From a candidate division FCPU426 bacterium (GTDB lineage: Bacteria > Oederibacteriota > Muellerivitia > Muellerivitales > Muellerivitaceae), in NCBI GenBank assembly GCA_963719085.1, contig CAVRAL010000001.1, positions 1,184,001 through 1,248,000 of the forward strand: a stretch of DNA of 64,000 nt, read 5' to 3'. How positions within the stretch are numbered: the stretch's first letter is position 1; each line of letters begins with the position of its first letter. Made by a program: the position numbers and the translations under genes. Shown here piece after piece: positions 1 to 64,000 of this stretch. The notes beneath the pieces were generated by a model. That model saw only the letters and a list, made by a program, of their open reading frames with translations. It was not told the DNA's origin and searched no databases.

Positions 1-2
1 TC

Positions 3-227
3 GGTTTTTGCCGGACCTATAAAGGAACGGGCGGATTGATCCAAGACGAACCCTGGCATTGGAGCTATTCGCCTTATTCCCGAGTCTACAACACCCAGCT
101 CCAAGCCATCACCGATTTCAGCCTGATCCAGCAGGACAAGGTGGAAGGCTCGGCTTACATCCTCAAACATTTTGATTTCATTTATAGGGAATTAGAAAAA
201 TCCGTCGACCCCGCCTGTAGTAACTAA
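3..227 (+). CDS. M15B family D-Ala-D-Ala carboxypeptidase (VanY-like), 3' part; truncated by window start
   Basis: Frame open from base 3 (GFCRTY...) with the EPWHWSY motif typical of M15B peptidases. Confidence 0.75.
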   Translation, partial: GFCRTYKGTGGLIQDEPWHWSYSPYSRVYNTQLQAITDFSLIQQDKVEGSAYILKHFDFIYRELEKSVDPACSN

Positions 228-250
228 AAAACGCCAGCACGGCCAACCCT

Positions 251-341
251 TTTGCAATGATGGACGCGGATGAACGCTGATTCGAATAACATAAATTAGG
301 TTTGATCATAATCGGCGTTTATCAGCGTTCATCATTGTTAA
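251..341. repeat. Intergenic palindrome, 10-mer-unit family, copy 1
   Basis: Left arm CAATGATGGACGCGGATGAACGCTGAT, AT-rich spacer, right arm ATCGGCGTTTATCAGCGTTCATCATTG. Confidence 0.85.
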
Positions 342-358
342 TTTTTTTCGATTTTATT

Positions 359-1234
359 TTAAGCCTTCAAACCGATGACCTTCAAAGGATGGCGTGAGAC
401 GCCGATTTCCAGGCGGTCCCCCAATTTAAACGGAAACTCCAGGTTCGCCCCATCCAAAAAAATACGCCCTTGCCGCATATAGGAAATCATCCTGATTTTT
501 TGCCGGGGGCCCAGAACGCCCCTCAACAACTTCCGGACGCCGAATTTGCGGTGATAAACTTCCCGAACCACATATTGAAAAGAAGTGGAGGTCGGGGCGA
601 GTTTTTTGCCTCCGGCCGAAAAAAGGGCGGCCGTGGAGCCCGCCGCCGTTCCGATCCAAACCCCGCTGGAAAGCTGTTCCTCCGCCCGTCCGCCGGCTTC
701 CAAAATATACCGGGACGTGCCGGCCGGATTGCCGGCCGCCACCAATATCTCGTTCAATACCAGCCAGGGATTTCGCTTTCCATTCACCGAAAACTCGAGC
801 CGGGTAATTTTCCGGGTGCCCACCCGGCCTTTGCGGTAATCGGCCAAAACCTTCGGGAAGGCCTTCTCGTCGCAGCCGCTGAAACGCGCCACACTGTGCT
901 TCGGGTCTGAATTCACCCCGAGGACCGGCACTTGCCGCAAATGGTGGGAAACCTCCAGTAAAGTCCCGTCCCCGCCCACGGACACAACCAGGTCAAATCG
1001 GCGGTCCAATTGCTTCAGGTTGTGGATGCGGCTTCGAAGGACCTGGGTGGTTTCGTATCCGGCCCCCGCTAAAACCTTCCGGACGGATTCCAGGCTGGCG
1101 TGATGCCTTTCATGGCTGGCGCGCAAAACATCCCAATAATCCCCTTTTTTAAAATGGGAAGCCAGTTTGCGGGCGGGCAGGTTGCGGGTGTAGGCGCTTT
1201 CCTTATAGACAATCAGAACGCGTTGTTTCGGCAT
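359..1234 (-). CDS. nadK: NAD(+) kinase
   Basis: GGDGT motif, LNE motif, SSGVWIGTAAGSTA(A)LFSAGG. Confidence 0.9.
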   Translation of the reverse strand: MPKQRVLIVYKESAYTRNLPARKLASHFKKGDYWDVLRASHERHHASLESVRKVLAGAGYETTQVLRSRIHNLKQLDRRFDLVVSVGGDGTLLEVSHHLRQVPVLGVNSDPKHSVARFSGCDEKAFPKVLADYRKGRVGTRKITRLEFSVNGKRNPWLVLNEILVAAGNPAGTSRYILEAGGRAEEQLSSGVWIGTAAGSTAALFSAGGKKLAPTSTSFQYVVREVYHRKFGVRKLLRGVLGPRQKIRMISYMRQGRIFLDGANLEFPFKLGDRLEIGVSRHPLKVIGLKA

Positions 1235-1253
1235 GGGTTTCCTATGGATTTTT

Positions 1254-1835
1254 CTATTTCAGGGAGAACAAACCGACCCGGATCATCATCACCGCGTAGG
1301 CGGATAAAAGAAGGGCCGCCAGTTTCGAGCTGACCCGGGCTCCCGGCTCCCCCATCCATTTGATGAGGCGGTCAGAATAACCAAAAACAAGCCAGGCAAG
1401 CAACAGGTTCACAATCAGGCACAGGGCCACTTCCAGAAAAGAAAAACGGCCGCGCAATAAGATAAGCGTGGTCAGGACCGCCGGGCCCACCAAAAGCGGG
1501 ATCCCCAGCGGCACCACACCGGCGCCTTTGACGCCTTTGCCCAGGGACATTTTCTGGTCCCACACGATATCCCGGAGGGCCACCACCAAAATGAGAAGGC
1601 CGCCGGCGATTTGAAAATCACCGGTTTTGAGCCCCAAGGCCAAAAGCACCAGCGGCCCCAAGGGAATAAATAAAAGACCCACCCCGCCGGCGGTAAAAAC
1701 CGAATAACGCAAAACTTCCTGGCGGTCTTTGGGTTTTAAAGTCGAGGTCATTTGGACGAAAGACGGAAGGACGCCCACGGCGTCCATGGCCACAAAAACG
1801 GGGAGAAATAGGCTCAAGAGGTCGGAGAAGTTCAT
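1254..1835 (-). CDS. MarC family membrane protein
   Basis: About six TM segments, FQIAGGLL and VPLGIPLLVGPA motifs; start moved to ATG 1835. Confidence 0.9.
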   Translation of the reverse strand: MNFSDLLSLFLPVFVAMDAVGVLPSFVQMTSTLKPKDRQEVLRYSVFTAGGVGLLFIPLGPLVLLALGLKTGDFQIAGGLLILVVALRDIVWDQKMSLGKGVKGAGVVPLGIPLLVGPAVLTTLILLRGRFSFLEVALCLIVNLLLAWLVFGYSDRLIKWMGEPGARVSSKLAALLLSAYAVMMIRVGLFSLK

Positions 1836-1885
1836 GGGCTTATTGTACAACGAATAGGATCAAGGCCGGGCCGGGGAAATGCGGC

Positions 1886-2821
1886 TTACCAACTCACGCT
1901 GCAGCCGCCGGCCGAGTCCGCCGCCGTTTGATCATAAGCGTAATAGGGCAGGCTCTTGTTCACGCGAAAAATAAAGCTGGGACAAGTGGGAAACGAGCCC
2001 GCCGTGAGCATTTGAATCCAAGCGAATCCGCCCGGAATGGTATTCAGCTTGACGCAATAAATGTCCCCCGCCTCGATCGAATTGGTATCCGCGCCCAAGG
2101 CCGCCGTTTTACAAATGGTCGAAGCGGATGAAAAACGGGAAGCGTCGGGCACCCCATCGTGGTCCACTAAATTTCCATTTCCCATATAGGCGATGGAGTT
2201 CAGGGTGTTTCCGGAAGCGTCCGCCAGATAAAAGGACAAGACCGAATTTCCAAAGTAATCCACTTGAATGTCGTAATTCGGCCCGACCGTGGAAGAGGAC
2301 ACTAAATTGTCATCGCTAAAACCATAGGTGTAATAAGCGTAGGAAGCCGGGTAATTCACGTAATAGCAGTTGCGGGTCACCGACCCCATCTCCACCACGG
2401 CGTTCGCCGTTCCCGCGCCGAGCGAATCGATGGCAAGAGCTCCGATCGCCAGCGGACTTTGAATAATGGGCGGCGGTCCCCCGGCGCCAACTCCCGGATA
2501 ATAGGTGTTCAACTGCAAGGATAAAAGCTTGGCGCCCGGCGGAAGGGGTACGTCCAAATCAATGGCCCCCGTGGAAGCCGGCTCCGAAAGAGGCCCCGTG
2601 GTCCCCTCTAACAGCGAGACGCCATTGGCGCCATCCACCCGGTAATAAAGCGAATTGTATGAGTTCCCCAAAAACTCCGCTCGCAAATCATTGTTCATGG
2701 GGATGGAAATGTTCAAGGCCATGGCCCGGGCCGGCGACAACGGGCTTTTGGTGCATCCAATCACGAATAAATCCAACGCCAGGGTCAAAAGAAAGGCGCC
2801 CGCGAAAAAGTAGTTTTTCAT
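1886..2821 (-). CDS. Hypothetical lipoprotein
   Basis: Start moved to MKNYFF (2821); hydrophobic stretch ending VIGC (lipobox-like); beta-rich mature part. Confidence 0.65.
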   Translation of the reverse strand: MKNYFFAGAFLLTLALDLFVIGCTKSPLSPARAMALNISIPMNNDLRAEFLGNSYNSLYYRVDGANGVSLLEGTTGPLSEPASTGAIDLDVPLPPGAKLLSLQLNTYYPGVGAGGPPPIIQSPLAIGALAIDSLGAGTANAVVEMGSVTRNCYYVNYPASYAYYTYGFSDDNLVSSSTVGPNYDIQVDYFGNSVLSFYLADASGNTLNSIAYMGNGNLVDHDGVPDASRFSSASTICKTAALGADTNSIEAGDIYCVKLNTIPGGFAWIQMLTAGSFPTCPSFIFRVNKSLPYYAYDQTAADSAGGCSVSW

Positions 2822-2847
2822 GCCCCAAACCTCGTTTCGAATCCCGC

Positions 2848-3981
2848 TTAGAGTTTCACACCGTAAGAAGCCCCGACCGTCCAATAGCTGTAATCCACGT
2901 TAAGGCTATGGGTGCTGTCCGCGTTCTGGTGAATGATGAAATCATAGCCCGCCGAAAGCGTGAGGCTCGATTGGGCGTCCATTTTCAAAGCCAAGGAGGG
3001 CGTCAAGCCGAAGAGGAACCCGCCATCATCGTAAAGCCCGGAAGTGAAATCCGAGGCCGAATAGCCGTTGGGCAGGATGTATTTGATCATGCCGGCCAAA
3101 GCGAGGTCTCCCAGCGCCAAGGTCGGCGCCAAGTAAAAACGCTGGCCCAGCGAATTTTGAGGTTCGGTCGAAAGTGATCCCCCGTAAAGCCTCTCAGCCG
3201 GCAGGAAAAACTGTCCGCCTATCTCATAGGAAAACCCTTTCGGGTCATTGAAGGCGAAGGACAGGTTAACGTTTGGCCCCAATCGCAGGGTATCGACGCC
3301 TGAAACTTGCGTGGTCAAAAAGTAAAAGGCGGACAAACGCAAAGCGCTGGTTTGGCCTTGGGCGAAAGTCTCCACCCGGTTCAAAGCCAGATAAAGGGAA
3401 TCTCCCAGCTTTTCCGAGGACGGAATGGAGCCATAGTCCGGATTCAAGGAGCCGGAGTAATAATAACCGGCCGCCACTCCCCAATCGGTTGTCCCGGAGG
3501 GGAACGCCAATCCATACAAGGCGCTGAAACCGAAACCCCGTCCCTGGTAGCGGGTGTCGATGAACTCCGTCGGAACATCGGAAGCCGATTCTTTCACTTC
3601 CCAACTCGCGTCCCCTGTCGGGAGGTTGGCCGCCAGATCCAGCATGGCGGGGGTTCCAAACATTTGAAAATGAATCCCGGTTCCAATCACCGAATCGGTC
3701 ATATCCGTCAAGTTCAGGGTTTCGGTGCCGGCCGTCGAATCCGTGTAGCTTCCATTGGCAAAAGCCGTCTGGCCGTAAAGGTCCCAACCCTTATCCAATT
3801 GGAGTCCAATGTTAAAAGGGACCATTATTTCATGGCCGTCAAAAGGCTCATCCGAATTTGCCGCCCAACCGTTGTACTCAACGCCCAAATTCAAAAAGGA
3901 TTGGGCGCACAAGGGACCGACAAAAGCCAAAAACAATCCCGCCAAGACAAACCATCTCAGATTCAAAGAAGATGGCCTCAT
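2848..3981 (-). CDS. Putative outer-membrane beta-barrel protein
   Basis: Signal peptide, alternating aromatic/Gly strands, terminal strand YWTVGASYGVKL. Confidence 0.65.
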   Translation of the reverse strand: MRPSSLNLRWFVLAGLFLAFVGPLCAQSFLNLGVEYNGWAANSDEPFDGHEIMVPFNIGLQLDKGWDLYGQTAFANGSYTDSTAGTETLNLTDMTDSVIGTGIHFQMFGTPAMLDLAANLPTGDASWEVKESASDVPTEFIDTRYQGRGFGFSALYGLAFPSGTTDWGVAAGYYYSGSLNPDYGSIPSSEKLGDSLYLALNRVETFAQGQTSALRLSAFYFLTTQVSGVDTLRLGPNVNLSFAFNDPKGFSYEIGGQFFLPAERLYGGSLSTEPQNSLGQRFYLAPTLALGDLALAGMIKYILPNGYSASDFTSGLYDDGGFLFGLTPSLALKMDAQSSLTLSAGYDFIIHQNADSTHSLNVDYSYWTVGASYGVKL

Positions 3982-4712
3982 GGGACATTCTCCCCGGGCG
4001 GAACTTTAACGGTGATATTCAAGTTGGAGGTACCGCCCACCGCCGGATCGGTTTGCCCGTTGTCATGGTTCACGTTCACGTTATTCTGAAATTGGAGGTT
4101 TAGATCCTGCAAGGCCGGGTCATTGGTGGGACCCGTCGACTTCAAATGGCCCAGCCAATTACCATCCAGGAATTGGCCCTCGCTTCCCGCGCCGAAATCC
4201 TGCGAATGACCATGGAAATGGGAATAAACCGTTCCGTCAAAAACATCCAGAACCAGTTTTTGGTTCTCGGGGTTAAAGTTCATCGAAAAATGGGTTCCCC
4301 GCACGCCGCAAACCACGCCGCCGGCCTGGATCTCGAAGGCCGAATCGCTGGAGCCCAATTTAGTCACCCGGGCGATCAACTGGCCGACCAGCATTTTGAA
4401 TTTCAAAACCTTACTTTTGTCCGAGGGCTTCTCAAGTTTGCTGAGCCAAAAATCGGTGTTGGGCTTGATGGTCAATTGGGATCCGTCAAAAAACTGGAGG
4501 ACCGCGTTGGAATCCTTCTCCGTGACGACCCTTTGTCCCTGAACCACGGTGTCGCCGACCTTGGCCAAGCGGGCCTTATGGCTGGTTTGGGATTTGATCT
4601 CGACGGTACCGGAAACCGAAATGAAAGTCCCCTTGGGGGAAACCTTGGCGAATGCCGCGGTTCCGGAAATGAAAAAGGCGAAGGCGAGAAGGCTTGAGAA
4701 AATTCGGGTCAT
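3978..4712 (-). CDS. Exported FecR-domain protein
   Basis: Signal peptide; GTVEI, VVQGQRVVT, FFDGSQLTI, CGVRGTHF, VFDGTV motifs. Confidence 0.85.
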   Translation of the reverse strand: MTRIFSSLLAFAFFISGTAAFAKVSPKGTFISVSGTVEIKSQTSHKARLAKVGDTVVQGQRVVTEKDSNAVLQFFDGSQLTIKPNTDFWLSKLEKPSDKSKVLKFKMLVGQLIARVTKLGSSDSAFEIQAGGVVCGVRGTHFSMNFNPENQKLVLDVFDGTVYSHFHGHSQDFGAGSEGQFLDGNWLGHLKSTGPTNDPALQDLNLQFQNNVNVNHDNGQTDPAVGGTSNLNITVKVPPGENVP

Positions 4713-4867
4713 GGGGCTTCTTTCAAAAACGAATCTACGAGTGGTTTAAAACGGGGCCATTGTAGCCGAAAGAAAAGAAGTCGGATAAGGAAAGACGAAA
4801 AAAATGTAAGAAGGGATCAAAAAAGGGTTAGCGATTTACCTGTTGATCGGAAAAGGAAAGGGGTTGT

Positions 4868-7114
4868 TTACTTGGTCTTCATGATAAACACGCCGTCCCA
4901 ATTGGCGGGCGGCGGATTATCCTTCAACAGGCGGCAGCGTTCCAAAAAGATTCCCGAGGGACCGTCATGGGGATCCAGGTGCAGGCAGTTTTTGAATTCC
5001 CGCGAGGCTTCCTCAAACCGGCTCGCGCGATAATGGGCCAAGCCTGCCTCGAAAGTGCGAACCTTGAGTTCCTTATCCCCCGCGCCCTTGAGCCGGTGGT
5101 CCACCAACTCATAAATGCGGATGGGTTTGGTTTTACCCTTCACCTGGATGAGGTCCAGTTCGCGGCAAAGCATGTCGGACTTCACCAACGCGTAGGTAGT
5201 TTCGCTGATGATGATGGAAACTTTGTACTCTTTGGTTGTGCCTTCCAAACGGCTTCCCAGATTTACCGCGTCGCCGATCAAGGTGTAGCTCTTAATGGAC
5301 TCGGACCCCACGAACCCGACGACCATTCCGCCGCTGTTAAGTCCGATGCCGATTTCCAATTTTTCTTTACCCTCAATTTCCCATTTGGGGTGAAGGGTGT
5401 TTTCCAGAAGGTCCACCATGCCCAAAGCGGTGCTGCAGGCGCGGTAAGCGTGATCCTGCTGGGTCCCCGGCGCGCCCCAGAAGGCCATGATGGCGTCCCC
5501 GATATATTTGTCCAGCGTCCCCTCGGTTTGGAAAATCATATTGGTCATCTGGGTCAAATACTCGTTCAAAACCTCGACCACTTCCGGCGGCGTGTGTTTT
5601 TCGGAGTAAGTGGTGAAGCCGCGGATATCGGAGAACATAACGGTCAATTGCTTTTCCTCGCCGCCCAGCGCGATACCCTCGGGCAGTTTCAGGATTTCCT
5701 CGACGACCGTGGGCGCCACCATGCTTTGGAACATTTGCTTCATGTAACGGCTGTGCCGGACCTCGGTGCGGAACTTATAGGTGGTCAGGATTAAATAAGT
5801 CAGCAAAAGCGAGATCAAGGGGTAAGTCATGTTGATAATCACGTGGCCGGAGGCGAAAGCGATGCAAACCAAAACAATGTAACCGGCGAAAACGATCAGG
5901 AACCATCCCATTCCCTGGGTGGGGTTCCAACGGGGGACCAGGTACCACATGATCAAAGCCATGACCAAGATGAGAAGATACTTTAAAAAATTGGGGGCCA
6001 ACCGGATGAAATTTCCGCTGTAAACGTTCTCGATAATGTTCGCGTTGATCTCCACCCCGGGGGAGGCTTTGGTAAAAGGCGTGGGGCGCAAGTCGTACAA
6101 CCCATTAGCGGTGACCCCGATCAAGACCACCGCGTCTTTCAGTTCCTCATGCGGAATGCGGTCGTAAAGGATATCACTGGCCGAATAAGAAGGAATGGTC
6201 CCGCCCGGGCCGCAATAGTTGATGAAGGCGAAGCCGTTATCCAAGATCGGCAGCTGCCTCCCCGCCACCTCGGCGTATTTACCGGCCACAATCTTCACGG
6301 GATCTTTTTCGTCATTGAGCAGGTAACGGCTGATTTGCAGGGAAAGGTTCGGAAGTAATTTTCCCTTGTAGGCGACCGCCGTGGGGAAATAACGGTAAAT
6401 ACCGTCCAAGTCCGGCAGGTAAAGGATCAAACCCGAGTCTTGGACATTCTGTTGAAGCTCGGGAATTGAGACGATCAGCGACTCGGCCGGAAGGAACGAG
6501 GAAATATTCCCGCCAAAAAGGGTCGCCCCCGTGGTGTGCAAGGTGTCAAACTCGGGGCTCCGGCCTTCGTTGCTTTGGCCGCCCTCAAAGATCGCGTCCA
6601 TGGGCAAGAAAACATTGCCCGTCTCTTTTAACGCTTTTCCAAATTCGGCGTCCCCATTTTCTTTGGCCTGGAACTTTTTGATATCGTCCATGACCTTGGT
6701 TTTGGTTCTGGAGCTTTTACCCAAGGTGGAATCTAAAACCGTCTCCAACTGCCCCAGCATTTGTTCCTGGGTGCGTTCAGGCTCGGGGTAAAAGACGTCG
6801 TAAAAAACCGATTTAACCCCGTCGGTTTTCAATTGGCGGATCATTTGGGCGTGGATGGCCCGGGGCCAGGGCCATTGGCCCACTTCTTTCAGGCTCTTTT
6901 CGTCGATGGCGATGATTTTGACGGGGGCTTCGGGTTGGCGCACGCCGCGGACGCCGAAACGGAAGTCGATGGTTTTACTTTCGATTTGCTGGAAGAGGCT
7001 GGAGTTGAATAGGCAGAACAGGGATAAGACCAACACGACCCCTCCCATCATGTAGAGGGAGGTCCGCTTGCGATAATGAACTTTAATTTCTCTTGGCGCG
7101 GGAGGAGTTGGCAT
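4868..7114 (-). CDS. CHASE2-domain class III adenylate cyclase
   Basis: GQWPWPR and PGVEINAN (CHASE2), three TMs, FSDIRGFT, DKYIGDAIMA, YTLIGDAVNLGSRLE; start moved to 7114. Confidence 0.93.
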   Translation of the reverse strand: MPTPPAPREIKVHYRKRTSLYMMGGVVLVLSLFCLFNSSLFQQIESKTIDFRFGVRGVRQPEAPVKIIAIDEKSLKEVGQWPWPRAIHAQMIRQLKTDGVKSVFYDVFYPEPERTQEQMLGQLETVLDSTLGKSSRTKTKVMDDIKKFQAKENGDAEFGKALKETGNVFLPMDAIFEGGQSNEGRSPEFDTLHTTGATLFGGNISSFLPAESLIVSIPELQQNVQDSGLILYLPDLDGIYRYFPTAVAYKGKLLPNLSLQISRYLLNDEKDPVKIVAGKYAEVAGRQLPILDNGFAFINYCGPGGTIPSYSASDILYDRIPHEELKDAVVLIGVTANGLYDLRPTPFTKASPGVEINANIIENVYSGNFIRLAPNFLKYLLILVMALIMWYLVPRWNPTQGMGWFLIVFAGYIVLVCIAFASGHVIINMTYPLISLLLTYLILTTYKFRTEVRHSRYMKQMFQSMVAPTVVEEILKLPEGIALGGEEKQLTVMFSDIRGFTTYSEKHTPPEVVEVLNEYLTQMTNMIFQTEGTLDKYIGDAIMAFWGAPGTQQDHAYRACSTALGMVDLLENTLHPKWEIEGKEKLEIGIGLNSGGMVVGFVGSESIKSYTLIGDAVNLGSRLEGTTKEYKVSIIISETTYALVKSDMLCRELDLIQVKGKTKPIRIYELVDHRLKGAGDKELKVRTFEAGLAHYRASRFEEASREFKNCLHLDPHDGPSGIFLERCRLLKDNPPPANWDGVFIMKTK

Positions 7115-7186
7115 GGGCGATATTCTAAGGGTGAAGAGGGCCTCGACAAAGACTTTTTTTACCGGCCAGCCGGGAATAACAGGCAA

Positions 7187-7290
7187 TTAACAATGATGAA
7201 CGCGGATAAACACAGATTTAATTCCAAGCCCAAGATTGACAAGAAATCAAAGGTTTGGTGTATCGGCGTTCATCCGCGTCCATCATTGTT
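7187..7290. repeat. Intergenic palindrome, 10-mer-unit family, copy 2
   Basis: AACAATGATGAACGCGGATAAACACAGAT ... ATCGGCGTTCATCCGCGTCCATCATTGTT. Confidence 0.85.
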
Positions 7291-7299
7291 CCAATTTTT

Positions 7300-8100
7300 T
7301 CAGGAAGAGGCGCTGCGGTAGCGTTTGAGGCCCCGGTCCCAAATCCAGACCGTCAAAAAGAAAAAAACCAGACCCAAACCAAACCCATAAAACGCCAACC
7401 CGCCTTCCAACTTGTGGACCAGGACCGCCGCCGGGAAAGTGGAAACCACCAACATGGGGACCAGGGTCATCAAAAAATGGCGCAAGAGCCAGGGATAAAT
7501 ATCCCCGGGGTAGCGAGAGAATTGGCCGAACTGCCAGTAAAGTTCCATCAGGTTGCTGGAGCGGCCGATCCAAAAGGTCCAAACCGACAGAATGAAAAGG
7601 ATGGCGTAATAAATAAGGATGCCGTTCACCACCAGCGCGGCGAAAAGAATCGCTCCCCACAAAGTAATCCCCTCGCCCATCCGGTGCAGGCCGTAGAGGA
7701 TGATGCCGATCCCCAAAGTGCTGTTGAGCATGGAAGCGTAATCCGTATAACGCAGGGACACCAGGAACTGGGTATTGATGGGTTTGATCAGGCTGAAATC
7801 CAAATCACCCTGCCGGATCTGGTCGACCAGCTTGGTGCAGTTGTCGTAGAAGAACGCCTCGAAAAGCTGGCTGATGACGTGGTTGGTGCCCACCAACACC
7901 ACCATGTCCCATTTGGTCCATCCCACCAGTTCGCCGGTTTGTCCGTAAAGGACTTGGATGAAGATGAATTGCATGAAAAGCCACATGCCCTCGGTGAGCA
8001 GGCGCACGAGGAAGTTGGCCTTGAACTGCATCTCCCGCACCAAACAGTTCTTCATCATAAGAAACAAGAGACGGCTATAACGCCTCATCGAGGAACCCAT
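7300..8100 (-). CDS. ABC-2 family transporter permease
   Basis: IRQGDLDFSLIKP and RYPGDIYP motifs, about six TMs. Confidence 0.88.
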   Translation of the reverse strand: MGSSMRRYSRLLFLMMKNCLVREMQFKANFLVRLLTEGMWLFMQFIFIQVLYGQTGELVGWTKWDMVVLVGTNHVISQLFEAFFYDNCTKLVDQIRQGDLDFSLIKPINTQFLVSLRYTDYASMLNSTLGIGIILYGLHRMGEGITLWGAILFAALVVNGILIYYAILFILSVWTFWIGRSSNLMELYWQFGQFSRYPGDIYPWLLRHFLMTLVPMLVVSTFPAAVLVHKLEGGLAFYGFGLGLVFFFLTVWIWDRGLKRYRSASS

Positions 8101-8186
8101 TTTAAAAACCTTTCAAAGCCGGACATTTTCGCCTGGCGAAAATGTTAAAACTTAAAACCGAGAACCCGGAACTTAAAATCAATTTA

Positions 8187-9050
8187 TCATCCCCCCACCG
8201 CCGAATAGCGTTTGAGGCCGATTTTCCAAATTAACCGGCTGATGCCATAAAAAACGAAGACCCAGAGAACACCAATCCCCAACAAATGCGGCAGTTGAGC
8301 CGCCGGCACTTTCCCCATGAGGATCATGCAGGGCCAGTAACCTTCGTATCCGAAGGGCGACGCGTTCAGGAAAGGCTGCATATAAAGCGGCATGAGGTTC
8401 AAGGGAATCAAATGCCCCGACAAAAAGAACTCGAACATCATTACCACGAAAAGGAAGGTCGAAATCTCCAAAAACCAAAAAGCCAATAGCCCAATGGAAA
8501 AAGTAAAAAGCATGCCGATGGCGAAAGCGATCACCAGCGAAACCACAAAGGATCCCAATTCCAAGAGCGAAGGCGCGTGGGTAAAAAATTGGCGCATCAG
8601 GAAAAAAATCGGCGGGAAGGTGAAAAGCGCCACGTTCCAAAAAACAACCTTATGGGCCAGCCGGTAGCAGACCTGGTACCAGAAATAGTCCATGGGACGG
8701 ATCAAGTAGCGGTTTAACAGCCCGTCCTTGATGTCTTTGCTGATATCCCCCATGGTCCCGGGGATGCTGGAAAAACCCCGGGCGATATACATATAGGCGT
8801 AGTAGGTGATCATGTCCTGAAAGCTCATGCCCCGGATGGAGAGCGCCGCCCCCCCTTGCTGGCGCGAATGAAAAACGGCCAACCAGATGAAGATGGTGGT
8901 GACCAGCGGCAGAAAACGGAAAATCGCCCCAAAAATATAATTGGCCCGGTAAGCCATATCTTCCTGGGTCCGGGTCGAGAGAATAATCCAGTACTTGTGA
9001 AAAGCCGATCTTTTTTGATAAGTATCCATGGTTGTGTTTTCAGTCTCCAT
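8187..9050 (-). CDS. ABC-2 family transporter permease
   Basis: YRAN, IKDGLLNRYLIRP, LSGHLIPL motifs. Confidence 0.88.
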   Translation of the reverse strand: METENTTMDTYQKRSAFHKYWIILSTRTQEDMAYRANYIFGAIFRFLPLVTTIFIWLAVFHSRQQGGAALSIRGMSFQDMITYYAYMYIARGFSSIPGTMGDISKDIKDGLLNRYLIRPMDYFWYQVCYRLAHKVVFWNVALFTFPPIFFLMRQFFTHAPSLLELGSFVVSLVIAFAIGMLFTFSIGLLAFWFLEISTFLFVVMMFEFFLSGHLIPLNLMPLYMQPFLNASPFGYEGYWPCMILMGKVPAAQLPHLLGIGVLWVFVFYGISRLIWKIGLKRYSAVGG

Positions 9051-10029
9051 GGGACCCCGCGAAGACCTTCTCGATCACTTCCTCAATCGGCACTTCCTCG
9101 ATATTGATGTCATCCACGTCGAATTGATTCAACAGATCGTTCGATGACTTTTTCACCTTGTCCCGCGCCACCCTTAGGACAGCCTTTCCCGCGGTGTGTT
9201 CCACCACATCCCCCAAAGGTGAAAGCTGGTCCTTGGAAACAGTGCCGTTCTTGAAGGTCACCGTGACCAACTTGGATTGGGAGAACTTTTCCACCACGTC
9301 ATCCAACCGGCCGTCGAAAATCTTTTTGCCATGGTTGATCACGACCACCCGGTCGCAAAGGGCCTGGATGTCGTTCATATAGTGGCTGGTGAGAAGGATC
9401 GTGGTTTTGGTGCGGCGGTTGTAATCCTTGATGAACTCGCGGATATTTTTTTGCGCCACCACGTCCAAACCAATGGTGGGCTCGTCCAGGAAAAGCACCC
9501 GGGGGCTGTGCAGCAGCGAGGCGATCAGCTCGAACTTCATGCGCTCGCCCAAGGACAGCTCACGCACCATGATGCCCATCAGCTTCTTCACCTGCAAAAG
9601 CTCCGTCATCTCATCCAGGATTTTGTTGTAGGAATCATCCGTGACGCCGTAGATTTCTTTATTCAGGTAAAGCGACTCTTGCGCGGGCAAATCCCACCAA
9701 AGTTGGTTTTTCTGGCCCATGACCAGGGCGAATTGCCGGCGGTATTCGTTCTTGCGCTCCGAGGGAATGAAATCCATGATTTTGACTTCTCCCGAAGTCG
9801 GATAAAGGATGCCCGCCAGCATCTTGAGGGTCGTGGTCTTCCCCGCCCCGTTGGGCCCCAGGAACCCCACCAGTTCGCCTTCCTGAATCGAGAAAGAAAC
9901 CCCGTCCACCGCCCTGACTTCGGTGAATTCCCGGCTGAAGAGGCCCTTCACGGCCCCCCCGATGCCCGGCTGTCGTTTTTGAGTTCGATAAATTTTAGAG
10001 AGGTCCTTCACGTCGATGATCGGTGGCAA
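9040..10029 (-). CDS. ABC transporter ATP-binding protein
   Basis: GPNGAGKTT, LSLGERMK, FLDEPTIGLD; probable TTG start at 10029 after AAGGA. Confidence 0.92.
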   Translation of the reverse strand: MPPIIDVKDLSKIYRTQKRQPGIGGAVKGLFSREFTEVRAVDGVSFSIQEGELVGFLGPNGAGKTTTLKMLAGILYPTSGEVKIMDFIPSERKNEYRRQFALVMGQKNQLWWDLPAQESLYLNKEIYGVTDDSYNKILDEMTELLQVKKLMGIMVRELSLGERMKFELIASLLHSPRVLFLDEPTIGLDVVAQKNIREFIKDYNRRTKTTILLTSHYMNDIQALCDRVVVINHGKKIFDGRLDDVVEKFSQSKLVTVTFKNGTVSKDQLSPLGDVVEHTAGKAVLRVARDKVKKSSNDLLNQFDVDDINIEEVPIEEVIEKVFAGSHGD

Positions 10030-10159
10030 GAGGTGTCCTTTGGTTGAGGTGGGCGTCATTATAGGAAACGGCATCCCCGCTTTCCAACCCCCCGGAAAGA
10101 TTTCTTCGTTTCTTTTATCCCTTTCAATTTCAGAAGCGTCTTATTAAAGTTTCCCCATC

Positions 10160-10789
10160 ATGTCCAATCCCCACACCAAGAAAATCATTAAAGAGCTCCA
10201 GCGCCTCTATCCCGACACCCGTTGCTTTCTTCACTACGAGACACCCTTTCAACTGCTTTGCGCGGTCATTCTTTCGGCCCAATGCACGGACGCGCGGGTG
10301 AACCTAGTCGTTCCCGGTTTATTCAAAGTTTTTCCAACTCCCGAAAAAATGGCTAAGGCCAAATTGAAAGACATCGAAAAGCTCATCAAGAGCACCGGCT
10401 TTTACCACAACAAAGCCAAAAACTTGCTGGGCGCGGCCCAAGCCTTATTGCAGCTCTATAAAGGAATCATGCCGAAGACCATCGATGAAATGCTGGAGAT
10501 TCCCGGCGTAGGACGAAAGACCGCCAATGTGGTTTTGGGTGAGATTTATGGAATCTCAGTCGGCATCACGGTGGACACCCATGTGACAAGGCTTTCGAAC
10601 CGCCTGGGATGGACCAAACATCAGGACGCCGTGAAAATCGAGCGGGACTTAATGGAGATCGTGCCCAAAGATGAGTGGCTTCACTTTTCGCACCGCCTGA
10701 TTCAACACGGCCGCAAAGTCTGCGACGCCCGCAAGCCGCTTTGCGGAGTCTGCACGTTAGCGAAGTGGTGCCCCTCAGCGAAAACCTAA
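10160..10789 (+). CDS. nth: Endonuclease III
   Basis: LSAQCTD, HhH PGVGRKTAN, VDTHV, 4Fe-4S Cys motif C-x6-C-x2-C-x5-C. Confidence 0.96.
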   Translation: MSNPHTKKIIKELQRLYPDTRCFLHYETPFQLLCAVILSAQCTDARVNLVVPGLFKVFPTPEKMAKAKLKDIEKLIKSTGFYHNKAKNLLGAAQALLQLYKGIMPKTIDEMLEIPGVGRKTANVVLGEIYGISVGITVDTHVTRLSNRLGWTKHQDAVKIERDLMEIVPKDEWLHFSHRLIQHGRKVCDARKPLCGVCTLAKWCPSAKT

Positions 10790-10797
10790 ACCAACAC

Positions 10798-10917
10798 AAA
10801 CCGCTCACGCAAAGACGCAAAGGTAAGCCAACCCAACACTTGAATTTTAAATCCAGATCAAAAAAAGAATCTCTTTGCGCCCTTCTTGGCGTCTTAGCGT
10901 CTTTGCGTGAGCGGTTT
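10798..10917. repeat. Intergenic palindrome, 8-mer-unit family, copy 1
   Basis: AAACCGCTCACGCAAAGACGCAAAG ... CTTGGCGTCTTAGCGTCTTTGCGTGAGCGGTTT between convergent genes. Confidence 0.85.
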
Positions 10918-10932
10918 TCTTCGGTTTATATT

Positions 10933-11604
10933 TTATTCCACGATTTGAAACTTGCCCCTTACCTGTTCCTCAACTAAAGCATCGTAGTGCCACCACTCAT
11001 GCCGAAGCTGGCGGAACCCCGCTCCTACCATGGCCTTTCTCAAAATCATCCGGTTGTCGATTTGGGTTTGGGTGAGCTTCCCTTCTTTTAGAAGCTCGCC
11101 TTCCAATTGGGGCTCCGAAAGCGGCGTGAAGCCGTCAAAGGGCGCGCCCATATCCACCATTTTTCCTTGAGGATCGATCAAGCCGATATCCATGGCGAAG
11201 CCGTAATTGTGCATGGAACCTTTTTCGGGGTCGGCCACATATTTCTGTTGCGGAGTGCCCTTCACGATGTTCCAAAGCTTCCATTGGACGGAGCGGGGAC
11301 GAAGCGTGTCAAAAAGAACGATCTTGTAGCCCGGATGGGATTGGTGGAGCGACTCGAGAGCCTTCTTGAACTTCTCGGCGGCGATTTTGTGGATGTAGGC
11401 CTTGTGCCAGTCTCCGTAAAGGTTCGTGTGGGTGAAATTGTCCGTGGAGGCGTACTTAAGGTCGACGGTCACGCCTTCCCAGTGGGAAATTTCAACAAAG
11501 TTGGGATTGGCGGCTAGTTCCTTCAAGGATTCCTCGACCGTTTTGGACTGGGCAAAAACAGGGATGCATAAAAACAAAACCCCCAAAAGAAGCTTAAAGT
11601 TCAT
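10933..11604 (-). CDS. Exported D-Ala-D-Ala dipeptidase (M15D, VanX/DdpX-like)
   Basis: SMHNYGFAMD, DMGAPFD and EWWHY motifs; signal peptide. Confidence 0.9.
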   Translation of the reverse strand: MNFKLLLGVLFLCIPVFAQSKTVEESLKELAANPNFVEISHWEGVTVDLKYASTDNFTHTNLYGDWHKAYIHKIAAEKFKKALESLHQSHPGYKIVLFDTLRPRSVQWKLWNIVKGTPQQKYVADPEKGSMHNYGFAMDIGLIDPQGKMVDMGAPFDGFTPLSEPQLEGELLKEGKLTQTQIDNRMILRKAMVGAGFRQLRHEWWHYDALVEEQVRGKFQIVE

Positions 11605-11647
11605 TCACGCTCCCCCAAACCAACACAGCTCATTTTAAGCCCAGTCT

Positions 11648-12286
11648 TTATTTTCGCTTCTTCTTTTTCGCGAAAAGCCGTTCCCAAAACTCGGCCAAAA
11701 ACTTTCTGAAGACCACGATCAAGACAACCAGAACAATGCCACCTAAGATTAAATAAAGCGCCGCAGGGCCGAGCCAAGCCTTCAACAGCTCCCATTTTTT
11801 CCCTAAAAAATAACCGATCAGCAAATAAGCGGCCGCATAGACCGCTGACCCGGCGAAGTTATAAAAAAGAAACACCTTCCACTTCATTTCGGTCATCCCC
11901 GCCAAGAGATTCGCAAACACCGGCGGAAGAAACAGGATAAACCGCGCGATAAAAACGGCCCCGGGACCATGGCGTTTGAAGATGCGCTCCCCCCATTTGA
12001 TCCTTTCAGGCGTCAGGGGGATCCAGCGGATTTTTTTGATTCGTTTGTGGCCGAAATGCCGGCCAAGCCAAAAAACCAGGGTCCCCCCTAGAAAGCTGGC
12101 GGCCGTCCCCGCGGCCAAGGGTTGCCAGAGCGAAAACACGTTTTTACCCAGGATGAACCCAGCCCCCAACAAAGCCACCCGGCCCGGCAAGGGAATGCCC
12201 AGGTTGTTGATCAACAGCACAATGAAAACGAACAGCCACCCGAAATGGGGAACATGGGGAAGCAAGGAATGAAACCACTGAGCCAC
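11648..12286 (-). CDS. DedA family membrane protein
   Basis: GIPLPG, FIARFI, FLFYN motifs; GTG start. Confidence 0.9.
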   Translation of the reverse strand: MAQWFHSLLPHVPHFGWLFVFIVLLINNLGIPLPGRVALLGAGFILGKNVFSLWQPLAAGTAASFLGGTLVFWLGRHFGHKRIKKIRWIPLTPERIKWGERIFKRHGPGAVFIARFILFLPPVFANLLAGMTEMKWKVFLFYNFAGSAVYAAAYLLIGYFLGKKWELLKAWLGPAALYLILGGIVLVVLIVVFRKFLAEFWERLFAKKKKRK

Positions 12287-12336
12287 TTTTACCGTCTTTC
12301 TTCGAAAACCAACACAAACTCAATGCGCATTCACCG

Positions 12337-13431
12337 CTAAACATTAAACCTGAAATGCACCACGTCGCCGTCGCGCATGACATATTCCTTGCCCTCGGTG
12401 CGGAGCTTTCCGGCTTCCCGGGCCTTAGCGGTGGAGCCGTTGGCGATCAAATCGTCATAGGAGTAAACTTCCGCCTTGATGAATCCCCGCTCAATGTCGG
12501 AATGGATCTTGCCCGCCGCCTGGGGTGCCAAGGTTCCTTTGGTAATGGTCCAGGCCTTGGATTCCATCGGGCCCGCGGTGAAAAAAGAGATCAGCCCCAG
12601 GGTCTCATAGGACTTGCGGATGATGGCGTGCAGTCCCCGCTCCTTAATTCCTAAATCGGCCAGAAACTGAACCGCTTCCTCTTCGGACAACTCCGCCACT
12701 TCGGACTCGATCTTGGCCGAGATGGGCAGACAGCTGGCGCCTTGCTTTTGCGCGTGCTGGGTCAATTCTTGGTAATACTTATTTTTGGAAACATCGAGCA
12801 AATCATTCTCAGAAACATTCCCAATAAACAAGAAAGGCTTGCGGGTTAAGAGGCTTAATTCCTTCAGCTTCTTTTCTTGGTCCGGCGTCGCCTCGACCGA
12901 GATGGCGGGCTTCCCCTCTTCCAAAGCCTTCTTAATAGAGGAGAACAAGTCCCATTCGGCCGTCGCTTCCTTATCCCCCGCCTTCTTTCCCTTTTCCACG
13001 CGCTGCAGGCGCTTGTCCGTGGTATCCAGGTCCGCCAGGCAAAGCTCGGTCAAAATAATCTCAATGTCCCGGATCGGGTTCAAAGACCCTTCCACATGGA
13101 TGATATTACCGTCCTCAAAACAACGCACCACCATGGCGATGGCGTCGACTTCCCGGATATGGGACAGGAACTTGTTTCCCAACCCCTCACCCTTGCTGGC
13201 GCCCTTCACGAGCCCCGCGATATCCACGAACTCCACGATGGCCGGAACCCGCTTTTCGCTTTTTTCCATCTCGGACAATTTGTCGATGCGCTCATCCGGA
13301 ACCGTGACCACACCCACGTTGGGATCGATGGTGCAAAAGGGATAATTTTCCGCCGGGGCTTTTGATTTGGTGATGGCGTTGAACAAGGTGGATTTGCCCA
13401 CATTCGGCAGGCCGACGATTCCGATTTTCAT
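12337..13431 (-). CDS. ychF: Redox-regulated ATPase YchF
   Basis: GIVGLPNVGKST, NYPFCTIDPN, DIAGLV, GKEYVMRDGD; start moved to MKIGIV. Confidence 0.97.
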   Translation of the reverse strand: MKIGIVGLPNVGKSTLFNAITKSKAPAENYPFCTIDPNVGVVTVPDERIDKLSEMEKSEKRVPAIVEFVDIAGLVKGASKGEGLGNKFLSHIREVDAIAMVVRCFEDGNIIHVEGSLNPIRDIEIILTELCLADLDTTDKRLQRVEKGKKAGDKEATAEWDLFSSIKKALEEGKPAISVEATPDQEKKLKELSLLTRKPFLFIGNVSENDLLDVSKNKYYQELTQHAQKQGASCLPISAKIESEVAELSEEEAVQFLADLGIKERGLHAIIRKSYETLGLISFFTAGPMESKAWTITKGTLAPQAAGKIHSDIERGFIKAEVYSYDDLIANGSTAKAREAGKLRTEGKEYVMRDGDVVHFRFNV

Positions 13432-13512
13432 TTGCGAAGGTCTCCTAGGGGATTGGCGCGAAGCGGCACAAAGTGTAACAGGAACGAATCCTATTTCAAA
13501 AAGCAAAACAAG

Positions 13513-13611
13513 CCATTTTTCACCACCAAGACACCAAGAAAGGATTAAGAAGATATTGTCTTATCTCTTTTTACGATTTTCTTGGTGTCTTGGCGCCTTG
13601 GCGGTAAATGG
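13513..13611. repeat. Intergenic palindrome, 8-mer-unit family, copy 2
   Basis: TTCACCACCAAGACACCAAGAAA ... TTTCTTGGTGTCTTGGCGCCTTGGCGGTAAA. Confidence 0.85.
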
Positions 13612-13622
13612 GTTTTACTGTT

Positions 13623-14498
13623 TCAACTTTTCTGGAAAACCACCGGTTTGGACGGCCGGGGGATCACCATGATGGCCCAAGGCCGGGTCACCTGGCGCTT
13701 GGTCATGGAAAAGGGCCCCGGTTCCTTTTCGTGGTAAATCAGAACCTGAGAAACGCCGCCATCCTGAATTTTCTGAAGCTCAATTTCATAACCGGTCGTT
13801 TTCTTTTGTCCTTGAAAAAGCAAAACCACCGCTTCTTGGTCAAAATTAACGCTGGGTTCGGGCAGGCCGGGCTGAAGCAATTGCCAATAAGCCTCAAAGT
13901 CTTGTTCCACCGTCACGCAATCCTGCTGGCTTTCCGCCACCGGGCCGTCTTCCCCCGCCCAACGCGGAGCCTGGGCTGGATTCCAGCCGGCCGCCTCGGG
14001 GGACTCATGGAACCATCCGGTCTTAGCCTCGATGACCAGCGACTTGACGCTTTGAATTTCGGTTTGCACAAATGGGATTCGAAGCAGGGGTTCCCAGGCC
14101 TGGTGCGGGACCAACAACAACAACGGCGTGATTGGCACCACCAGGACGAACATCATCAACATACCGATCAAGCCGATTTTCTTTTTTCCCGCGGGCAGGG
14201 GGGCCGACAGAGGCGTGTTTAAAAGCGACTCGAGGTCGTTTCCGGCGGGAGCTTGCTTGGGCACGGCCGGTTCGGCGTTACGGGTGATCCAAGATAAAAT
14301 CTTTTGATCCCAAGGCAGGGCCGGAAGGGCTGGGCGGTCGGGCGGGGGTTTTCGCGCCCCGCTTTTGTACTCGTCGAGTTCCCGCCTCGCGGCGGCGCAG
14401 AGGTTCAAGTGACGGGCCACCCACCGGCGCTCGGTCATGGACAACTTATCCCGAAGATAATCCGGAAGCCGGGGATGAACTTTATCGCATTCATTCAT
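13623..14498 (-). CDS. zf-HC2 anti-sigma-like membrane protein with PrcB-C-like C-terminal domain
   Basis: N-terminal C...YL...HLNLCAAA (incomplete HxxxCxxC), one TM, C-terminal PSVNFDQEAVVLLFQGQKKTTGYEI. Confidence 0.7.
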   Translation of the reverse strand: MNECDKVHPRLPDYLRDKLSMTERRWVARHLNLCAAARRELDEYKSGARKPPPDRPALPALPWDQKILSWITRNAEPAVPKQAPAGNDLESLLNTPLSAPLPAGKKKIGLIGMLMMFVLVVPITPLLLLVPHQAWEPLLRIPFVQTEIQSVKSLVIEAKTGWFHESPEAAGWNPAQAPRWAGEDGPVAESQQDCVTVEQDFEAYWQLLQPGLPEPSVNFDQEAVVLLFQGQKKTTGYEIELQKIQDGGVSQVLIYHEKEPGPFSMTKRQVTRPWAIMVIPRPSKPVVFQKS

Positions 14499-14670
14499 GA
14501 TGCTTCGGCGCCTCGCGGTTGGAAAAGGCTTACCGTGAGATAATAACAGCTTTGCCCCGTCCCGGGGACCCTTTCGCTTGACAATTTTTCACCGGCTCAA
14601 TACCGTAAACCCGCGTTGAAAAACCGGGGTCGGCCCTAAAGGCCCAAACCCCGTAAAAACCGGAGGGTCT

Positions 14671-15264
14671 ATGTCAACTTGGACGGATTTCTTTAACATT
14701 CTTTTCCGCTGGATCCATTTATTTTCGGGAGTCACTTGGATCGGCTTGCTTTATTTCTTTAACTTTGTGAACGCCAATTTCGCCGCCACCCTGGACGCGG
14801 ACACCAAAAAAAAGGTGGTTCCTGAGCTCATGCCCCGGGCCCTGTTTTTCTTCCGTTGGGCTGCCATGTTGACGCTGATCGCCGGCTTGGTTCTTCTCTA
14901 TATCAACTATATGCCTAACGGCGGGTCCGAATTCACCACCACCCGCGGCCATTGGATCATGATGGGCGCCGGCTTCGGGATCATCATGTGGTTCAATGTC
15001 TGGTTCATCATTTGGCCCAGCCAGCGCAAGATCATCAACGGCATCAAACAAGGAAGCCCGGCTCCCGCCAACGTGGTCAAAACCGCGGCGTTGGCCTCCA
15101 AGATCAACGTGTTTCTGTCCTTCCCCATGCTGTTCGCCATGTTGGCCGCCAGCGGTCATTTCTTGCACGACGACTGGTATTGGTTCCTTGGCGTGATCGT
15201 CGTTGGTTTCGGCATTGCCCAGCACCTCTATAAGGTCGCCCCGAAAATCTCCACGAACGTCTGA
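14671..15264 (+). CDS. Urate hydroxylase PuuD N-terminal-like membrane protein (no cytochrome c domain)
   Basis: RWIHLFSGVTWIGLLYFFN, FRWAA, IMWFNVWFIIWPSQR; GGAGG RBS. Confidence 0.8.
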   Translation: MSTWTDFFNILFRWIHLFSGVTWIGLLYFFNFVNANFAATLDADTKKKVVPELMPRALFFFRWAAMLTLIAGLVLLYINYMPNGGSEFTTTRGHWIMMGAGFGIIMWFNVWFIIWPSQRKIINGIKQGSPAPANVVKTAALASKINVFLSFPMLFAMLAASGHFLHDDWYWFLGVIVVGFGIAQHLYKVAPKISTNV

Positions 15265-15272
15265 TTTTAAAC

Positions 15273-15315
15273 AATAAAAAAGCCCCTGGCCGTAAGGTCC
15301 AGGGGCTTTTTTATT
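15273..15315. terminator. Bidirectional intrinsic terminator
   Basis: AATAAAAAAGCCCCTGG...CCAGGGGCTTTTTTATT between convergent genes. Confidence 0.9.
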
Positions 15316-15332
15316 TCTAAATCATCGGCTGG

Positions 15333-15887
15333 CTAGTTAAGCGGCCTGGCCTCGCCCACTTCCTCAGGCTTGAAATCCATCTTCTGATCCAAAAAACTTT
15401 TCAGATAGGTCTTGCGAACGGTCTTGAAGAACTTTTCCAGGTCCGGATCCACGCCGTGGGGTTCCAAGGCCAAAAGGTTTAAGGCGATCGAAAAGGCCAT
15501 CTCCACATATTCATGCTTAAAAGCCTGGCTCTTGATGACAAACTCGTTATAGGTGCGGATGCCCCGGCGGTAGACCTCGGCCGCTTTCTTGTTATCCACG
15601 CCCTGGTAATACTTGCCCATCAAATAGAAGACTTCCAGGTCCAGCACGTCATTGTGCACGATGTTCTCGAAGGCGTTCACGGCCTCGGTCACCCGGCGCC
15701 GGGTGGAGGTCTGGGTATCCTCATGGTTGAAATACTGTTTTAGGCAGTATTTGGCGAATTTGGCCCTTAAGTAAGTGTCATTGGGATTGCGCCGGACGGC
15801 GGCTTTAAAACGCTCGTATTCCACCCCATTAACGAAGTGGCGCAGTACATTCAGGAAAGGGGAAAAGAAGTAGGAGATGATTTTCAT
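15333..15887 (-). CDS. Hypothetical helical (TPR-like) protein
   Basis: 184-aa ORF with an upstream TTGACA/TAACAT promoter and TPR-like helix pairs. Confidence 0.7.
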   Translation of the reverse strand: MKIISYFFSPFLNVLRHFVNGVEYERFKAAVRRNPNDTYLRAKFAKYCLKQYFNHEDTQTSTRRRVTEAVNAFENIVHNDVLDLEVFYLMGKYYQGVDNKKAAEVYRRGIRTYNEFVIKSQAFKHEYVEMAFSIALNLLALEPHGVDPDLEKFFKTVRKTYLKSFLDQKMDFKPEEVGEARPLN

Positions 15888-15994
15888 GACATTCGAATGT
15901 TATCACTCGAATTCCAGGCTTGTCAATTTTTTATAAACCCGGATGAAAATTTGTCAGGAAAAGCTTTTTATCGGAAAACCCGGCTAAAGGCCGA

Positions 15995-16462
15995 TTAAAT
16001 ATTGTCGTCCGAGTCCGCGGTCGAATCGAGTTGAAGCATTTTTAATTGGTCGGCCTGCTGGGGCGTCAGGATCTGTTTTTCGATCGTAATTTTGGCTTGC
16101 GCGCGTTCCAAAAGCCTTTGGCCCAGTAAATCGCCGATGGACTGGGTGAGGTCGGCCAGTTTGTCCTGATCCGGCTCCGCTTGATCCATCTCATTTTCCA
16201 GTTCCACTTGCTTCACTTGAAGCTGGCCGTTCAACTCCGCCATTTTTTTACGGTAGGCGGCGCGGCAATCCTGAATCTGCTGGCGTTGGGCGTCGGTCAA
16301 TTGAAGCGCTTCCAAAATCTCCCGGCGGTGGGCCGGACGCGGGCTGGGGGTCTTGGTCTTCACGGCCGCCGGCATATTGGTGGCTTGGGCCAAAGCCGGC
16401 AGAGCCGTCGAACCCATGATCAGTATCAATCCGGCCGCCGCGAAAAACTTAGAACCTTTCAT
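15995..16462 (-). CDS. Spy/CpxP family periplasmic protein
   Basis: Signal peptide; LQLTDAQ and ILTPQQ (LTxxQ) motifs. Confidence 0.85.
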   Translation of the reverse strand: MKGSKFFAAAGLILIMGSTALPALAQATNMPAAVKTKTPSPRPAHRREILEALQLTDAQRQQIQDCRAAYRKKMAELNGQLQVKQVELENEMDQAEPDQDKLADLTQSIGDLLGQRLLERAQAKITIEKQILTPQQADQLKMLQLDSTADSDDNI

Positions 16463-16477
16463 GTCGCCCCTTTTCAG

Positions 16478-16963
16478 TTAAATCTGGAGAAGAATATCGT
16501 CGTCGTCGGCCGTTGAAAAACTCACGTCATGAATCGGGGCCTGATTGTCGTCGCCCAAAAGGATCGGCACCTTCACCGTTCCCAAGTCTTTCGCGGAAGC
16601 GGCTTCCTCGGAATTAGCGCCGGCATCCGACAAGAACACGGGGGTTTTCACCACGCCCAAATCTTCCGGCACACTGACCCGGGGGTCCGAAATATTCAGG
16701 ATATAGGAAGCCAGTTCGGCTTGAGAAACCGATTGCTGATAGGCGACCATGCCGATCAAAACGGCGCAAAAACTGGTGGCCGCCAAGGCCAAGCGGTAAG
16801 GCCGGCCCCAGGGATTGATTTGTTTCCAAAAACCGCGCTTTTGACGCGCGGACACACGCGCCTCAATTTTGTCCCAAACCCGGTCGGCCCAGGGCAACAC
16901 ATTGGGCTCTTTGGCCGCGGCTCTCAGCGCTTGCGTGATTTTTTCGTCTGTCCATTTTGTCAT
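16478..16963 (-). CDS. Putative anti-sigma factor
   Basis: Directly after ECF sigma gene; VWDKIEAR N-terminal helix, single TM. Confidence 0.65.
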   Translation of the reverse strand: MTKWTDEKITQALRAAAKEPNVLPWADRVWDKIEARVSARQKRGFWKQINPWGRPYRLALAATSFCAVLIGMVAYQQSVSQAELASYILNISDPRVSVPEDLGVVKTPVFLSDAGANSEEAASAKDLGTVKVPILLGDDNQAPIHDVSFSTADDDDILLQI

Positions 16964-17000
16964 GGTCGTCCTACCCTTCGTCGCTCAAACCCCTTACCGT

Positions 17001-17552
17001 TCAAACATCCTCAGGAGTCACACCTTGTTTTTCCAAACATTCCTTCAAAAAACCTTTCGCCCGGTGGATATTGGACTTCACCGAGCCCAGCGAAAGCCCT
17101 AAGGCCTGGGCGATCTCCTCGTAACTTAAATCTTCCATCTCCCGCATCACCAGGCAGCGTTTTTGCTTTTCCGGCAGTCGGTTCAAGGCCTTTTGCAGGA
17201 TCGGACTTAATCCCATTTGGGCGCCCAACCGGTTGCTCTCGGTCTTGTCGGAGGCTTCGGGCGCGTTATCCATCCCGATAAACGAGAGAATCTTGCGGCG
17301 CCTGAGAATGTCCAAACAATGGTTCGCCGTCATCCGGTAGACCCAAGTGCTGAAAGCCGAATCGCCCCGGTAGTTCTTGATCCGGTCGAAAACCTTGATA
17401 AAGATTTCCTGAAGCGCGTCCTCGGCGTCCTGGGGCTTTCCCAACATCCGCCAAGACAGGTTGTAAACCTTCGTCCGGTGCAAATCGTAAAGGACGTGAA
17501 GTCCCTCGATTCGACCCTCACGGCAAAGGTTGATCGCCTCCGTTTCAGTCAT
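17001..17552 (-). CDS. ECF RNA polymerase sigma factor
   Basis: DAEDALQEIF, FSTWVYR, LSYEEIA, GSVKSNIHRA. Confidence 0.95.
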   Translation of the reverse strand: MTETEAINLCREGRIEGLHVLYDLHRTKVYNLSWRMLGKPQDAEDALQEIFIKVFDRIKNYRGDSAFSTWVYRMTANHCLDILRRRKILSFIGMDNAPEASDKTESNRLGAQMGLSPILQKALNRLPEKQKRCLVMREMEDLSYEEIAQALGLSLGSVKSNIHRAKGFLKECLEKQGVTPEDV

Positions 17553-17577
17553 TCCTCACCTGGTATTCCACAATTAG

Positions 17578-17604
17578 GACGGTCGAAGCCGGAAATAAGT
17601 TTCA
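17578..17604 (-). promoter_or_regulatory. Probable autoregulatory ECF promoter
   Basis: TGAAAC-N17-CGTC upstream of the ECF gene. Confidence 0.6.
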
Positions 17605-17634
17605 AACAGCCGTTTTTGACCCCCGAGAGGGTCT

Positions 17635-19122
17635 TCAGGAGTTACGCAAATAGGTCAGTAAACTGCGCACCATAAGCCCTGTTCCCCCATAGGTTAGGTA
17701 AGGCAGGGCCGGATATTCCCGCTCGAGGTAGGCGGGACCCGCGATATCCAGGTGAATCCAAGGGGTGTCGCCCACAAATTCTTCCAGGAAAAGGCCCCCA
17801 ATAATGGTTCCCGCTTCCCGGCCCCCGCCGATATTCTTAATATCGGCCACTTTACTGCGGATATCATCCCGGTATTCCTTGACCAAAGGCATTTCCCATA
17901 TCCGCTCCCCTTCGGCTTCGGTGGCGGCCTGGAACTGAGCCAGTAGCTTGGGTTCGTTCGAGAGCGCGCCCGAGATAAGCGATCCTAAGGCCACCACACA
18001 GGCCCCGGTCAGTGTGGCCAAATCGATGATCGCGTCCGGTTTTTGCCTCACCGCGTAAGAAAGCCCGTCCGACAGGATCAAGCGCCCCTCGGCGTCGGTA
18101 TTCAGGACTTCCATGGTCTTGCCGTTCATGGCTTTCAAAACATCCCCGGGCTTATAAGCCTTCCCGCCCGGCATATTTTCTGTCGTGGGCACGATCCCGT
18201 GGACTTCCACGTTGGGTTTGAACTGGGCGATCTGGCTGAAGACCCCCAAAACCGCAGCGCCGCCCGACATATCCATCTTCATGGTTTCCATGGACCCGGC
18301 CGGCTTCAAGGACAAGCCCCCCGAATCAAAGGTGATGCCTTTACCCACCAAGGCCACCGACTTTTTCGGCTTGGCGCCCGCGGGTTTGTAGTGCAGGTGG
18401 ATCATAAAGGGCTCTTGCGCGCTGCCGATATTGACCCCCAACAGGCCGCCCGCGCCCATGCGTTTTAAATCTTTTTTGGTGAAAACCTTCAGCGTTATAT
18501 TTTTGTTCGACTTGGCGATTTTCCGGGCCACATCGACTAGAACCTGGGGCGTCACGTCGCTGGGCGGGCCATTGATGAGATCCCGGGCTAAAATGGCGCC
18601 CGCCGCGTAGCTTTCAGCCGTCTTCACGGCCGCGCGCGCGGAAGCCAAGGCGCCGGGGCTTACTTTCAAGACTAATTTTTGAAGTTCTTTCGGGGCTTCT
18701 TTCATTTGGGTTTTATAAAGGTTGTACTGATAGGAACCCAAGATGGCCCCTTCCACGAAAGCCTTCATCTGTTCGGCGTCAAAAGCCCGCGGCCATTCAA
18801 GCCCCGCTTCTTCCAGACGGATCTCCCGGGCCTTGCGGCCCAAGCGGCCACCCAGCCGCCTTAAAGTCTCCACCTCGACGGCGTCCTTGGGCCCCAGCCC
18901 TAAAACCAGCACCCGCTTGGCGAAGAGCCCGCCCAGGGGATGCGCGACGGCGGCTTGGCCTTCCTTGCCCAAAAAGCCCTCGTCCTCCAAATTTTTTCGA
19001 ATCGTGTCGCCGGCCTTGCCGGGAGCGTTCACGAAACCCTTTTCCTTCTCATAGGCGAAAAGAATCCAGGATTCGGGATGGGGCTGACGATGGGATGAGG
19101 AAACGACTTGGAATGTGGCCAT
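17635..19122 (-). CDS. pepA: Leucyl aminopeptidase (M17)
   Basis: GKGITFDSGG, MKMDMSG, NTDAEGRL; start moved to 19122 after GGAGG. Confidence 0.96.
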   Translation of the reverse strand: MATFQVVSSSHRQPHPESWILFAYEKEKGFVNAPGKAGDTIRKNLEDEGFLGKEGQAAVAHPLGGLFAKRVLVLGLGPKDAVEVETLRRLGGRLGRKAREIRLEEAGLEWPRAFDAEQMKAFVEGAILGSYQYNLYKTQMKEAPKELQKLVLKVSPGALASARAAVKTAESYAAGAILARDLINGPPSDVTPQVLVDVARKIAKSNKNITLKVFTKKDLKRMGAGGLLGVNIGSAQEPFMIHLHYKPAGAKPKKSVALVGKGITFDSGGLSLKPAGSMETMKMDMSGGAAVLGVFSQIAQFKPNVEVHGIVPTTENMPGGKAYKPGDVLKAMNGKTMEVLNTDAEGRLILSDGLSYAVRQKPDAIIDLATLTGACVVALGSLISGALSNEPKLLAQFQAATEAEGERIWEMPLVKEYRDDIRSKVADIKNIGGGREAGTIIGGLFLEEFVGDTPWIHLDIAGPAYLEREYPALPYLTYGGTGLMVRSLLTYLRNS

Positions 19123-19200
19123 GATGTCCTCCGGCTGAAATTTAAGAAGTTTAACCTGGAACAAGAAACAAACTACATTAGAGCCTCAAACAAAAACATT

Positions 19201-19290
19201 TTTCACAATGATCAACGCGGATGAACGCCGATAAGAAATAATCCAATGTTTCCAAAAAATCCGCGCTCATCTGCGTCCATCATTGTTAAA
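19201..19290. repeat. Intergenic palindrome, 10-mer-unit family, copy 3
   Basis: ACAATGATCAACGCGGATGAACGCCGAT ... ATCCGCGCTCATCTGCGTCCATCATTGT. Confidence 0.85.
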
Positions 19291-19338
19291 TGCCTTTTCT
19301 TATTTTATCCCCGGAAAGCCCGAAGTTACAACCGGCAG

Positions 19339-20034
19339 TTAGGCGTTCGGCGTGAAACGAGAATATAGGCCTTCCCGCTTAAGCCTTGCTTTAATCAAAT
19401 CAAAAGACCGGTCCAGCTTCTTTTTGTTCTCCGGAAAATAAGGCCAGGGACTGGCGCCCGAAGGGTGTGGAATGGGAATCACGAAAGCCGGGCCGCCCGG
19501 CAGGTCCTTTTCAAACTCAATCCCGATGGTTTCGGACATTTTTTTAAAACCCAATATCCGCTCAATCGCCATGCTTCCAATTAAAACCACCACCCGGGGG
19601 GCCAAAAGCCTCAAGGCCTCATCCAAATAAGGGGCGCAGTTCTCAATTTCCCAGGGACTGGGCTTGCGATCCCCGGTTCCCTTGGGATTTTTCCCGGGAT
19701 AGCATTTGGTGACGGCGGTGATATAGCCGTTTTCCCGGATGAGTTCCTCGGTCATACCGATCGTGTTGAACCATTTAAAAAGCCTTCGGCCGGCCGTCCA
19801 AGCGAAGTTTTTCTGGGCCACCGGCTCTTTAATGCCGGGAGCCTGGCCGATCAAAAACAAGCCGCCCCTTTTGGGCAGGCCCGTTCCCGCGACCGGGCAG
19901 TTGCCGCCCTTTTCAAAACACTTGGAACACCCGCGTATGGTTTGGTGAAGCTCCTTCAGTTCGGCCGACAGCGCGCCTTTACTTGGCGGCTTGGCTGTCC
20001 GGGCTGTCGGTGGTTTGCGGTTGGCTGGATCCAT
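19339..20034 (-). CDS. Uracil-DNA glycosylase family protein
   Basis: CxxC, IGQAPG, KCYPG, HPSGAS motifs; start uncertain (overlaps upstream gene). Confidence 0.85.
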   Translation of the reverse strand: MDPANRKPPTARTAKPPSKGALSAELKELHQTIRGCSKCFEKGGNCPVAGTGLPKRGGLFLIGQAPGIKEPVAQKNFAWTAGRRLFKWFNTIGMTEELIRENGYITAVTKCYPGKNPKGTGDRKPSPWEIENCAPYLDEALRLLAPRVVVLIGSMAIERILGFKKMSETIGIEFEKDLPGGPAFVIPIPHPSGASPWPYFPENKKKLDRSFDLIKARLKREGLYSRFTPNA

Positions 20035-21010
20035 CGTTGGCGGATTCCTCTCCCTTGTCATAAGCTTTGGCGGCGTCCGGATCGAGGTCTTTGAGCTCGT
20101 CCAAAGCCATCGTCATATTCTCCGAATGATAGGAAGGATCGATCGCGTTCGCCCGGTAAAAAACGTCCACGGATTTCTTCAAGTCCGCCACCGTTCCCCG
20201 GCCCGAATCATAAAGGACCCAATAGCTGTATCCCAAATTATTTAAATAAACTTTTTCCTTCGGCTGGGCGGCTACCGCGCGCTCAAAAAACGGCACCGAT
20301 TCCGGCGGACGGCGGGCGTCGAGCAAAGCCTTGCCGGCCCGGTTGGCCGCCGCGCCTTTGCCGGCGGGAGTGCTGGACAAGGCCTCCGCTTGTTTAAAAG
20401 CTTTCAGCGCCAAGTCAAATTGGCCTTGGGCCTGGGCCGCGTCCCCAATGGCCAAAAGCGCCTTAAAACTTTGCCCCGTCAATTTGGGTTCGGGGCCGGG
20501 CGTGGCTTGGGCGTAACTTTCTTCACGGGCCAAATCCGCCTTGGCCCGATCCAGCAGTTCCGGACTGTCTCCGCTGGCGTCCAGGTTTTGAATGGCCGCC
20601 TTCAACTCATCGGTCCCGGCCAGACCATACTCATAAAGGCTGTAAGAGGCGGCGCCTAAATTTTTGAGGGCGGTTTTATTGCCGCCATCCTGGGAAACCG
20701 CGTCCGACAGGGAAGTCTTAGCGTCCGTCCAATCCTTCGCCCGCAAGTAGGCCCAGCCTTGGGCGTTGGCAGCCTCGCTTTTGCTTTTGGGGCTGGAGGC
20801 CAAATTCTCAGCCGCGCCGTAATCCCCGGCGGCTTGGATGAACTTGCGATCCTTTAAATCCTGGTTGCCGGCCGCGTAGGCTTCCTTGAAAGTGCTAAAG
20901 ACCGGCGACGCGGCCGCGCCCGTCGAGGCGGCGGAGCTTTGGGACCAGCCGTTCAAAGGCATCAAGCTCAAACCAGCCACACTGATCAGAAGAATCAAGC
21001 GCGTCTTCAT
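19979..21010 (-). CDS. Exported TPR protein
   Basis: Signal peptide; TPR-like repeats (ALKNLG, YLNNLG); two similar halves. Confidence 0.8.
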   Translation of the reverse strand: MKTRLILLISVAGLSLMPLNGWSQSSAASTGAAASPVFSTFKEAYAAGNQDLKDRKFIQAAGDYGAAENLASSPKSKSEAANAQGWAYLRAKDWTDAKTSLSDAVSQDGGNKTALKNLGAASYSLYEYGLAGTDELKAAIQNLDASGDSPELLDRAKADLAREESYAQATPGPEPKLTGQSFKALLAIGDAAQAQGQFDLALKAFKQAEALSSTPAGKGAAANRAGKALLDARRPPESVPFFERAVAAQPKEKVYLNNLGYSYWVLYDSGRGTVADLKKSVDVFYRANAIDPSYHSENMTMALDELKDLDPDAAKAYDKGEESANDGSSQPQTTDSPDSQAAK

Positions 21011-21190
21011 GAAAGCCTCCTCGTTGGGTCCGACAAAACAAATTCCTAAACCTCATTCTAAGCAGACCCCGGCGCCTTTCACAGAAAATTAAGGACGGGT
21101 CCCATGTTTAAAAACTGAATCGAACTTTTTTAGATAACAAAATCAAAGGTTTTAAGGCAAAATAGGCCTCCATCACCTTGAAGGATCGAC

Positions 21191-22204
21191 ATGTTCAAGC
21201 AAAAAAGCACCTGGATCGGCCTCGCGTTTATCATCGTTACTTTTTACTTTCTTTTCCGCAACCTGGACTTCAAATTACTTTTGCAGGCCTTGATGCAGTT
21301 CCAGCTGGTTTGGATCGTTCCCGCCCTCATCATTTATTTGTTGGGTTACGTGATTCGGGGCTACCGCTGGATGATTCTTCTCTCCCCCATCAAACGATGC
21401 GACTTTTCCAGCCTTTTCTCGACCCTCATTATCGGCTTCATGATGAACAATATCCTGCCCGCCCGCTTGGGGGAATTTTACCGGGCCCATTTGAACGGCA
21501 AAAAACAGGGCATCAGCCGCAGCGCCTCTCTGGCTACCATTATTTTAGAAAGGCTCTTTGACGGCCTCACCATGATCGTGGCCCTTTGGGCCGCCCTGTC
21601 CTTCGCCAATCTGCCCATCCAGGTCCAATCCATGCCGTTGAGCATCCAATACGCCATCCGCTGGGCCCCCTGGTTTTTTGGGACGGCTTTCTTTTTTTGT
21701 TTCGCGCTGCTCATCTTTAAACAAACCGCGATCGCCATCATGAATTATTTCATTTCCCACGCGCCCCACAAATACCAAGAGGTCCTCTCGAAAATCGGAC
21801 ACGCCTTTATCGACGGGCTGCAAATTTTGCAAAACTTCAAGGAAAGCTTCGGGGTCATGGCGCTATCGCTCTTGGCCTGGGGCTGTGAGTTTACGTCCTA
21901 CTACTTTATCGCCATCGGATTCTCCCTGGCCCCGGCCCCGCTGAATCTTTGGTCGGCGGCGCTTTTAATGGCGGTGGCCAACCTTGGCATCCTGATCCCC
22001 AACGCTCCCGGCGGAGTGGGTCTTTTTGAGTTCATCGGTGTGGGTCTTCTTTTACCCTACGGCATCGCCAAAGCCACCGCCGTCGGCTATATGTTCTTTC
22101 TGCATTTTTTATTGCTGATTCCCATCACCCTGATGGGACTTTATTTCTTCGCCAAAGAAGGACTTCATTTTAAGGACATTGGCAAAAAGGAAATACCCTC
22201 ATGA
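21191..22204 (+). CDS. Lysylphosphatidylglycerol synthase TM-region (UPF0104) flippase-like protein
   Basis: RW, NNILPARLGE, ERLFD, PGGVGLFE. Confidence 0.88.
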   Translation: MFKQKSTWIGLAFIIVTFYFLFRNLDFKLLLQALMQFQLVWIVPALIIYLLGYVIRGYRWMILLSPIKRCDFSSLFSTLIIGFMMNNILPARLGEFYRAHLNGKKQGISRSASLATIILERLFDGLTMIVALWAALSFANLPIQVQSMPLSIQYAIRWAPWFFGTAFFFCFALLIFKQTAIAIMNYFISHAPHKYQEVLSKIGHAFIDGLQILQNFKESFGVMALSLLAWGCEFTSYYFIAIGFSLAPAPLNLWSAALLMAVANLGILIPNAPGGVGLFEFIGVGLLLPYGIAKATAVGYMFFLHFLLLIPITLMGLYFFAKEGLHFKDIGKKEIPS

Positions 22205-23523
22205 AAATCGCGATTATCGGCGGGGGCGTGGCGGGCTTAACCGCCGCTTACCGGCTGGCCCAAAAAGACCACGAAGTGGATGTTTATGAGGCGGCGGATT
22301 ACGTGGGCGGCTTGGCCGCCGGTTTCCCCGTGGCGGGCACCCGGCTCGAGAAGTATTACCATCATCTTTTTACCAGCGACCATTCGATCCGGGGCCTGGT
22401 CCACGAACTGGGCCTGTCCCATAAGCTCAACTGGTTCACCAGCCAGATGGCTTTTTATCACGAAGGCAAAATTTATCCTTTCGGCACCGCCAAACAGCTT
22501 TTAGCCTTCAAACCCCTGCCCTTCTGGGACCGCATCCGTTTTGGCGTCCAAGCCCTCTATCTGGGAAAGGTGAGCCACTGGAAAAAGTACGAGGAAATCA
22601 CCGCCTATGCCTGGCTGAAAAAATACGCCGGCCCGCACATCCTCAAAGTGATTTGGGAGCCCATGCTGCGCTCCAAGTTCAGCCAATATTTCGACAAAGT
22701 GGCCATGGCCTGGTTCTGGGCGCGGGTTCATACCCGGGCCTCCTCCCGAAAAGGGTCTGTGGAGAAGCTGGGTTATTTCGAGGGCGGCTTTGACGCTTTC
22801 ATTAATGAGTTGGCCAAGACGGTCCGGGCCAAAGGCGCGACCATCCATTTAAAAAAACCGGTGGAAAAAATCGTCACCTCAGGGGGGAAACTAACGGGCA
22901 TCGTCGTGGACGGAGTGGAGATGAAATACGACCGCCTGATCTTCTCGGCGGCCACCCCGGTTTTTTTGAAAACCTGCGCCGAGCTTCCGAAAGAATATGT
23001 GGAACGGCTCACCCAATTGGACTTCATGGCCGCCCAATGCCTGATCCTGGTGATGAAAAAGCCTTTCAGCGGCATGTATTGGATGAACATCTCCGATATG
23101 CAAATTCCCTTTTTGGCCTTGGTGGAACACACCAACTTCGCACCCAAGGATTGGTACCAAGGTAAAAGCTTGATGTACATCGGCAACTACCTTCCCAAGG
23201 AACATAAGCTTTTCAATATCCCCAAGGAAGAACTGCTGGCCGAGTTCCTGCCGCACCTGCAAAAAATCAACCCCCAGTTCAGCGCCGCGGACATTGAGGA
23301 ATCCTTCTTATTCCGGGACCGCTTCGCCCAGCCCGTGGTGCCCCTGCATTACAGCGCCGTCAAACCGGACTATACCACCCCCATCGAGAATGTCTTTTTG
23401 GCCAACATGTCCCTGGTTTACCCGGAAGACCGGGGAACCAATTTCGCCGTCCAAGTGGGCGACAAGGTTTCCCGGATGGTCGATCCCGAAATCCTGATCC
23501 CCACCTTTAAAGAACCCCAGTAA
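22201..23523 (+). CDS. FAD-dependent oxidoreductase (HemY-like fold)
   Basis: GGGVAGL dinucleotide motif, EKYYHH, YPEDRG. Confidence 0.85.
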   Translation: MKIAIIGGGVAGLTAAYRLAQKDHEVDVYEAADYVGGLAAGFPVAGTRLEKYYHHLFTSDHSIRGLVHELGLSHKLNWFTSQMAFYHEGKIYPFGTAKQLLAFKPLPFWDRIRFGVQALYLGKVSHWKKYEEITAYAWLKKYAGPHILKVIWEPMLRSKFSQYFDKVAMAWFWARVHTRASSRKGSVEKLGYFEGGFDAFINELAKTVRAKGATIHLKKPVEKIVTSGGKLTGIVVDGVEMKYDRLIFSAATPVFLKTCAELPKEYVERLTQLDFMAAQCLILVMKKPFSGMYWMNISDMQIPFLALVEHTNFAPKDWYQGKSLMYIGNYLPKEHKLFNIPKEELLAEFLPHLQKINPQFSAADIEESFLFRDRFAQPVVPLHYSAVKPDYTTPIENVFLANMSLVYPEDRGTNFAVQVGDKVSRMVDPEILIPTFKEPQ

Positions 23524-23599
23524 GTTAATTTTCAAGGGCCCCGCCCGGGGCCCCTGTGGTACTATTTCCCGGATTTCAAAGCAAAACCAGGCCGAATCA

Positions 23600-23686
23600 T
23601 TTACATGGATGAACGCAGATGGACGCCGATTAAACACAAGAAATTATTTTTTATCATCAGCGTTCATCCGCGCACATCATTGTTAA
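23600..23686. repeat. Intergenic palindrome, 10-mer-unit family, copy 4
   Basis: GATGAACGCAGATGGACGCCGAT ... ATCAGCGTTCATCCGCGCACATCATTGTTAA. Confidence 0.85.
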
Positions 23687-23713
23687 TTGACTAAGATTTA
23701 AGGAGTTTTTGAA

Positions 23714-24418
23714 ATGCCCAAAGTCCCGTCCCTGTCGGTTTTTTTTCCCGAATATAACGAGGAAGCCAACGTCGAGAATATGGTGAAGACGGCTCAAGCC
23801 ATCATTCCCGAGGTGGCGGAGAAATGGGAAATCATCCCGGTCAACGACGGCAGTAAGGATAAAACCGGCGAGATCATTGACCGCCTCGCCAAGGCCGATC
23901 CCCATGTCAAACCCGTCCACCATGAGAAAAACAAAGGATACGGCGGCGCCGTCATCTCCGGCCTGAAGGCCTCCACGATGGACCTGGTTTTTTTTACCGA
24001 CGGGGATTTGCAATTTGACCTCCGGGAAATCACCCTGCTTTTGGAAAAACTTGACGAGGGCGATCTCATTTTAGGATTCCGCAAGAACCGCCGGGATCCC
24101 TGGAACCGCAAGCTAAACGCCTTTTTATGGGGCTCGCTGGTGAAGTTCCTCTTCGGCTTCAAAGTGAAAGACGTGGATTGCGCCTTCAAACTCATCAAGC
24201 GTAAAGTCTTGGATAAAGTCGAGGTCACCGCGGGCGGGGCCATGGTCTCCACCGAGCTTTTAGCCCGGGCCCACAAGGCGGGATTTAAGTTCGTGGAAGT
24301 GGGCGTCACCCACCTCCCCCGCGTCGCCGGAACCCAAACCGGCGCCAACCTGAAGGTGATTTTGCGGGCCTTCAAGGAACTGTTCAAGCTTTACGGCAAG
24401 ATCAACAGCCAAAAATAA
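23714..24418 (+). CDS. Glycosyltransferase family 2 (DPM1-like)
   Basis: PEYNEE, VNDGSKDKT, NKGYGGA, TDGDLQ, DVDCAFKL. Confidence 0.92.
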   Translation: MPKVPSLSVFFPEYNEEANVENMVKTAQAIIPEVAEKWEIIPVNDGSKDKTGEIIDRLAKADPHVKPVHHEKNKGYGGAVISGLKASTMDLVFFTDGDLQFDLREITLLLEKLDEGDLILGFRKNRRDPWNRKLNAFLWGSLVKFLFGFKVKDVDCAFKLIKRKVLDKVEVTAGGAMVSTELLARAHKAGFKFVEVGVTHLPRVAGTQTGANLKVILRAFKELFKLYGKINSQK

Positions 24419-24445
24419 AACGCCGGACGTTTCGCTTCCCTTCAG

Positions 24446-27400
24446 TCATCCCAAGGCCGGGAAGGTCCAAAAAAACGAGGCGCCTTTCCCCAACTCCGAT
24501 TCCACCCAGATGCGTCCGCCATGCCGGGTCACCACCTTTTTGCAGATGGCCAGCCCAATGCCGGTACCCGGATATTCGCGCCGGGTATGCAGGCGTTTAA
24601 AGATCTCAAAAATCTGCTCGGCATAGCGCGGCTCCAATCCAATGCCGTTGTCCCTGACGCAAAAGAGCCACTCGCCTCCATGCCGCTTGGCTTCCACATG
24701 GATTTCCGGAGGAGCGGCCGTCCTGAATTTCACCGCGTTGGCGATCAGGTTCTGGAACAACTGGGTGATTTGGTTGAAGTCGCCTTTGACTACCGGCAGT
24801 TCGGATTGAAAAACCTCGGCCCCGCTTTCCTTTAGAACCCCGTCCTGCTCGGCGAGGGTTTGACGAAGGGCCTCCGCGCAATCCACCTTCTCGAAGGGCC
24901 GTCCTCCGCTGTCCAACCGGGAATAGGCCAAGAGATCCAGGATAAGCGCCTGCATACGCATCACGCCGCTCACAGCCTCTTGGATATATTGGTCGGCGGT
25001 CGCGTCCAGCTTCCCTTTGTACTCCCGCGCCAACAGTTGGACAAAGCTGGCGACCATCCGCAAAGGCTCCTGCAGGTCATGGGACGCCACATAGGCGAAT
25101 TGCTCCAATTCCTTGTTGGAGCGGGCTAATTCCTCCATTTTCTTTCTTTGGGTGATATCCCGCCCGATTGAGGCGCTTCCCAAAGGCTTTCCCGTTTCAG
25201 GGTCCTTGATATAGACCACGCTGAAATGAACAGGAACGGGCTGGTTGGTTTTCTGGTTTTTCAACCGGACTTCCCCTTCCCAGTAGCCCTTTTCCCGCGC
25301 GCTCACGCCCTCTTGCGCGTCCAAAGCTTGAAGCCGCTGAAGATCTTCCCCAAAAAAGAACGCCTCGGGGCGAAGCGCGGCGACGTCGGTCTCCGGGTCA
25401 ATTCCCAGAATCCGGCGGCCCGCGTCATTGAGATAGGTATTCTTGCCATCCGGGTCGCTCATGGAAATAAGGTCACGGCTGCTTTCCACGATACGGGCCA
25501 ATTTCCGGACTTCTTTTTGATTTCTTTTGTTCTCCGTGATGTCCCGGAAAACCGAGACCCCGCCCCGGATCGCCCCGCCCAAGTCCCGGATCGGGCGACT
25601 GGTAGTGACCAGGTGGATCCCATCGGGCTTCAGGGGATTTCGGACGAAAAGCTCCACGTTATCGGAGGACTTTCCCGCGAGGGTCTGGGAAATGGGAAAA
25701 TCCTCCGGCGAGAGCGGGGGTCCATCCTCGCTGAAGCAAACGACGTTTTTCCGGTCCCCCCGCGGCGGGAGCGGGTCCCCTATTTGTCCGCCCAAGATAA
25801 TCTGTGCCGCGGGGTTCACAAAAAGGGTTTTGCCTTTTTCGTCGCAAACCAAGAGCCCCTCGCCCATATTGTCGACGATCGACTTCATCAAGTCCGCTTG
25901 TTCCCGAAGTTCTTTTTCGTCCTTTTTCTGCCGGGTTAAATCCCTCACGCAAGCGACCCGGGCGTCCCGCCCCTCAAAGTAAATGGGTTTGCCGGTGGCC
26001 TCGGCCGGAAAAACCGCGCCATCCTTTCGGAGCCCCTTGAACTCGTAGGCGCTTTCCACCCCGGCGGCGATATTTTGAAGGACCGCCGAGCGGCTCCCAG
26101 ACTCAATCAGGTCGCCCACCGGCATGCCCCGCATTTCCTCCGAGGTGTAGCCAAACATCCGGGCGAAAACCGAGTTGGTCGTCAAGATGCCGGCTTCCCG
26201 GGTGATGACGATGCCTTCCCGGGTGGACTCCGACAACTGGCGGAACCGCTCCTCACTTTCCAAAAGGGACAAGCGGGCGATTTGACGCTCCGAAATGTCC
26301 CGGGAATTCACGATGATTCCCCGCACCGCCGGCTCCCCCAGGGCGTTTTTACCAATGGACTCCAAGTCCCGCCAAGACCCATCCTTGTGCCGGCATCGAA
26401 ACCGCACGGATTGGGTTTGTCCCGGATCCCGCAGGAGGGCTCCAAACTTTTCCCGCACCCTCGGAAGGTCCTCTTCGTGGACCAAGCGAAAAACGTCCGA
26501 CCCCGCCAATTCTTGGGGCGGGTAACCCAAAACGGCCTGGATGCCGGCGTTGACATAAAGGACGGTGCCTTGCCCATCCAAAATCGTCACCACATCCAAC
26601 GCGTTTTCGATCAAGGCGCGGAAATATTTTTCACTGTCCTGCAGAGATTTTTCCGCCCTCCGGGCTTTTTGGAGGTTTTTTTCCGCCAGATTTCTTTCCA
26701 AGATAGCCGCCGCCAAAGCCAGAGAAGAGACGCAGGTCACCGCGGCGAAACTTTGGAGAACTAAAAGGGCCTGGTCGGGCGGCAGTCCCCCAAAAGGCCC
26801 CAAATGATTCAATGTGTTTCTTAAAGCCACGCCTGAAAGAATAAGTCCGCCCAGGGCGGTTTCCCGGGGGCCGTAACGGTAGGCCGTCCAAAGCAGGAGG
26901 GGCCCCCCCAGGAAAGCCAGGGGAAAATGTTGGCCCTCGGACAAAAACCATCCGCCGAAAACCGCCTGTCCGAGGATGAAAATAACCGCCAGGCTGGCGA
27001 GTATTTCCGGAACCCGGCGCCAATGGATTTTAGGGTCCCGCGCCCATAGCAAAATAAAAGGGGTCACGATGAGGGCCCCCGTCATGTCTCCCAACCACCA
27101 AGTCATCCAAATTTTCCAGTAGGAAGCCCAAACCGCGAAACCGCTCAAGCAAAGACTCAGGACGCCCAGCGTGGCGCTGATGAGGGTCGCCAAAACTCCA
27201 GCCAATCCCACGAACTTGAGGATGTCGGGAGCCCGTTCAAAAGCCGCGGGCCCCTGGGCAAACCGCCGGACCCAATAAGCCCCCGCCAGTCCTTCCAGGC
27301 TGTTGCCCGTGGCGATGCCAAGGGAGGTCCAAACCGTGCCCGCGGTCGTGAAGTTGACCAGAAACGCCCCCAAAAAAACGGCGGGCCAAACCCGGAAACC

Positions 27401-27571
27401 CAGGATGAGGAAACCCGCTAAAGCGATTCCCGTGGGCGGCCAAACCGCCGTCGCGCTGGCGTTGACGAAAGCCAGTTGAAGCCCCAGTTTCGCCGAGATG
27501 ACATAGGCCGCGAAAAGGAGGATCATCCCTCCCCAACCGCGCGTCCGTAAGAATAGGGCAAAGTCGTTCAT
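24446..27571 (-). CDS. MASE1 / multi-PAS sensor histidine kinase
   Basis: VWPPTG and WWLGD (MASE1), four PAS-like domains, FAYVASHDLQEPLR, DNGIG, GTGIGL. Confidence 0.92.
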   Translation of the reverse strand: MNDFALFLRTRGWGGMILLFAAYVISAKLGLQLAFVNASATAVWPPTGIALAGFLILGFRVWPAVFLGAFLVNFTTAGTVWTSLGIATGNSLEGLAGAYWVRRFAQGPAAFERAPDILKFVGLAGVLATLISATLGVLSLCLSGFAVWASYWKIWMTWWLGDMTGALIVTPFILLWARDPKIHWRRVPEILASLAVIFILGQAVFGGWFLSEGQHFPLAFLGGPLLLWTAYRYGPRETALGGLILSGVALRNTLNHLGPFGGLPPDQALLVLQSFAAVTCVSSLALAAAILERNLAEKNLQKARRAEKSLQDSEKYFRALIENALDVVTILDGQGTVLYVNAGIQAVLGYPPQELAGSDVFRLVHEEDLPRVREKFGALLRDPGQTQSVRFRCRHKDGSWRDLESIGKNALGEPAVRGIIVNSRDISERQIARLSLLESEERFRQLSESTREGIVITREAGILTTNSVFARMFGYTSEEMRGMPVGDLIESGSRSAVLQNIAAGVESAYEFKGLRKDGAVFPAEATGKPIYFEGRDARVACVRDLTRQKKDEKELREQADLMKSIVDNMGEGLLVCDEKGKTLFVNPAAQIILGGQIGDPLPPRGDRKNVVCFSEDGPPLSPEDFPISQTLAGKSSDNVELFVRNPLKPDGIHLVTTSRPIRDLGGAIRGGVSVFRDITENKRNQKEVRKLARIVESSRDLISMSDPDGKNTYLNDAGRRILGIDPETDVAALRPEAFFFGEDLQRLQALDAQEGVSAREKGYWEGEVRLKNQKTNQPVPVHFSVVYIKDPETGKPLGSASIGRDITQRKKMEELARSNKELEQFAYVASHDLQEPLRMVASFVQLLAREYKGKLDATADQYIQEAVSGVMRMQALILDLLAYSRLDSGGRPFEKVDCAEALRQTLAEQDGVLKESGAEVFQSELPVVKGDFNQITQLFQNLIANAVKFRTAAPPEIHVEAKRHGGEWLFCVRDNGIGLEPRYAEQIFEIFKRLHTRREYPGTGIGLAICKKVVTRHGGRIWVESELGKGASFFWTFPALG

Positions 27572-27575
27572 GCGC

Positions 27576-28883
27576 TCATCCGGTCTTTATTTCCTGGTAA
27601 ACCTCAAAGCGTCCCTTCCCGGCGACCTTGGCTTGGTACATGGCCGCGTCCGCAGCCCGAAGAAGGGCGTCAGGCCCCTGAATCGCGCCGGAAGAATAAG
27701 CGATGCCCACACTGACCGTAGTCGTCACTTCACTCCCCCCCACTTGAAACGGAACCTGAAAGGCCCGCAAAATCCGGTTCGCCACCTCAATGGCTTCGGA
27801 AGGGTCTGGAATTTCCTCCACCAGAACCGTGAACTCATCGCCCCCCATTCGCGCCACCAGATCATTAGGCCTCACACTGGAGCGAAGTCGTTGGCCGACC
27901 TCAAAAAGAAGCTGGTCTCCCGCTCCGTGGCCGAAGTGGTCATTGACATATTTAAAACGGTCCAAATCCAGGAATAAAAGCGCGAAACGGCCGGAGGGAT
28001 GACGCCTCAACTTCTCAAAACATCTCGCCAAGCTTTCCATAAAATGGGGGCGGTTGGGCAGCCCCGTGAGGGGATCATAAAAGGCGCGGAGCGCCAATTG
28101 TTTTTCCATGTTCTTGTGGCGGGTGATATCGGTAAAAGAACCGGCCACCCGGGTCGCGCGCTTGCGGTCATCCCGAATCGCCATTCCCCGGACCAAAACC
28201 CACCGGTAGCGGCCGTCCTTTTGCCGAAGGCGGTGCTCGCTGGTAAAATGCGGGGTCTTGCCGCAAAGATGGTTCGAAAGGTCCCGTTGCACTCGATCGT
28301 GGTCCCCCGGATGAACCCGTCCGAACCACTCCTCCGGCTTGTCGCCGACTTCCTCTTCCGAATAGTCCAACATGAGTTTCCATCGCGGGGAGAAAAAGAC
28401 CCGGCCCGTTAAAAAATTCCAATCCCACAAACCATCGTTGGAGCCGCGCGCGGCCAAAAAATACCGTTCCTCATTCTCGCGGGCCCTTTTGAGCAGGTCA
28501 TATCGTTCGACGGCGTAGCTAATGGCGCGTTTGAGCAAGGGGCCGTTCAACTCATCCTTTAAAAGGAAATCTTGGGCGCCTTCATGGAGGGATTGAATGG
28601 CGGCCTCTTTATCCCCCAACCCCGTCAAAACCACCACAGGAACACGGGGTTCTATTTTAAGGACCGATCGAAGCGTGGAAAGGCCGGAAGAATCGGGAAG
28701 AAAAAGATCGAGCAGCACCACATCGAATTCGCCTTTGGATAGGCAATCCAGGCAAGCTCCCAACCCGTCCACCCGTTGGAGTGAATAGAGGGATTGCGAT
28801 TTTTCCCGGAGCGCGGCTTGAAGCAAAAGGGCGTCCCCGGGATTATCCTCAACCAACAAAACTCGAATCGGTTTAGGGTCCAT
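27576..28883 (-). CDS. REC-PAS-GGDEF diguanylate cyclase
   Basis: Receiver domain, PAS (GSNDGLWDW), intact GGDEF with RxxD I-site (RPND). Confidence 0.93.
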   Translation of the reverse strand: MDPKPIRVLLVEDNPGDALLLQAALREKSQSLYSLQRVDGLGACLDCLSKGEFDVVLLDLFLPDSSGLSTLRSVLKIEPRVPVVVLTGLGDKEAAIQSLHEGAQDFLLKDELNGPLLKRAISYAVERYDLLKRARENEERYFLAARGSNDGLWDWNFLTGRVFFSPRWKLMLDYSEEEVGDKPEEWFGRVHPGDHDRVQRDLSNHLCGKTPHFTSEHRLRQKDGRYRWVLVRGMAIRDDRKRATRVAGSFTDITRHKNMEKQLALRAFYDPLTGLPNRPHFMESLARCFEKLRRHPSGRFALLFLDLDRFKYVNDHFGHGAGDQLLFEVGQRLRSSVRPNDLVARMGGDEFTVLVEEIPDPSEAIEVANRILRAFQVPFQVGGSEVTTTVSVGIAYSSGAIQGPDALLRAADAAMYQAKVAGKGRFEVYQEIKTG

Positions 28884-28917
28884 AAACGCCTCTTAGGACA
28901 ACCCAACCCCCGGCCGT

Positions 28918-29325
28918 TTAAAGCCAGGTATCTTCCACGTACCGCAGAGCCACGAACAACCGATCCAAGTCGGAGGGTTTGACGATGTAAAAATTCGCCA
29001 GGGACTCATAGGCCCGGCTGACATCGGTGTCCAATTTGGAATTCGTCAAAACCACAACAGGAATTTCCAAAAGCCTCGGATCCCGCTTGATTTCTCGCAA
29101 GACCTCAAACCCGCTTTTTCGGGGCATGTTTAAATCCAAAAGAATGAGATCGGGCTTCTCGGTTTTCAAAAAGTCCAAGGCCTCCACCCCGTCTTGGGCG
29201 CGGGATATTTCAATGGGGCGTTTGGAGGATTTAAAAACTTCCCGAATCAAAGTAACGTCGCCCGGGTTGTCCTCGATCAGCAACACATGGGTGGAACGGC
29301 TCGTCTCTTGAGTCAACGATGTCAT
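28918..29325 (-). CDS. Single-domain response regulator (Rcp1-like)
   Basis: LLIEDNPGD, LLDLNMP, ANFYIVKP. Confidence 0.92.
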   Translation of the reverse strand: MTSLTQETSRSTHVLLIEDNPGDVTLIREVFKSSKRPIEISRAQDGVEALDFLKTEKPDLILLDLNMPRKSGFEVLREIKRDPRLLEIPVVVLTNSKLDTDVSRAYESLANFYIVKPSDLDRLFVALRYVEDTWL

Positions 29326-29741
29326 AAAACCCCCTCTGACGATTGGCGCGTGGGTCGAAATGAGCGGGGCCGCGAATGCGCGAGCTCATATTCGGTAGGC
29401 TAAAATTAAAACGGAGAACAGGCTAAAAGACGAAGCGGCAACTTCGTGGACTCGGTTGTAACCTTCATGAAAATTTTACCCCCAAAACCCTCCGGGGGGT
29501 CCCCCACAAAGTTCACGAATCCGGGAAATCAATTACCCACGCCCTTTGGACGCCGGGCGAGCCACGGGCGGGCCGGAGAAAAAAACGCACAAAAGGGACC
29601 ACGGGTTTTCCAGAAGCCCGGCATGGGCCTGGAAATTCCCGGGAATGCGGGAGGAATTAAACCGCCCCAAAAGAGCCGGCTTAAAACGAGATGAAGATCA
29701 GCCCGCAAGCCCGTTAAACCAAATTCAAAATCACCGGAAAC

Positions 29742-29773
29742 AAAAAAGGCCCCCATGTTGGGAGCCTTTTTTT
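29742..29773. terminator. Intrinsic terminator
   Basis: AAAAAAGGCCCCCA-TGT-TGGGAGCCTTTTTT just downstream of the 29791-30783 gene. Confidence 0.8.
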
Positions 29774-29790
29774 CAGGGTCTTGATTCAAA

Positions 29791-30783
29791 TTAGCTTTGG
29801 GCTTGCAGGTAATCCAGATGGCTCTTGGCTTGCTTCAAATAATCGGGCGTCTTGGCGTATTGGAGCACTTTGTTCCAAGCGTCCTCCGCCTCCTGCTTTT
29901 TTCCCAATCGTTCGTAGGTCAGCGCCATATCGTTGTAGATGGAGGCGTCCTCAGGCCGCAGGTTGGAGGCTTTTTGGAAAGCGCCCAAAGCGTCCTCGGG
30001 CTGGTCCTTGTCCAAATAAACATCGCCGAGGTTGAACTCAAAATCCGCGTTGTTGCCGTCCATGGTCACCGCTTGCTGCAAAAGCGCCAAGGCGTCATCT
30101 AAATTGCCCGAGCGTTGGTACATGATCGCCAAGTTATTAATGGGATCGGCGAACTGGGGATTGAAGCGAAGCGCCATCTCATACATGCGGACCGCGGCGT
30201 CGTTCATATTGAACCGGGCGTAAAGATAACCCATGGCGAAATAAGCCTTGGCGTAGGTGGGGTCGATTTCCAGGGCTTTTTTCAAGCTGAGGAAGGAGCC
30301 GTGATAATTTTTTTCGTCGAATTGCTGTTTGCCCTTGGCGTAAAGCGAATCCGGATTCCCGGTTTCAATCACCGGGTGAACTTGCTCAATATTCGTGGTA
30401 ACGACCGGATTCAGGCGGTGATGAACCACAGGACCCGCGTGGTGATGATAGACAGGTTTGGGCTTTGCCGCCAAAACCGGGGTTTGCACCAACTTCGCTT
30501 GGTCGGTTTCGGTGAAAAGAAAAGTCCAGTGGGTCATTTCGCCTAAAAAACCCACGAACAAAAGAATCAAAATCGCGATCAACCAGACAAGATCCACCAT
30601 ATCCCGGCCGATATCGCGCGCGCCATACTTACCCTCGTCGGGTTTGCCTGAGGCAGGCTTGGCCTTGCCCGCCGCAGCGGTGGGCGGCACGAAAGCGGTC
30701 GTCTTAGGAAGCTCGGTACCGCACTTGACGCATATTTTCGTGCCGTCTGGGTTTTCAGCGCTGCAAGCCGGACAAAAGATCAT
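29791..30783 (-). CDS. Zinc-ribbon / TM / TPR protein
   Basis: CPAC...CVKC, one TM, about five TPRs. Confidence 0.85.
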   Translation of the reverse strand: MIFCPACSAENPDGTKICVKCGTELPKTTAFVPPTAAAGKAKPASGKPDEGKYGARDIGRDMVDLVWLIAILILLFVGFLGEMTHWTFLFTETDQAKLVQTPVLAAKPKPVYHHHAGPVVHHRLNPVVTTNIEQVHPVIETGNPDSLYAKGKQQFDEKNYHGSFLSLKKALEIDPTYAKAYFAMGYLYARFNMNDAAVRMYEMALRFNPQFADPINNLAIMYQRSGNLDDALALLQQAVTMDGNNADFEFNLGDVYLDKDQPEDALGAFQKASNLRPEDASIYNDMALTYERLGKKQEAEDAWNKVLQYAKTPDYLKQAKSHLDYLQAQS

Positions 30784-30944
30784 GAAACATCCTCGGGAGT
30801 TCAGGGTTATCGCGACCGACGAAAACGTGCCAATTTACCGCACAGCGCTAAAACCTGTCAACGTTTACAGGGCGGGCCCCGCTTAAAACCCCAAGCTTCC
30901 GGGCAGGCCCCCGGAGCCCCCAACCGGGCCACCCCCGAATTGTT

Positions 30945-32138
30945 CTATTTTAAACGTTCTAACTCATCCAACACGCGTCGTGAATTTTTCTGAAGCTGAT
31001 CCAGGTTCGTCTGGACCAGATCAAACTGCTTGCGGGCCCGATCACCGCCTTGATAAACCTGGGTGATCAATTGAAGCATTAAATCGTTGTCATTTCGCTG
31101 GTCTTCCAGCGCCTGTGATATTTCGCTCAACACACTGCTGGCTTTGCGGATGGATTTGACGATCGACATGAAAACGTCGCCCGCGTTATAGACCAGGTTC
31201 ACGTTTTCTTCGATTTTCCCCGTGGTGTTGATCAACGTGATGGCGCTGGCCGTGCGCTGGCGGATGTCATCCACCAAGTGCTTCACGTCACCGGAGGCCC
31301 GGGCTGAGGCCTCGGCCAAAATTTTGATCTCACTGGCGACCACGGCGAAACCCTGGCCATGTTCCCCGGCCCGGGCCGCCTCAATCCCGGCGTTCAAGGC
31401 CAAAAGATTTGTCTTGCGGCTGATGGAGGTGATGGTGGCTAAAAACTCGCCGATTTGGTCCGAGGCCAGGCTTAATTGCTGGATGACTTCCGCCGAGGAT
31501 CCGATGGTGGCCTTGATGTCGGTCATGGCGTTGATTTCCCGGCCCACGGCCTTGATGCCTTCCATGGCGGCTTTGGTGGCGGTGTCGGTGTCGACCGCCA
31601 CTTTTTTGCTGTCATTGACGATCAGCTCATTTAATTGGAGCAGGGATTTATTGATCCGGCTCACTTTCTCGATGGACGCGGTCCAACCGCGGATAATGTC
31701 CTGGAGCCCATGCAAGGAAGTCAACATGCCGTCTTGCTCGGTCATGAGATTGTGGACCATCTCGAAAAGAAGGCGAAAATCCCGTTCGTTGACCCCGGCG
31801 GAGACGTCGGTTTTCACCTCCACACCCGGCGAGGCGGCGGGTACGGAATCCCAAGTTTCCAAAAGGGCGGCGACCGATTGGCGGGCGTCCAGCCACTCCC
31901 CCGCCCTTCGCGCCTTTAAGCTTTCCGTTTCCAATCGCCCGACCCAGGATTCGAGCTCATCCCGCTGCCGGCGCGCGAACGCCGAGGAAAAAAACGCCCC
32001 CAAAAAAGCCCAGGCGACCGCGGCCGCGATGTAAAACCAGACCGCGCTAAAAAAGAAACCGCCCCAGGCGGTGCAGGCCCCCAGCGCGGCGAAAAGGAGT
32101 CCTTGCCGCCAAAAGGCCTGTCGGAATTCAAATCGCAT
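30945..32138 (-). CDS. Methyl-accepting chemotaxis protein
   Basis: [30 protein letters not shown]; two adjacent N-terminal TMs; start moved to 32138. Confidence 0.92.
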
Positions 32139-32143
32139 GAATT

Positions 32144-32512
32144 TCAGCTGCCGCTTTTCGTAAGATAGGATTTCAACGACTCCACATCGTCCTCGCGCAT
32201 GGCTAAAAAGTGGAGGCCGCCGCCGGTTTCGTTGGCCCAAACCACCTCGGCGAAGGCCGAGATCAGCACCGGATGGTTGGGGATCGAGATGTCGAGACGC
32301 AATATGCTGCCCACCTTCAAAACCTGCTCCGCCACGATGTAAAGCCCGCCCAAACTCACGTCCATGGTGCTGGTGCTTTGTTCCCTTTTGCGGCGTTCAA
32401 ACACCGAATCGAGTTCTTTTTGATCCTCAATCAAGCGGTACTTCACCGGAATCTTGATGGAAACCCGGGGAAAAATCCTTTTTTCGATGAACATATTGGC
32501 ATCGGGGGACAT
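32144..32512 (-). CDS. PilZ domain protein
   Basis: RxxxR (KRIFPR) and DxSxGG (DVSLGG). Confidence 0.9.
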
Positions 32513-32530
32513 GACTCGCTCCTTCTTGGT

Positions 32531-33535
32531 TTATAGGTCAAAAGGTCGATAAGTGACGGACAAAAAGAAAAGAAAACCGAAATCCGGCCGGGGCACCACG
32601 AACTCGGTCGGGAAGAAATCCAATTTCCCTTCCACCGTGAATTGGGGGTCCACCCTCACCGTCAATCCACCGCCCGAGTAAAAAAGCTGATCCGCGTAAT
32701 GTCCTTGGTCATAAGAAAGCGGGATTTGATTCCAGAGCATAGTCCCGATTTTTCGCATCCGAAACTCGTAAAAAAGGGTCACCATGCGTTGGGCCCTCTC
32801 AAAAGCTAAAAACTCAATACGACCCAATGCCTGAAACTCATCCGGCCACTGAAAGACCCCGGCACCCAAATAAGGGTCAGAGGAACCCAATTGCAAAGGC
32901 AATGAACGTTGGTAGTGTACGCTTTCAAAAAGCGAAAATCTACCCAGTTGTTGGCGCAGGATAAGGCCCAAAGATCCTTCTGGAGTTCCTTTTCCCGTGG
33001 AGAGGATGGGAGTGAGTGTCGGTCCGAAAGGACTGGTTCCGGTGGCGAAGCGCCACCATCCATCCAAGCCGAAGTAATTGCCGCCGGACCTCTTCCCCGA
33101 CAAAAGATAGGTCGCGCCTACTTCCAAATCGCCCAGGGTTTGACTGCTTTGGGTCACGTTGGTTAAATCCTCGAACGCGTTCGCCTCGAAAGGAAGCGAA
33201 AGCCGAAGCTGAATGTCTTCGGTCGGCCAAGCGCTGACCTGAAAACCGTATTCAATGCCGCGAAGCGAATAAACCAGCGAAGCGCCGGGGGTTACGGCCG
33301 GATCGGATAACCTCAAAACACCGGTAAAAAAAAAGTCCGGAAGGCCCGAGCTGGCCAAATAAAAACTGGGCTCTTCATAGCGGTAAATGGAAAAGGAAAA
33401 ATCATCCTGGTTGAAATTCTCAAAGGGGATGGTATCCATCTGGGTCGCCTGAATGGGAGGCGCGGCGCCGGCCCCCAGAAGCCCGATCAGACTCAAGGCC
33501 GCCAAGCCGATCCTGAATCCCCGGGTCGGTCTCAC
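32531..33535 (-). CDS. Putative outer-membrane beta-barrel protein
   Basis: Signal peptide, LGDLEVG and ATG motifs, amphipathic aromatic strands. Confidence 0.55.
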   Translation of the reverse strand: MRPTRGFRIGLAALSLIGLLGAGAAPPIQATQMDTIPFENFNQDDFSFSIYRYEEPSFYLASSGLPDFFFTGVLRLSDPAVTPGASLVYSLRGIEYGFQVSAWPTEDIQLRLSLPFEANAFEDLTNVTQSSQTLGDLEVGATYLLSGKRSGGNYFGLDGWWRFATGTSPFGPTLTPILSTGKGTPEGSLGLILRQQLGRFSLFESVHYQRSLPLQLGSSDPYLGAGVFQWPDEFQALGRIEFLAFERAQRMVTLFYEFRMRKIGTMLWNQIPLSYDQGHYADQLFYSGGGLTVRVDPQFTVEGKLDFFPTEFVVPRPDFGFLFFLSVTYRPFDL

Positions 33536-33547
33536 GATGAATTCGAT

Positions 33548-34132
33548 TTAGAAATGGTAAGAAAGTGAAGCGCTGGCCATCGGTTGAAGCCCCAGCGAAA
33601 GGGACACGTAATGGCGCCGGTTGTAATCCACCGCCCCATCCAGGGCGTCCTCAATGCCAAAACCATAAGCCGCCAAAGTCAGAAGGCCAAAAAGCGAACC
33701 CTTTTGCTCATCCTTGGCGATCACATCGCCCGGGCTGTTGGGGTTGGGTATCAGTTGAAGACTTTCGATGGTCTGCCAAAGCGATACCCCAAAAACGGCG
33801 GCAAAGGCCACGCCCTTCAGGGGGTCGTCGTCATAAACTTGTCCGGCCCCCGGTATCAACAGGGAAAAAACCGCCGCCGTCGTGGGATCTTTACGGTGAA
33901 TTCCGGGTTCAGGCGTAGGGGTGGCGGTCGCGATTCCCACATAGGGGGCGACCACGGGAGTCGGAGTGGCGGTTAAAACATCATTGGAGTCGCTGGGGAC
34001 CATCACTTCCGGGGCCGCCACCGGAGTCGGGGTTTGGGTGCCGCTGGGATTCCAAAAGGAAGGGGCCGCGTGGAGCGCCGAAACACCGATAAAAAAAGCG
34101 AAAACACCCGGGACAAAAATTTTTTCTTTCAT
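33548..34132 (-). CDS. Exported protein, DUF5683/TM2-like
   Basis: Signal peptide, TPTP linker, KDPTTAAVFSLLIPGAGQVY. Confidence 0.65.
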   Translation of the reverse strand: MKEKIFVPGVFAFFIGVSALHAAPSFWNPSGTQTPTPVAAPEVMVPSDSNDVLTATPTPVVAPYVGIATATPTPEPGIHRKDPTTAAVFSLLIPGAGQVYDDDPLKGVAFAAVFGVSLWQTIESLQLIPNPNSPGDVIAKDEQKGSLFGLLTLAAYGFGIEDALDGAVDYNRRHYVSLSLGLQPMASASLSYHF

Positions 34133-34215
34133 GCGGCTAAGGTATCTCCCCGCTTCCAGCCTGTCAAGTTAACAGGATAAAGGCGCTTGTCGCGCCAAGG
34201 CGCGGCGCCCCGCCC

Positions 34216-35799
34216 TTAAAACCGGATGAATTTCAGCTCTTGGATATCGGGAATCTGCCTTAATTCCTGCATGACCTTCTCAGGAACCTCGCTGTCCACG
34301 TTGACCATGGCGATGGCGTTCCCGCCCACCTTTTGCCGTCCCACGTAAAGTCCCGCGATGTTGACGTTGTTGCTCCCCAGCACGGTGCCGAGTTTCCCCA
34401 CGATGCCCGGCTTATCGTGATGGGCCATCCAGATCATGTTCCCTTCAGGCGAAAAGTCGGTGTTGTTCCCGTCCAGGCTCACGATGCGGGTCTCTCGTTT
34501 CCCAAAGACCGTCCCCGTGATGACATGGGTGTTTTTCTCGTTCTTCACCGTCACTTGAATCAAGGAGGAGTAATCCCGGGCCACATTGTTCACGGTTTCC
34601 GAGATGCCGTAGCCCTTTTCCTTGGCCATAAACAAAGCGTTCACGTAATTAACCGAGTGGCTCATGCCTTTTTGAAGAATTCCCTTCACCAAGCTCAATG
34701 TCAAGGGTTTGGGATCATACTTGGCGATCTCCCCCGTGTATTCCACGTGGATGTCCTTAATGTAGGACTCGGCCAATTGGGAGTGGAATGAGCCGATTTT
34801 CTCCACCAATTCCAGGTAGGGCCGGAGTTCTTCCAAAATTTTCGGGTCAATCGACGGCATATTGACCGCGTTGCGGACCCGTCCGCCCCGCAAGGCCTCC
34901 ACAATCTGCTCGGCCACCACCACCGCCACATTGACCTGGGCTTCCTGCGTCGCCGCGCCCAAGTGGGGCACGCAAACCACGTTGTCCAAGGTCAAAAGCG
35001 GGTTATCGAAAGGAGGTTCCTTTTCAAAAACGTCCAGGGCCGCTCCGGCGACCTTGCCGCTTTTCAGGCCGTCATACAAAGCCGTCTCGTCGATGATGCC
35101 GCCGCGCGCGCAGTTGACCAGCCGCACGCCGTTTTTCATGGCCGCGATCTGCTTGGCGCCCAACAAACCCTTGGTCTCGTTGGTGAGAGGCGTGTGGACC
35201 GTGATAAAGTCCGAACGCTTAATGACATCTTCCAAGGTCACGATCTCAAACTCATGCCCCTTGGCCGTGGCGGGATCAATGAAGGGATCATAGGCAATGA
35301 CGCGCATGCCCAGCCCGATGGCCTTGCGGGCCACGTTGCTGCCGATACGGCCCAATCCCACTACCCCCAAAATTTTGTCGTTCAATTCGCAGCCGATAAA
35401 CTTACTGCGTTCCCACTTTTTCTCTTTCAGCGATTGCTGGGCTTGGGGAATTTGGCGGGCCATCGCCATCAGCATCGCCACGGTGTGCTCGGAGGTGGAG
35501 ATGGTGTTTCCATCGGGCGTATTCATCACAATAATGCCCTTTTTGGTGGCCGAGGGAAGATCCACATTGTCGACGCCGACACCCGCGCGCCCGATGACCT
35601 TCATTTTGGTGGCCGCTTCAATGAGTTCCGCCGTGGCCGTGGTGCCGCTGCGGATCACCCAAGCGTCGTATTCGGGCAGGATGGCTTTGAGCTCGGCGGG
35701 AGTCTTGTTGAACTTTTCGTCCGCCTGGATATCTTTTTCCTTCTTAAAAACATCCATCCCCAAATCGGACAACTTGTCGGTGATTAAAATCTTGAACAT
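34216..35799 (-). CDS. serA: D-3-phosphoglycerate dehydrogenase
   Basis: RAGVGVDN, GLGRIG, NCARGG, PHLGA, C-terminal ACT (DKPGIVG). Confidence 0.96.
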   Translation of the reverse strand: MFKILITDKLSDLGMDVFKKEKDIQADEKFNKTPAELKAILPEYDAWVIRSGTTATAELIEAATKMKVIGRAGVGVDNVDLPSATKKGIIVMNTPDGNTISTSEHTVAMLMAMARQIPQAQQSLKEKKWERSKFIGCELNDKILGVVGLGRIGSNVARKAIGLGMRVIAYDPFIDPATAKGHEFEIVTLEDVIKRSDFITVHTPLTNETKGLLGAKQIAAMKNGVRLVNCARGGIIDETALYDGLKSGKVAGAALDVFEKEPPFDNPLLTLDNVVCVPHLGAATQEAQVNVAVVVAEQIVEALRGGRVRNAVNMPSIDPKILEELRPYLELVEKIGSFHSQLAESYIKDIHVEYTGEIAKYDPKPLTLSLVKGILQKGMSHSVNYVNALFMAKEKGYGISETVNNVARDYSSLIQVTVKNEKNTHVITGTVFGKRETRIVSLDGNNTDFSPEGNMIWMAHHDKPGIVGKLGTVLGSNNVNIAGLYVGRQKVGGNAIAMVNVDSEVPEKVMQELRQIPDIQELKFIRF

Positions 35800-35833
35800 T
35801 TTTCCCCCATTTAATTAATAAGCCAAAAAGAGT

Positions 35834-35928
35834 TTTTCACCACCAAGGCGCCAAGACACCAAGGAAGACAAAGCCTCAAGACAAATTGGTTTCAGACTTC
35901 TTGGTGCCTTGGTGTCTTGGTGGTGAAA
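35834..35928. repeat. Intergenic palindrome, 8-mer-unit family, copy 3
   Basis: TTTCACCACCAAGGCGCCAAGACACCAAG ... CTTGGTGCCTTGGTGTCTTGGTGGTGAAA. Confidence 0.88.
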
Positions 35929-35943
35929 GGCGCCGATAGATGC

Positions 35944-37098
35944 CTATAGATTCTCGGCCAGGATAATTTCCTCAACAGCCTTCACGCCGGCTCCCAAGGG
36001 AACCTTGTGTCCCAGCTTGGTCAAGACCATCTCGCAAACCGCCATGCCCAGAATAATGTCCGAGCCATCCACGTAGCCCAAGTGGCCGATGCGGAATACT
36101 TTTCCCTTCACCTTGCCCTGGCCCCCGGCGATGCTCATGCCGTAAACGTCCCGGAAAGTTTTGTTGACGGCCCCGCTGTCGATTCCTTCGGGCGCCAAAA
36201 CCGCCGTCAAAGCCGGCGACGGCGCCGTGGGCGCGAAAAGTTTCAAGCCGATCGCCTGAACGCCTGTCCGCATAGCCTTGGCCAAAGCCTCATGCCTTTG
36301 CCAGACCTTTTCCATGCCTTCCGCTTGGATGAGCTCCAAAGCTTTTCGCAACTGGATGATCAATGAGATCGCCGGGGTCCATGGCGTGTCCGGCATGGTT
36401 CCTTCGGTGAGTTTTTTCAAGGCTTTGTCGTAGCTGAAATAGTAGCGGGGATTTTTGGCGGCCTTGGATTTCTCCACGCCCGCGGGTGATAAGGCCACAA
36501 AAGACAATCCCGGCGGAATCATGAAGCCCTTTTGAGCGCCCGACAAAACCAGGTCCACGCCCCAGGCGTCCATTTCCAACGGCGCCGCGCCTAAGCCTGA
36601 AATAGCGTCCACCACGATCACCGCCCCGGCCTCATGGGCCACTTGGGTCAGTGTTTTAATGTCGTTCACCACTCCTGTGGAAGTCTCATTTAAAGTCGTG
36701 AAAACCAGCTTCACGTCCGGATTGGCCTTCAAGCGTTTGCGCACTTCCTCCGGGTCAACCGCCTTACCCCACTCGCTCTCATATAGGTCAGCCTGTACTT
36801 GGTACACCTGGCAGATTTCTTTCCAACGGTTCCCGAAATGCCCCGAAGAGGCCACCAAAACCTTCTCGCCGGGCGAAGTCATGTTAGCCACCGCCGATTC
36901 CATCGCGCCGGTTCCGACCGAAGCGAAGGTCATGACAGGCTGTTTCGTCCTAAAAAAGGCCTGCAAACCGTCATTCGCGTCCTTAAAGATGGCCTGAAAC
37001 TGCGGCGTGCGGTGATGGATAATTGGAAGGCCGCCCTCGGCTAAAACTTCAGCCGGAATAGGGGTGGGCCCCGGGGCCATTAAGTACTTTTTTCGCAT
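35944..37098 (-). CDS. Class V PLP aminotransferase (alanine-glyoxylate/serine-pyruvate family)
   Basis: PGPTP, ETSTGV, VDAIS, GAQKG, FRIGHLG; directly upstream of serA. Confidence 0.92.
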   Translation of the reverse strand: MRKKYLMAPGPTPIPAEVLAEGGLPIIHHRTPQFQAIFKDANDGLQAFFRTKQPVMTFASVGTGAMESAVANMTSPGEKVLVASSGHFGNRWKEICQVYQVQADLYESEWGKAVDPEEVRKRLKANPDVKLVFTTLNETSTGVVNDIKTLTQVAHEAGAVIVVDAISGLGAAPLEMDAWGVDLVLSGAQKGFMIPPGLSFVALSPAGVEKSKAAKNPRYYFSYDKALKKLTEGTMPDTPWTPAISLIIQLRKALELIQAEGMEKVWQRHEALAKAMRTGVQAIGLKLFAPTAPSPALTAVLAPEGIDSGAVNKTFRDVYGMSIAGGQGKVKGKVFRIGHLGYVDGSDIILGMAVCEMVLTKLGHKVPLGAGVKAVEEIILAENL

Positions 37099-37155
37099 GA
37101 AAAACCCTCTTTTGAAATGGACTGTGGGATTGGAAAGGCGTTGAAAAGCCGGATC

Positions 37156-37235
37156 TTGTGATTTTTTTCACAAAGTGGAAAGTAGTATAAGTTTCACGAA
37201 GAAGCTGTCAAGAGACTTTGTGAAAAGTTTCACAA
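37156..37235 (-). promoter_or_regulatory. Sigma70 promoter flanked by two Rex/CRP-like operators
   Basis: TTGACA-N16-TATACT (37211-37184); TTGTGATTTTTTTCACAA at 37156-37173 and TTGTGAAAAGTTTCACAA at 37218-37235. Confidence 0.75.
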
Positions 37236-37260
37236 GGAATTTACAAAGGACGCCTAGGGC

Positions 37261-38100
37261 TTAAGCCCTCAAAAACTCGAGGGTAAAATCGGCCGTTGGC
37301 CCTGGTTTTTCAAAGGGAACCAAGTGCCCCGCCCCGGCCACCACCTTAAAAACCGCGGAAGGATCGGCCTTTTGAAAAGCGGCCTCACTTTCGGCCGTAA
37401 AGGTGTTGGACTCCGCGCCCCGAATGACCAAACACGGCACCTTCAATCGCGCCGCCGCCTTCCAAACGTTCGTGGGAATGGTTTGGTAAATCTTCGCTTC
37501 CCATTCGGGAGGATAAACCAATCTTACTCCCCCTTGGAGATCCGGCGCGGTCATGCTTTTGGCGTAATCCTCGACAACTTCCGGGTCCCAAGTCCGAAAC
37601 AAAGGTTTGGACTTAAAACTTTCAAGCGCCGCCTCCAGACTGTCCCAATGGCGCCGGCGCCGAAGAGCTCCCGCCACCAAATCGGGGCGAAATTCCAAAC
37701 CTAATTTTTTCATCCACCAAACTTTTATTAAAAGAGGCGGCGGAAGCATGGTCGGGTCGATTAAAACAATCCGGCTGAACCGCTCCGGCTCTTTCAAGGC
37801 GGCGTTTAGGGTGAGAACAGCGCCCAAGCTATGGCCCACGCCGATTATTTTTCCCCCCGGGGCGCGAAGGTCCAGGGATCCAAGCGCCGAAAGAAGATCA
37901 TCGGTCAACAAAGACCAGTCCCGGAGGGCTTTCGCTGGAGGGCATCCCGGCCACAAAGGCCGCGCGGGAAAAGCCAGGCCCTGATAAAAATTAAGAAAAG
38001 GTTTAAAAAAAGATCGGTAGGTAAGCGGGGGAAAACCATTGGCGTGGGCTAAATGAATGAGGGGTTTATCCGAGGGCGCGTTAAATTGAAAAAAATCCAT
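37261..38100 (-). CDS. Alpha/beta hydrolase
   Basis: HANGF, GHSLG nucleophile elbow, GHLVPFEKP. Confidence 0.9.
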   Translation of the reverse strand: MDFFQFNAPSDKPLIHLAHANGFPPLTYRSFFKPFLNFYQGLAFPARPLWPGCPPAKALRDWSLLTDDLLSALGSLDLRAPGGKIIGVGHSLGAVLTLNAALKEPERFSRIVLIDPTMLPPPLLIKVWWMKKLGLEFRPDLVAGALRRRRHWDSLEAALESFKSKPLFRTWDPEVVEDYAKSMTAPDLQGGVRLVYPPEWEAKIYQTIPTNVWKAAARLKVPCLVIRGAESNTFTAESEAAFQKADPSAVFKVVAGAGHLVPFEKPGPTADFTLEFLRA

Positions 38101-38120
38101 GGGAGCCGTTACTCAGGCCG

Positions 38121-39383
<1,263 letters not shown>

Positions 39384-39391
39384 AAACGCCC

Positions 39392-39994
39392 TTACTTGTC
39401 CTTTTTAACTTCCGGCCGCTTCATGATCACTTCGTCCACCAAGCCATAGGTCTTTGACTCTTCCGCGGACATGAAATAGTCCCGCTCGACGTCCTTCTCG
39501 ATTTTATCAAGCGATTGGCCCGTGTGGTGGGAAAGAATTTCGTTCAATTGCTTCTTGGTTTTCATGATTTCCTGGGCTTGAATCTGGATATCAGTGGCTT
39601 GGCCCTGGGCCCCGCCGGACGGCTGGTGGATCATCACCCGCGCGTTGGGCAGGCAAAAACGCTTGCCTTTGGCGCCCGCGGCCAAAAGCACCGCGCCCAT
39701 GCTGGCCGCTTGGCCCATGCAGATGGTGGAAACCGGGGCCTTCAAAAACTGGATGGTGTCATAAATCGCCAGCCCCGCCGAGACCACGCCGCCCGGGCTA
39801 TTGACGTAAAGGCTGATGTCCTTATCCGGGTCTTCCGAGTCCAAAAAGAGAAGCTGGGCGATGATGATGTTCGCCACGTCATCATTGATGGGCGTGCCCA
39901 AAACAATAATACGGTCCTTCAACAACCTCGAGTAAATGTCATAGGCCCGCTCGCCGCGGTTCGTCTGTTCCACCACCATTGGAATCAGCCCCAT
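39392..39994 (-). CDS. clpP: ATP-dependent Clp protease proteolytic subunit
   Basis: DIYSRLL, NSPGG, AASMG, MIHQP. Confidence 0.98.
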
Positions 39995-40074
39995 AAAAAG
40001 CCTCCCTCGTCGTTTGTTAAGTCCCGTACAAGCTAAGAAGAAACCGTTCTAAAATTCAAGCCGTGTCCTAAAAA

Positions 40075-41361
40075 TCAGGCTTTTTCAACTTTGGCTTCGG
40101 ACACCAAAAAATCCAGGGTCTTCTCATAGCGGATCCAATCTTGGATCGATTCCTGGTTCCCCTGCTGCTGGATATAGCGCTTCACCGTGTCTGGCGGCTG
40201 GTTCACGTTTTTGGCGACCTTCTCCACATAAGCGTCGAAATCCACGGGTTCGGTATGGATATGTTCCTTATCCGATATCTTCTCCACGATTAAAGCCATC
40301 TGCACGTTGCGGGCCGCGACAGGCCGGAGCTTTTCCACGAATTCTTTCTTTTGCTCCTCGCTCAAATTGTTCACGTCGATGCCTTGGGACTGCATGCGCT
40401 CGGCGCCCTGCTGCACCAGGCGTTGCTGCTCCATATCAATCAAAGAATCCGGGATGTCAAAAACATGGTCCTTGATCAATTGGTCCGCGATCTGGTCCGT
40501 CGACTTCATGCGTTGCTCGGCCCCGCGGTGCGCCTTGATATCTTGCTCGATCTTTTGGCGAAGTTCCGCTACCGTTTCGACGCCGCCCACTTCCTTGGCG
40601 AAGTCATTGTCCACCATAGGAAGCTTCTTTTCTTTTACCTCATGTACCATCACGGTGAACTCGGAGTTTTTTCCGGCCACTTCTTTGCCGAAGTAATCAT
40701 CCGGAAACTTCATGGGGAAAGTTTTACTCTCGCCCTTTTTCATGCCCATTAAGGCCGCCTCAAATTCCTTCATCATGTTGCCGCCGCCCAAAACCACCGG
40801 GTAACGGGTGGCCTTACCGCCCTTAAAAGGCTTGCCGTCGATTTTGCCGTCAAAATCCACCACTACCATGTCGTCTTTTTGCGCCGCCCGGCCCTCTTCC
40901 GCCGGGACAAACTGGGCTCCGCGCTCGCGCAAATCGTTCAAGGTCTTATCCACGTCCGCTTCCCCAATCGGCGTCTCGTCTTTTTTAATCTTGATACCTT
41001 TATAATTTTTCAGCTCAAAAAAGGGCTTTACTTCCACCCGGGCGATAAATTTCAGGGGCGCGCCTTCCTCAAAATTAAGCTCCGTGATCCGGGGTTGGGC
41101 CACCGGATTGAGCTTTTGGTCCTTGATGGCCTCGCGGAAAAACTCCGGCAGTTCGTATTGGAGGACTTGGTCCCGGACGTTGGATTTGTATTCTTTTTTA
41201 ATCACGTCCATCGGCACTTTTCCCTTTCGGAAACCCGGCAGCTTGGCCTCCTGGGAAATACGGCTATAAATGGCGTCCACCCGGGTTTGGACCCGGTCTG
41301 CCGGCACTTCCACCTGCACGTCTTTGGTACAACCTGTCACTGAATTCACGCTGACTTTCAC
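40075..41361 (-). CDS. tig: Trigger factor
   Basis: PGFRKGKVP ribosome-binding signature, FKBP-like domain, position before clpP. Confidence 0.96.
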   Translation of the reverse strand: MKVSVNSVTGCTKDVQVEVPADRVQTRVDAIYSRISQEAKLPGFRKGKVPMDVIKKEYKSNVRDQVLQYELPEFFREAIKDQKLNPVAQPRITELNFEEGAPLKFIARVEVKPFFELKNYKGIKIKKDETPIGEADVDKTLNDLRERGAQFVPAEEGRAAQKDDMVVVDFDGKIDGKPFKGGKATRYPVVLGGGNMMKEFEAALMGMKKGESKTFPMKFPDDYFGKEVAGKNSEFTVMVHEVKEKKLPMVDNDFAKEVGGVETVAELRQKIEQDIKAHRGAEQRMKSTDQIADQLIKDHVFDIPDSLIDMEQQRLVQQGAERMQSQGIDVNNLSEEQKKEFVEKLRPVAARNVQMALIVEKISDKEHIHTEPVDFDAYVEKVAKNVNQPPDTVKRYIQQQGNQESIQDWIRYEKTLDFLVSEAKVEKA

Positions 41362-41432
41362 AAGAGCTCCTTAAAAAGTTGGGTTGAATTGAAGCGTTTC
41401 CCATTTCCCAATTGAAAACAGGATATTTCATA

Positions 41433-41517
41433 TGGTGCGAGAGGGGGGAGTCGAACCCCCATGGGTTTCCCCGCCAGATCCTAAGTCTGGTGCGTCTGCC
41501 AGTTTCGCCACCCTCGC
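41433..41517 (-). tRNA. tRNA-Leu (anticodon TAG)
   Basis: Acceptor GCGAGGG/CTCTCGC plus ACCA, anticodon arm CCAGA-CTTAGGA-TCTGG, long variable arm, GGTTCGACTCC T-arm. Confidence 0.95.
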
Positions 41518-41669
41518 TCGCCCCGGGCAAAAGGGCCCTTATCTTAATGAGGCCTTCCCTCAACGTCAATTTACAGCCCGTTTATTTTCCCATGAAATCC
41601 CAGGTTTTGGCTCGTCTATCCTGGGGAAAATCCTTGGATTCCTTCCCCGCTACCAGGTAAAGTCTGATC

Positions 41670-43250
41670 ATGAGCCAACCCCTCCCTCAGGAGACCGACC
41701 TTCTCATTATCGGCGGCGGCATCAACGGCGCGGGCCTGGCGGCCCTTGCCTCCCACTCCGGCCTTTCCGTCGTCCTTTTGGAAAAAGGCGACTTCGCTTC
41801 CGGGACTTCCAGCAAGTCCACCAAACTGGTTCATGGCGGCATCCGTTATCTGGAACAAGCCAATTTCTCGTTGGTTTTCGAGGCCCTTCATGAGCGAAGC
41901 CATTTGTTGAACCTAGCGCCGCACCTGGTCCATCCGCTGGCCTTTCTTTTGCCCGTCTATAAAGGAGATCAAAGACCGCCTTGGATGCTCAAGATCGGCC
42001 TGTGGCTTTACGACCTTCTGGCCGGCGCGCACAACATCGCCCGGCACCAATGGTTTCCCCCCCAAGCCGCCCTGGCCATGGCGCCCACCCTCCGCTCCGA
42101 GGGACTGTTAGGCTGCGGCCTTTACTACGACGCTCAAGTCAACGACGCGCGGTTGGTGCTTGAAAACATCCTGGCCGCCGAGGAAGCCGGCGCCGTCTGC
42201 CTGAATGACCATCAAGTGCTTTCGGCGCGGGAAACAAACTTAGGCTCGACCGAAATCCGTTTTCAAGACCTGGCCACCGGAAAAGAAAGCGCGCTCTTGG
42301 CCCGGTGCGTGGTCAACGCCTCCGGACCCTGGGCCAACCAAACCGACAAGTTTTTTCACGCCGGGGCCAAACCCCTGGTCCGGCCCACCCGGGGCACCCA
42401 TTTGGTCGTGAAAGAAGTATTGGGTGAAAAGGCCCTGCTCATCACCACCCGGCGAGACAAAAGGGTCATCTTCGTCATTCCTTGGCGGGGCTTTAGTTTG
42501 GTCGGCACCACGGATATCGATGATCCGCGCGACCCGGATCAAACCAAACCCGACAACGCCGAGATCGATTATTTGCTTACGGAGGCGGCCCGGCTTTTCC
42601 CGGGTCAAACTTGGGACCGTTCCAAAGTTTTAGCGGTCTTCACGGGACTGAGGCCATTGGCTTGGGCCGAAGCCGATCACGCCTCTTCCGTGTCCCGGGA
42701 AGACAAGATTTTGCGCGCGCAAAACAAGATTACCATCGTCGGCGGAAAACTGACCACTTATCGGGCCATGGCCGAAAAAGGCTTAAAGGCCGCGATCTCG
42801 ATTTTGGGCAAGCGTATTCAACAAAAAAACTTTAGCCTGCCCGGCGCGCCCGCGTCCTCGTGGAAAGTTTTTTTAGAAACGGAGGTTTCCCAGTGGCCGG
42901 ACCGATACGGTATCAGCGCGGCCCAAGCCGATCACCTGGCTCGCCTTTACGGTCAAAAAGGCGAGGCGGTCCTGGAACTCACCCGAAAAGATTCCCGGCT
43001 TTTGGAAAAATTACACCCCGAACGCCCCGAGATACTGGCGCAAGCGGCTTACGCGGTTGATCATGAAAAAGCGCTTCATCTTTCGGATGTCCTGCTTCGC
43101 CGGCTGGAGATCGGCTATACGCCCTATCATTGGGGCGAGGCCAGTGAAAAAGTAAGCGCTTTTATGGCGAAAAAACTGGGATGGGACTCTAAAACCTTGT
43201 CGCACGAATTAACCGTCTATAAAAATCTTTTGCTTCCCGCCGTTCAATAA
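41670..43250 (+). CDS. glpD: FAD-dependent glycerol-3-phosphate dehydrogenase/oxidase
   Basis: IGGGING, DFASGTSSKSTKLVHGGIRYL, GGKLTTYRAMA. Confidence 0.93.
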   Translation: MSQPLPQETDLLIIGGGINGAGLAALASHSGLSVVLLEKGDFASGTSSKSTKLVHGGIRYLEQANFSLVFEALHERSHLLNLAPHLVHPLAFLLPVYKGDQRPPWMLKIGLWLYDLLAGAHNIARHQWFPPQAALAMAPTLRSEGLLGCGLYYDAQVNDARLVLENILAAEEAGAVCLNDHQVLSARETNLGSTEIRFQDLATGKESALLARCVVNASGPWANQTDKFFHAGAKPLVRPTRGTHLVVKEVLGEKALLITTRRDKRVIFVIPWRGFSLVGTTDIDDPRDPDQTKPDNAEIDYLLTEAARLFPGQTWDRSKVLAVFTGLRPLAWAEADHASSVSREDKILRAQNKITIVGGKLTTYRAMAEKGLKAAISILGKRIQQKNFSLPGAPASSWKVFLETEVSQWPDRYGISAAQADHLARLYGQKGEAVLELTRKDSRLLEKLHPERPEILAQAAYAVDHEKALHLSDVLLRRLEIGYTPYHWGEASEKVSAFMAKKLGWDSKTLSHELTVYKNLLLPAVQ

Positions 43251-43361
43251 TTCCGGACACCCGAAACCTTTTTTCAAAACAAAACAGGCCTTGTTATTTA
43301 ATGGCGTTTTAACTACCCTTCTAAATGAGACAGCAAAAGACAGCCAAACCGGAGGATTTCC

Positions 43362-44288
43362 ATGGAAAAAGTCGTCATCATCGGCTCAGGCCCCGCGGGC
43401 TACACGGCGGCCCTTTACGCGTCGCGGGCCAATTTAAGCCCCTTGCTCATCGACGGTCCCCAACCGGGCGGCCAATTGACGACCACCACCTCCGTTGAGA
43501 ATTTCCCGGGCTTCCCCGAGGGAATCCAAGGCCCCGAATTGATGGAGCGCATGAAGGCGCAAGCCGCCACTTTTGGCACCCGCTACAAAGTGGGGCTGGT
43601 GACGAAGGTCGATTTTTCCAAACGTCCTTTCAAGTTATGGGTGGATGAAAAAGAACTCATTGAAGCCGAAGCGGTGATCGTGGCCACTGGAGCCACGGCC
43701 AAGTACGGCGGGGTTCCCCGGGAAATGGAAATGATCGGGCACGGCGTTTCCGCCTGCGCCACTTGCGACGGTTTCTTTTTCAAAAACCAGGAAATCGCCG
43801 TCGTCGGCGGCGGGGACTCGGCCATGGAAGAAGCGAACTTTTTAACCCGTTTCGCCAAAAGCGTGACGCTGGTGCACCGCCGGGAAGAATTCCGCGCCTC
43901 CAAGGTTATGCTCAAGCGCGCCCAAGAGAACCCCAAGATCAAGTGGATGCTCAACAGCGCCATCACGGAAATCGTGGGAGCGCATACGGTGGAAGCCTTG
44001 AAGATTAAGGACCTGAAGAGCAACGAGGAAAAAGCCTATCCCTTTACCGGGCTCTTTTTCGCCATCGGGCACACACCCAACACCGGCATCTTTAAAGGCC
44101 AGTTAGACATGGATGAGGTCGGCTATTTGAAACTCCCGAATCCGCCCAAGACCATCACCAATATCCCGGGCGTTTTCGCCGCCGGTGACGTGGCGGACCA
44201 TTACTACCGGCAAGCCATTTCCGCGGCGGGAATGGGCTGCATGGCGGCCATCGAGGCGGAACGGTGGCTGGAAGCGCAAGGCGAATAA
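43362..44288 (+). CDS. trxB: Thioredoxin-disulfide reductase
   Basis: GSGPAG, CATC, GGGDSA, HRR, FAAGD. Confidence 0.97.
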
Positions 44289-44308
44289 AAGCGAAGACTC
44301 AACCGCTT

Positions 44309-45580
44309 TTACATGGTTCCGGGGATCTGCTGTAAATACTCGGTGTTAATGTCCACGCAAAGCACGAAGCTTTTTTCATCGGTGCTTTTGAACAACCTGG
44401 AAAAAGTGACGCAAAGGCTCCCGGACGACATGGAGATATAGGGATCCGTGATGTAGGTGGCCTTTTTCATCCCGCCTTCGGTCAGCATGTAAAAGTAATC
44501 CCGAAGCGTATGGTCGCTGCCCCGCATGGCTGGATTAAAAATCATCCGGTTCTTGTGAAAAAGCTGCCGGTCGCCAAAAACCGTTTCGGTCAGCTGGAAG
44601 CCGTTCTCATCCAATACATAAAAACCTTCCACCAAAGGGAAAAAGCGGACCAACCCCAATAATTTCGACTCAAAATGCTCGCTGCTGGTTTTGGAAAGCT
44701 CCGCCTGAATCTCCCGGGTCATCATCTCGTATTTGCGCAGGTTAAACCGCCGGACATTGAGCCGCTGGATCACCTTGTCCTTATAGCTGCTGGTGAGCTG
44801 GACCAGATGCCGCTCGACCGAAGCGTCGGAGATAAGATCATGTCGTTGGGGCTGGGCGAAGTAATAACCTTGGGCCATATCCACGCCCATTTCCAGGGCC
44901 ACGCCCGCTTCCCGGTCCGTTTCAATGCCCTCGGCCACAATCAAAGCGCCGATTTTGCGCGCCAAACCGACCAGTGACTTGAAGACTTCCTGTTTATAAA
45001 AGTTCTCGGAGATATCTTGAACCAGATATCGGTCGATTTTGAGGATGTCGGGTTTAAGCAGCGGGATCCGGTTCAAATTGGAATGCCCCGCCCCCACGTC
45101 ATCCAACGCGATCAGGAATCCATAGTCCCGATAGGTCTTGATGAATTTTTCAAGGGCCTCTATCTCTTCCACGTTCGACTCAATAATCTCAATGATGATG
45201 CTTTGGGGATTCAATCCCGCTTCTTGCACTTGATTCATGATATTGCCCGAGCCCTGCACGCCTTGATCCAGTACGGAAGCCTCAAAATTGACCGACAAGA
45301 GCCTTTCCGGGCGGCGGGTTTGGATGGATTGAAAAGCCTCGAAAACTTTTTTGCGGCACAGGCGGTCCAGCGCCAAGGTCGAGCCTTCGGCAGCGGCCCG
45401 GGCGAAGAGATCCAGCGGCGCGATCATCTTCCGGGTGGCGGGTGCCACGCCCCGGACCAAACCTTCGTAGCCGACAATGGAATTGTTTTTAACTGAGACG
45501 ATGGGCTGAAAATACGGGAGAAGATGTTCGCCTTCGATAATTTCGGAAAGATCAAACCCTGAATCCGACGCGGTGTCCAT
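44309..45580 (-). CDS. EAL phosphodiesterase with YkuI-C-like domain
   Basis: EGLVR, DDVGAG, KIDR, EGIE and QGY intact; C-terminal TDPYIS; start moved to 45580. Confidence 0.88.
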   Translation of the reverse strand: MDTASDSGFDLSEIIEGEHLLPYFQPIVSVKNNSIVGYEGLVRGVAPATRKMIAPLDLFARAAAEGSTLALDRLCRKKVFEAFQSIQTRRPERLLSVNFEASVLDQGVQGSGNIMNQVQEAGLNPQSIIIEIIESNVEEIEALEKFIKTYRDYGFLIALDDVGAGHSNLNRIPLLKPDILKIDRYLVQDISENFYKQEVFKSLVGLARKIGALIVAEGIETDREAGVALEMGVDMAQGYYFAQPQRHDLISDASVERHLVQLTSSYKDKVIQRLNVRRFNLRKYEMMTREIQAELSKTSSEHFESKLLGLVRFFPLVEGFYVLDENGFQLTETVFGDRQLFHKNRMIFNPAMRGSDHTLRDYFYMLTEGGMKKATYITDPYISMSSGSLCVTFSRLFKSTDEKSFVLCVDINTEYLQQIPGTM

Positions 45581-45639
45581 GAGCGAGCCTTTTCTCAAGT
45601 GGTGATGCTCCCTTTTTGTTGCAAACAAAACCCGAATGT

Positions 45640-45656
45640 CGCAACAACTGTGCCAT
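45640..45656 (-). promoter_or_regulatory. Sigma54 (-24/-12) promoter
   Basis: ATGGCACAGTTGTTGCG on the minus strand, about 60 nt before the ATG. Confidence 0.8.
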
Positions 45657-45951
45657 TTTGGGATTAAACGAAAATTAAGGTGAATTTACCGTTAAAAACA
45701 AAAAAGCCCCAACAAAAATCTCCATTTGGGAAGACTTGCGACACTTTTGTAGGCGGCTCCTAGAATTTCAAACTCCTCGCGCAAGTTCAAGTTAAATGCG
45801 GGGAAAAATCAGATTTTCCATTCTTTTTTGCGCCAAGAATTTTATGGATGTTTCGCCTTTAAATTTCGATTCTTCTTGAGAAATACGGCGATTACTTTTC
45901 ACCTGACAAAAAAATAGGTAAAGGAACAACCTGTCGGTTTAAGGGTATGAA

Positions 45952-45968
45952 TTGGCACATCCCTTGCT
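45952..45968 (+). promoter_or_regulatory. Sigma54 (-24/-12) promoter
   Basis: TTGGCACATCCCTTGCT, 31 nt before the ATG. Confidence 0.85.
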
Positions 45969-45999
45969 TTACCCAGTGATATCCAAATGGGGAGGGCTT

Positions 46000-47268
46000 A
46001 TGGAAACCGAAATTCTAGCCGAAAAGGGAAAAAGTCCAATGTCCGAAACCGACTTGATCGCTTTGATCGAACAAAAAAGTGTGGCCGCTTTTTACCAGCC
46101 CCTTATTTCCATCAAAAAAAAATCCGTGGTCGGAATTGAGTCCGTGGGCCGCGGCATTGATCCGGAAAACCGCCGGCTCATTGAACCCGATGAGCTTTAC
46201 CCCATCTCCTTCGAAAAAAACAAGGCGCTGGACCTGGACCGGCTTTTCAGGCTCAAGGGTTTGGAAGGCTACGCCGAGATCGAAGCCAAGATCCCGGGGT
46301 TGATTCTCTTTTTAAATTTAGAATCGGGCATCCTCACCGATGAAGTGGTGGGGTCGGGACACTTGCTCAAAATAGTCCGCCAGTTAGGCTTAAATCCCAG
46401 CCTGATCACCATTGAGTTGTCCCAATCCGCCGGTATGGACCTGAACTCGGTCAAACGCTTCGCGGAGATTCACCGGGAAAGTGGTTTTCTCATCGGTTTG
46501 GAAGACATCACCGCCAACCGCATCTGCCTGGACCAGATTTTGCACATCTCTCCCGACGTCATTAAGATTAACGCCAGCATCGTCAACGGACTTTCGAAAG
46601 ATCCCTATAAACGGGAAGACTTTAAGACCATCCTCAACTTGAGCCGAAAGATCGGTTGCCTGATCGTGGCCAACGGAGTGGAAAACGAGGAAGACGCCTT
46701 GGTGGCCCTGGAGTTAGGCGCGGACATGCTTCAAGGCAGTTATTTCTCCAAACCCCAGCGCACGGAAAACTCCAGCATTTTGGGGCTCAAGGCCCGCATC
46801 GTATTTGTCGCCTCACGCTATAAGCGGATCCTGACCGATAAGATCAACAAGGACAAGGACCGCCGGACCCGCTACCTGGCCATCGTGTCGGAGATTTTCG
46901 ACAGCTTGGAAAACGAATCGGAGGATTACGAGAAAAAGTTCGAGGATTTCCTGGGCCGCTATCCCCAAATTGAGTGTCTTTATTTATTGGATCAGGACGG
47001 GGTCCAGGTCAGCGAAACGGTTTTCAACAGCCGCAAGGTCTCCGAGCGGAAAAAATACCTTTTTCAACCCGCGCCCAAAATGACCGACCACTCTTTAAAA
47101 GAATATTATTATTCGCTCATTTACAACGGGTTGGAACGTTACGTCACCGAGCCTTATATTTCCCTGGCCTCGGGCAACCTTTGCGTGACAGTGTCGGGCA
47201 CATTCAAGGATTCGGCGAGCCAAAAGATGCACGTGCTTTGCATGGACATCGACATCATGCGGGTGTAA
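46000..47268 (+). CDS. Degenerate EAL protein with YkuI-C-like domain
   Basis: Paralog of 44309-45580 but with ESVGR, EDITAN, NGVE; GGAGG RBS before ATG 46000. Confidence 0.85.
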   Translation: METEILAEKGKSPMSETDLIALIEQKSVAAFYQPLISIKKKSVVGIESVGRGIDPENRRLIEPDELYPISFEKNKALDLDRLFRLKGLEGYAEIEAKIPGLILFLNLESGILTDEVVGSGHLLKIVRQLGLNPSLITIELSQSAGMDLNSVKRFAEIHRESGFLIGLEDITANRICLDQILHISPDVIKINASIVNGLSKDPYKREDFKTILNLSRKIGCLIVANGVENEEDALVALELGADMLQGSYFSKPQRTENSSILGLKARIVFVASRYKRILTDKINKDKDRRTRYLAIVSEIFDSLENESEDYEKKFEDFLGRYPQIECLYLLDQDGVQVSETVFNSRKVSERKKYLFQPAPKMTDHSLKEYYYSLIYNGLERYVTEPYISLASGNLCVTVSGTFKDSASQKMHVLCMDIDIMRV

Positions 47269-47289
47269 AAACAGCGCGTTTACATTGAT

Positions 47290-47369
47290 CACAAATGATG
47301 AAGGCTGATGGGTAAAACCATTCTGCCGACTGCCTCATCATTCTTTCATCAGTCTCCATCATTGTTAAA
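47290..47369. repeat. Intergenic palindrome, 10-mer-unit family, copy 5 (degenerate)
   Basis: AATGATGAAGGCTGATG ... CATCAGTCTCCATCATTGTTAAA. Confidence 0.65.
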
Positions 47370-47374
47370 TCTTT

Positions 47375-48157
47375 TTATTTAAGGGCCTTCAAAATCGCGG
47401 CGTGCACCAGGCCGTTGCTGGAGACGGCGTTTCCGCCCTCAATCGTCTTGCGGCCAGATAGATCGGTGAATTGCCCCCCCGCTTCTTCCACGCAAATTTT
47501 GATCGCGGCCACGTCGTAGGGCTCCACCACCGGTTCCACCACCGCCTCCGCTTTTCCTTGGATCACCAAAGAATGGCCGTAACAGTCCCCAAAACCCCGG
47601 TCGTCGTAGCATTGGGCGATTAAATCCGTGAGTTTTTTCCGGTAAGTCATCGGAACCAGCCGCAGGCCCCCGTAAGTCAGGGTGCCGCCCCTTAAATCCG
47701 GTATCTTGGAGACATGGGTCCGTTTCCCATTCACGTAACAGCCCTGCCCCTTGGCCGCCCAAACGGTCATTGGAAGCGCGGGATGGTGAATGACCCCCGC
47801 CACCACTTCCCCCCGGTATTCCAAACCGATGAGGGTGCCCCAAAAAGGAATTCCCCGGATGAATTGCCGGGTGCCGTCCACCGGGTCAATCCACCAGCGA
47901 AACTCCGACTTTTGTTTCTTATCCCAGCCAAATTCCTCGCCGCATAATTGGTGATCCGGAAATTTTTTACCGAGAATCGCCCGAATCACCTGCTCGGCTT
48001 CCCGATCTGCCCGGGTCACGGGAGAGCGGTCGATTTTTTTAATGACCGGCACATTTTTCTGAAAATAATGGAGGGCTTTTTGGCCGCCTTTTTGGGCCGC
48101 CAGTCTGGCCGCCGCCAGATATTGATGGAGTCGCTTGGAAGTTAAAGAAGCCGCCAT
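47375..48157 (-). CDS. Inositol monophosphatase family protein (HisN-like histidinol-phosphatase)
   Basis: SPVTRAD, GEE, WIDPVDGT, RGFGDCYG, YDVAA...EEAGG. Confidence 0.85.
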   Translation of the reverse strand: MAASLTSKRLHQYLAAARLAAQKGGQKALHYFQKNVPVIKKIDRSPVTRADREAEQVIRAILGKKFPDHQLCGEEFGWDKKQKSEFRWWIDPVDGTRQFIRGIPFWGTLIGLEYRGEVVAGVIHHPALPMTVWAAKGQGCYVNGKRTHVSKIPDLRGGTLTYGGLRLVPMTYRKKLTDLIAQCYDDRGFGDCYGHSLVIQGKAEAVVEPVVEPYDVAAIKICVEEAGGQFTDLSGRKTIEGGNAVSSNGLVHAAILKALK

Positions 48158-48283
48158 GAAGTCCTCGATCGCTTGGAATGGCGGCCATTCTACACTTGGG
48201 CTCAAGCCGCCCCAAACAAAAAAGGCCCCTGGGGGGGCCTTTTCATCAAATCTGATTCTTTCAAGAACCTGAACGACAGTCCA

Positions 48284-48694
48284 TTACATCATCGGTTTGA
48301 CGGACCAATGAATCGGCTTATTTCCATCCGCGGCCACCAGCGCGGCCTTGGACGGAATCAAGGCGTCGGTTCCGTAGAGATCGCCCGTAATTTCAACCGT
48401 CTTACCCACCAGATTGGCGAAATTAGCCGCGGGAAAAAGCAGGACGTAAACCCGCCCCTTCACCAAAAGACCGGCGGGGCTTCCCAGGTTCAAGCAAGCT
48501 TTCCCGCAGGATTTCATCCCCATATGGTCGTCACCCGAGTCTCCGTCATCAAAATAGCAGGCCAAATCAATGATCGTCCCTTGAAGCGTCACGGTCGTCG
48601 GTTTGGCGGCCTTCATATCCATTGAATCGGCTTGGACCGCTGAACGCGCCGTCAGCCAGCCTAAAATCAAAAACAAGACCGTCAGTTTTCGCAT
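48284..48694 (-). CDS. Small exported protein with Cys/His motif
   Basis: GGAGG RBS, signal peptide, DLACY...H...CGKAC...GSPAG. Confidence 0.75.
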   Translation of the reverse strand: MRKLTVLFLILGWLTARSAVQADSMDMKAAKPTTVTLQGTIIDLACYFDDGDSGDDHMGMKSCGKACLNLGSPAGLLVKGRVYVLLFPAANFANLVGKTVEITGDLYGTDALIPSKAALVAADGNKPIHWSVKPMM

Positions 48695-48781
48695 CAAATC
48701 CTCCTGGAATTAATCCTTCGGTTTAAATAGCGCTTATCACCCCGAAAGGTTTCAAAAAGAGAACCAAGCGCCTAAGAACCT

Positions 48782-48956
48782 TTTTAGCATGGATAAAAGC
48801 GGATGAACGCTGATAAAAAATGACCCAATATTATATTTTCGAAAATCCATGTTTATCTGCATCCGCGCCGCTCTTCCATATAGGTGTCAAGGGAGAGCGG
48901 CATTGTCCCGGGCCTCCTTAACTCTTCTATGGGGTCCCGGGGCATCACTGCTCAAA
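48782..48956. repeat. Intergenic palindrome, 10-mer-unit family, copy 6, right arm interrupted
   Basis: GGATAAAAGCGGATGAACGCTGAT ... ATCCATGTTTATCTGCATCC [79 bp] ATCACTGCT. Confidence 0.8.
48865..48943. mobile_element. 79-bp twin-hairpin insert, copy A (mobility inferred)
   Basis: 64/79 ungapped identity with 53430-53508; same position in the host palindrome. Confidence 0.6.
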
Positions 48957-48980
48957 TGCCTTTTAGTTTTGTCAGAAGTT

Positions 48981-49460
48981 TTAAGTTAATTTTAAAATCC
49001 ACTCCCGGGCTGCCGGAAATTCGGCCAAAAGCTTTTCGGATGGCGCCAGCTCAAAATCCTCAAAATCAAACCCGGGAGCCACCGTGGTTCCCATCAAAGC
49101 GTAGTTCCCGCCCTCATTTAAAAAACCCCCGAACCAGGTTCCCGCCGGAATCACCAATTGAAGAGCTTGGTCTTGGTCGATGGCGGGCCCCAAAACTTTA
49201 GTTTCCGATTTACCGCCGTCGCGCAATAAAATCCAAGTCACCGGATCCCCCAAATAAAAATGGAAAATCTCATCCGACGCGAGCCGATGGAATTTTGACC
49301 GGGCTCCCGGAACCAAAAGATAATAGATGCAGGTGGAAAAAGAACGGCTCGCCCCTTCCCGAAGAGGGATGAGGCCCGAACTGCGGTAAGACTCGCGGTA
49401 GTAGCCCCCTTCCGGATGGGGCTTCAGGTCAAATGATCGAATGATCTGGTCGAGGGTCAT
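48981..49460 (-). CDS. Cupin_5 (DUF985) protein
   Basis: PHPEGGYYRE, FHRLASDEIFHFYLG, VAPGFDFEDF. Confidence 0.92.
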   Translation of the reverse strand: MTLDQIIRSFDLKPHPEGGYYRESYRSSGLIPLREGASRSFSTCIYYLLVPGARSKFHRLASDEIFHFYLGDPVTWILLRDGGKSETKVLGPAIDQDQALQLVIPAGTWFGGFLNEGGNYALMGTTVAPGFDFEDFELAPSEKLLAEFPAAREWILKLT

Positions 49461-49476
49461 GAAACCAACCTCCTTC

Positions 49477-49514
49477 AAAAAAAAAACGGACGGCCTCAAT
49501 CTAAAGGCCGTCCG
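49477..49514 (-). terminator. Intrinsic terminator after the FKBP gene
   Basis: CGGACGGCCT...AGGCCGTCCG followed by a T9 tract on the minus strand. Confidence 0.8.
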
Positions 49515-49529
49515 CGCGCGGCTTTTAGC

Positions 49530-50009
49530 TTATTGAGCGCCTAAGAGCTGCACATCAAAAACCAAGGTGGCATTGGGGGGAATCACGCCGCCGGCTCCCT
49601 GCGAACCGTAGCCCAAATTCGCCGGGATCGTCAGCTTGCGCTTCTCGCCGATCTTCATTCCCGCCACGCCCTCATCCCATCCTTTAATCACTTGGCCCGC
49701 GCCCAGGGTAAATTGAAAAGGCTGTCCCCGGTCCACTGAGCTGTCAAACTTGGTTCCGTCGGTCAGCCAACCCGTGTAATGCACCGTCACTAATTGTCCC
49801 GCCTTCGCCACCGCGCCATCGCCGGGCTGAAGGATTTGATATTGAAGCCCTGAGGCCGTTGTAATCACGTTCGCGTCCGGTGTAGCCGCCATGGTCGTCA
49901 CTCCCGTATTCATCGTTTGATTTTGAACTTCCTTCTTATTACAAGCCATCATCGTCGTCAAAAACCCCGCCACCAAACCCATCGTCATAAAGGATCGAAA
50001 TCCCCGCAT
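49530..50009 (-). CDS. FKBP-type peptidyl-prolyl isomerase, probable lipoprotein
   Basis: [28 protein letters not shown]; start moved to 50009 after GGGAGG; signal ending in MMAC. Confidence 0.94.
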
Positions 50010-50172
50010 CGGAACCTCCCTAAAATCATTTCTCAAATAAACCGCGCCAAAGTATACAAGACAGACGGCTTCTTTTTCATCCACCCAATAAAAAAGGCCT
50101 CCAATCAGATCGAGAAAATCCAATGGAAGCCTGATCAAACTTAAAATTTAAGCGCCGGACACAATGGACCCA

Positions 50173-50387
50173 GGCCCAACCTATCCTAGCTGACACGGGA
50201 TGGCCATGACTTAGGAGGATGCCGCCACCCTTATATTATTTGTCACATCATGAACACCAGCCACATGTTGGGCCAAACTAACCGGGGCCCAACATATCCT
50301 TGGCTGACACGGGATGGCCATGACTTAAGAGGATGCCGCCACCCTTATATTATTTGTCACATCATGAACACCAGCCACATGTTGGGC
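50173..50387. repeat. Tandem duplication (about 101-bp units) covering the BON gene 3' end
   Basis: 50173-50273 and 50286-50387 nearly identical. Confidence 0.92.
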
Positions 50388-50555
50388 GGCGCTAAAAGCG
50401 GCCCGTTTGTCCTCGAAATCCTCCGCCGTTCCCGACAAAGTCACATGCCCTCCTCGAGCGGAAACATGCGCGTTCGAGCAAAAAGGCCTTATTTCCCGAG
50501 CCACCACGGCTTCCAACTCGACGTCTTTCGGATCTGAAGCGTATGGACTGTTCAT
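50325..50555 (-). CDS. Small BON-domain protein
   Basis: GHVTLSG...AQHVAGVHDVTNNIRV; AGGAGG RBS. Confidence 0.85.
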   Translation of the reverse strand: MNSPYASDPKDVELEAVVAREIRPFCSNAHVSARGGHVTLSGTAEDFEDKRAAFSAAQHVAGVHDVTNNIRVAASS

Positions 50556-50698
50556 CGCGTCCTCCTATCACTTGAGCTTAGTTTAAGCATACGCCCCTTT
50601 TCCCGGCCTTTCAAAGGTCCTCGATTACCCCGCAGTGTCCCCACCCCGATTCGCCAAGTTGACACAACTTACACCCCTCCTTAAGATGCACGGCTTAT

Positions 50699-51724
50699 AT
50701 GGAAAACGCCCTTCAAGTTGAAAATTTATCCAAAAGCTACGAACGAAAAATCCGTAAACCCGGACTTTGGGGTTCTCTACAGGGATTGGTCTCCACCGCC
50801 TCCGAGCAAGTTCACGCCGTGCAAGGCGTTTCCTTTACCTTAAAACGGGGAGAACGGGTCGGCCTTATCGGTGAAAATGGCGCGGGCAAATCGACCACAT
50901 TGAAAATGTTGACCGGCATTTTGGTTCCCACCGGCGGACGCCTGGAAGTTTTAGGCCGCGTCCCTTGGAAAGAACGCCGTCAATTGGCCTTGAACATCGG
51001 CGTGGTTTTCGGCCAGCGCCCCCAGTTGCTTTGGGACATTCCAGTCCGGGAAACGTTTGAGCTGCTCAAGACCATGTACCGCATCCCCCCGTCGGTTTAT
51101 GACGTTGTCTACAAAGAGGCCATCCAACGTTTAAGATTGGAACCGCTGTTAGGCACCCCCGTGCGCCATCTTTCCCTCGGCCAGCGCATGCGCTGTGACC
51201 TGGCCGCCGCCTTGCTTCACGCGCCGGCCGTGGCGTTTCTCGACGAGCCCACAATTGGCTTGGACCTTTCGGTCAAGGAACAGGTCCGGGAATTTATCAC
51301 GGACATCCAAGCGAAGTTCGGCATCACGCTTCTCATCACCACCCACGACTTAAAAGACATCACCGAAACCTGCGACCGGCTTTTACTGCTGGATAAGGGA
51401 AAACTTTTATTCGACGGCTCCATCAAAGCCTTCGAGCAAAAATACGCCAATGACCGGAGGATTGTGGCGGAGGTGCAGCGGCTTTTGGACGCCGATTTAT
51501 TGGAGCGGTTAAAAAAGGACGTGGCCGCGCTGGGGGGCAAAGTCACGGAAGCCGAAGGCCACCGGATCGTGGTGGAACACGGCGAAGAAAGCGCGGCCCC
51601 CGCCCTCATCCAGCTATTGCTGCAACGCCTGCCGGTGGTGGATATTAATTTGGAAAAGACCGACATCGAAACCATCGTCACGCGCATTTACCGCCCGGCC
51701 GAATCCGAAAGCCGGACTTCGTGA
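50699..51724 (+). CDS. ABC transporter ATP-binding protein
   Basis: GENGAGKST, LSLGQRMR, FLDEPTIGLD. Confidence 0.92.
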   Translation: MENALQVENLSKSYERKIRKPGLWGSLQGLVSTASEQVHAVQGVSFTLKRGERVGLIGENGAGKSTTLKMLTGILVPTGGRLEVLGRVPWKERRQLALNIGVVFGQRPQLLWDIPVRETFELLKTMYRIPPSVYDVVYKEAIQRLRLEPLLGTPVRHLSLGQRMRCDLAAALLHAPAVAFLDEPTIGLDLSVKEQVREFITDIQAKFGITLLITTHDLKDITETCDRLLLLDKGKLLFDGSIKAFEQKYANDRRIVAEVQRLLDADLLERLKKDVAALGGKVTEAEGHRIVVEHGEESAAPALIQLLLQRLPVVDINLEKTDIETIVTRIYRPAESESRTS

Positions 51725-52551
51725 AAGCCCTGGCCGCCCCCTTAAACTTTCGGGAAAGCGCCGCCGGCTATCGGGCCCTGCTGAACCGGGCCTTGAAGGC
51801 CAACTTCGCCTATAAGGGCTCGACCTTGATCGGGCTTTTCACCGCGGCCTTGACCTACGCCATTACACTGTTGGTCTGGCGTCATGTTTACGCGCAAAAG
51901 GGCGGAACCCTTTCGATCTCCTCCGAGCAAATGTTCGCCTACCTGGCCCTGGCTTTTTGTCTGAACTATGCCTTGACCATCAATATTGACCAGCGGGTCG
52001 GCCAGCGCATCCGCTTGGGGCTCATCGCCACCGATCTTTTGAAACCCCTGGACTTCCAAATGTCGCAGGCCATGCAATCCTTGAGCGACTGCCTTTTTAA
52101 CGGTCTGGTCGGAGCCATGGTTTTCGCCACGGCTTACCTTTTTTTAGGAAAAAGCCTCTTTCCGCAAAGTTGGGAGTCGTTTCTTTTTTTCATCCCCAGC
52201 CTGATCCTGGCTTTTTGGATCCAATATTCGCTGGTTTTTATTTTCATTCAAGGCGCCTTCTACACTTACAGCGGCTACGGAATCTTTTCATCCCGGATCG
52301 CCTTGCACCAAACTTTTTCCGGACTTCAAGCGCCTCTCATTCTTTATCCGCCGGTTTTGCGGACCGTCGGTGATTGGCTTCCCTTCCAACACATTATTTA
52401 CACTCCGATCACGCTTTATATGGGCCGGGCCGCGGGACTGGAAGCTTGGCGGCTTTTGGGTTGGCAGGCGCTTTGGGCCGCGGGGCTTTATTTCATCGGC
52501 CAATGGGTGATGAAAAAGGCGCTCTCCCAGCTTGAAATTCAGGGGGGCTGA
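51721..52551 (+). CDS. ABC-2 family transporter permease
   Basis: IRLGLIATDLLKP, FSGLQAPL, LPF motifs; GTGA overlap with the ATPase gene. Confidence 0.87.
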   Translation: MKALAAPLNFRESAAGYRALLNRALKANFAYKGSTLIGLFTAALTYAITLLVWRHVYAQKGGTLSISSEQMFAYLALAFCLNYALTINIDQRVGQRIRLGLIATDLLKPLDFQMSQAMQSLSDCLFNGLVGAMVFATAYLFLGKSLFPQSWESFLFFIPSLILAFWIQYSLVFIFIQGAFYTYSGYGIFSSRIALHQTFSGLQAPLILYPPVLRTVGDWLPFQHIIYTPITLYMGRAAGLEAWRLLGWQALWAAGLYFIGQWVMKKALSQLEIQGG

Positions 52552-52552
52552 C

Positions 52553-53335
52553 ATGGGCGAATGGAAGGTCTATTGGATGACTTTCAAGGTCTCCCTCCAG
52601 GCCAAGCTCGAGTATAAACTCGACTTCCTCATCGGACTTGTCACGTCCACCATGCTGCAATTGGCGGCCTTGGGATTTTTATGGGTGATCTTCCATCAAA
52701 CTTCCACGCTGCAGGGCTGGAACCAGACCCAAGTGGTTTTTCTATTCGGCCTGACGGCGACAGCCTTGGGACTTTCGGAACTTTTTTTCAACCACATTTG
52801 GATGGTGCCTTACTACATCGTGGTGGGAGACTTGGACCGGTTACTGGTCTATCCGGTTCGATCGCTTCCTTTTCTGCTCATCTCGCGCCCCGAACTTCAT
52901 TCCTTCGGCAACATGGCCACCGGACTTGTCTTGACCTTCGGCGCGCTTTGGAAATTGCATTTACCTTGGATGGATTGGGTCCTGGTGCCCCTTTGGGCCT
53001 TCAGTGGATGTCTCATCTATACATCCGCCTTGGTCGTCTTTTCGAGCCTGTCGTTCCGGTTCGTCGGGCCCTTCAGCTACAGTCTGATGATCCCCCACAC
53101 TTTGCTTCAGGCCAGCCGTTACCCCCTAAGCATTTATCCCGCGTGGGTGCATTACAGCCTGTTGGTCTTGGTTCCCTTCGGCGCCTTTAATTACCTGCCG
53201 GGCAATTGGGTTTTCGGAAATATCCCCTCACCCCTGGGCGCCTTAGCCGCTCCGGTAGCCGCGCTGATTTCGATGGCGGCCGCCCAATGGTTTTGGAACA
53301 AAGGCCTGGAGCAATATCAAAGCACGGGTTCCTAA
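52553..53335 (+). CDS. ABC-2 family transporter permease
   Basis: GDLDRLLVYP, RYPLSIYP; start moved to 52553. Confidence 0.87.
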   Translation: MGEWKVYWMTFKVSLQAKLEYKLDFLIGLVTSTMLQLAALGFLWVIFHQTSTLQGWNQTQVVFLFGLTATALGLSELFFNHIWMVPYYIVVGDLDRLLVYPVRSLPFLLISRPELHSFGNMATGLVLTFGALWKLHLPWMDWVLVPLWAFSGCLIYTSALVVFSSLSFRFVGPFSYSLMIPHTLLQASRYPLSIYPAWVHYSLLVLVPFGAFNYLPGNWVFGNIPSPLGALAAPVAALISMAAAQWFWNKGLEQYQSTGS

Positions 53336-53360
53336 AACAGGGTCTTAAAGAAAAAGAAAT

Positions 53361-53521
53361 TTTCACAATGATGAGCGCGGATAAACGGCGATAAATCCAA
53401 CTTTTGATTCATCTTTCCAATCAGCGTTCGCGCCGCTCTTCCATATCGTAGTCAGGGGAGAGCGGCATTGTCCCATGCGTCTTTAACTTGCATATGGAAT
53501 CCCGGGACATCATCGCTAATT
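53361..53521. repeat. Intergenic palindrome, 10-mer-unit family, copy 7, right arm interrupted
   Basis: TTTCACAATGATGAGCGCGGATAAAC ... ATCAGCGTTC [79 bp] ATCATCGCTAAT. Confidence 0.8.
53430..53508. mobile_element. 79-bp twin-hairpin insert, copy B (mobility inferred)
   Basis: Same length and position in the host palindrome as 48865-48943. Confidence 0.6.
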
Positions 53522-53577
53522 GCTTTTGTCGTTTGAACCCTACACAAAAATCCGTCTATGTGAATAAATTTGGTTTT

Positions 53578-54336
53578 TTACGAAGCGGGCTGAATCACCA
53601 AACGGTCCGACATGGTCTTGCCCCCGGCCTTGAGGACCACCGAATAGATTCCGGGGGGAACCGGACGGCCCGATTCGTCCATTCCATCCCAATCAATCTC
53701 ATGAATCCCCTTCTGCCACTCCCCCTCATAAAGACGGCGGATCGGAGTTCCGTCCGCGCCCGCCACCGAGAGCGTCACGGATTGTTTTTGCTCGGATTCA
53801 ATCGAGAGATAAATCCGGTCACCTTCCTGAAAAACCAATTCTTTACCCGCCGCCGAAAGACTAGGAGAGACGCCGATGGCGTCCTCCCGGACCGCGGGCG
53901 TCAAGAGGGCCCGCACCATGACTTGCCGAATCGGGGCGCTCAAGGGCTTTGGTTCCGGACGGAAATTCTCGCGCGAAACCTTCACGCGAGCCGGCTTGTG
54001 TCGCAAGGTTTGTTTCGCCCAATCCCCCAAAAGAAAAAGAAACCCTAAAGCCGCCAATCCCATCAATCCCAAACCAATCCAAGGCCGAAATTTGAATAGT
54101 ATGGATTTCCAGGAAACCCCGGATCGTGCGGCGCCCGGCTTAGGCTCGGGTGCGGTTAAACCCTTTTGCGCGGGCGGCTCGTCCCGTATATGGCGGAAAG
54201 CTTTTTGGACCGCCTCAGTCACTTCATTTGAAAAAGAGGGATCTTTACGGGTCAGGCGCTCGAATTCCCGGCGGGCTTCGGGACTGAGACTGCCTTCAAG
54301 GTAGAGTTGAATCAAAGTTTCTCGGGGCCAAGGCAT
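53578..54336 (-). CDS. Anti-sigma-like membrane protein with C-terminal FlgD-Ig-like domain
   Basis: N-terminal YLEGSLSPEARREFE, one TM, C-terminal IRRL...WDGMDESGRPVPPGIY. Confidence 0.7.
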   Translation of the reverse strand: MPWPRETLIQLYLEGSLSPEARREFERLTRKDPSFSNEVTEAVQKAFRHIRDEPPAQKGLTAPEPKPGAARSGVSWKSILFKFRPWIGLGLMGLAALGFLFLLGDWAKQTLRHKPARVKVSRENFRPEPKPLSAPIRQVMVRALLTPAVREDAIGVSPSLSAAGKELVFQEGDRIYLSIESEQKQSVTLSVAGADGTPIRRLYEGEWQKGIHEIDWDGMDESGRPVPPGIYSVVLKAGGKTMSDRLVIQPAS

Positions 54337-54376
54337 GGAATTATTATAGTGGGATTTTCCGCCGCCCCAAACTCCG

Positions 54377-54398
54377 AAAACGCCCAGGGGCGTTTTTT
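54377..54398. terminator. Intrinsic terminator after flgE
   Basis: AAAACGCCC-AG-GGGCGTTTT hairpin at the stop codon. Confidence 0.6.
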
Positions 54399-56266
54399 TA
54401 AGCGGCTGAAATTTGTCCCAAGGCGGCCAAAGTTTGAAGCGTGCTATTAATCGTGCTCACCATGCGGGCATTGGCCTCAAAACTGCGCTGGGCCAGGATC
54501 ATGTTGGATAATTCCACGGTCAAGTCCACATTGGAGTTTTCCAAAGCGCCACCCAGGATGGTCCCCAGCCCTTCTTTGCCGGCCACCGTCTCTTCCATCG
54601 TGCCCGAACTCGACGAAGGGGTGAAATAACCGTTGCCCACTTGTTCCAACCCTTCCGGATTATTCACGGTGGCCATGGCTAGTTGGGCCAGCGCCTTAAT
54701 CTGGCCGTTGGTGAAAGTTCCCTGGATGGTCCCGGTTTTGTCCACCGCCAGGCTTTCCAAAGTTCCGTCGGCGTATCCGTTTTGGGAGACCGCGTGCGCG
54801 GTAAATTGCGGGACGTAGGTATTGATTCCATTGACATTTTGATAGCCGCCTTCGGCGTCGCTGATAAGGCCATCCCGTCTTCCCAAACCCAGTATTCCAA
54901 AGGTCCCGAAATTAAGCTTTACCGCCAATACCTCAGCGCCCTGGGTCGGCAAGGGAGAGACCGGGGGAAATTGGTTTAAAACCGGAAGATAAAGCGTGGG
55001 CATGTCCATAAAGTTTCCATTGGGAAGCCCCGGCGGCGACGGCGGCCCCACGATACCCCCGCTGGAAGCCAGCGATCCATCGGTGTTGAACCAAATAAAA
55101 TCCCCGGCCGCTTGCTCTCCCGGAACCCCCTTGTCATATCCGGTGACCCCGCCCATGACGCCCTCCCAAATGCCGGTTCCACCGATTAAATTCGCGGTCG
55201 AGACCGGTTTGCCTCCGGTCGTATCAAAAGCGTACCAGGCGTAACAAGCCTGGCTGGGCCCCTGCGGGGCGTTTTGAGTCAGGCTGTTGACTTGATAAAA
55301 CTGAACCGTGATCTGGTAAGGATTCCCCAAAGAGTCATAAACCGTTTCCTCGGTCTGGGTGGCCGGGGGAACCGGCGGCTGTTGTTCCCAAGCGTAGTTC
55401 CCCGCGTTGGCCTGGACGTCGGCCAAATCAATGATCCCGTTATCCAAGGGAACCGGAGTGTTCGTGCCGGGAGCGGGCAGGGATAGGTTCGCCACTTGGG
55501 ACAGCGCGAAACCCCCGCCCGCCACCGGCTGGGTGGTCATCCGCGTGGTATCGATTCCATTGGGCGGGGGAATCTGGGCCAGCATCAAACCCACCGGCAA
55601 GGTAAATCCAGCCGGCGGGTCCAAATTAAAAACATTGGCTTGCTGGAACGAATCCAGGTTGCCTTGGAAATTTACCTGGGTCGTGGCCTTCGGGGGGATT
55701 GTCATCGAGGGATTGATGTTGATGTTGGTGATATCGGCCGGATTGGTATCATTCAAGGTCAAATCGGCGTTGGTGATGACCGCCGGTTGTCCCGGCACGT
55801 TGGAAAAACTGTTGATGACCGTTTTACTGTATTGAAGCGTCGCGTTGAATCCCTGGATTAATCCTCCGTTGTTGTCCACCAGGTTCCCTTCACTGTCGAG
55901 CGAAAGGTCCCCGTCCCGGGTCAAAAAGGTTTGGTCTCCCTGCTTGGCCACCAGAAATCCGTTTCCCTGGATGGCCACATCCAAATCCCGGCCGGTGGTT
56001 AGGATATTGCCTTGGCTGAACAAACTATCGATCTGGGCCAATCCGGAACCCAATCCGATTTGCTGGGGATTAGTCCCTCCCAATCCATCGGAAGGATTGT
56101 CGGCCGCGCCGGAAGAGATCGCTTGACCGAAGGAATTCAAAAACTCCGCGCGGCTGGTTTTATAGCCAATCGTGCTGACATTGGAAATATTATTTCCAAT
56201 CACGTCCAGCCAAGTGCTGTCGTTGCGCAAACCGGAAATCGCGCTATAAAGACCCTCAAGACCCAT
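54398..56266 (-). CDS. flgE: Flagellar hook protein FlgE-like
   Basis: DVIGNNISNVSTIGYK, GGTNPQQIGLG, DVAIQGNGF, YDSLG, GALENSNVDL...MILAQRSFEANAR. Confidence 0.88.
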   Translation of the reverse strand: MGLEGLYSAISGLRNDSTWLDVIGNNISNVSTIGYKTSRAEFLNSFGQAISSGAADNPSDGLGGTNPQQIGLGSGLAQIDSLFSQGNILTTGRDLDVAIQGNGFLVAKQGDQTFLTRDGDLSLDSEGNLVDNNGGLIQGFNATLQYSKTVINSFSNVPGQPAVITNADLTLNDTNPADITNININPSMTIPPKATTQVNFQGNLDSFQQANVFNLDPPAGFTLPVGLMLAQIPPPNGIDTTRMTTQPVAGGGFALSQVANLSLPAPGTNTPVPLDNGIIDLADVQANAGNYAWEQQPPVPPATQTEETVYDSLGNPYQITVQFYQVNSLTQNAPQGPSQACYAWYAFDTTGGKPVSTANLIGGTGIWEGVMGGVTGYDKGVPGEQAAGDFIWFNTDGSLASSGGIVGPPSPPGLPNGNFMDMPTLYLPVLNQFPPVSPLPTQGAEVLAVKLNFGTFGILGLGRRDGLISDAEGGYQNVNGINTYVPQFTAHAVSQNGYADGTLESLAVDKTGTIQGTFTNGQIKALAQLAMATVNNPEGLEQVGNGYFTPSSSSGTMEETVAGKEGLGTILGGALENSNVDLTVELSNMILAQRSFEANARMVSTINSTLQTLAALGQISAA

Positions 56267-56573
56267 GCTTCTTTTCCTAAGGCCAAAGTAATGGATAAAG
56301 TCCTAACTCCTAACGGCTTTCCGGGAGAAAACCATAGGCGTTTCGCCACAATTTATGGGCTTTTGTATCTTTTAGGTAAAATGGGGATAAATTGAAAAAG
56401 GCCCTAAACAAAGGGCTTTGGTTAATTTGAAAGGTGACTTATTTGTGGAAAGAGCGCCCGAAGGATTCCCGCGGGATTTTCCAGGATTAAAGCGGGAGTG
56501 GCGCTAAATAAAAAGCCCCGAAACCGGAAGATTTCGAGGCGGATTTAAGCTTGGCACAAATCAAAACCAGGAT

Positions 56574-57059
56574 TTAAACCGAACTCGCCTTTACTTTATT
56601 TCGGTATTCGGGGCCGACTTGAACCACCCCTTTGCAATTGGCCGCCCCGCACATGCATTTAAACTCATAGCTCCAGTTCCCCACGTCATCGGTTTCTTTA
56701 TAGTTCCAACTCACTTCCTCTTCTTGGGGAATGTCCCGGATCGCCTTGAGCACAATGCCGTTTACGACCTTCGCGCTCGGATCGCAGGAATGATTGATGA
56801 AGCAAAGCGGGTCGCAGCCATTTTCATAGTCATGCAGCATGATAAAACCCGGATAAATATACATGGCGTGATCCACATTTAACTTATCGGCGGGAACCGT
56901 GCGGATCAACTCGTCCAGCTTCGCCTCCGGGATCACGATTCCGCCGAACACACCGATGACATCCCCGGCTTTGATCGGCTTCACGGCGTATACGCCTTTG
57001 CCTTCCATCCCGCTTTTTCTGACTTCCACGCTATCGCTGACCCAGGGTTGTATCTTCAT
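56574..57059 (-). CDS. SET domain protein-lysine methyltransferase-like
   Basis: GKGVYA, FINHSCDP, EEVSWNY, post-SET CMCGAANCKG. Confidence 0.92.
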   Translation of the reverse strand: MKIQPWVSDSVEVRKSGMEGKGVYAVKPIKAGDVIGVFGGIVIPEAKLDELIRTVPADKLNVDHAMYIYPGFIMLHDYENGCDPLCFINHSCDPSAKVVNGIVLKAIRDIPQEEEVSWNYKETDDVGNWSYEFKCMCGAANCKGVVQVGPEYRNKVKASSV

Positions 57060-57301
57060 GGCTTTAAGTGAACCGTCCTTCGAAATGAGTGACCAGAGGG
57101 CCGGCCTTCAGGGCTCTTCCCTTAACTGGAATGGGAAAGATTCTATCCAAAAGCTTTTCGGAATAAAGCGATTCTTGAGGATTTTTAGGGCCCTTTTAAA
57201 GGCGATTTAGGCTTTCGGGCCGTAAGCGGAATAAAGAGTTTCCACCTAGCCCCTCCTTTGCTAGTCTTCCTCGTCGCCCTTATTTCGATCAAGGACCCCT
57301 C

Positions 57302-57913
57302 ATGCACCTCCCCGGACTTTTTCAATCCATCGATTGGAACCTTTTCGTTTCCACTTTTTTCATCATCGGCCTGGCGGAGCTGCCGGACAAAACCGCCCTG
57401 GCCACGGTCTTGATGGCCAGCCGCCATCATCCCGCCGCCGTGTTCCTGGGTGTGGCCGGCGCTTTTCTGGTGCAAACCCTGGTGGCGGTGCTTTTTGGGA
57501 ATGTTTTGAATTTGCTTCCCCACTGGATCGTCCAATTGCTGGCGGCATTGATGTTCCTGGGATTCGCGGCGGTCAGTTGGATTCAATCCACCAAGCCCGA
57601 GGAAAAATTGAGGGGCGCTTCCGCCACGAAGGCCCAGTCCTTTTACAAAACAATCGCCTCGGCTTTTTTGGTGATCTTCATCGCGGAATGGGGCGACCTC
57701 ACCCAATTGGCCACCTGCGCGCTGGTCGCCAAAACCCACCAGACCCTCACCATTTTCCTGGCGGCGGTCTCCGGGCTTTGGGCCGCGACAGCGTTGACCG
57801 TGTGGCTCGGCCTGCGGGCGAAAAACTTTATTAAGCCCAAGCCTTTGCAGCGCGCCGCCGCCGCGGTCTTCGCCCTCGTCGGGCTTTATATGTTATGGCG
57901 CTTAAAAACCTAA
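57302..57913 (+). CDS. TMEM165/GDT1 (UPF0016) cation transporter
   Basis: Duplicated motifs AELPDKT and AEWGDLTQ. Confidence 0.92.
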   Translation: MHLPGLFQSIDWNLFVSTFFIIGLAELPDKTALATVLMASRHHPAAVFLGVAGAFLVQTLVAVLFGNVLNLLPHWIVQLLAALMFLGFAAVSWIQSTKPEEKLRGASATKAQSFYKTIASAFLVIFIAEWGDLTQLATCALVAKTHQTLTIFLAAVSGLWAATALTVWLGLRAKNFIKPKPLQRAAAAVFALVGLYMLWRLKT

Positions 57914-57929
57914 GGCCCGGCCTTGTAAA

Positions 57930-58394
57930 TTAGAGGTGACAGGAGCCCAATCCCCGCTTGGCCAAGTATTGCTGATGATAATCCTCCGCCTTCCAAAAGG
58001 TCTCGGCGGGCACCACCTGAGTGACAATCGGATTGCGGAAATTTTTCTGGGCTTTTTCTTTGGAAGCCTTGGCGATTTTTTCCTGTTCGGCCGAGTGAAA
58101 AAAAACCGCCGAACGGTATTGGGAACCCACGTCCGGCCCCTGCCGGTTGAGCGTGGTGGGATTATGCGATTTCCAAAAAAGATCCAGCAACTGATCATAA
58201 GAAACCAGTTGGGGATCATAGGTCACTTCCACTACTTCGGCGTGACCCGTCTCGTCGGTGCAAACATCCTTATAAGTGGGGCGATCTTTAACTCCACCCT
58301 CGTAACCCACCGCCGTGGAAGCGACGCCTTTTAATTGACGGAAAGCTTCTTCCACGCCCCAAAAACATCCCGCTCCAAAAGTCGCTTTTTCCAT
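57930..58394 (-). CDS. msrA: Peptide-methionine (S)-S-oxide reductase
   Basis: [27 protein letters not shown]. Confidence 0.97.
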
Positions 58395-58565
58395 GGCATC
58401 CTCCCTAAAATTTCATCCGCCCTCACATTACCGCTTCCTATTTAAAAAGGTTACCCCCTCACCGGCCGGAATTTCACGAAAGAGGGGAAGACGAAAAATA
58501 AAAGGAGCGGTATAATCCTAAAGATTTAATCGGTTAAACCCATTCAAAGCCGGAACCAAACCTTG

Positions 58566-60185
58566 ATGCGTTCATCCCTATCCAAAGCCTTCACCCTCAG
58601 CCTTTGTGTCACGGGTTTATCCATCACCTTCTCATTTCCTTCAAACCTTTTGGCCCAATGCACGCCCACCTCGGCCGTCATCTGCGCCAATGGCGACGAC
58701 TTAATGTCGGTGTGGATCAATAATTATGGACCCATCAATTTTACTTTTTGCTACTACACGAATAATTGCGTTCCCCAATGTTTCAGCCTTCCGGTTTCGA
58801 TTTTAAGCCAAACCAACAACTTCGTCGCGGCCCAGATCACCAATAACGCTCCCACCCAAAGTTACGGCACCTATCTGCTGGATGTTTCCTGTTCCGGCGG
58901 AAACCACGCTTATGTCACCAACGCGGACGGCAACACCACCCTTTTTTACGACCCCACGGGAACCAACCCACCCCCGAACGACGGCGGAGGCCTGGCCTGG
59001 ACCGACCCGGCTTATTCCTACGGCGTCACTTGGGGGCCCGCCGCCGCGGTGACCACTTTCGTACAGGGAAAATTATTAGTCGACCCCCTGACCGGCACTT
59101 ATATCCCCCCGACGGCGCAGAACGCGCAAGCCTACGCGCCGCTGGGCACCGAGGTCGCTTATCTACGGCAATCTTTTCCCATTACGGTGGTTCATCCGCC
59201 CCCGGCGGATCCGATTTTCACCGTTTCCCAAACCATCCTGGGCCTGAGTTCGGGCGTCAGCACCCAACCCATCACTTACGTGGATACGATCTGCGATACC
59301 GGCGGCTTCACCGCCGACGCGGTGACCCTCACCGATATTTTGGACTCCGACTTAAGTTACGCCGGGCCCTATGGACCCTTCAACGGAATTAATTTCACCG
59401 GATCCGGACCCAACGCTCAATTCGATTTTCCGGCCACCCTTTGGTCCAACGGCGAATGCCAGTCGGTGACCTTTTACGGCGTTAATTATAGTTTTAACTC
59501 GGCGCAAAATTGCCATGTGGCCGGCAATGCCGGGTCCGTCACTTACACCGTGAACGCCGGTGTCACGGCCGGCGCCTTTACGGGTGTTCCCGCCACCTTT
59601 TATTGTCCTGGAACCCCGACCTCCACTTTCACCCCGGCCCCCACGTCAACCGCGACGTCCACCCGCACCCCCACTCCCACCCAAACGCCTCAGTTCACGC
59701 CGACCTGGACCTTGTCCCCCACCATTACCCTGACGCCGACCATTACTCTTTCCGCGACCTTCACCCAAACACCCACCCAAACCCGGACGCCGACCCAAAC
59801 CTTTACCTTTACGCCCACCCCTACCATCACCGCGACCCCCACGATCACGAACACCCCGACCATTACCCTGACCCCGACCATCACGGACACCCCGGGTCCC
59901 ATTACTTTTTATATTTCAAAAAACGTGATCACTTCCAGCTCGGATCCGGTTTCAATTTATGTCAGCTACCAAGTGCCGGGCGTTTACGGCCTGAAAATTT
60001 ACAACTCAGCCGGCGAGTTCATTGACGACCTGACAAACTCAGGCACCAACCCCACCGGGCTCTCCCATACTTTTTCCTGGGACGGGTCCAATTACCTCAA
60101 GCAAAAATGCGCCAGCGGCATTTACATCATTTATTACTTGCAACCGCAAAAGGTGAGCGAAGCGAAGATCCTTTTATTACGGTGA
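58566..60185 (+). CDS. Secreted Cys-rich protein with Thr/Pro linker and FlgD-Ig-like C-terminal domain
   Basis: Signal peptide, lectin-like GDD region, DUF11-like segment (VTLTDIL), TPT repeats, KIYNSAGE...WDG...ASGIY...KILLLR. Confidence 0.85.
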
Positions 60186-60360
60186 CCCGAACTGGACAGT
60201 TTGGGCGCTTGTCCGAGACGGCAAAGAAGTCAGACTTATTACAAAAAAGTTCAAAAATTGAACAAACGCCGACCTCAGGCCAATTGAAGCGGTTAACTTG
60301 TTTTATTCCAAAATTAAGCTCAGGCCATCATATTAACGATAAATAGATATCGCCCTTTAA

Positions 60361-60376
60361 AGGCACGGAAATTGCC
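60361..60376 (+). promoter_or_regulatory. Possible sigma54 promoter
   Basis: AGGCACGGAAATTGCC (GG-N10-GC spacing). Confidence 0.5.
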
Positions 60377-60519
60377 CTAAAATACCTATAAACCTACTCG
60401 AACACCCACTTAAAGCCCGTAATAAAGTACGGAAAATTAATCACTTTTATGGTCTTTGGGCCGTTTGCTTGATAACGTTTCAAGTTGTTTCATCACTCAG
60501 GAGCCCTCGATTGAATTCG

Positions 60520-63500
60520 ATGGAAAAAACTAACCGAATTCGCGCCCGCTTCCAGTCCACCTTATCTTTGGTGGCCCTCGCGTTTCTATTGCTTCCTTCT
60601 AAGACGCTTGCCGCCGCCATCAACTACACCGGAACTTCTTACTGTCCGACCTACACAACCTTTACCGTAAGTGAACAAGAAACCGCCTATGACTTGAATA
60701 CTTCCAGCCCGACTACTTTGGGCGCATGCGGCGTTAATGAGAAAATGTTTGACTCGACCCATTATGCCGCCATTGAACCGGGCGATTGGGAAAACGGAGC
60801 GGCTTGCGGCGCATGCGCGGTTTTAAATTACAACACCCACGCGACCACCGTCATGATCGTGGATGAATGCGCGACTTGCGGAAACGGCTCCCATCATCTT
60901 GACCTTTCCTACACCGCCTACGGGGAGTTGGTCGGCTCCCCTGGTTGCGCCACCCCGACCGGTAGCGGCGGCGGCGTGAATACCGGCGGTTGTCCCGCCG
61001 CGCCAGGCGCCAACAGCACCACTTGGCATTTCATTCAATGCCCCCTTACCGGGGAAGCCGCCATCACCAACAGCAACGCCAGCGGTGATATCAGCTATAT
61101 CTTTAAGGACGGCTCATCGGCTGGTTGGCATCCCATTGAGTTCTGGGACACCCTTTTCCCTATTGCCTCAGTGGCGGTCGGAACCTCCTCAACCTCCTTC
61201 ACTAACGTTGCCCGCGACACCGGCGACACCCTTCCCGAATATTGGGGAGGCACCGGCGACCCCAGCAATGGCGACGGCACCCTTTACTACAAGATCACGG
61301 ACGACCGCGGCAATTCGGTGACTCTCGGCCCCATTACGGCCGCTTCCCCCGTCCGAAATTCAAACAACTCGTTCGTCCAGTTCGGATCCACCAGCATCCA
61401 ACTTCCCGCCTGCGTCACGGGCCCCACGAATACCTTCACGGTCACGCCGATTCCGGGAACTCCCACGAACACCCCAACCATCACCCGGACCTTCACCCCC
61501 ACCGCGACCATCACTCCCATCTCGGGTTGCGAAACATTCCTCTACAACGGAACGGCGCCCACCGCCAAAGCCAACGTCTCCACCAACCAGAATAACCTAA
61601 CCATCACCGAAACCACCGGCGCCGCCTATACCGCCGGAGGGGACACCGATGGCCTGAACCTGGCCGTCAACGTCGCCGCCAATACCTACTACGCCCTCAT
61701 GCAGCTCAACTGGTCGAATTACGCCAACGCCAAAACCATCAACTTATCGAATTACTCCGTGGTGCAATTTGACATCGACAACACCACCGCCGCGGCGTCG
61801 CCCATGACTTATACAGTCTCCCTCTCGGATTACACGGGAGCCGGAACCGGAGCTCCCGGCACCACCCAGTCCAATCCGGTCACGGTCGTGGTCACGGGAA
61901 CCGGATGGCAAACCATCAGCCTGCCCACATCCTCCTTTATGACGGGCGGGGCCAGCTATACCACCGCCAATGTCGGCGAGATTGATTTGGAACTGCTTAC
62001 CTCCGCCGCCGCCGAGACCGCCACGGTTTATTTTGACAGTCTGGGTTTTTACGGCGCCTGCGCCACCCCGACCCCCACGCCCACCGTCACTCGAACGAGG
62101 ACTCCCACTCCCACGCCGACCCAGACCAGCACGGTGACCGCTACCTTCACGCCCACCCAGTCCTTTACCATCACCCCAACCCGCACACCGACGCTCAGCC
62201 CCACGCAAACGTCCACCTTTACGCAAACTTTCACGCTGACGCAAACCGCCACCAAGACCTTTACCGGAACTCCCACGAATACTTTGACCGCCACTTCCAC
62301 CCGCACTCAAACCTCAACCCCCACGATCACGGACACTCCCGTGCCGGGCGCCACCAGCACTTTCACCGCGACCGTGACCTCAACCTTCACCACGACCTCG
62401 ACCCGGACCACTACCCCTACCGCCACCATTACCAACACCCCCGTCCCGGGAGCCACCAGTACCTTTACCGGAACCGCCACGACGACCTTCACCCAAACCT
62501 TGACCAAAACCCCGACCGCCACTCGTACCGCCACCTCCACGTCCACTCCAACGAACACCTCCACGCCTTTGTTCACCTTCACCGCCACCCAGACACCCCT
62601 GTTCAGCTATACGCCGACCTTCACCCCGACCATTACCCCGACCCCCACCATCACCGACACTTTCACGTCAACCTTTACAGCCACACCCTCCGGAACCCCC
62701 ACCAATACCGCGACGGTCACCGCCACTCAAACTTCGACCCATACGCCGACCATCACCTTGACGCCCACTCAAACCTTTACTCCGACCGCCACCGGCACGG
62801 GGACCTCTACCTGGACGCCAACTTTCAGCCCCACGTCGACTCAAACCCCGACTTTCACCAAAACCCCGACCAACAGCTTTACACCCACCTTCACCCTGAC
62901 CCCCACCAACACCTATACCCCAACCTTTACCCCCACGATGACCTTCACGCCGGTTCCGGCCTCGGTTAATGTTTCTACCGGCCCTTCGAATCCGCCGAAT
63001 AGCGGTTCCATCCCGGGCGCCGCCAATGTTTCGGTGATGCAATTGCAAGCCACCAATACCAACGCCGAGGCCGCGACCCTGACCGGTGTGACCTTGACGG
63101 CGTCGGGAACCGGAAATTCCAACAACGGCGTCCAGGTTTACATCTATTTGGATAATTCCGGCGATGGTACGGTGGGATCCGGCACGACCCTTTTGGCTAC
63201 GGGAACCTACGCGGGAAACACCCTGACCCTGACCTTCAACCAACCGCTTCCCGCTTCTTCCACGGTCAAATTGCTGATCGCCTACACCTTCTCGGGAACC
63301 GCCACGGCCGGCACCTATCAAGCCGCCGTCAACCTGAACTCGAATATCACCGGTACCACCGCCGGATCCAACGTCGCCATCCAGGTCACGGGCGCCCCGG
63401 TTTTAAGCTCGGTCGTCACGATCGCCGAGCCAACGGCCACCTCCACCGCTACGGCGACCCCGACAGCCACTTGGACGCCGACAATTACCTTTACGCCTGT

Positions 63501-63786
63501 GCCTTCCACCTTCTTCATCTCGGAAAACGTGATCACGCCGACCTCTGGTCCGGTTTCGATTTATGTCAGCTTCCCGGAAGCCGGTAAGTACGAGATGAAG
63601 ATCTACAACTCAAACGGGGAATTCATTAAAGATTTGGGTCAGGGCGTCAGTTCGGGCGTCAACAGCTATTCCTTCTCCTGGGCCGGCACCAATTACTTGA
63701 ACCAACCCTGCGCCAGCGGCATTTATATCATTTATTTCCTTCAGCCTTTGGGCGTCAAAGAAGCCAAAATCCTCCTGATCCGCTGA
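60520..63786 (+). CDS. Secreted expansin-like multidomain protein with long Thr/Pro linker and FlgD-Ig-like C-terminal domain
   Basis: GACG, YAAI...[20 protein letters not shown] (DPBB), then FKDGSSAGW (expansin D2-like); start may be TTG 60511. Confidence 0.85.
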
Positions 63787-63823
63787 CCCAGCCGTTTTTC
63801 GTTTTCGTCTTTCCCCCGCTTGA

Positions 63824-64000
<177 letters not shown>

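Follow-up and report, generated by a model that had tools for sequence, protein, structure and literature searches.

The 64-kb window (the whole stretch of DNA analysed) contains seven copies of an intergenic, REPIN-like palindromic repeat, five of which are uninterrupted. The right arm of each of the other two, hosts A and B, is split by a 79-bp insert that folds into two hairpins. The features are as follows:

250..354, + strand: r1, uninterrupted host palindrome
7186..7305, + strand: r2, uninterrupted host palindrome
19201..19302, + strand: r3, uninterrupted host palindrome, a paralogous empty site
23599..23699, + strand: r4, uninterrupted host palindrome
47278..47381, + strand: r5, uninterrupted but degenerate host palindrome
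48783..48864, + strand: host palindrome A, comprising the left arm (10-mer units GATAAAAGCG and GATGAACGCT), spacer and proximal right arm up to ATCTGCATCC
48865..48943, + strand: twin-hairpin insert copy A, 79 bp, 107 bits against the element model
48867..48901, + strand: copy A hairpin 1, a 13-nt loop on an 11-bp stem that includes one G.T/G.U pair (+ strand), with the CCATATAGGTGTCAA motif at 48876-48890
48905..48943, + strand: copy A hairpin 2, a 13-nt loop closed by 12 pairs, with a single mismatch inside the stem and the mirrored motif at 48918-48932 (- strand)
48944..48967, + strand: terminal segment of the right arm of host A (ATCACTGCTCAAATGCC...), which the insert has displaced
53361..53429, + strand: host palindrome B, comprising the left arm, spacer and proximal right arm up to ATCAGCGTTC
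53430..53508, + strand: twin-hairpin insert copy B, 79 bp, 100.7 bits against the element model
53432..53466, + strand: copy B hairpin 1, same stem as in copy A, motif at 53441-53455
53470..53508, + strand: copy B hairpin 2, outer 5-6 pairs retained and inner stem re-registered or broken, with the mirrored motif at 53483-53497 (- strand)
53509..53532, + strand: terminal segment of the host B right arm (ATCATCGCTAATTGC...)

The host palindromes form a genuine repeat family: the arm 17-mer has 10 matches where 0.16 are expected, and none of 100 shuffles gave as many. Each palindrome consists of inverted arms and spans 93-120 bp, with a spacer that differs in all seven copies. All seven share one orientation, judged from their asymmetric flanks, and GC skew is negative in 15 of the 16 4-kb bins of the window. 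Complementarity between the arms is lowest in the two interrupted hosts, A and B (scores of 17 and 20, against 24-38 in the other palindromes).

Copies A and B of the insert are 4.5 kb apart, share one orientation and occupy the right arm in both hosts; de novo repeat detection in the window recovered them independently as one family. They align without gaps at 64 of 79 identical positions; the 15 differences (8 transitions and 7 transversions) fall at element positions 18, 20, 21, 26, 46, 47, 50, 53, 60-63, 69, 70 and 78. Identity is 81% within the insert and 18/40 in each ungapped 40-nt flank, and the ends are sharp. In both interrupted repeats the insert separates the last 10-mer unit (ATCTGCATCC or ATCAGCGTTC) from a terminal ATCAYYGCT, and the same junction in the five intact palindromes reads ...C ATCATTGTT. 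The arm is thus split at the identical base both times (...YC^ATCAY...), an ATCATTG-type terminus follows, and excising the insert restores an arm of the intact type. The left flank ends in CC or TC and the element in GC or AC, leaving 1 nt in common; the boundary is accordingly ambiguous by one C, and any duplication at the junctions is at most 1 nt. No core dinucleotide is repeated at both junctions of either copy. The terminal inverted repeats and target-site duplication of a classical MITE were likewise sought and not found in the two copies, whose ends match at 7-8 of 13 positions when reverse-complemented (counted on the two sequences). Read on the - strand, both copies begin immediately 3' of TGAT, a motif that belongs to the host consensus and recurs at other unit borders. 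A first-pass annotation of this DNA had described two gapless 79-bp copies (64/79) at these positions, inserted at C^ATCA of the right arm with no clear target duplication and leaving a normal arm when removed; every part of that description holds, for both interrupted repeats and against all five intact ones. These data support a discrete block that entered two repeat copies at one and the same phosphodiester, with no duplication of the target.

Further copies were sought widely. A model search with filters off revealed no third copy in the 64-kb window, and scanning 185,579 species genomes with a pattern returned two matches and no convincing copy; since both matches lack the outer stem and hairpin 2, they are taken as chance. 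The plasmid, phage and E. coli sets contain no match to the element, and its translated frames match nothing in the protein sets searched. No published occurrence of the element sequence string was found, and Rfam 15 gives no match at the element, either at the gathering score or at E<=10, in line with the first-pass annotation, whose author did not recognise it as a described family. The same annotation had suggested looking for longer copies enclosing a recombinase or transposase, and none was found in the window or the sets searched. No recombinase or transposase is present among the 57 window ORFs scanned, and no Y1 (HUH), DEDD or RAYT protein was seen in the window; 14 of the 57 ORFs have no Pfam family. 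The ORF adjoining copy A begins with a hydrophobic stretch, interpreted as a signal peptide, and this suggests a small secreted protein. The leucyl aminopeptidase of the window has relatives in MAGs and metagenomes at 74-96% identity and in Elusimicrobia at about 50%.

The minimum-energy and centroid folds both consist of two separate hairpins, which reach to 2 nt and 0 nt from the element ends. Predicted RNA folding energies are -42.7 (copy A) and -31.0 kcal/mol (copy B) on the + strand (z -4.9 and -2.8), and -36.1 and -27.0 kcal/mol on the - strand. As DNA, the copies fold at -19.4 and -16.1 kcal/mol (z -3.8 and -3.0), with the two strands nearly equal. All 11 pairs of hairpin 1 are invariant between the copies, while in hairpin 2 six pairs are invariant, three are changed on one side and three are broken in copy B. 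Folding thereby bears out the earlier account of two hairpins, the first invariant and the second with a weaker inner stem in copy B. Special constraint on hairpin 1 is a different matter: with two copies, the statistical case for it is weak. The longest stretch without a difference measures 19 (P = 0.16) and the longest two together 36 (P = 0.028), so that the A-B differences are only weakly clustered beyond chance. No pair is changed on both sides in the two copies compared, and hence there is no covariation.

Could the element be a structured RNA (a small RNA, or a 3' or intergenic cis element, on the + strand) whose functional fold would be the two hairpins and for which the palindromic repeat is a mere location? 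We consider this quite unlikely. The stronger RNA folding of the + strand, whose G.U pairs would be C.A mismatches on the - strand, is consistent with such a role, as is the non-coding score of frames through the element (-0.05 to -0.58). Set against this are the lack of two-sided pair changes, the break in 3 of the 12 hairpin 2 pairs in copy B, the almost equal folding of both strands as DNA and the absence of an Rfam match. Nor is there a consistent promoter or terminator, and the gene context differs: the + strand of the element is antisense to both neighbour genes at copy A and downstream of an operon at copy B. Pairing between the loops (-1.7 and -1.8 kcal/mol) is equalled by 79% and 42% of shuffled loops, and the longest complementary matches between the loops and the local flanks are 3-5 nt, a length reached by 35-100% of shuffles. 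These two results leave a guide-RNA reading of the loops unsupported.

The 13-nt loops carry inverted copies of a single motif, CCATA-N5-GTYAR, as had been noticed from the letters alone. It occurs four times in 64 kb, where 0.15 occurrences are expected, and is confined to the four loops, two per strand. The N5 cores contain 7 of the 15 A-B differences, again as first reported. The mirrored motifs are 42 bp apart, centre to centre, in both copies, and the reverse complements of copies A and B still match the element model at 44.2 and 23.6 bits. The mirrored loop motifs thus give the element a pseudo-dyad axis. This symmetry, the constant spacing (about four helical turns) and the variable cores, which fit a spacer between half-sites, would all suit a double-stranded module of two mirrored bipartite sites bound by a dimeric or looping protein, for which the IHF-binding motif within some E. 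coli BIMEs offers a parallel. Such a module is nevertheless highly unlikely, given that the motif lies nowhere else in 64 kb, that stems of 11-13 bp round each site are superfluous for duplex binding and that the identical insertion point is left unexplained.

The inserts resemble one another more than their hosts do. Sites A and B are identical at 64/79 positions in the insert, at 45/79 in the host arms (Fisher p = 0.0018) and at 62/109 over the whole hosts (p = 0.0005). Host A is closest to the uninterrupted palindrome r3 (69%), and so is host B (66%), whereas A and B share 57%, and A and B form the nearest pair in 0.2% of 10,000 bootstraps. Shared derived states number three each for A and B, for A and r3 and for B and r3. 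Hosts A and B are therefore not demonstrably sister repeats on sequence comparison; at the same time the equal counts make the host tree star-like and compatible with a single origin of the insert. Greater likeness of the inserts between hosts that are not demonstrably sisters speaks for two separate acquisitions at one specific site, or for selection acting on the insert, and the higher identity could stem from such selection instead of youth. The first-pass annotation had reasoned that congruent insert and host histories would indicate one ancient insertion copied along with the repeat; the identities of inserts and hosts differ (81% and 57%), and the star-like tree keeps a single origin compatible with the data.

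These comparisons bear directly on a rival explanation, that the insert is immobile and represents a long form of the palindromic repeat, acquired once and spread with its host or by homologous exchange through the arms. The shared arm, orientation and proximity of the two copies agree with this, and hosts A and B are both old and decayed. One of the three derived states common to A and B, GCT in place of GTT, lies in the terminal segment only eight bases from the insert, and no further copy was found in any set searched and no enzyme in the window. We nonetheless regard a long form as rather unlikely, because the inserts of the two sites resemble each other more (81%) than the host arms do (57%; p = 0.002), r3 is nearer to A and to B than they are to each other, and A and B share no more derived states than either shares with r3. 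The homology available for conversion is also short and imperfect (6/10 positions in the unit preceding the insert, about 16/21 beyond it, counted by eye).

We tentatively prefer, at somewhat less than even confidence, to see the insert as an old, non-autonomous, site-specific insertion module that parasitises the REPIN-like repeat and is mobilised in trans by an enzyme whose gene lies outside the window. Counted in favour of a mobile module are the same junction in 2/2 cases, the greater identity of insert than host, the strong folds, the mirrored motif, the TGAT 5' of the element on the - strand, the uniform host orientation, the negative GC skew and the precedents of ISPpu9 with its ssr9 modules and of IS200/IS605 with its PATEs. 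Counted against it are the presence of two copies only 4.5 kb apart and no others, the lack of an enzyme among the window ORFs, the star-like host tree, the location in the worst-decayed hosts and the absence of terminal inverted repeats and of a shared core dinucleotide. The first-pass annotation had also favoured a repeat parasite, and had named two copies without covariation as speaking against it. The site-specific, discrete insert stands, and two copies without covariation are what the searched data (window, species genomes, plasmids and phages) show.

In the proposed mechanism, a dimeric or two-site recombinase or transposase would recognise the mirrored hairpins and loop motifs, pair both element ends and join these to the host arm at its ATCA junction, by a chemistry under which the target is not duplicated. 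Among known chemistries we give slight preference to 'peel and paste' of a single strand by an HUH enzyme (RAYT or IS200-like), itself improbable in absolute terms. After it ranks IS110-type recombination of a transposase-less module, which by analogy with the solo ssr9 of ISPpu9 might apply here but seems distinctly unlikely. Less likely again is an undescribed class of site-specific recombination for which the element would be the minimal substrate. It would then be a 79-bp 'hyperparasite' confined to another non-autonomous repeat, and an enzyme so far not associated with ends of this kind would recognise nothing beyond the mirrored loops, with their conserved half-sites and free 5-nt cores. 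Copies A and B look like relics and not an active element, because they have diverged by 19% and are located in the two most decayed hosts.

The two diverged copies of this undescribed 79-bp double hairpin look like a small, putatively mobile parasite of another repeat. If mobile, the element would be a repeat that parasitises another repeat with single-base precision in an uncultured bacterial lineage; if merely a long form of the repeat, it would be an ordinary feature of mosaic intergenic repeats. Its ends match none of the end architectures tested, those of IS200/IS605 and IS110 among them. It was through minimal, duplication-free substrates defined by hairpins that the HUH and IS110 mechanisms were discovered, so a third architecture would be a reason to look for its enzyme.

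Mosaic intergenic repeats are one parallel to the host family. BIMEs carry fixed extra motifs, and the long forms of ERIC carry internal insertions of about 70 bp; like the host family, both comprise short and long forms with an extra block at a fixed internal position. We know of no account of a REP doublet that lies within another at a fixed base, nor did the literature consulted contain one. ERIC is mentioned as a 127-bp repeat (PMC3184786). REPINs, in the excerpt available, consist of two inverted palindromic units with a short spacer and are associated with RAYT transposases (PMC3337134). As there described, they share with the insert an inverted pair of units (here the mirrored loop motifs, with matching reverse complements), a short spacer, a total of about 80-90 bp and an intergenic, non-coding nature. 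The host palindromes fit that partial description better than the insert does, with their inverted arms, differing spacers and length of 93-120 bp. Unlike REPINs as excerpted, the units of the insert do not join into one long hairpin, two separate hairpins being predicted, and two copies were seen in place of tens to hundreds, with no RAYT.

Among transposons, IS608 has an architecture in which guide-to-cleavage-site spacing separates the element end from the hairpin, while in the insert just 0-2 nt separate the hairpin feet from the ends, too little for a guide. IS200/IS605 elements and their gene-less PATE derivatives insert beside a short motif without duplication and have end hairpins, according to the sections available (PMC10055086). 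To that extent they resemble the insert, which shows no target-site duplication, has hairpins at both ends and belongs to the gene-less size class. Its position directly 3' of TGAT on the - strand (2 of 2) may be a further likeness, although TGAT is also part of the host consensus. The end hairpins of IS200/IS605 elements are alike on one strand, with spaced guide and cleavage motifs, whereas the insert has mirrored loops on unrelated stems and lacks this arrangement. The candidate end motif of the insert, GGCGC, is also dissimilar to TGAT.

ISPpu9, an IS110-family element of Pseudomonas putida, inserts at a fixed position of REPs, and its transposase-less ssr9 (A'-B') modules occur alone and are interpreted as selfish passengers of a transposase encoded elsewhere, in the portion of the source seen (PMC12288879). 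On that account ssr9 is, like the insert, a small gene-less module at a fixed REP position without ordinary duplication, and this site-specific insertion is the IS110/IS1111 feature that the insert displays. The same portion reports an ISPpu9 end motif resembling the palindrome of its target, the same AG dinucleotide at both junctions, and an A box of 43 bp and a B box of 16 bp (PMC12288879). The first of these may have a weak echo here, by our own reading, in the loop TCCATA-N5-GTYAA and the host terminus TCCATCATTGTTAA. The insert differs in sharing at most one C, and no core dinucleotide, between its junctions, and in its mirrored hairpins, which the A and B boxes, so far as described there, do not form. 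Segments of the bridge RNA or seekRNA complementary to both target strands are a feature of IS110/IS1111 elements (PMC11187229), whereas the insert has no target-complementary segments, its loop-flank matches staying at shuffle level, and the window encodes no IS110 transposase.

The window contains two copies of a 79-bp element, copy A and copy B, each folding into two hairpins and each interrupting the right arm of a REPIN-like palindrome. The first-pass annotation had described the copies as aligning without gaps at 64/79 identical positions, and this holds as described, the differences comprising eight transitions and seven transversions. The same pair was recovered by an unsupervised repeat search, as family D8.

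The interrupted palindromes (hosts A and B) belong to a family with seven members in the 64 kb, five of which (r1 to r5) are uninterrupted. Units of 10 bp make up the arms, GATGAACGCN in the left arm and its complement in the right, and the arms terminate in CAATGATG...CATCATTG. For a 17-mer of the arm the window has 10 matches where 0.16 would be expected, and for a 13-mer pattern 22 where 5.7 would be. All members occupy short intergenic gaps, and the spacer is different in each. All seven lie in one orientation, as judged from the asymmetry of their T-rich flanks, which read TTTTCACAATGATG to the left and CATCATTGTTAAWT..TTTT to the right. REPINs, according to the available part of PMC3337134, consist of a pair of inverted REP-like arms around a spacer that varies, about 89 bp in all, and the host palindromes here share this architecture. 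A BLASTN search of r3 against plasmids gave no match, and a search of the literature for the host 13-mer as a sequence string found no occurrence.

Host palindromes and inserts in the window
250-354: r1, uninterrupted palindrome
7186-7305: r2, uninterrupted palindrome
19201-19302: r3, uninterrupted palindrome
23599-23699: r4, uninterrupted palindrome
47278-47381: r5, uninterrupted palindrome
48783-48967: host A, interrupted palindrome, insert included
48865-48943: insert copy A, 79 bp
53361-53532: host B, interrupted palindrome, insert included
53430-53508: insert copy B, 79 bp

In both hosts the right arm is split after its final 10-mer, which is ATCTGCATCC in host A and ATCAGCGTTC in host B; the insert follows, and then comes the terminal ATCAYYGCT. 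At the same junction the five intact palindromes read ...GTTC, ...GTCC or ...GCAC and continue directly into ATCATTGTT. Ungapped identity between A and B falls from 81% within the insert to 18/40 in each flank. Removal of the 79 bp was said to restore an arm like the uninterrupted copies, and in both hosts an ordinary arm does result; that of host A closely resembles intact r3, reading AAAATCC...ATCTGCRTCC ATCAYTGYT(C)AAATGCCTTTT. The reported lack of a clear target duplication is likewise borne out, the boundary ambiguity being one C with no longer duplicated stretch. The first observation of a twin-hairpin insert stands.

The shared junction could be explained by a passive long form of the palindromic repeat, with insert and host copied together. 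Without their inserts, however, the two hosts agree at 57% of positions (62 of 109 aligned columns, and 45 of 79 within the arms), and the identity of the inserts is significantly higher (Fisher p = 0.0005 against the whole hosts, p = 0.0018 against the arms). The uninterrupted r3, which serves as a paralogous empty site, is closer to host A (69%) and to host B (66%) than the two are to each other, and 0.2% of 10,000 bootstraps over columns give A-B as the closest pair. This distance pattern could reflect long branches, since in A and B the two arms complement each other less well than in any other of the seven palindromes (scores of 17 and 20 against 24-38). Polarised by the other four copies, shared derived states number three for each pairing (A with B, A with r3, B with r3), so that the host tree is star-like; one of the states shared by A and B is GCT in place of GTT, eight bases from the insert. 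Taken together, the distances and the star-like tree do not show A and B as sisters, as a history of joint copying would require. The excess conservation of the insert would have to come either from a later separate acquisition or from selection on the insert. We regard a passive long form as possible but somewhat unlikely.

Hairpin 1 has 11 pairs, the same in both copies, one of them a G.U (G.T) pair to which a C.A mismatch would correspond on the opposite strand. In hairpin 2 six pairs are invariant, three carry one-sided changes that turn a wobble pair into a Watson-Crick pair or vice versa, and three are broken in copy B, the inner part of which folds in a different register. Predicted RNA folding energies for A and B are -42.7 and -31.0 kcal/mol on the + strand (z -4.9 and -2.8) and -36.1 and -27.0 kcal/mol on the - strand. 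Beside the folding scores on the + strand stand the broken pairs of copy B and the results at the element of a search for a promoter or terminator, which gave no consistent signal; that the insert is a structured RNA seems improbable. As DNA the two strands differ little (-19.4 and -16.1 on the + strand, -17.6 and -15.4 on the - strand).

Both hairpins have 13-nt loops, and within these four loops lie all four occurrences of the motif CCATA-N5-GTYAR in the window, where 0.15 would be expected. The motif of loop 2 lies on the strand opposite to that of loop 1, at a spacing of 42 bp, giving the element a pseudo-dyad axis; the reverse complements of A and B score 44.2 and 23.6 bits against a two-copy covariance model. 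The element might be read as a duplex protein-binding motif, which we consider very improbable. Seven of the 15 differences between A and B fall within the two N5 cores. The longest invariant run is 19 (P = 0.16), and the two longest runs together give P = 0.028; with n = 2 copies, the way the differences cluster carries little weight. Pairing between the two loops was no better than between shuffled loops, and kissing loops were rejected.

Further copies were sought at several levels. A covariance-model search of the window at full sensitivity returned A and B only. The best non-self match of the model, at 34151-34208 on the - strand (15.6 bits, E = 0.068), is a GC-rich double-hairpin region downstream of the phosphoglycerate dehydrogenase gene. 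Because the loop motif is missing there, the region was rejected as a third copy and read as unrelated to the element, perhaps a terminator. At gathering score the only Rfam match in the whole window is a tRNA at 41436-41517, and none of seven weak matches at E<=10 in 48600-53800 overlaps copy A or B. BLASTN gave no match for copy A among plasmids and phages, nor for host plus insert among E. coli genomes, and the hairpin-1 14-mer had no occurrence in the literature as a sequence string. The collection of one genome per species was scanned with a pattern of the inner hairpin-1 stem and the loop motif, meant to catch lone hairpins and hairpins split by a gene as well. Two loci were found, in a Chitinophagaceae MAG and in Ohessyouella; both were read as chance, since neither locus has the outer stem or hairpin 2. 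The source bacterium is uncultured; as a guide to relatives, the leucyl aminopeptidase of the window is 74-96% identical to MAG and metagenome proteins and about 50% identical to those of Elusimicrobia. The searched data contain only two copies and no covariation, a result that the first-pass annotation had named as counting against its parasitic element, and on this footing that claim is not established.

A coding function was also rejected. On a codon-usage ratio for which 24 window genes were the training set, the frames through the element score -0.05 to -0.58 and real neighbouring genes +0.10 to +0.45. Among proteins of 33-105 aa no candidate shared words with the + frame open through copy A, and the - frame alignment of A and B had no match among proteins of 17-77 aa. 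A full HMMER pass with the + frame of copy A gave three hits (E 2e-5 to 6e-5) to proteins of 517-1994 aa, each with 5-9 matched stretches; from the hit table alone, these were taken as low-complexity noise.

The window is core chromosome, encoding tig-clpP-clpX, serA, flgD-flgE, signalling proteins and two ABC-2 transporters. No transposase or recombinase family was found in the 57 ORFs scanned, 14 of which have no Pfam family. Copy A is flanked by two - strand genes: a Cupin_5 gene, whose end is at 48981, and the gene of a 137-aa protein, whose start is at 48697. The genes on either side of copy B are convergent, that of an ABC-2 permease with its end at 53335 and flgD with its end at 53578.

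Genes beside the palindromes
48284-48697 (-): gene of the 137-aa protein with a hydrophobic N-terminus, adjoining copy A
7300-10074 (-): ABC-2 type transporter operon, directly followed by r2 (uninterrupted)
50699-53335 (+): ABC-2 type transporter operon, directly followed by host B (interrupted)

The N-terminal hydrophobic stretch of the 137-aa protein is read as a putative signal peptide, and the protein matches no family above cut-off (best DUF5818, E = 0.013, below gathering score); on these grounds it was ruled out as the enzyme. A recent duplication of the ABC-2 operons with their palindromes (r2 and host B) was also rejected, the one permease pair compared being 21% identical.

The window also contains other repeats. 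In a 560-nt divergent intergenic region between an FKBP gene and an ABC ATPase gene, a 102-nt block is present twice in tandem (50189-50404; 92% identical, period 114), each unit bracketed by GGCCCAAC...GTTGGGCC. The block has no Rfam match, and its folding does not exceed that of shuffles (z of +0.95 and -1.5 for the + strand, -0.4 and -1.9 for the - strand). Two large ORFs, 58563-60185 and 60469-63786, neither of which has a Pfam family, are rich in short C/A-rich repeats of 6-nt period (families D1-D3) and share a 79-nt segment, 78% identical, near their 3' ends (60067-60145 and 63668-63746), which may encode a common C-terminal sorting or anchoring domain.

The most economical reading, which we hold tentatively, is an old non-autonomous module set at one specific REPIN-like repeat junction. 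The module would have been placed at least twice, or through a process that acted only on the insert, by an enzyme encoded elsewhere whose chemistry leaves no duplication, and the mirrored hairpin loops would be the likely recognition features.

The element belongs to none of the described families with which it was compared. Unlike a classical MITE, it has neither terminal inverted repeats nor a duplication. Guides matching the local flanks were rejected, loop-to-flank complementarity being not beyond chance. Measured against the available text on IS200/IS605 elements and PATEs (PMC10055086), the absence of duplication fits. On the - strand both copies are immediately preceded by TGAT, which might fit as well but belongs to the host repeat consensus and recurs at other unit borders. 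GC skew of the + strand is negative in 15 of 16 4-kb bins and the majority of genes lie on the - strand; by the usual rule from GC skew, the - strand would be the leading-strand sequence and lagging-strand template, and the strand bearing TGAT would be expected to be single-stranded at the fork. Against the same text, however, the hairpins here mirror each other instead of being alike on a single strand, and lie 0-2 nt from the ends, leaving no space for guide and cleavage motifs. Compared with IS110/IS1111 elements, there is no core dinucleotide repeated at both junctions. REP targeting and transposase-less modules are nevertheless known in that family from ISPpu9 and ssr9, according to the available part of PMC12288879, and parallel the REP-type target and gene-less module found here. 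The 79 bp of the element also fall within the size range of seekRNAs, which are 74-96 nt long (PMC11187229).
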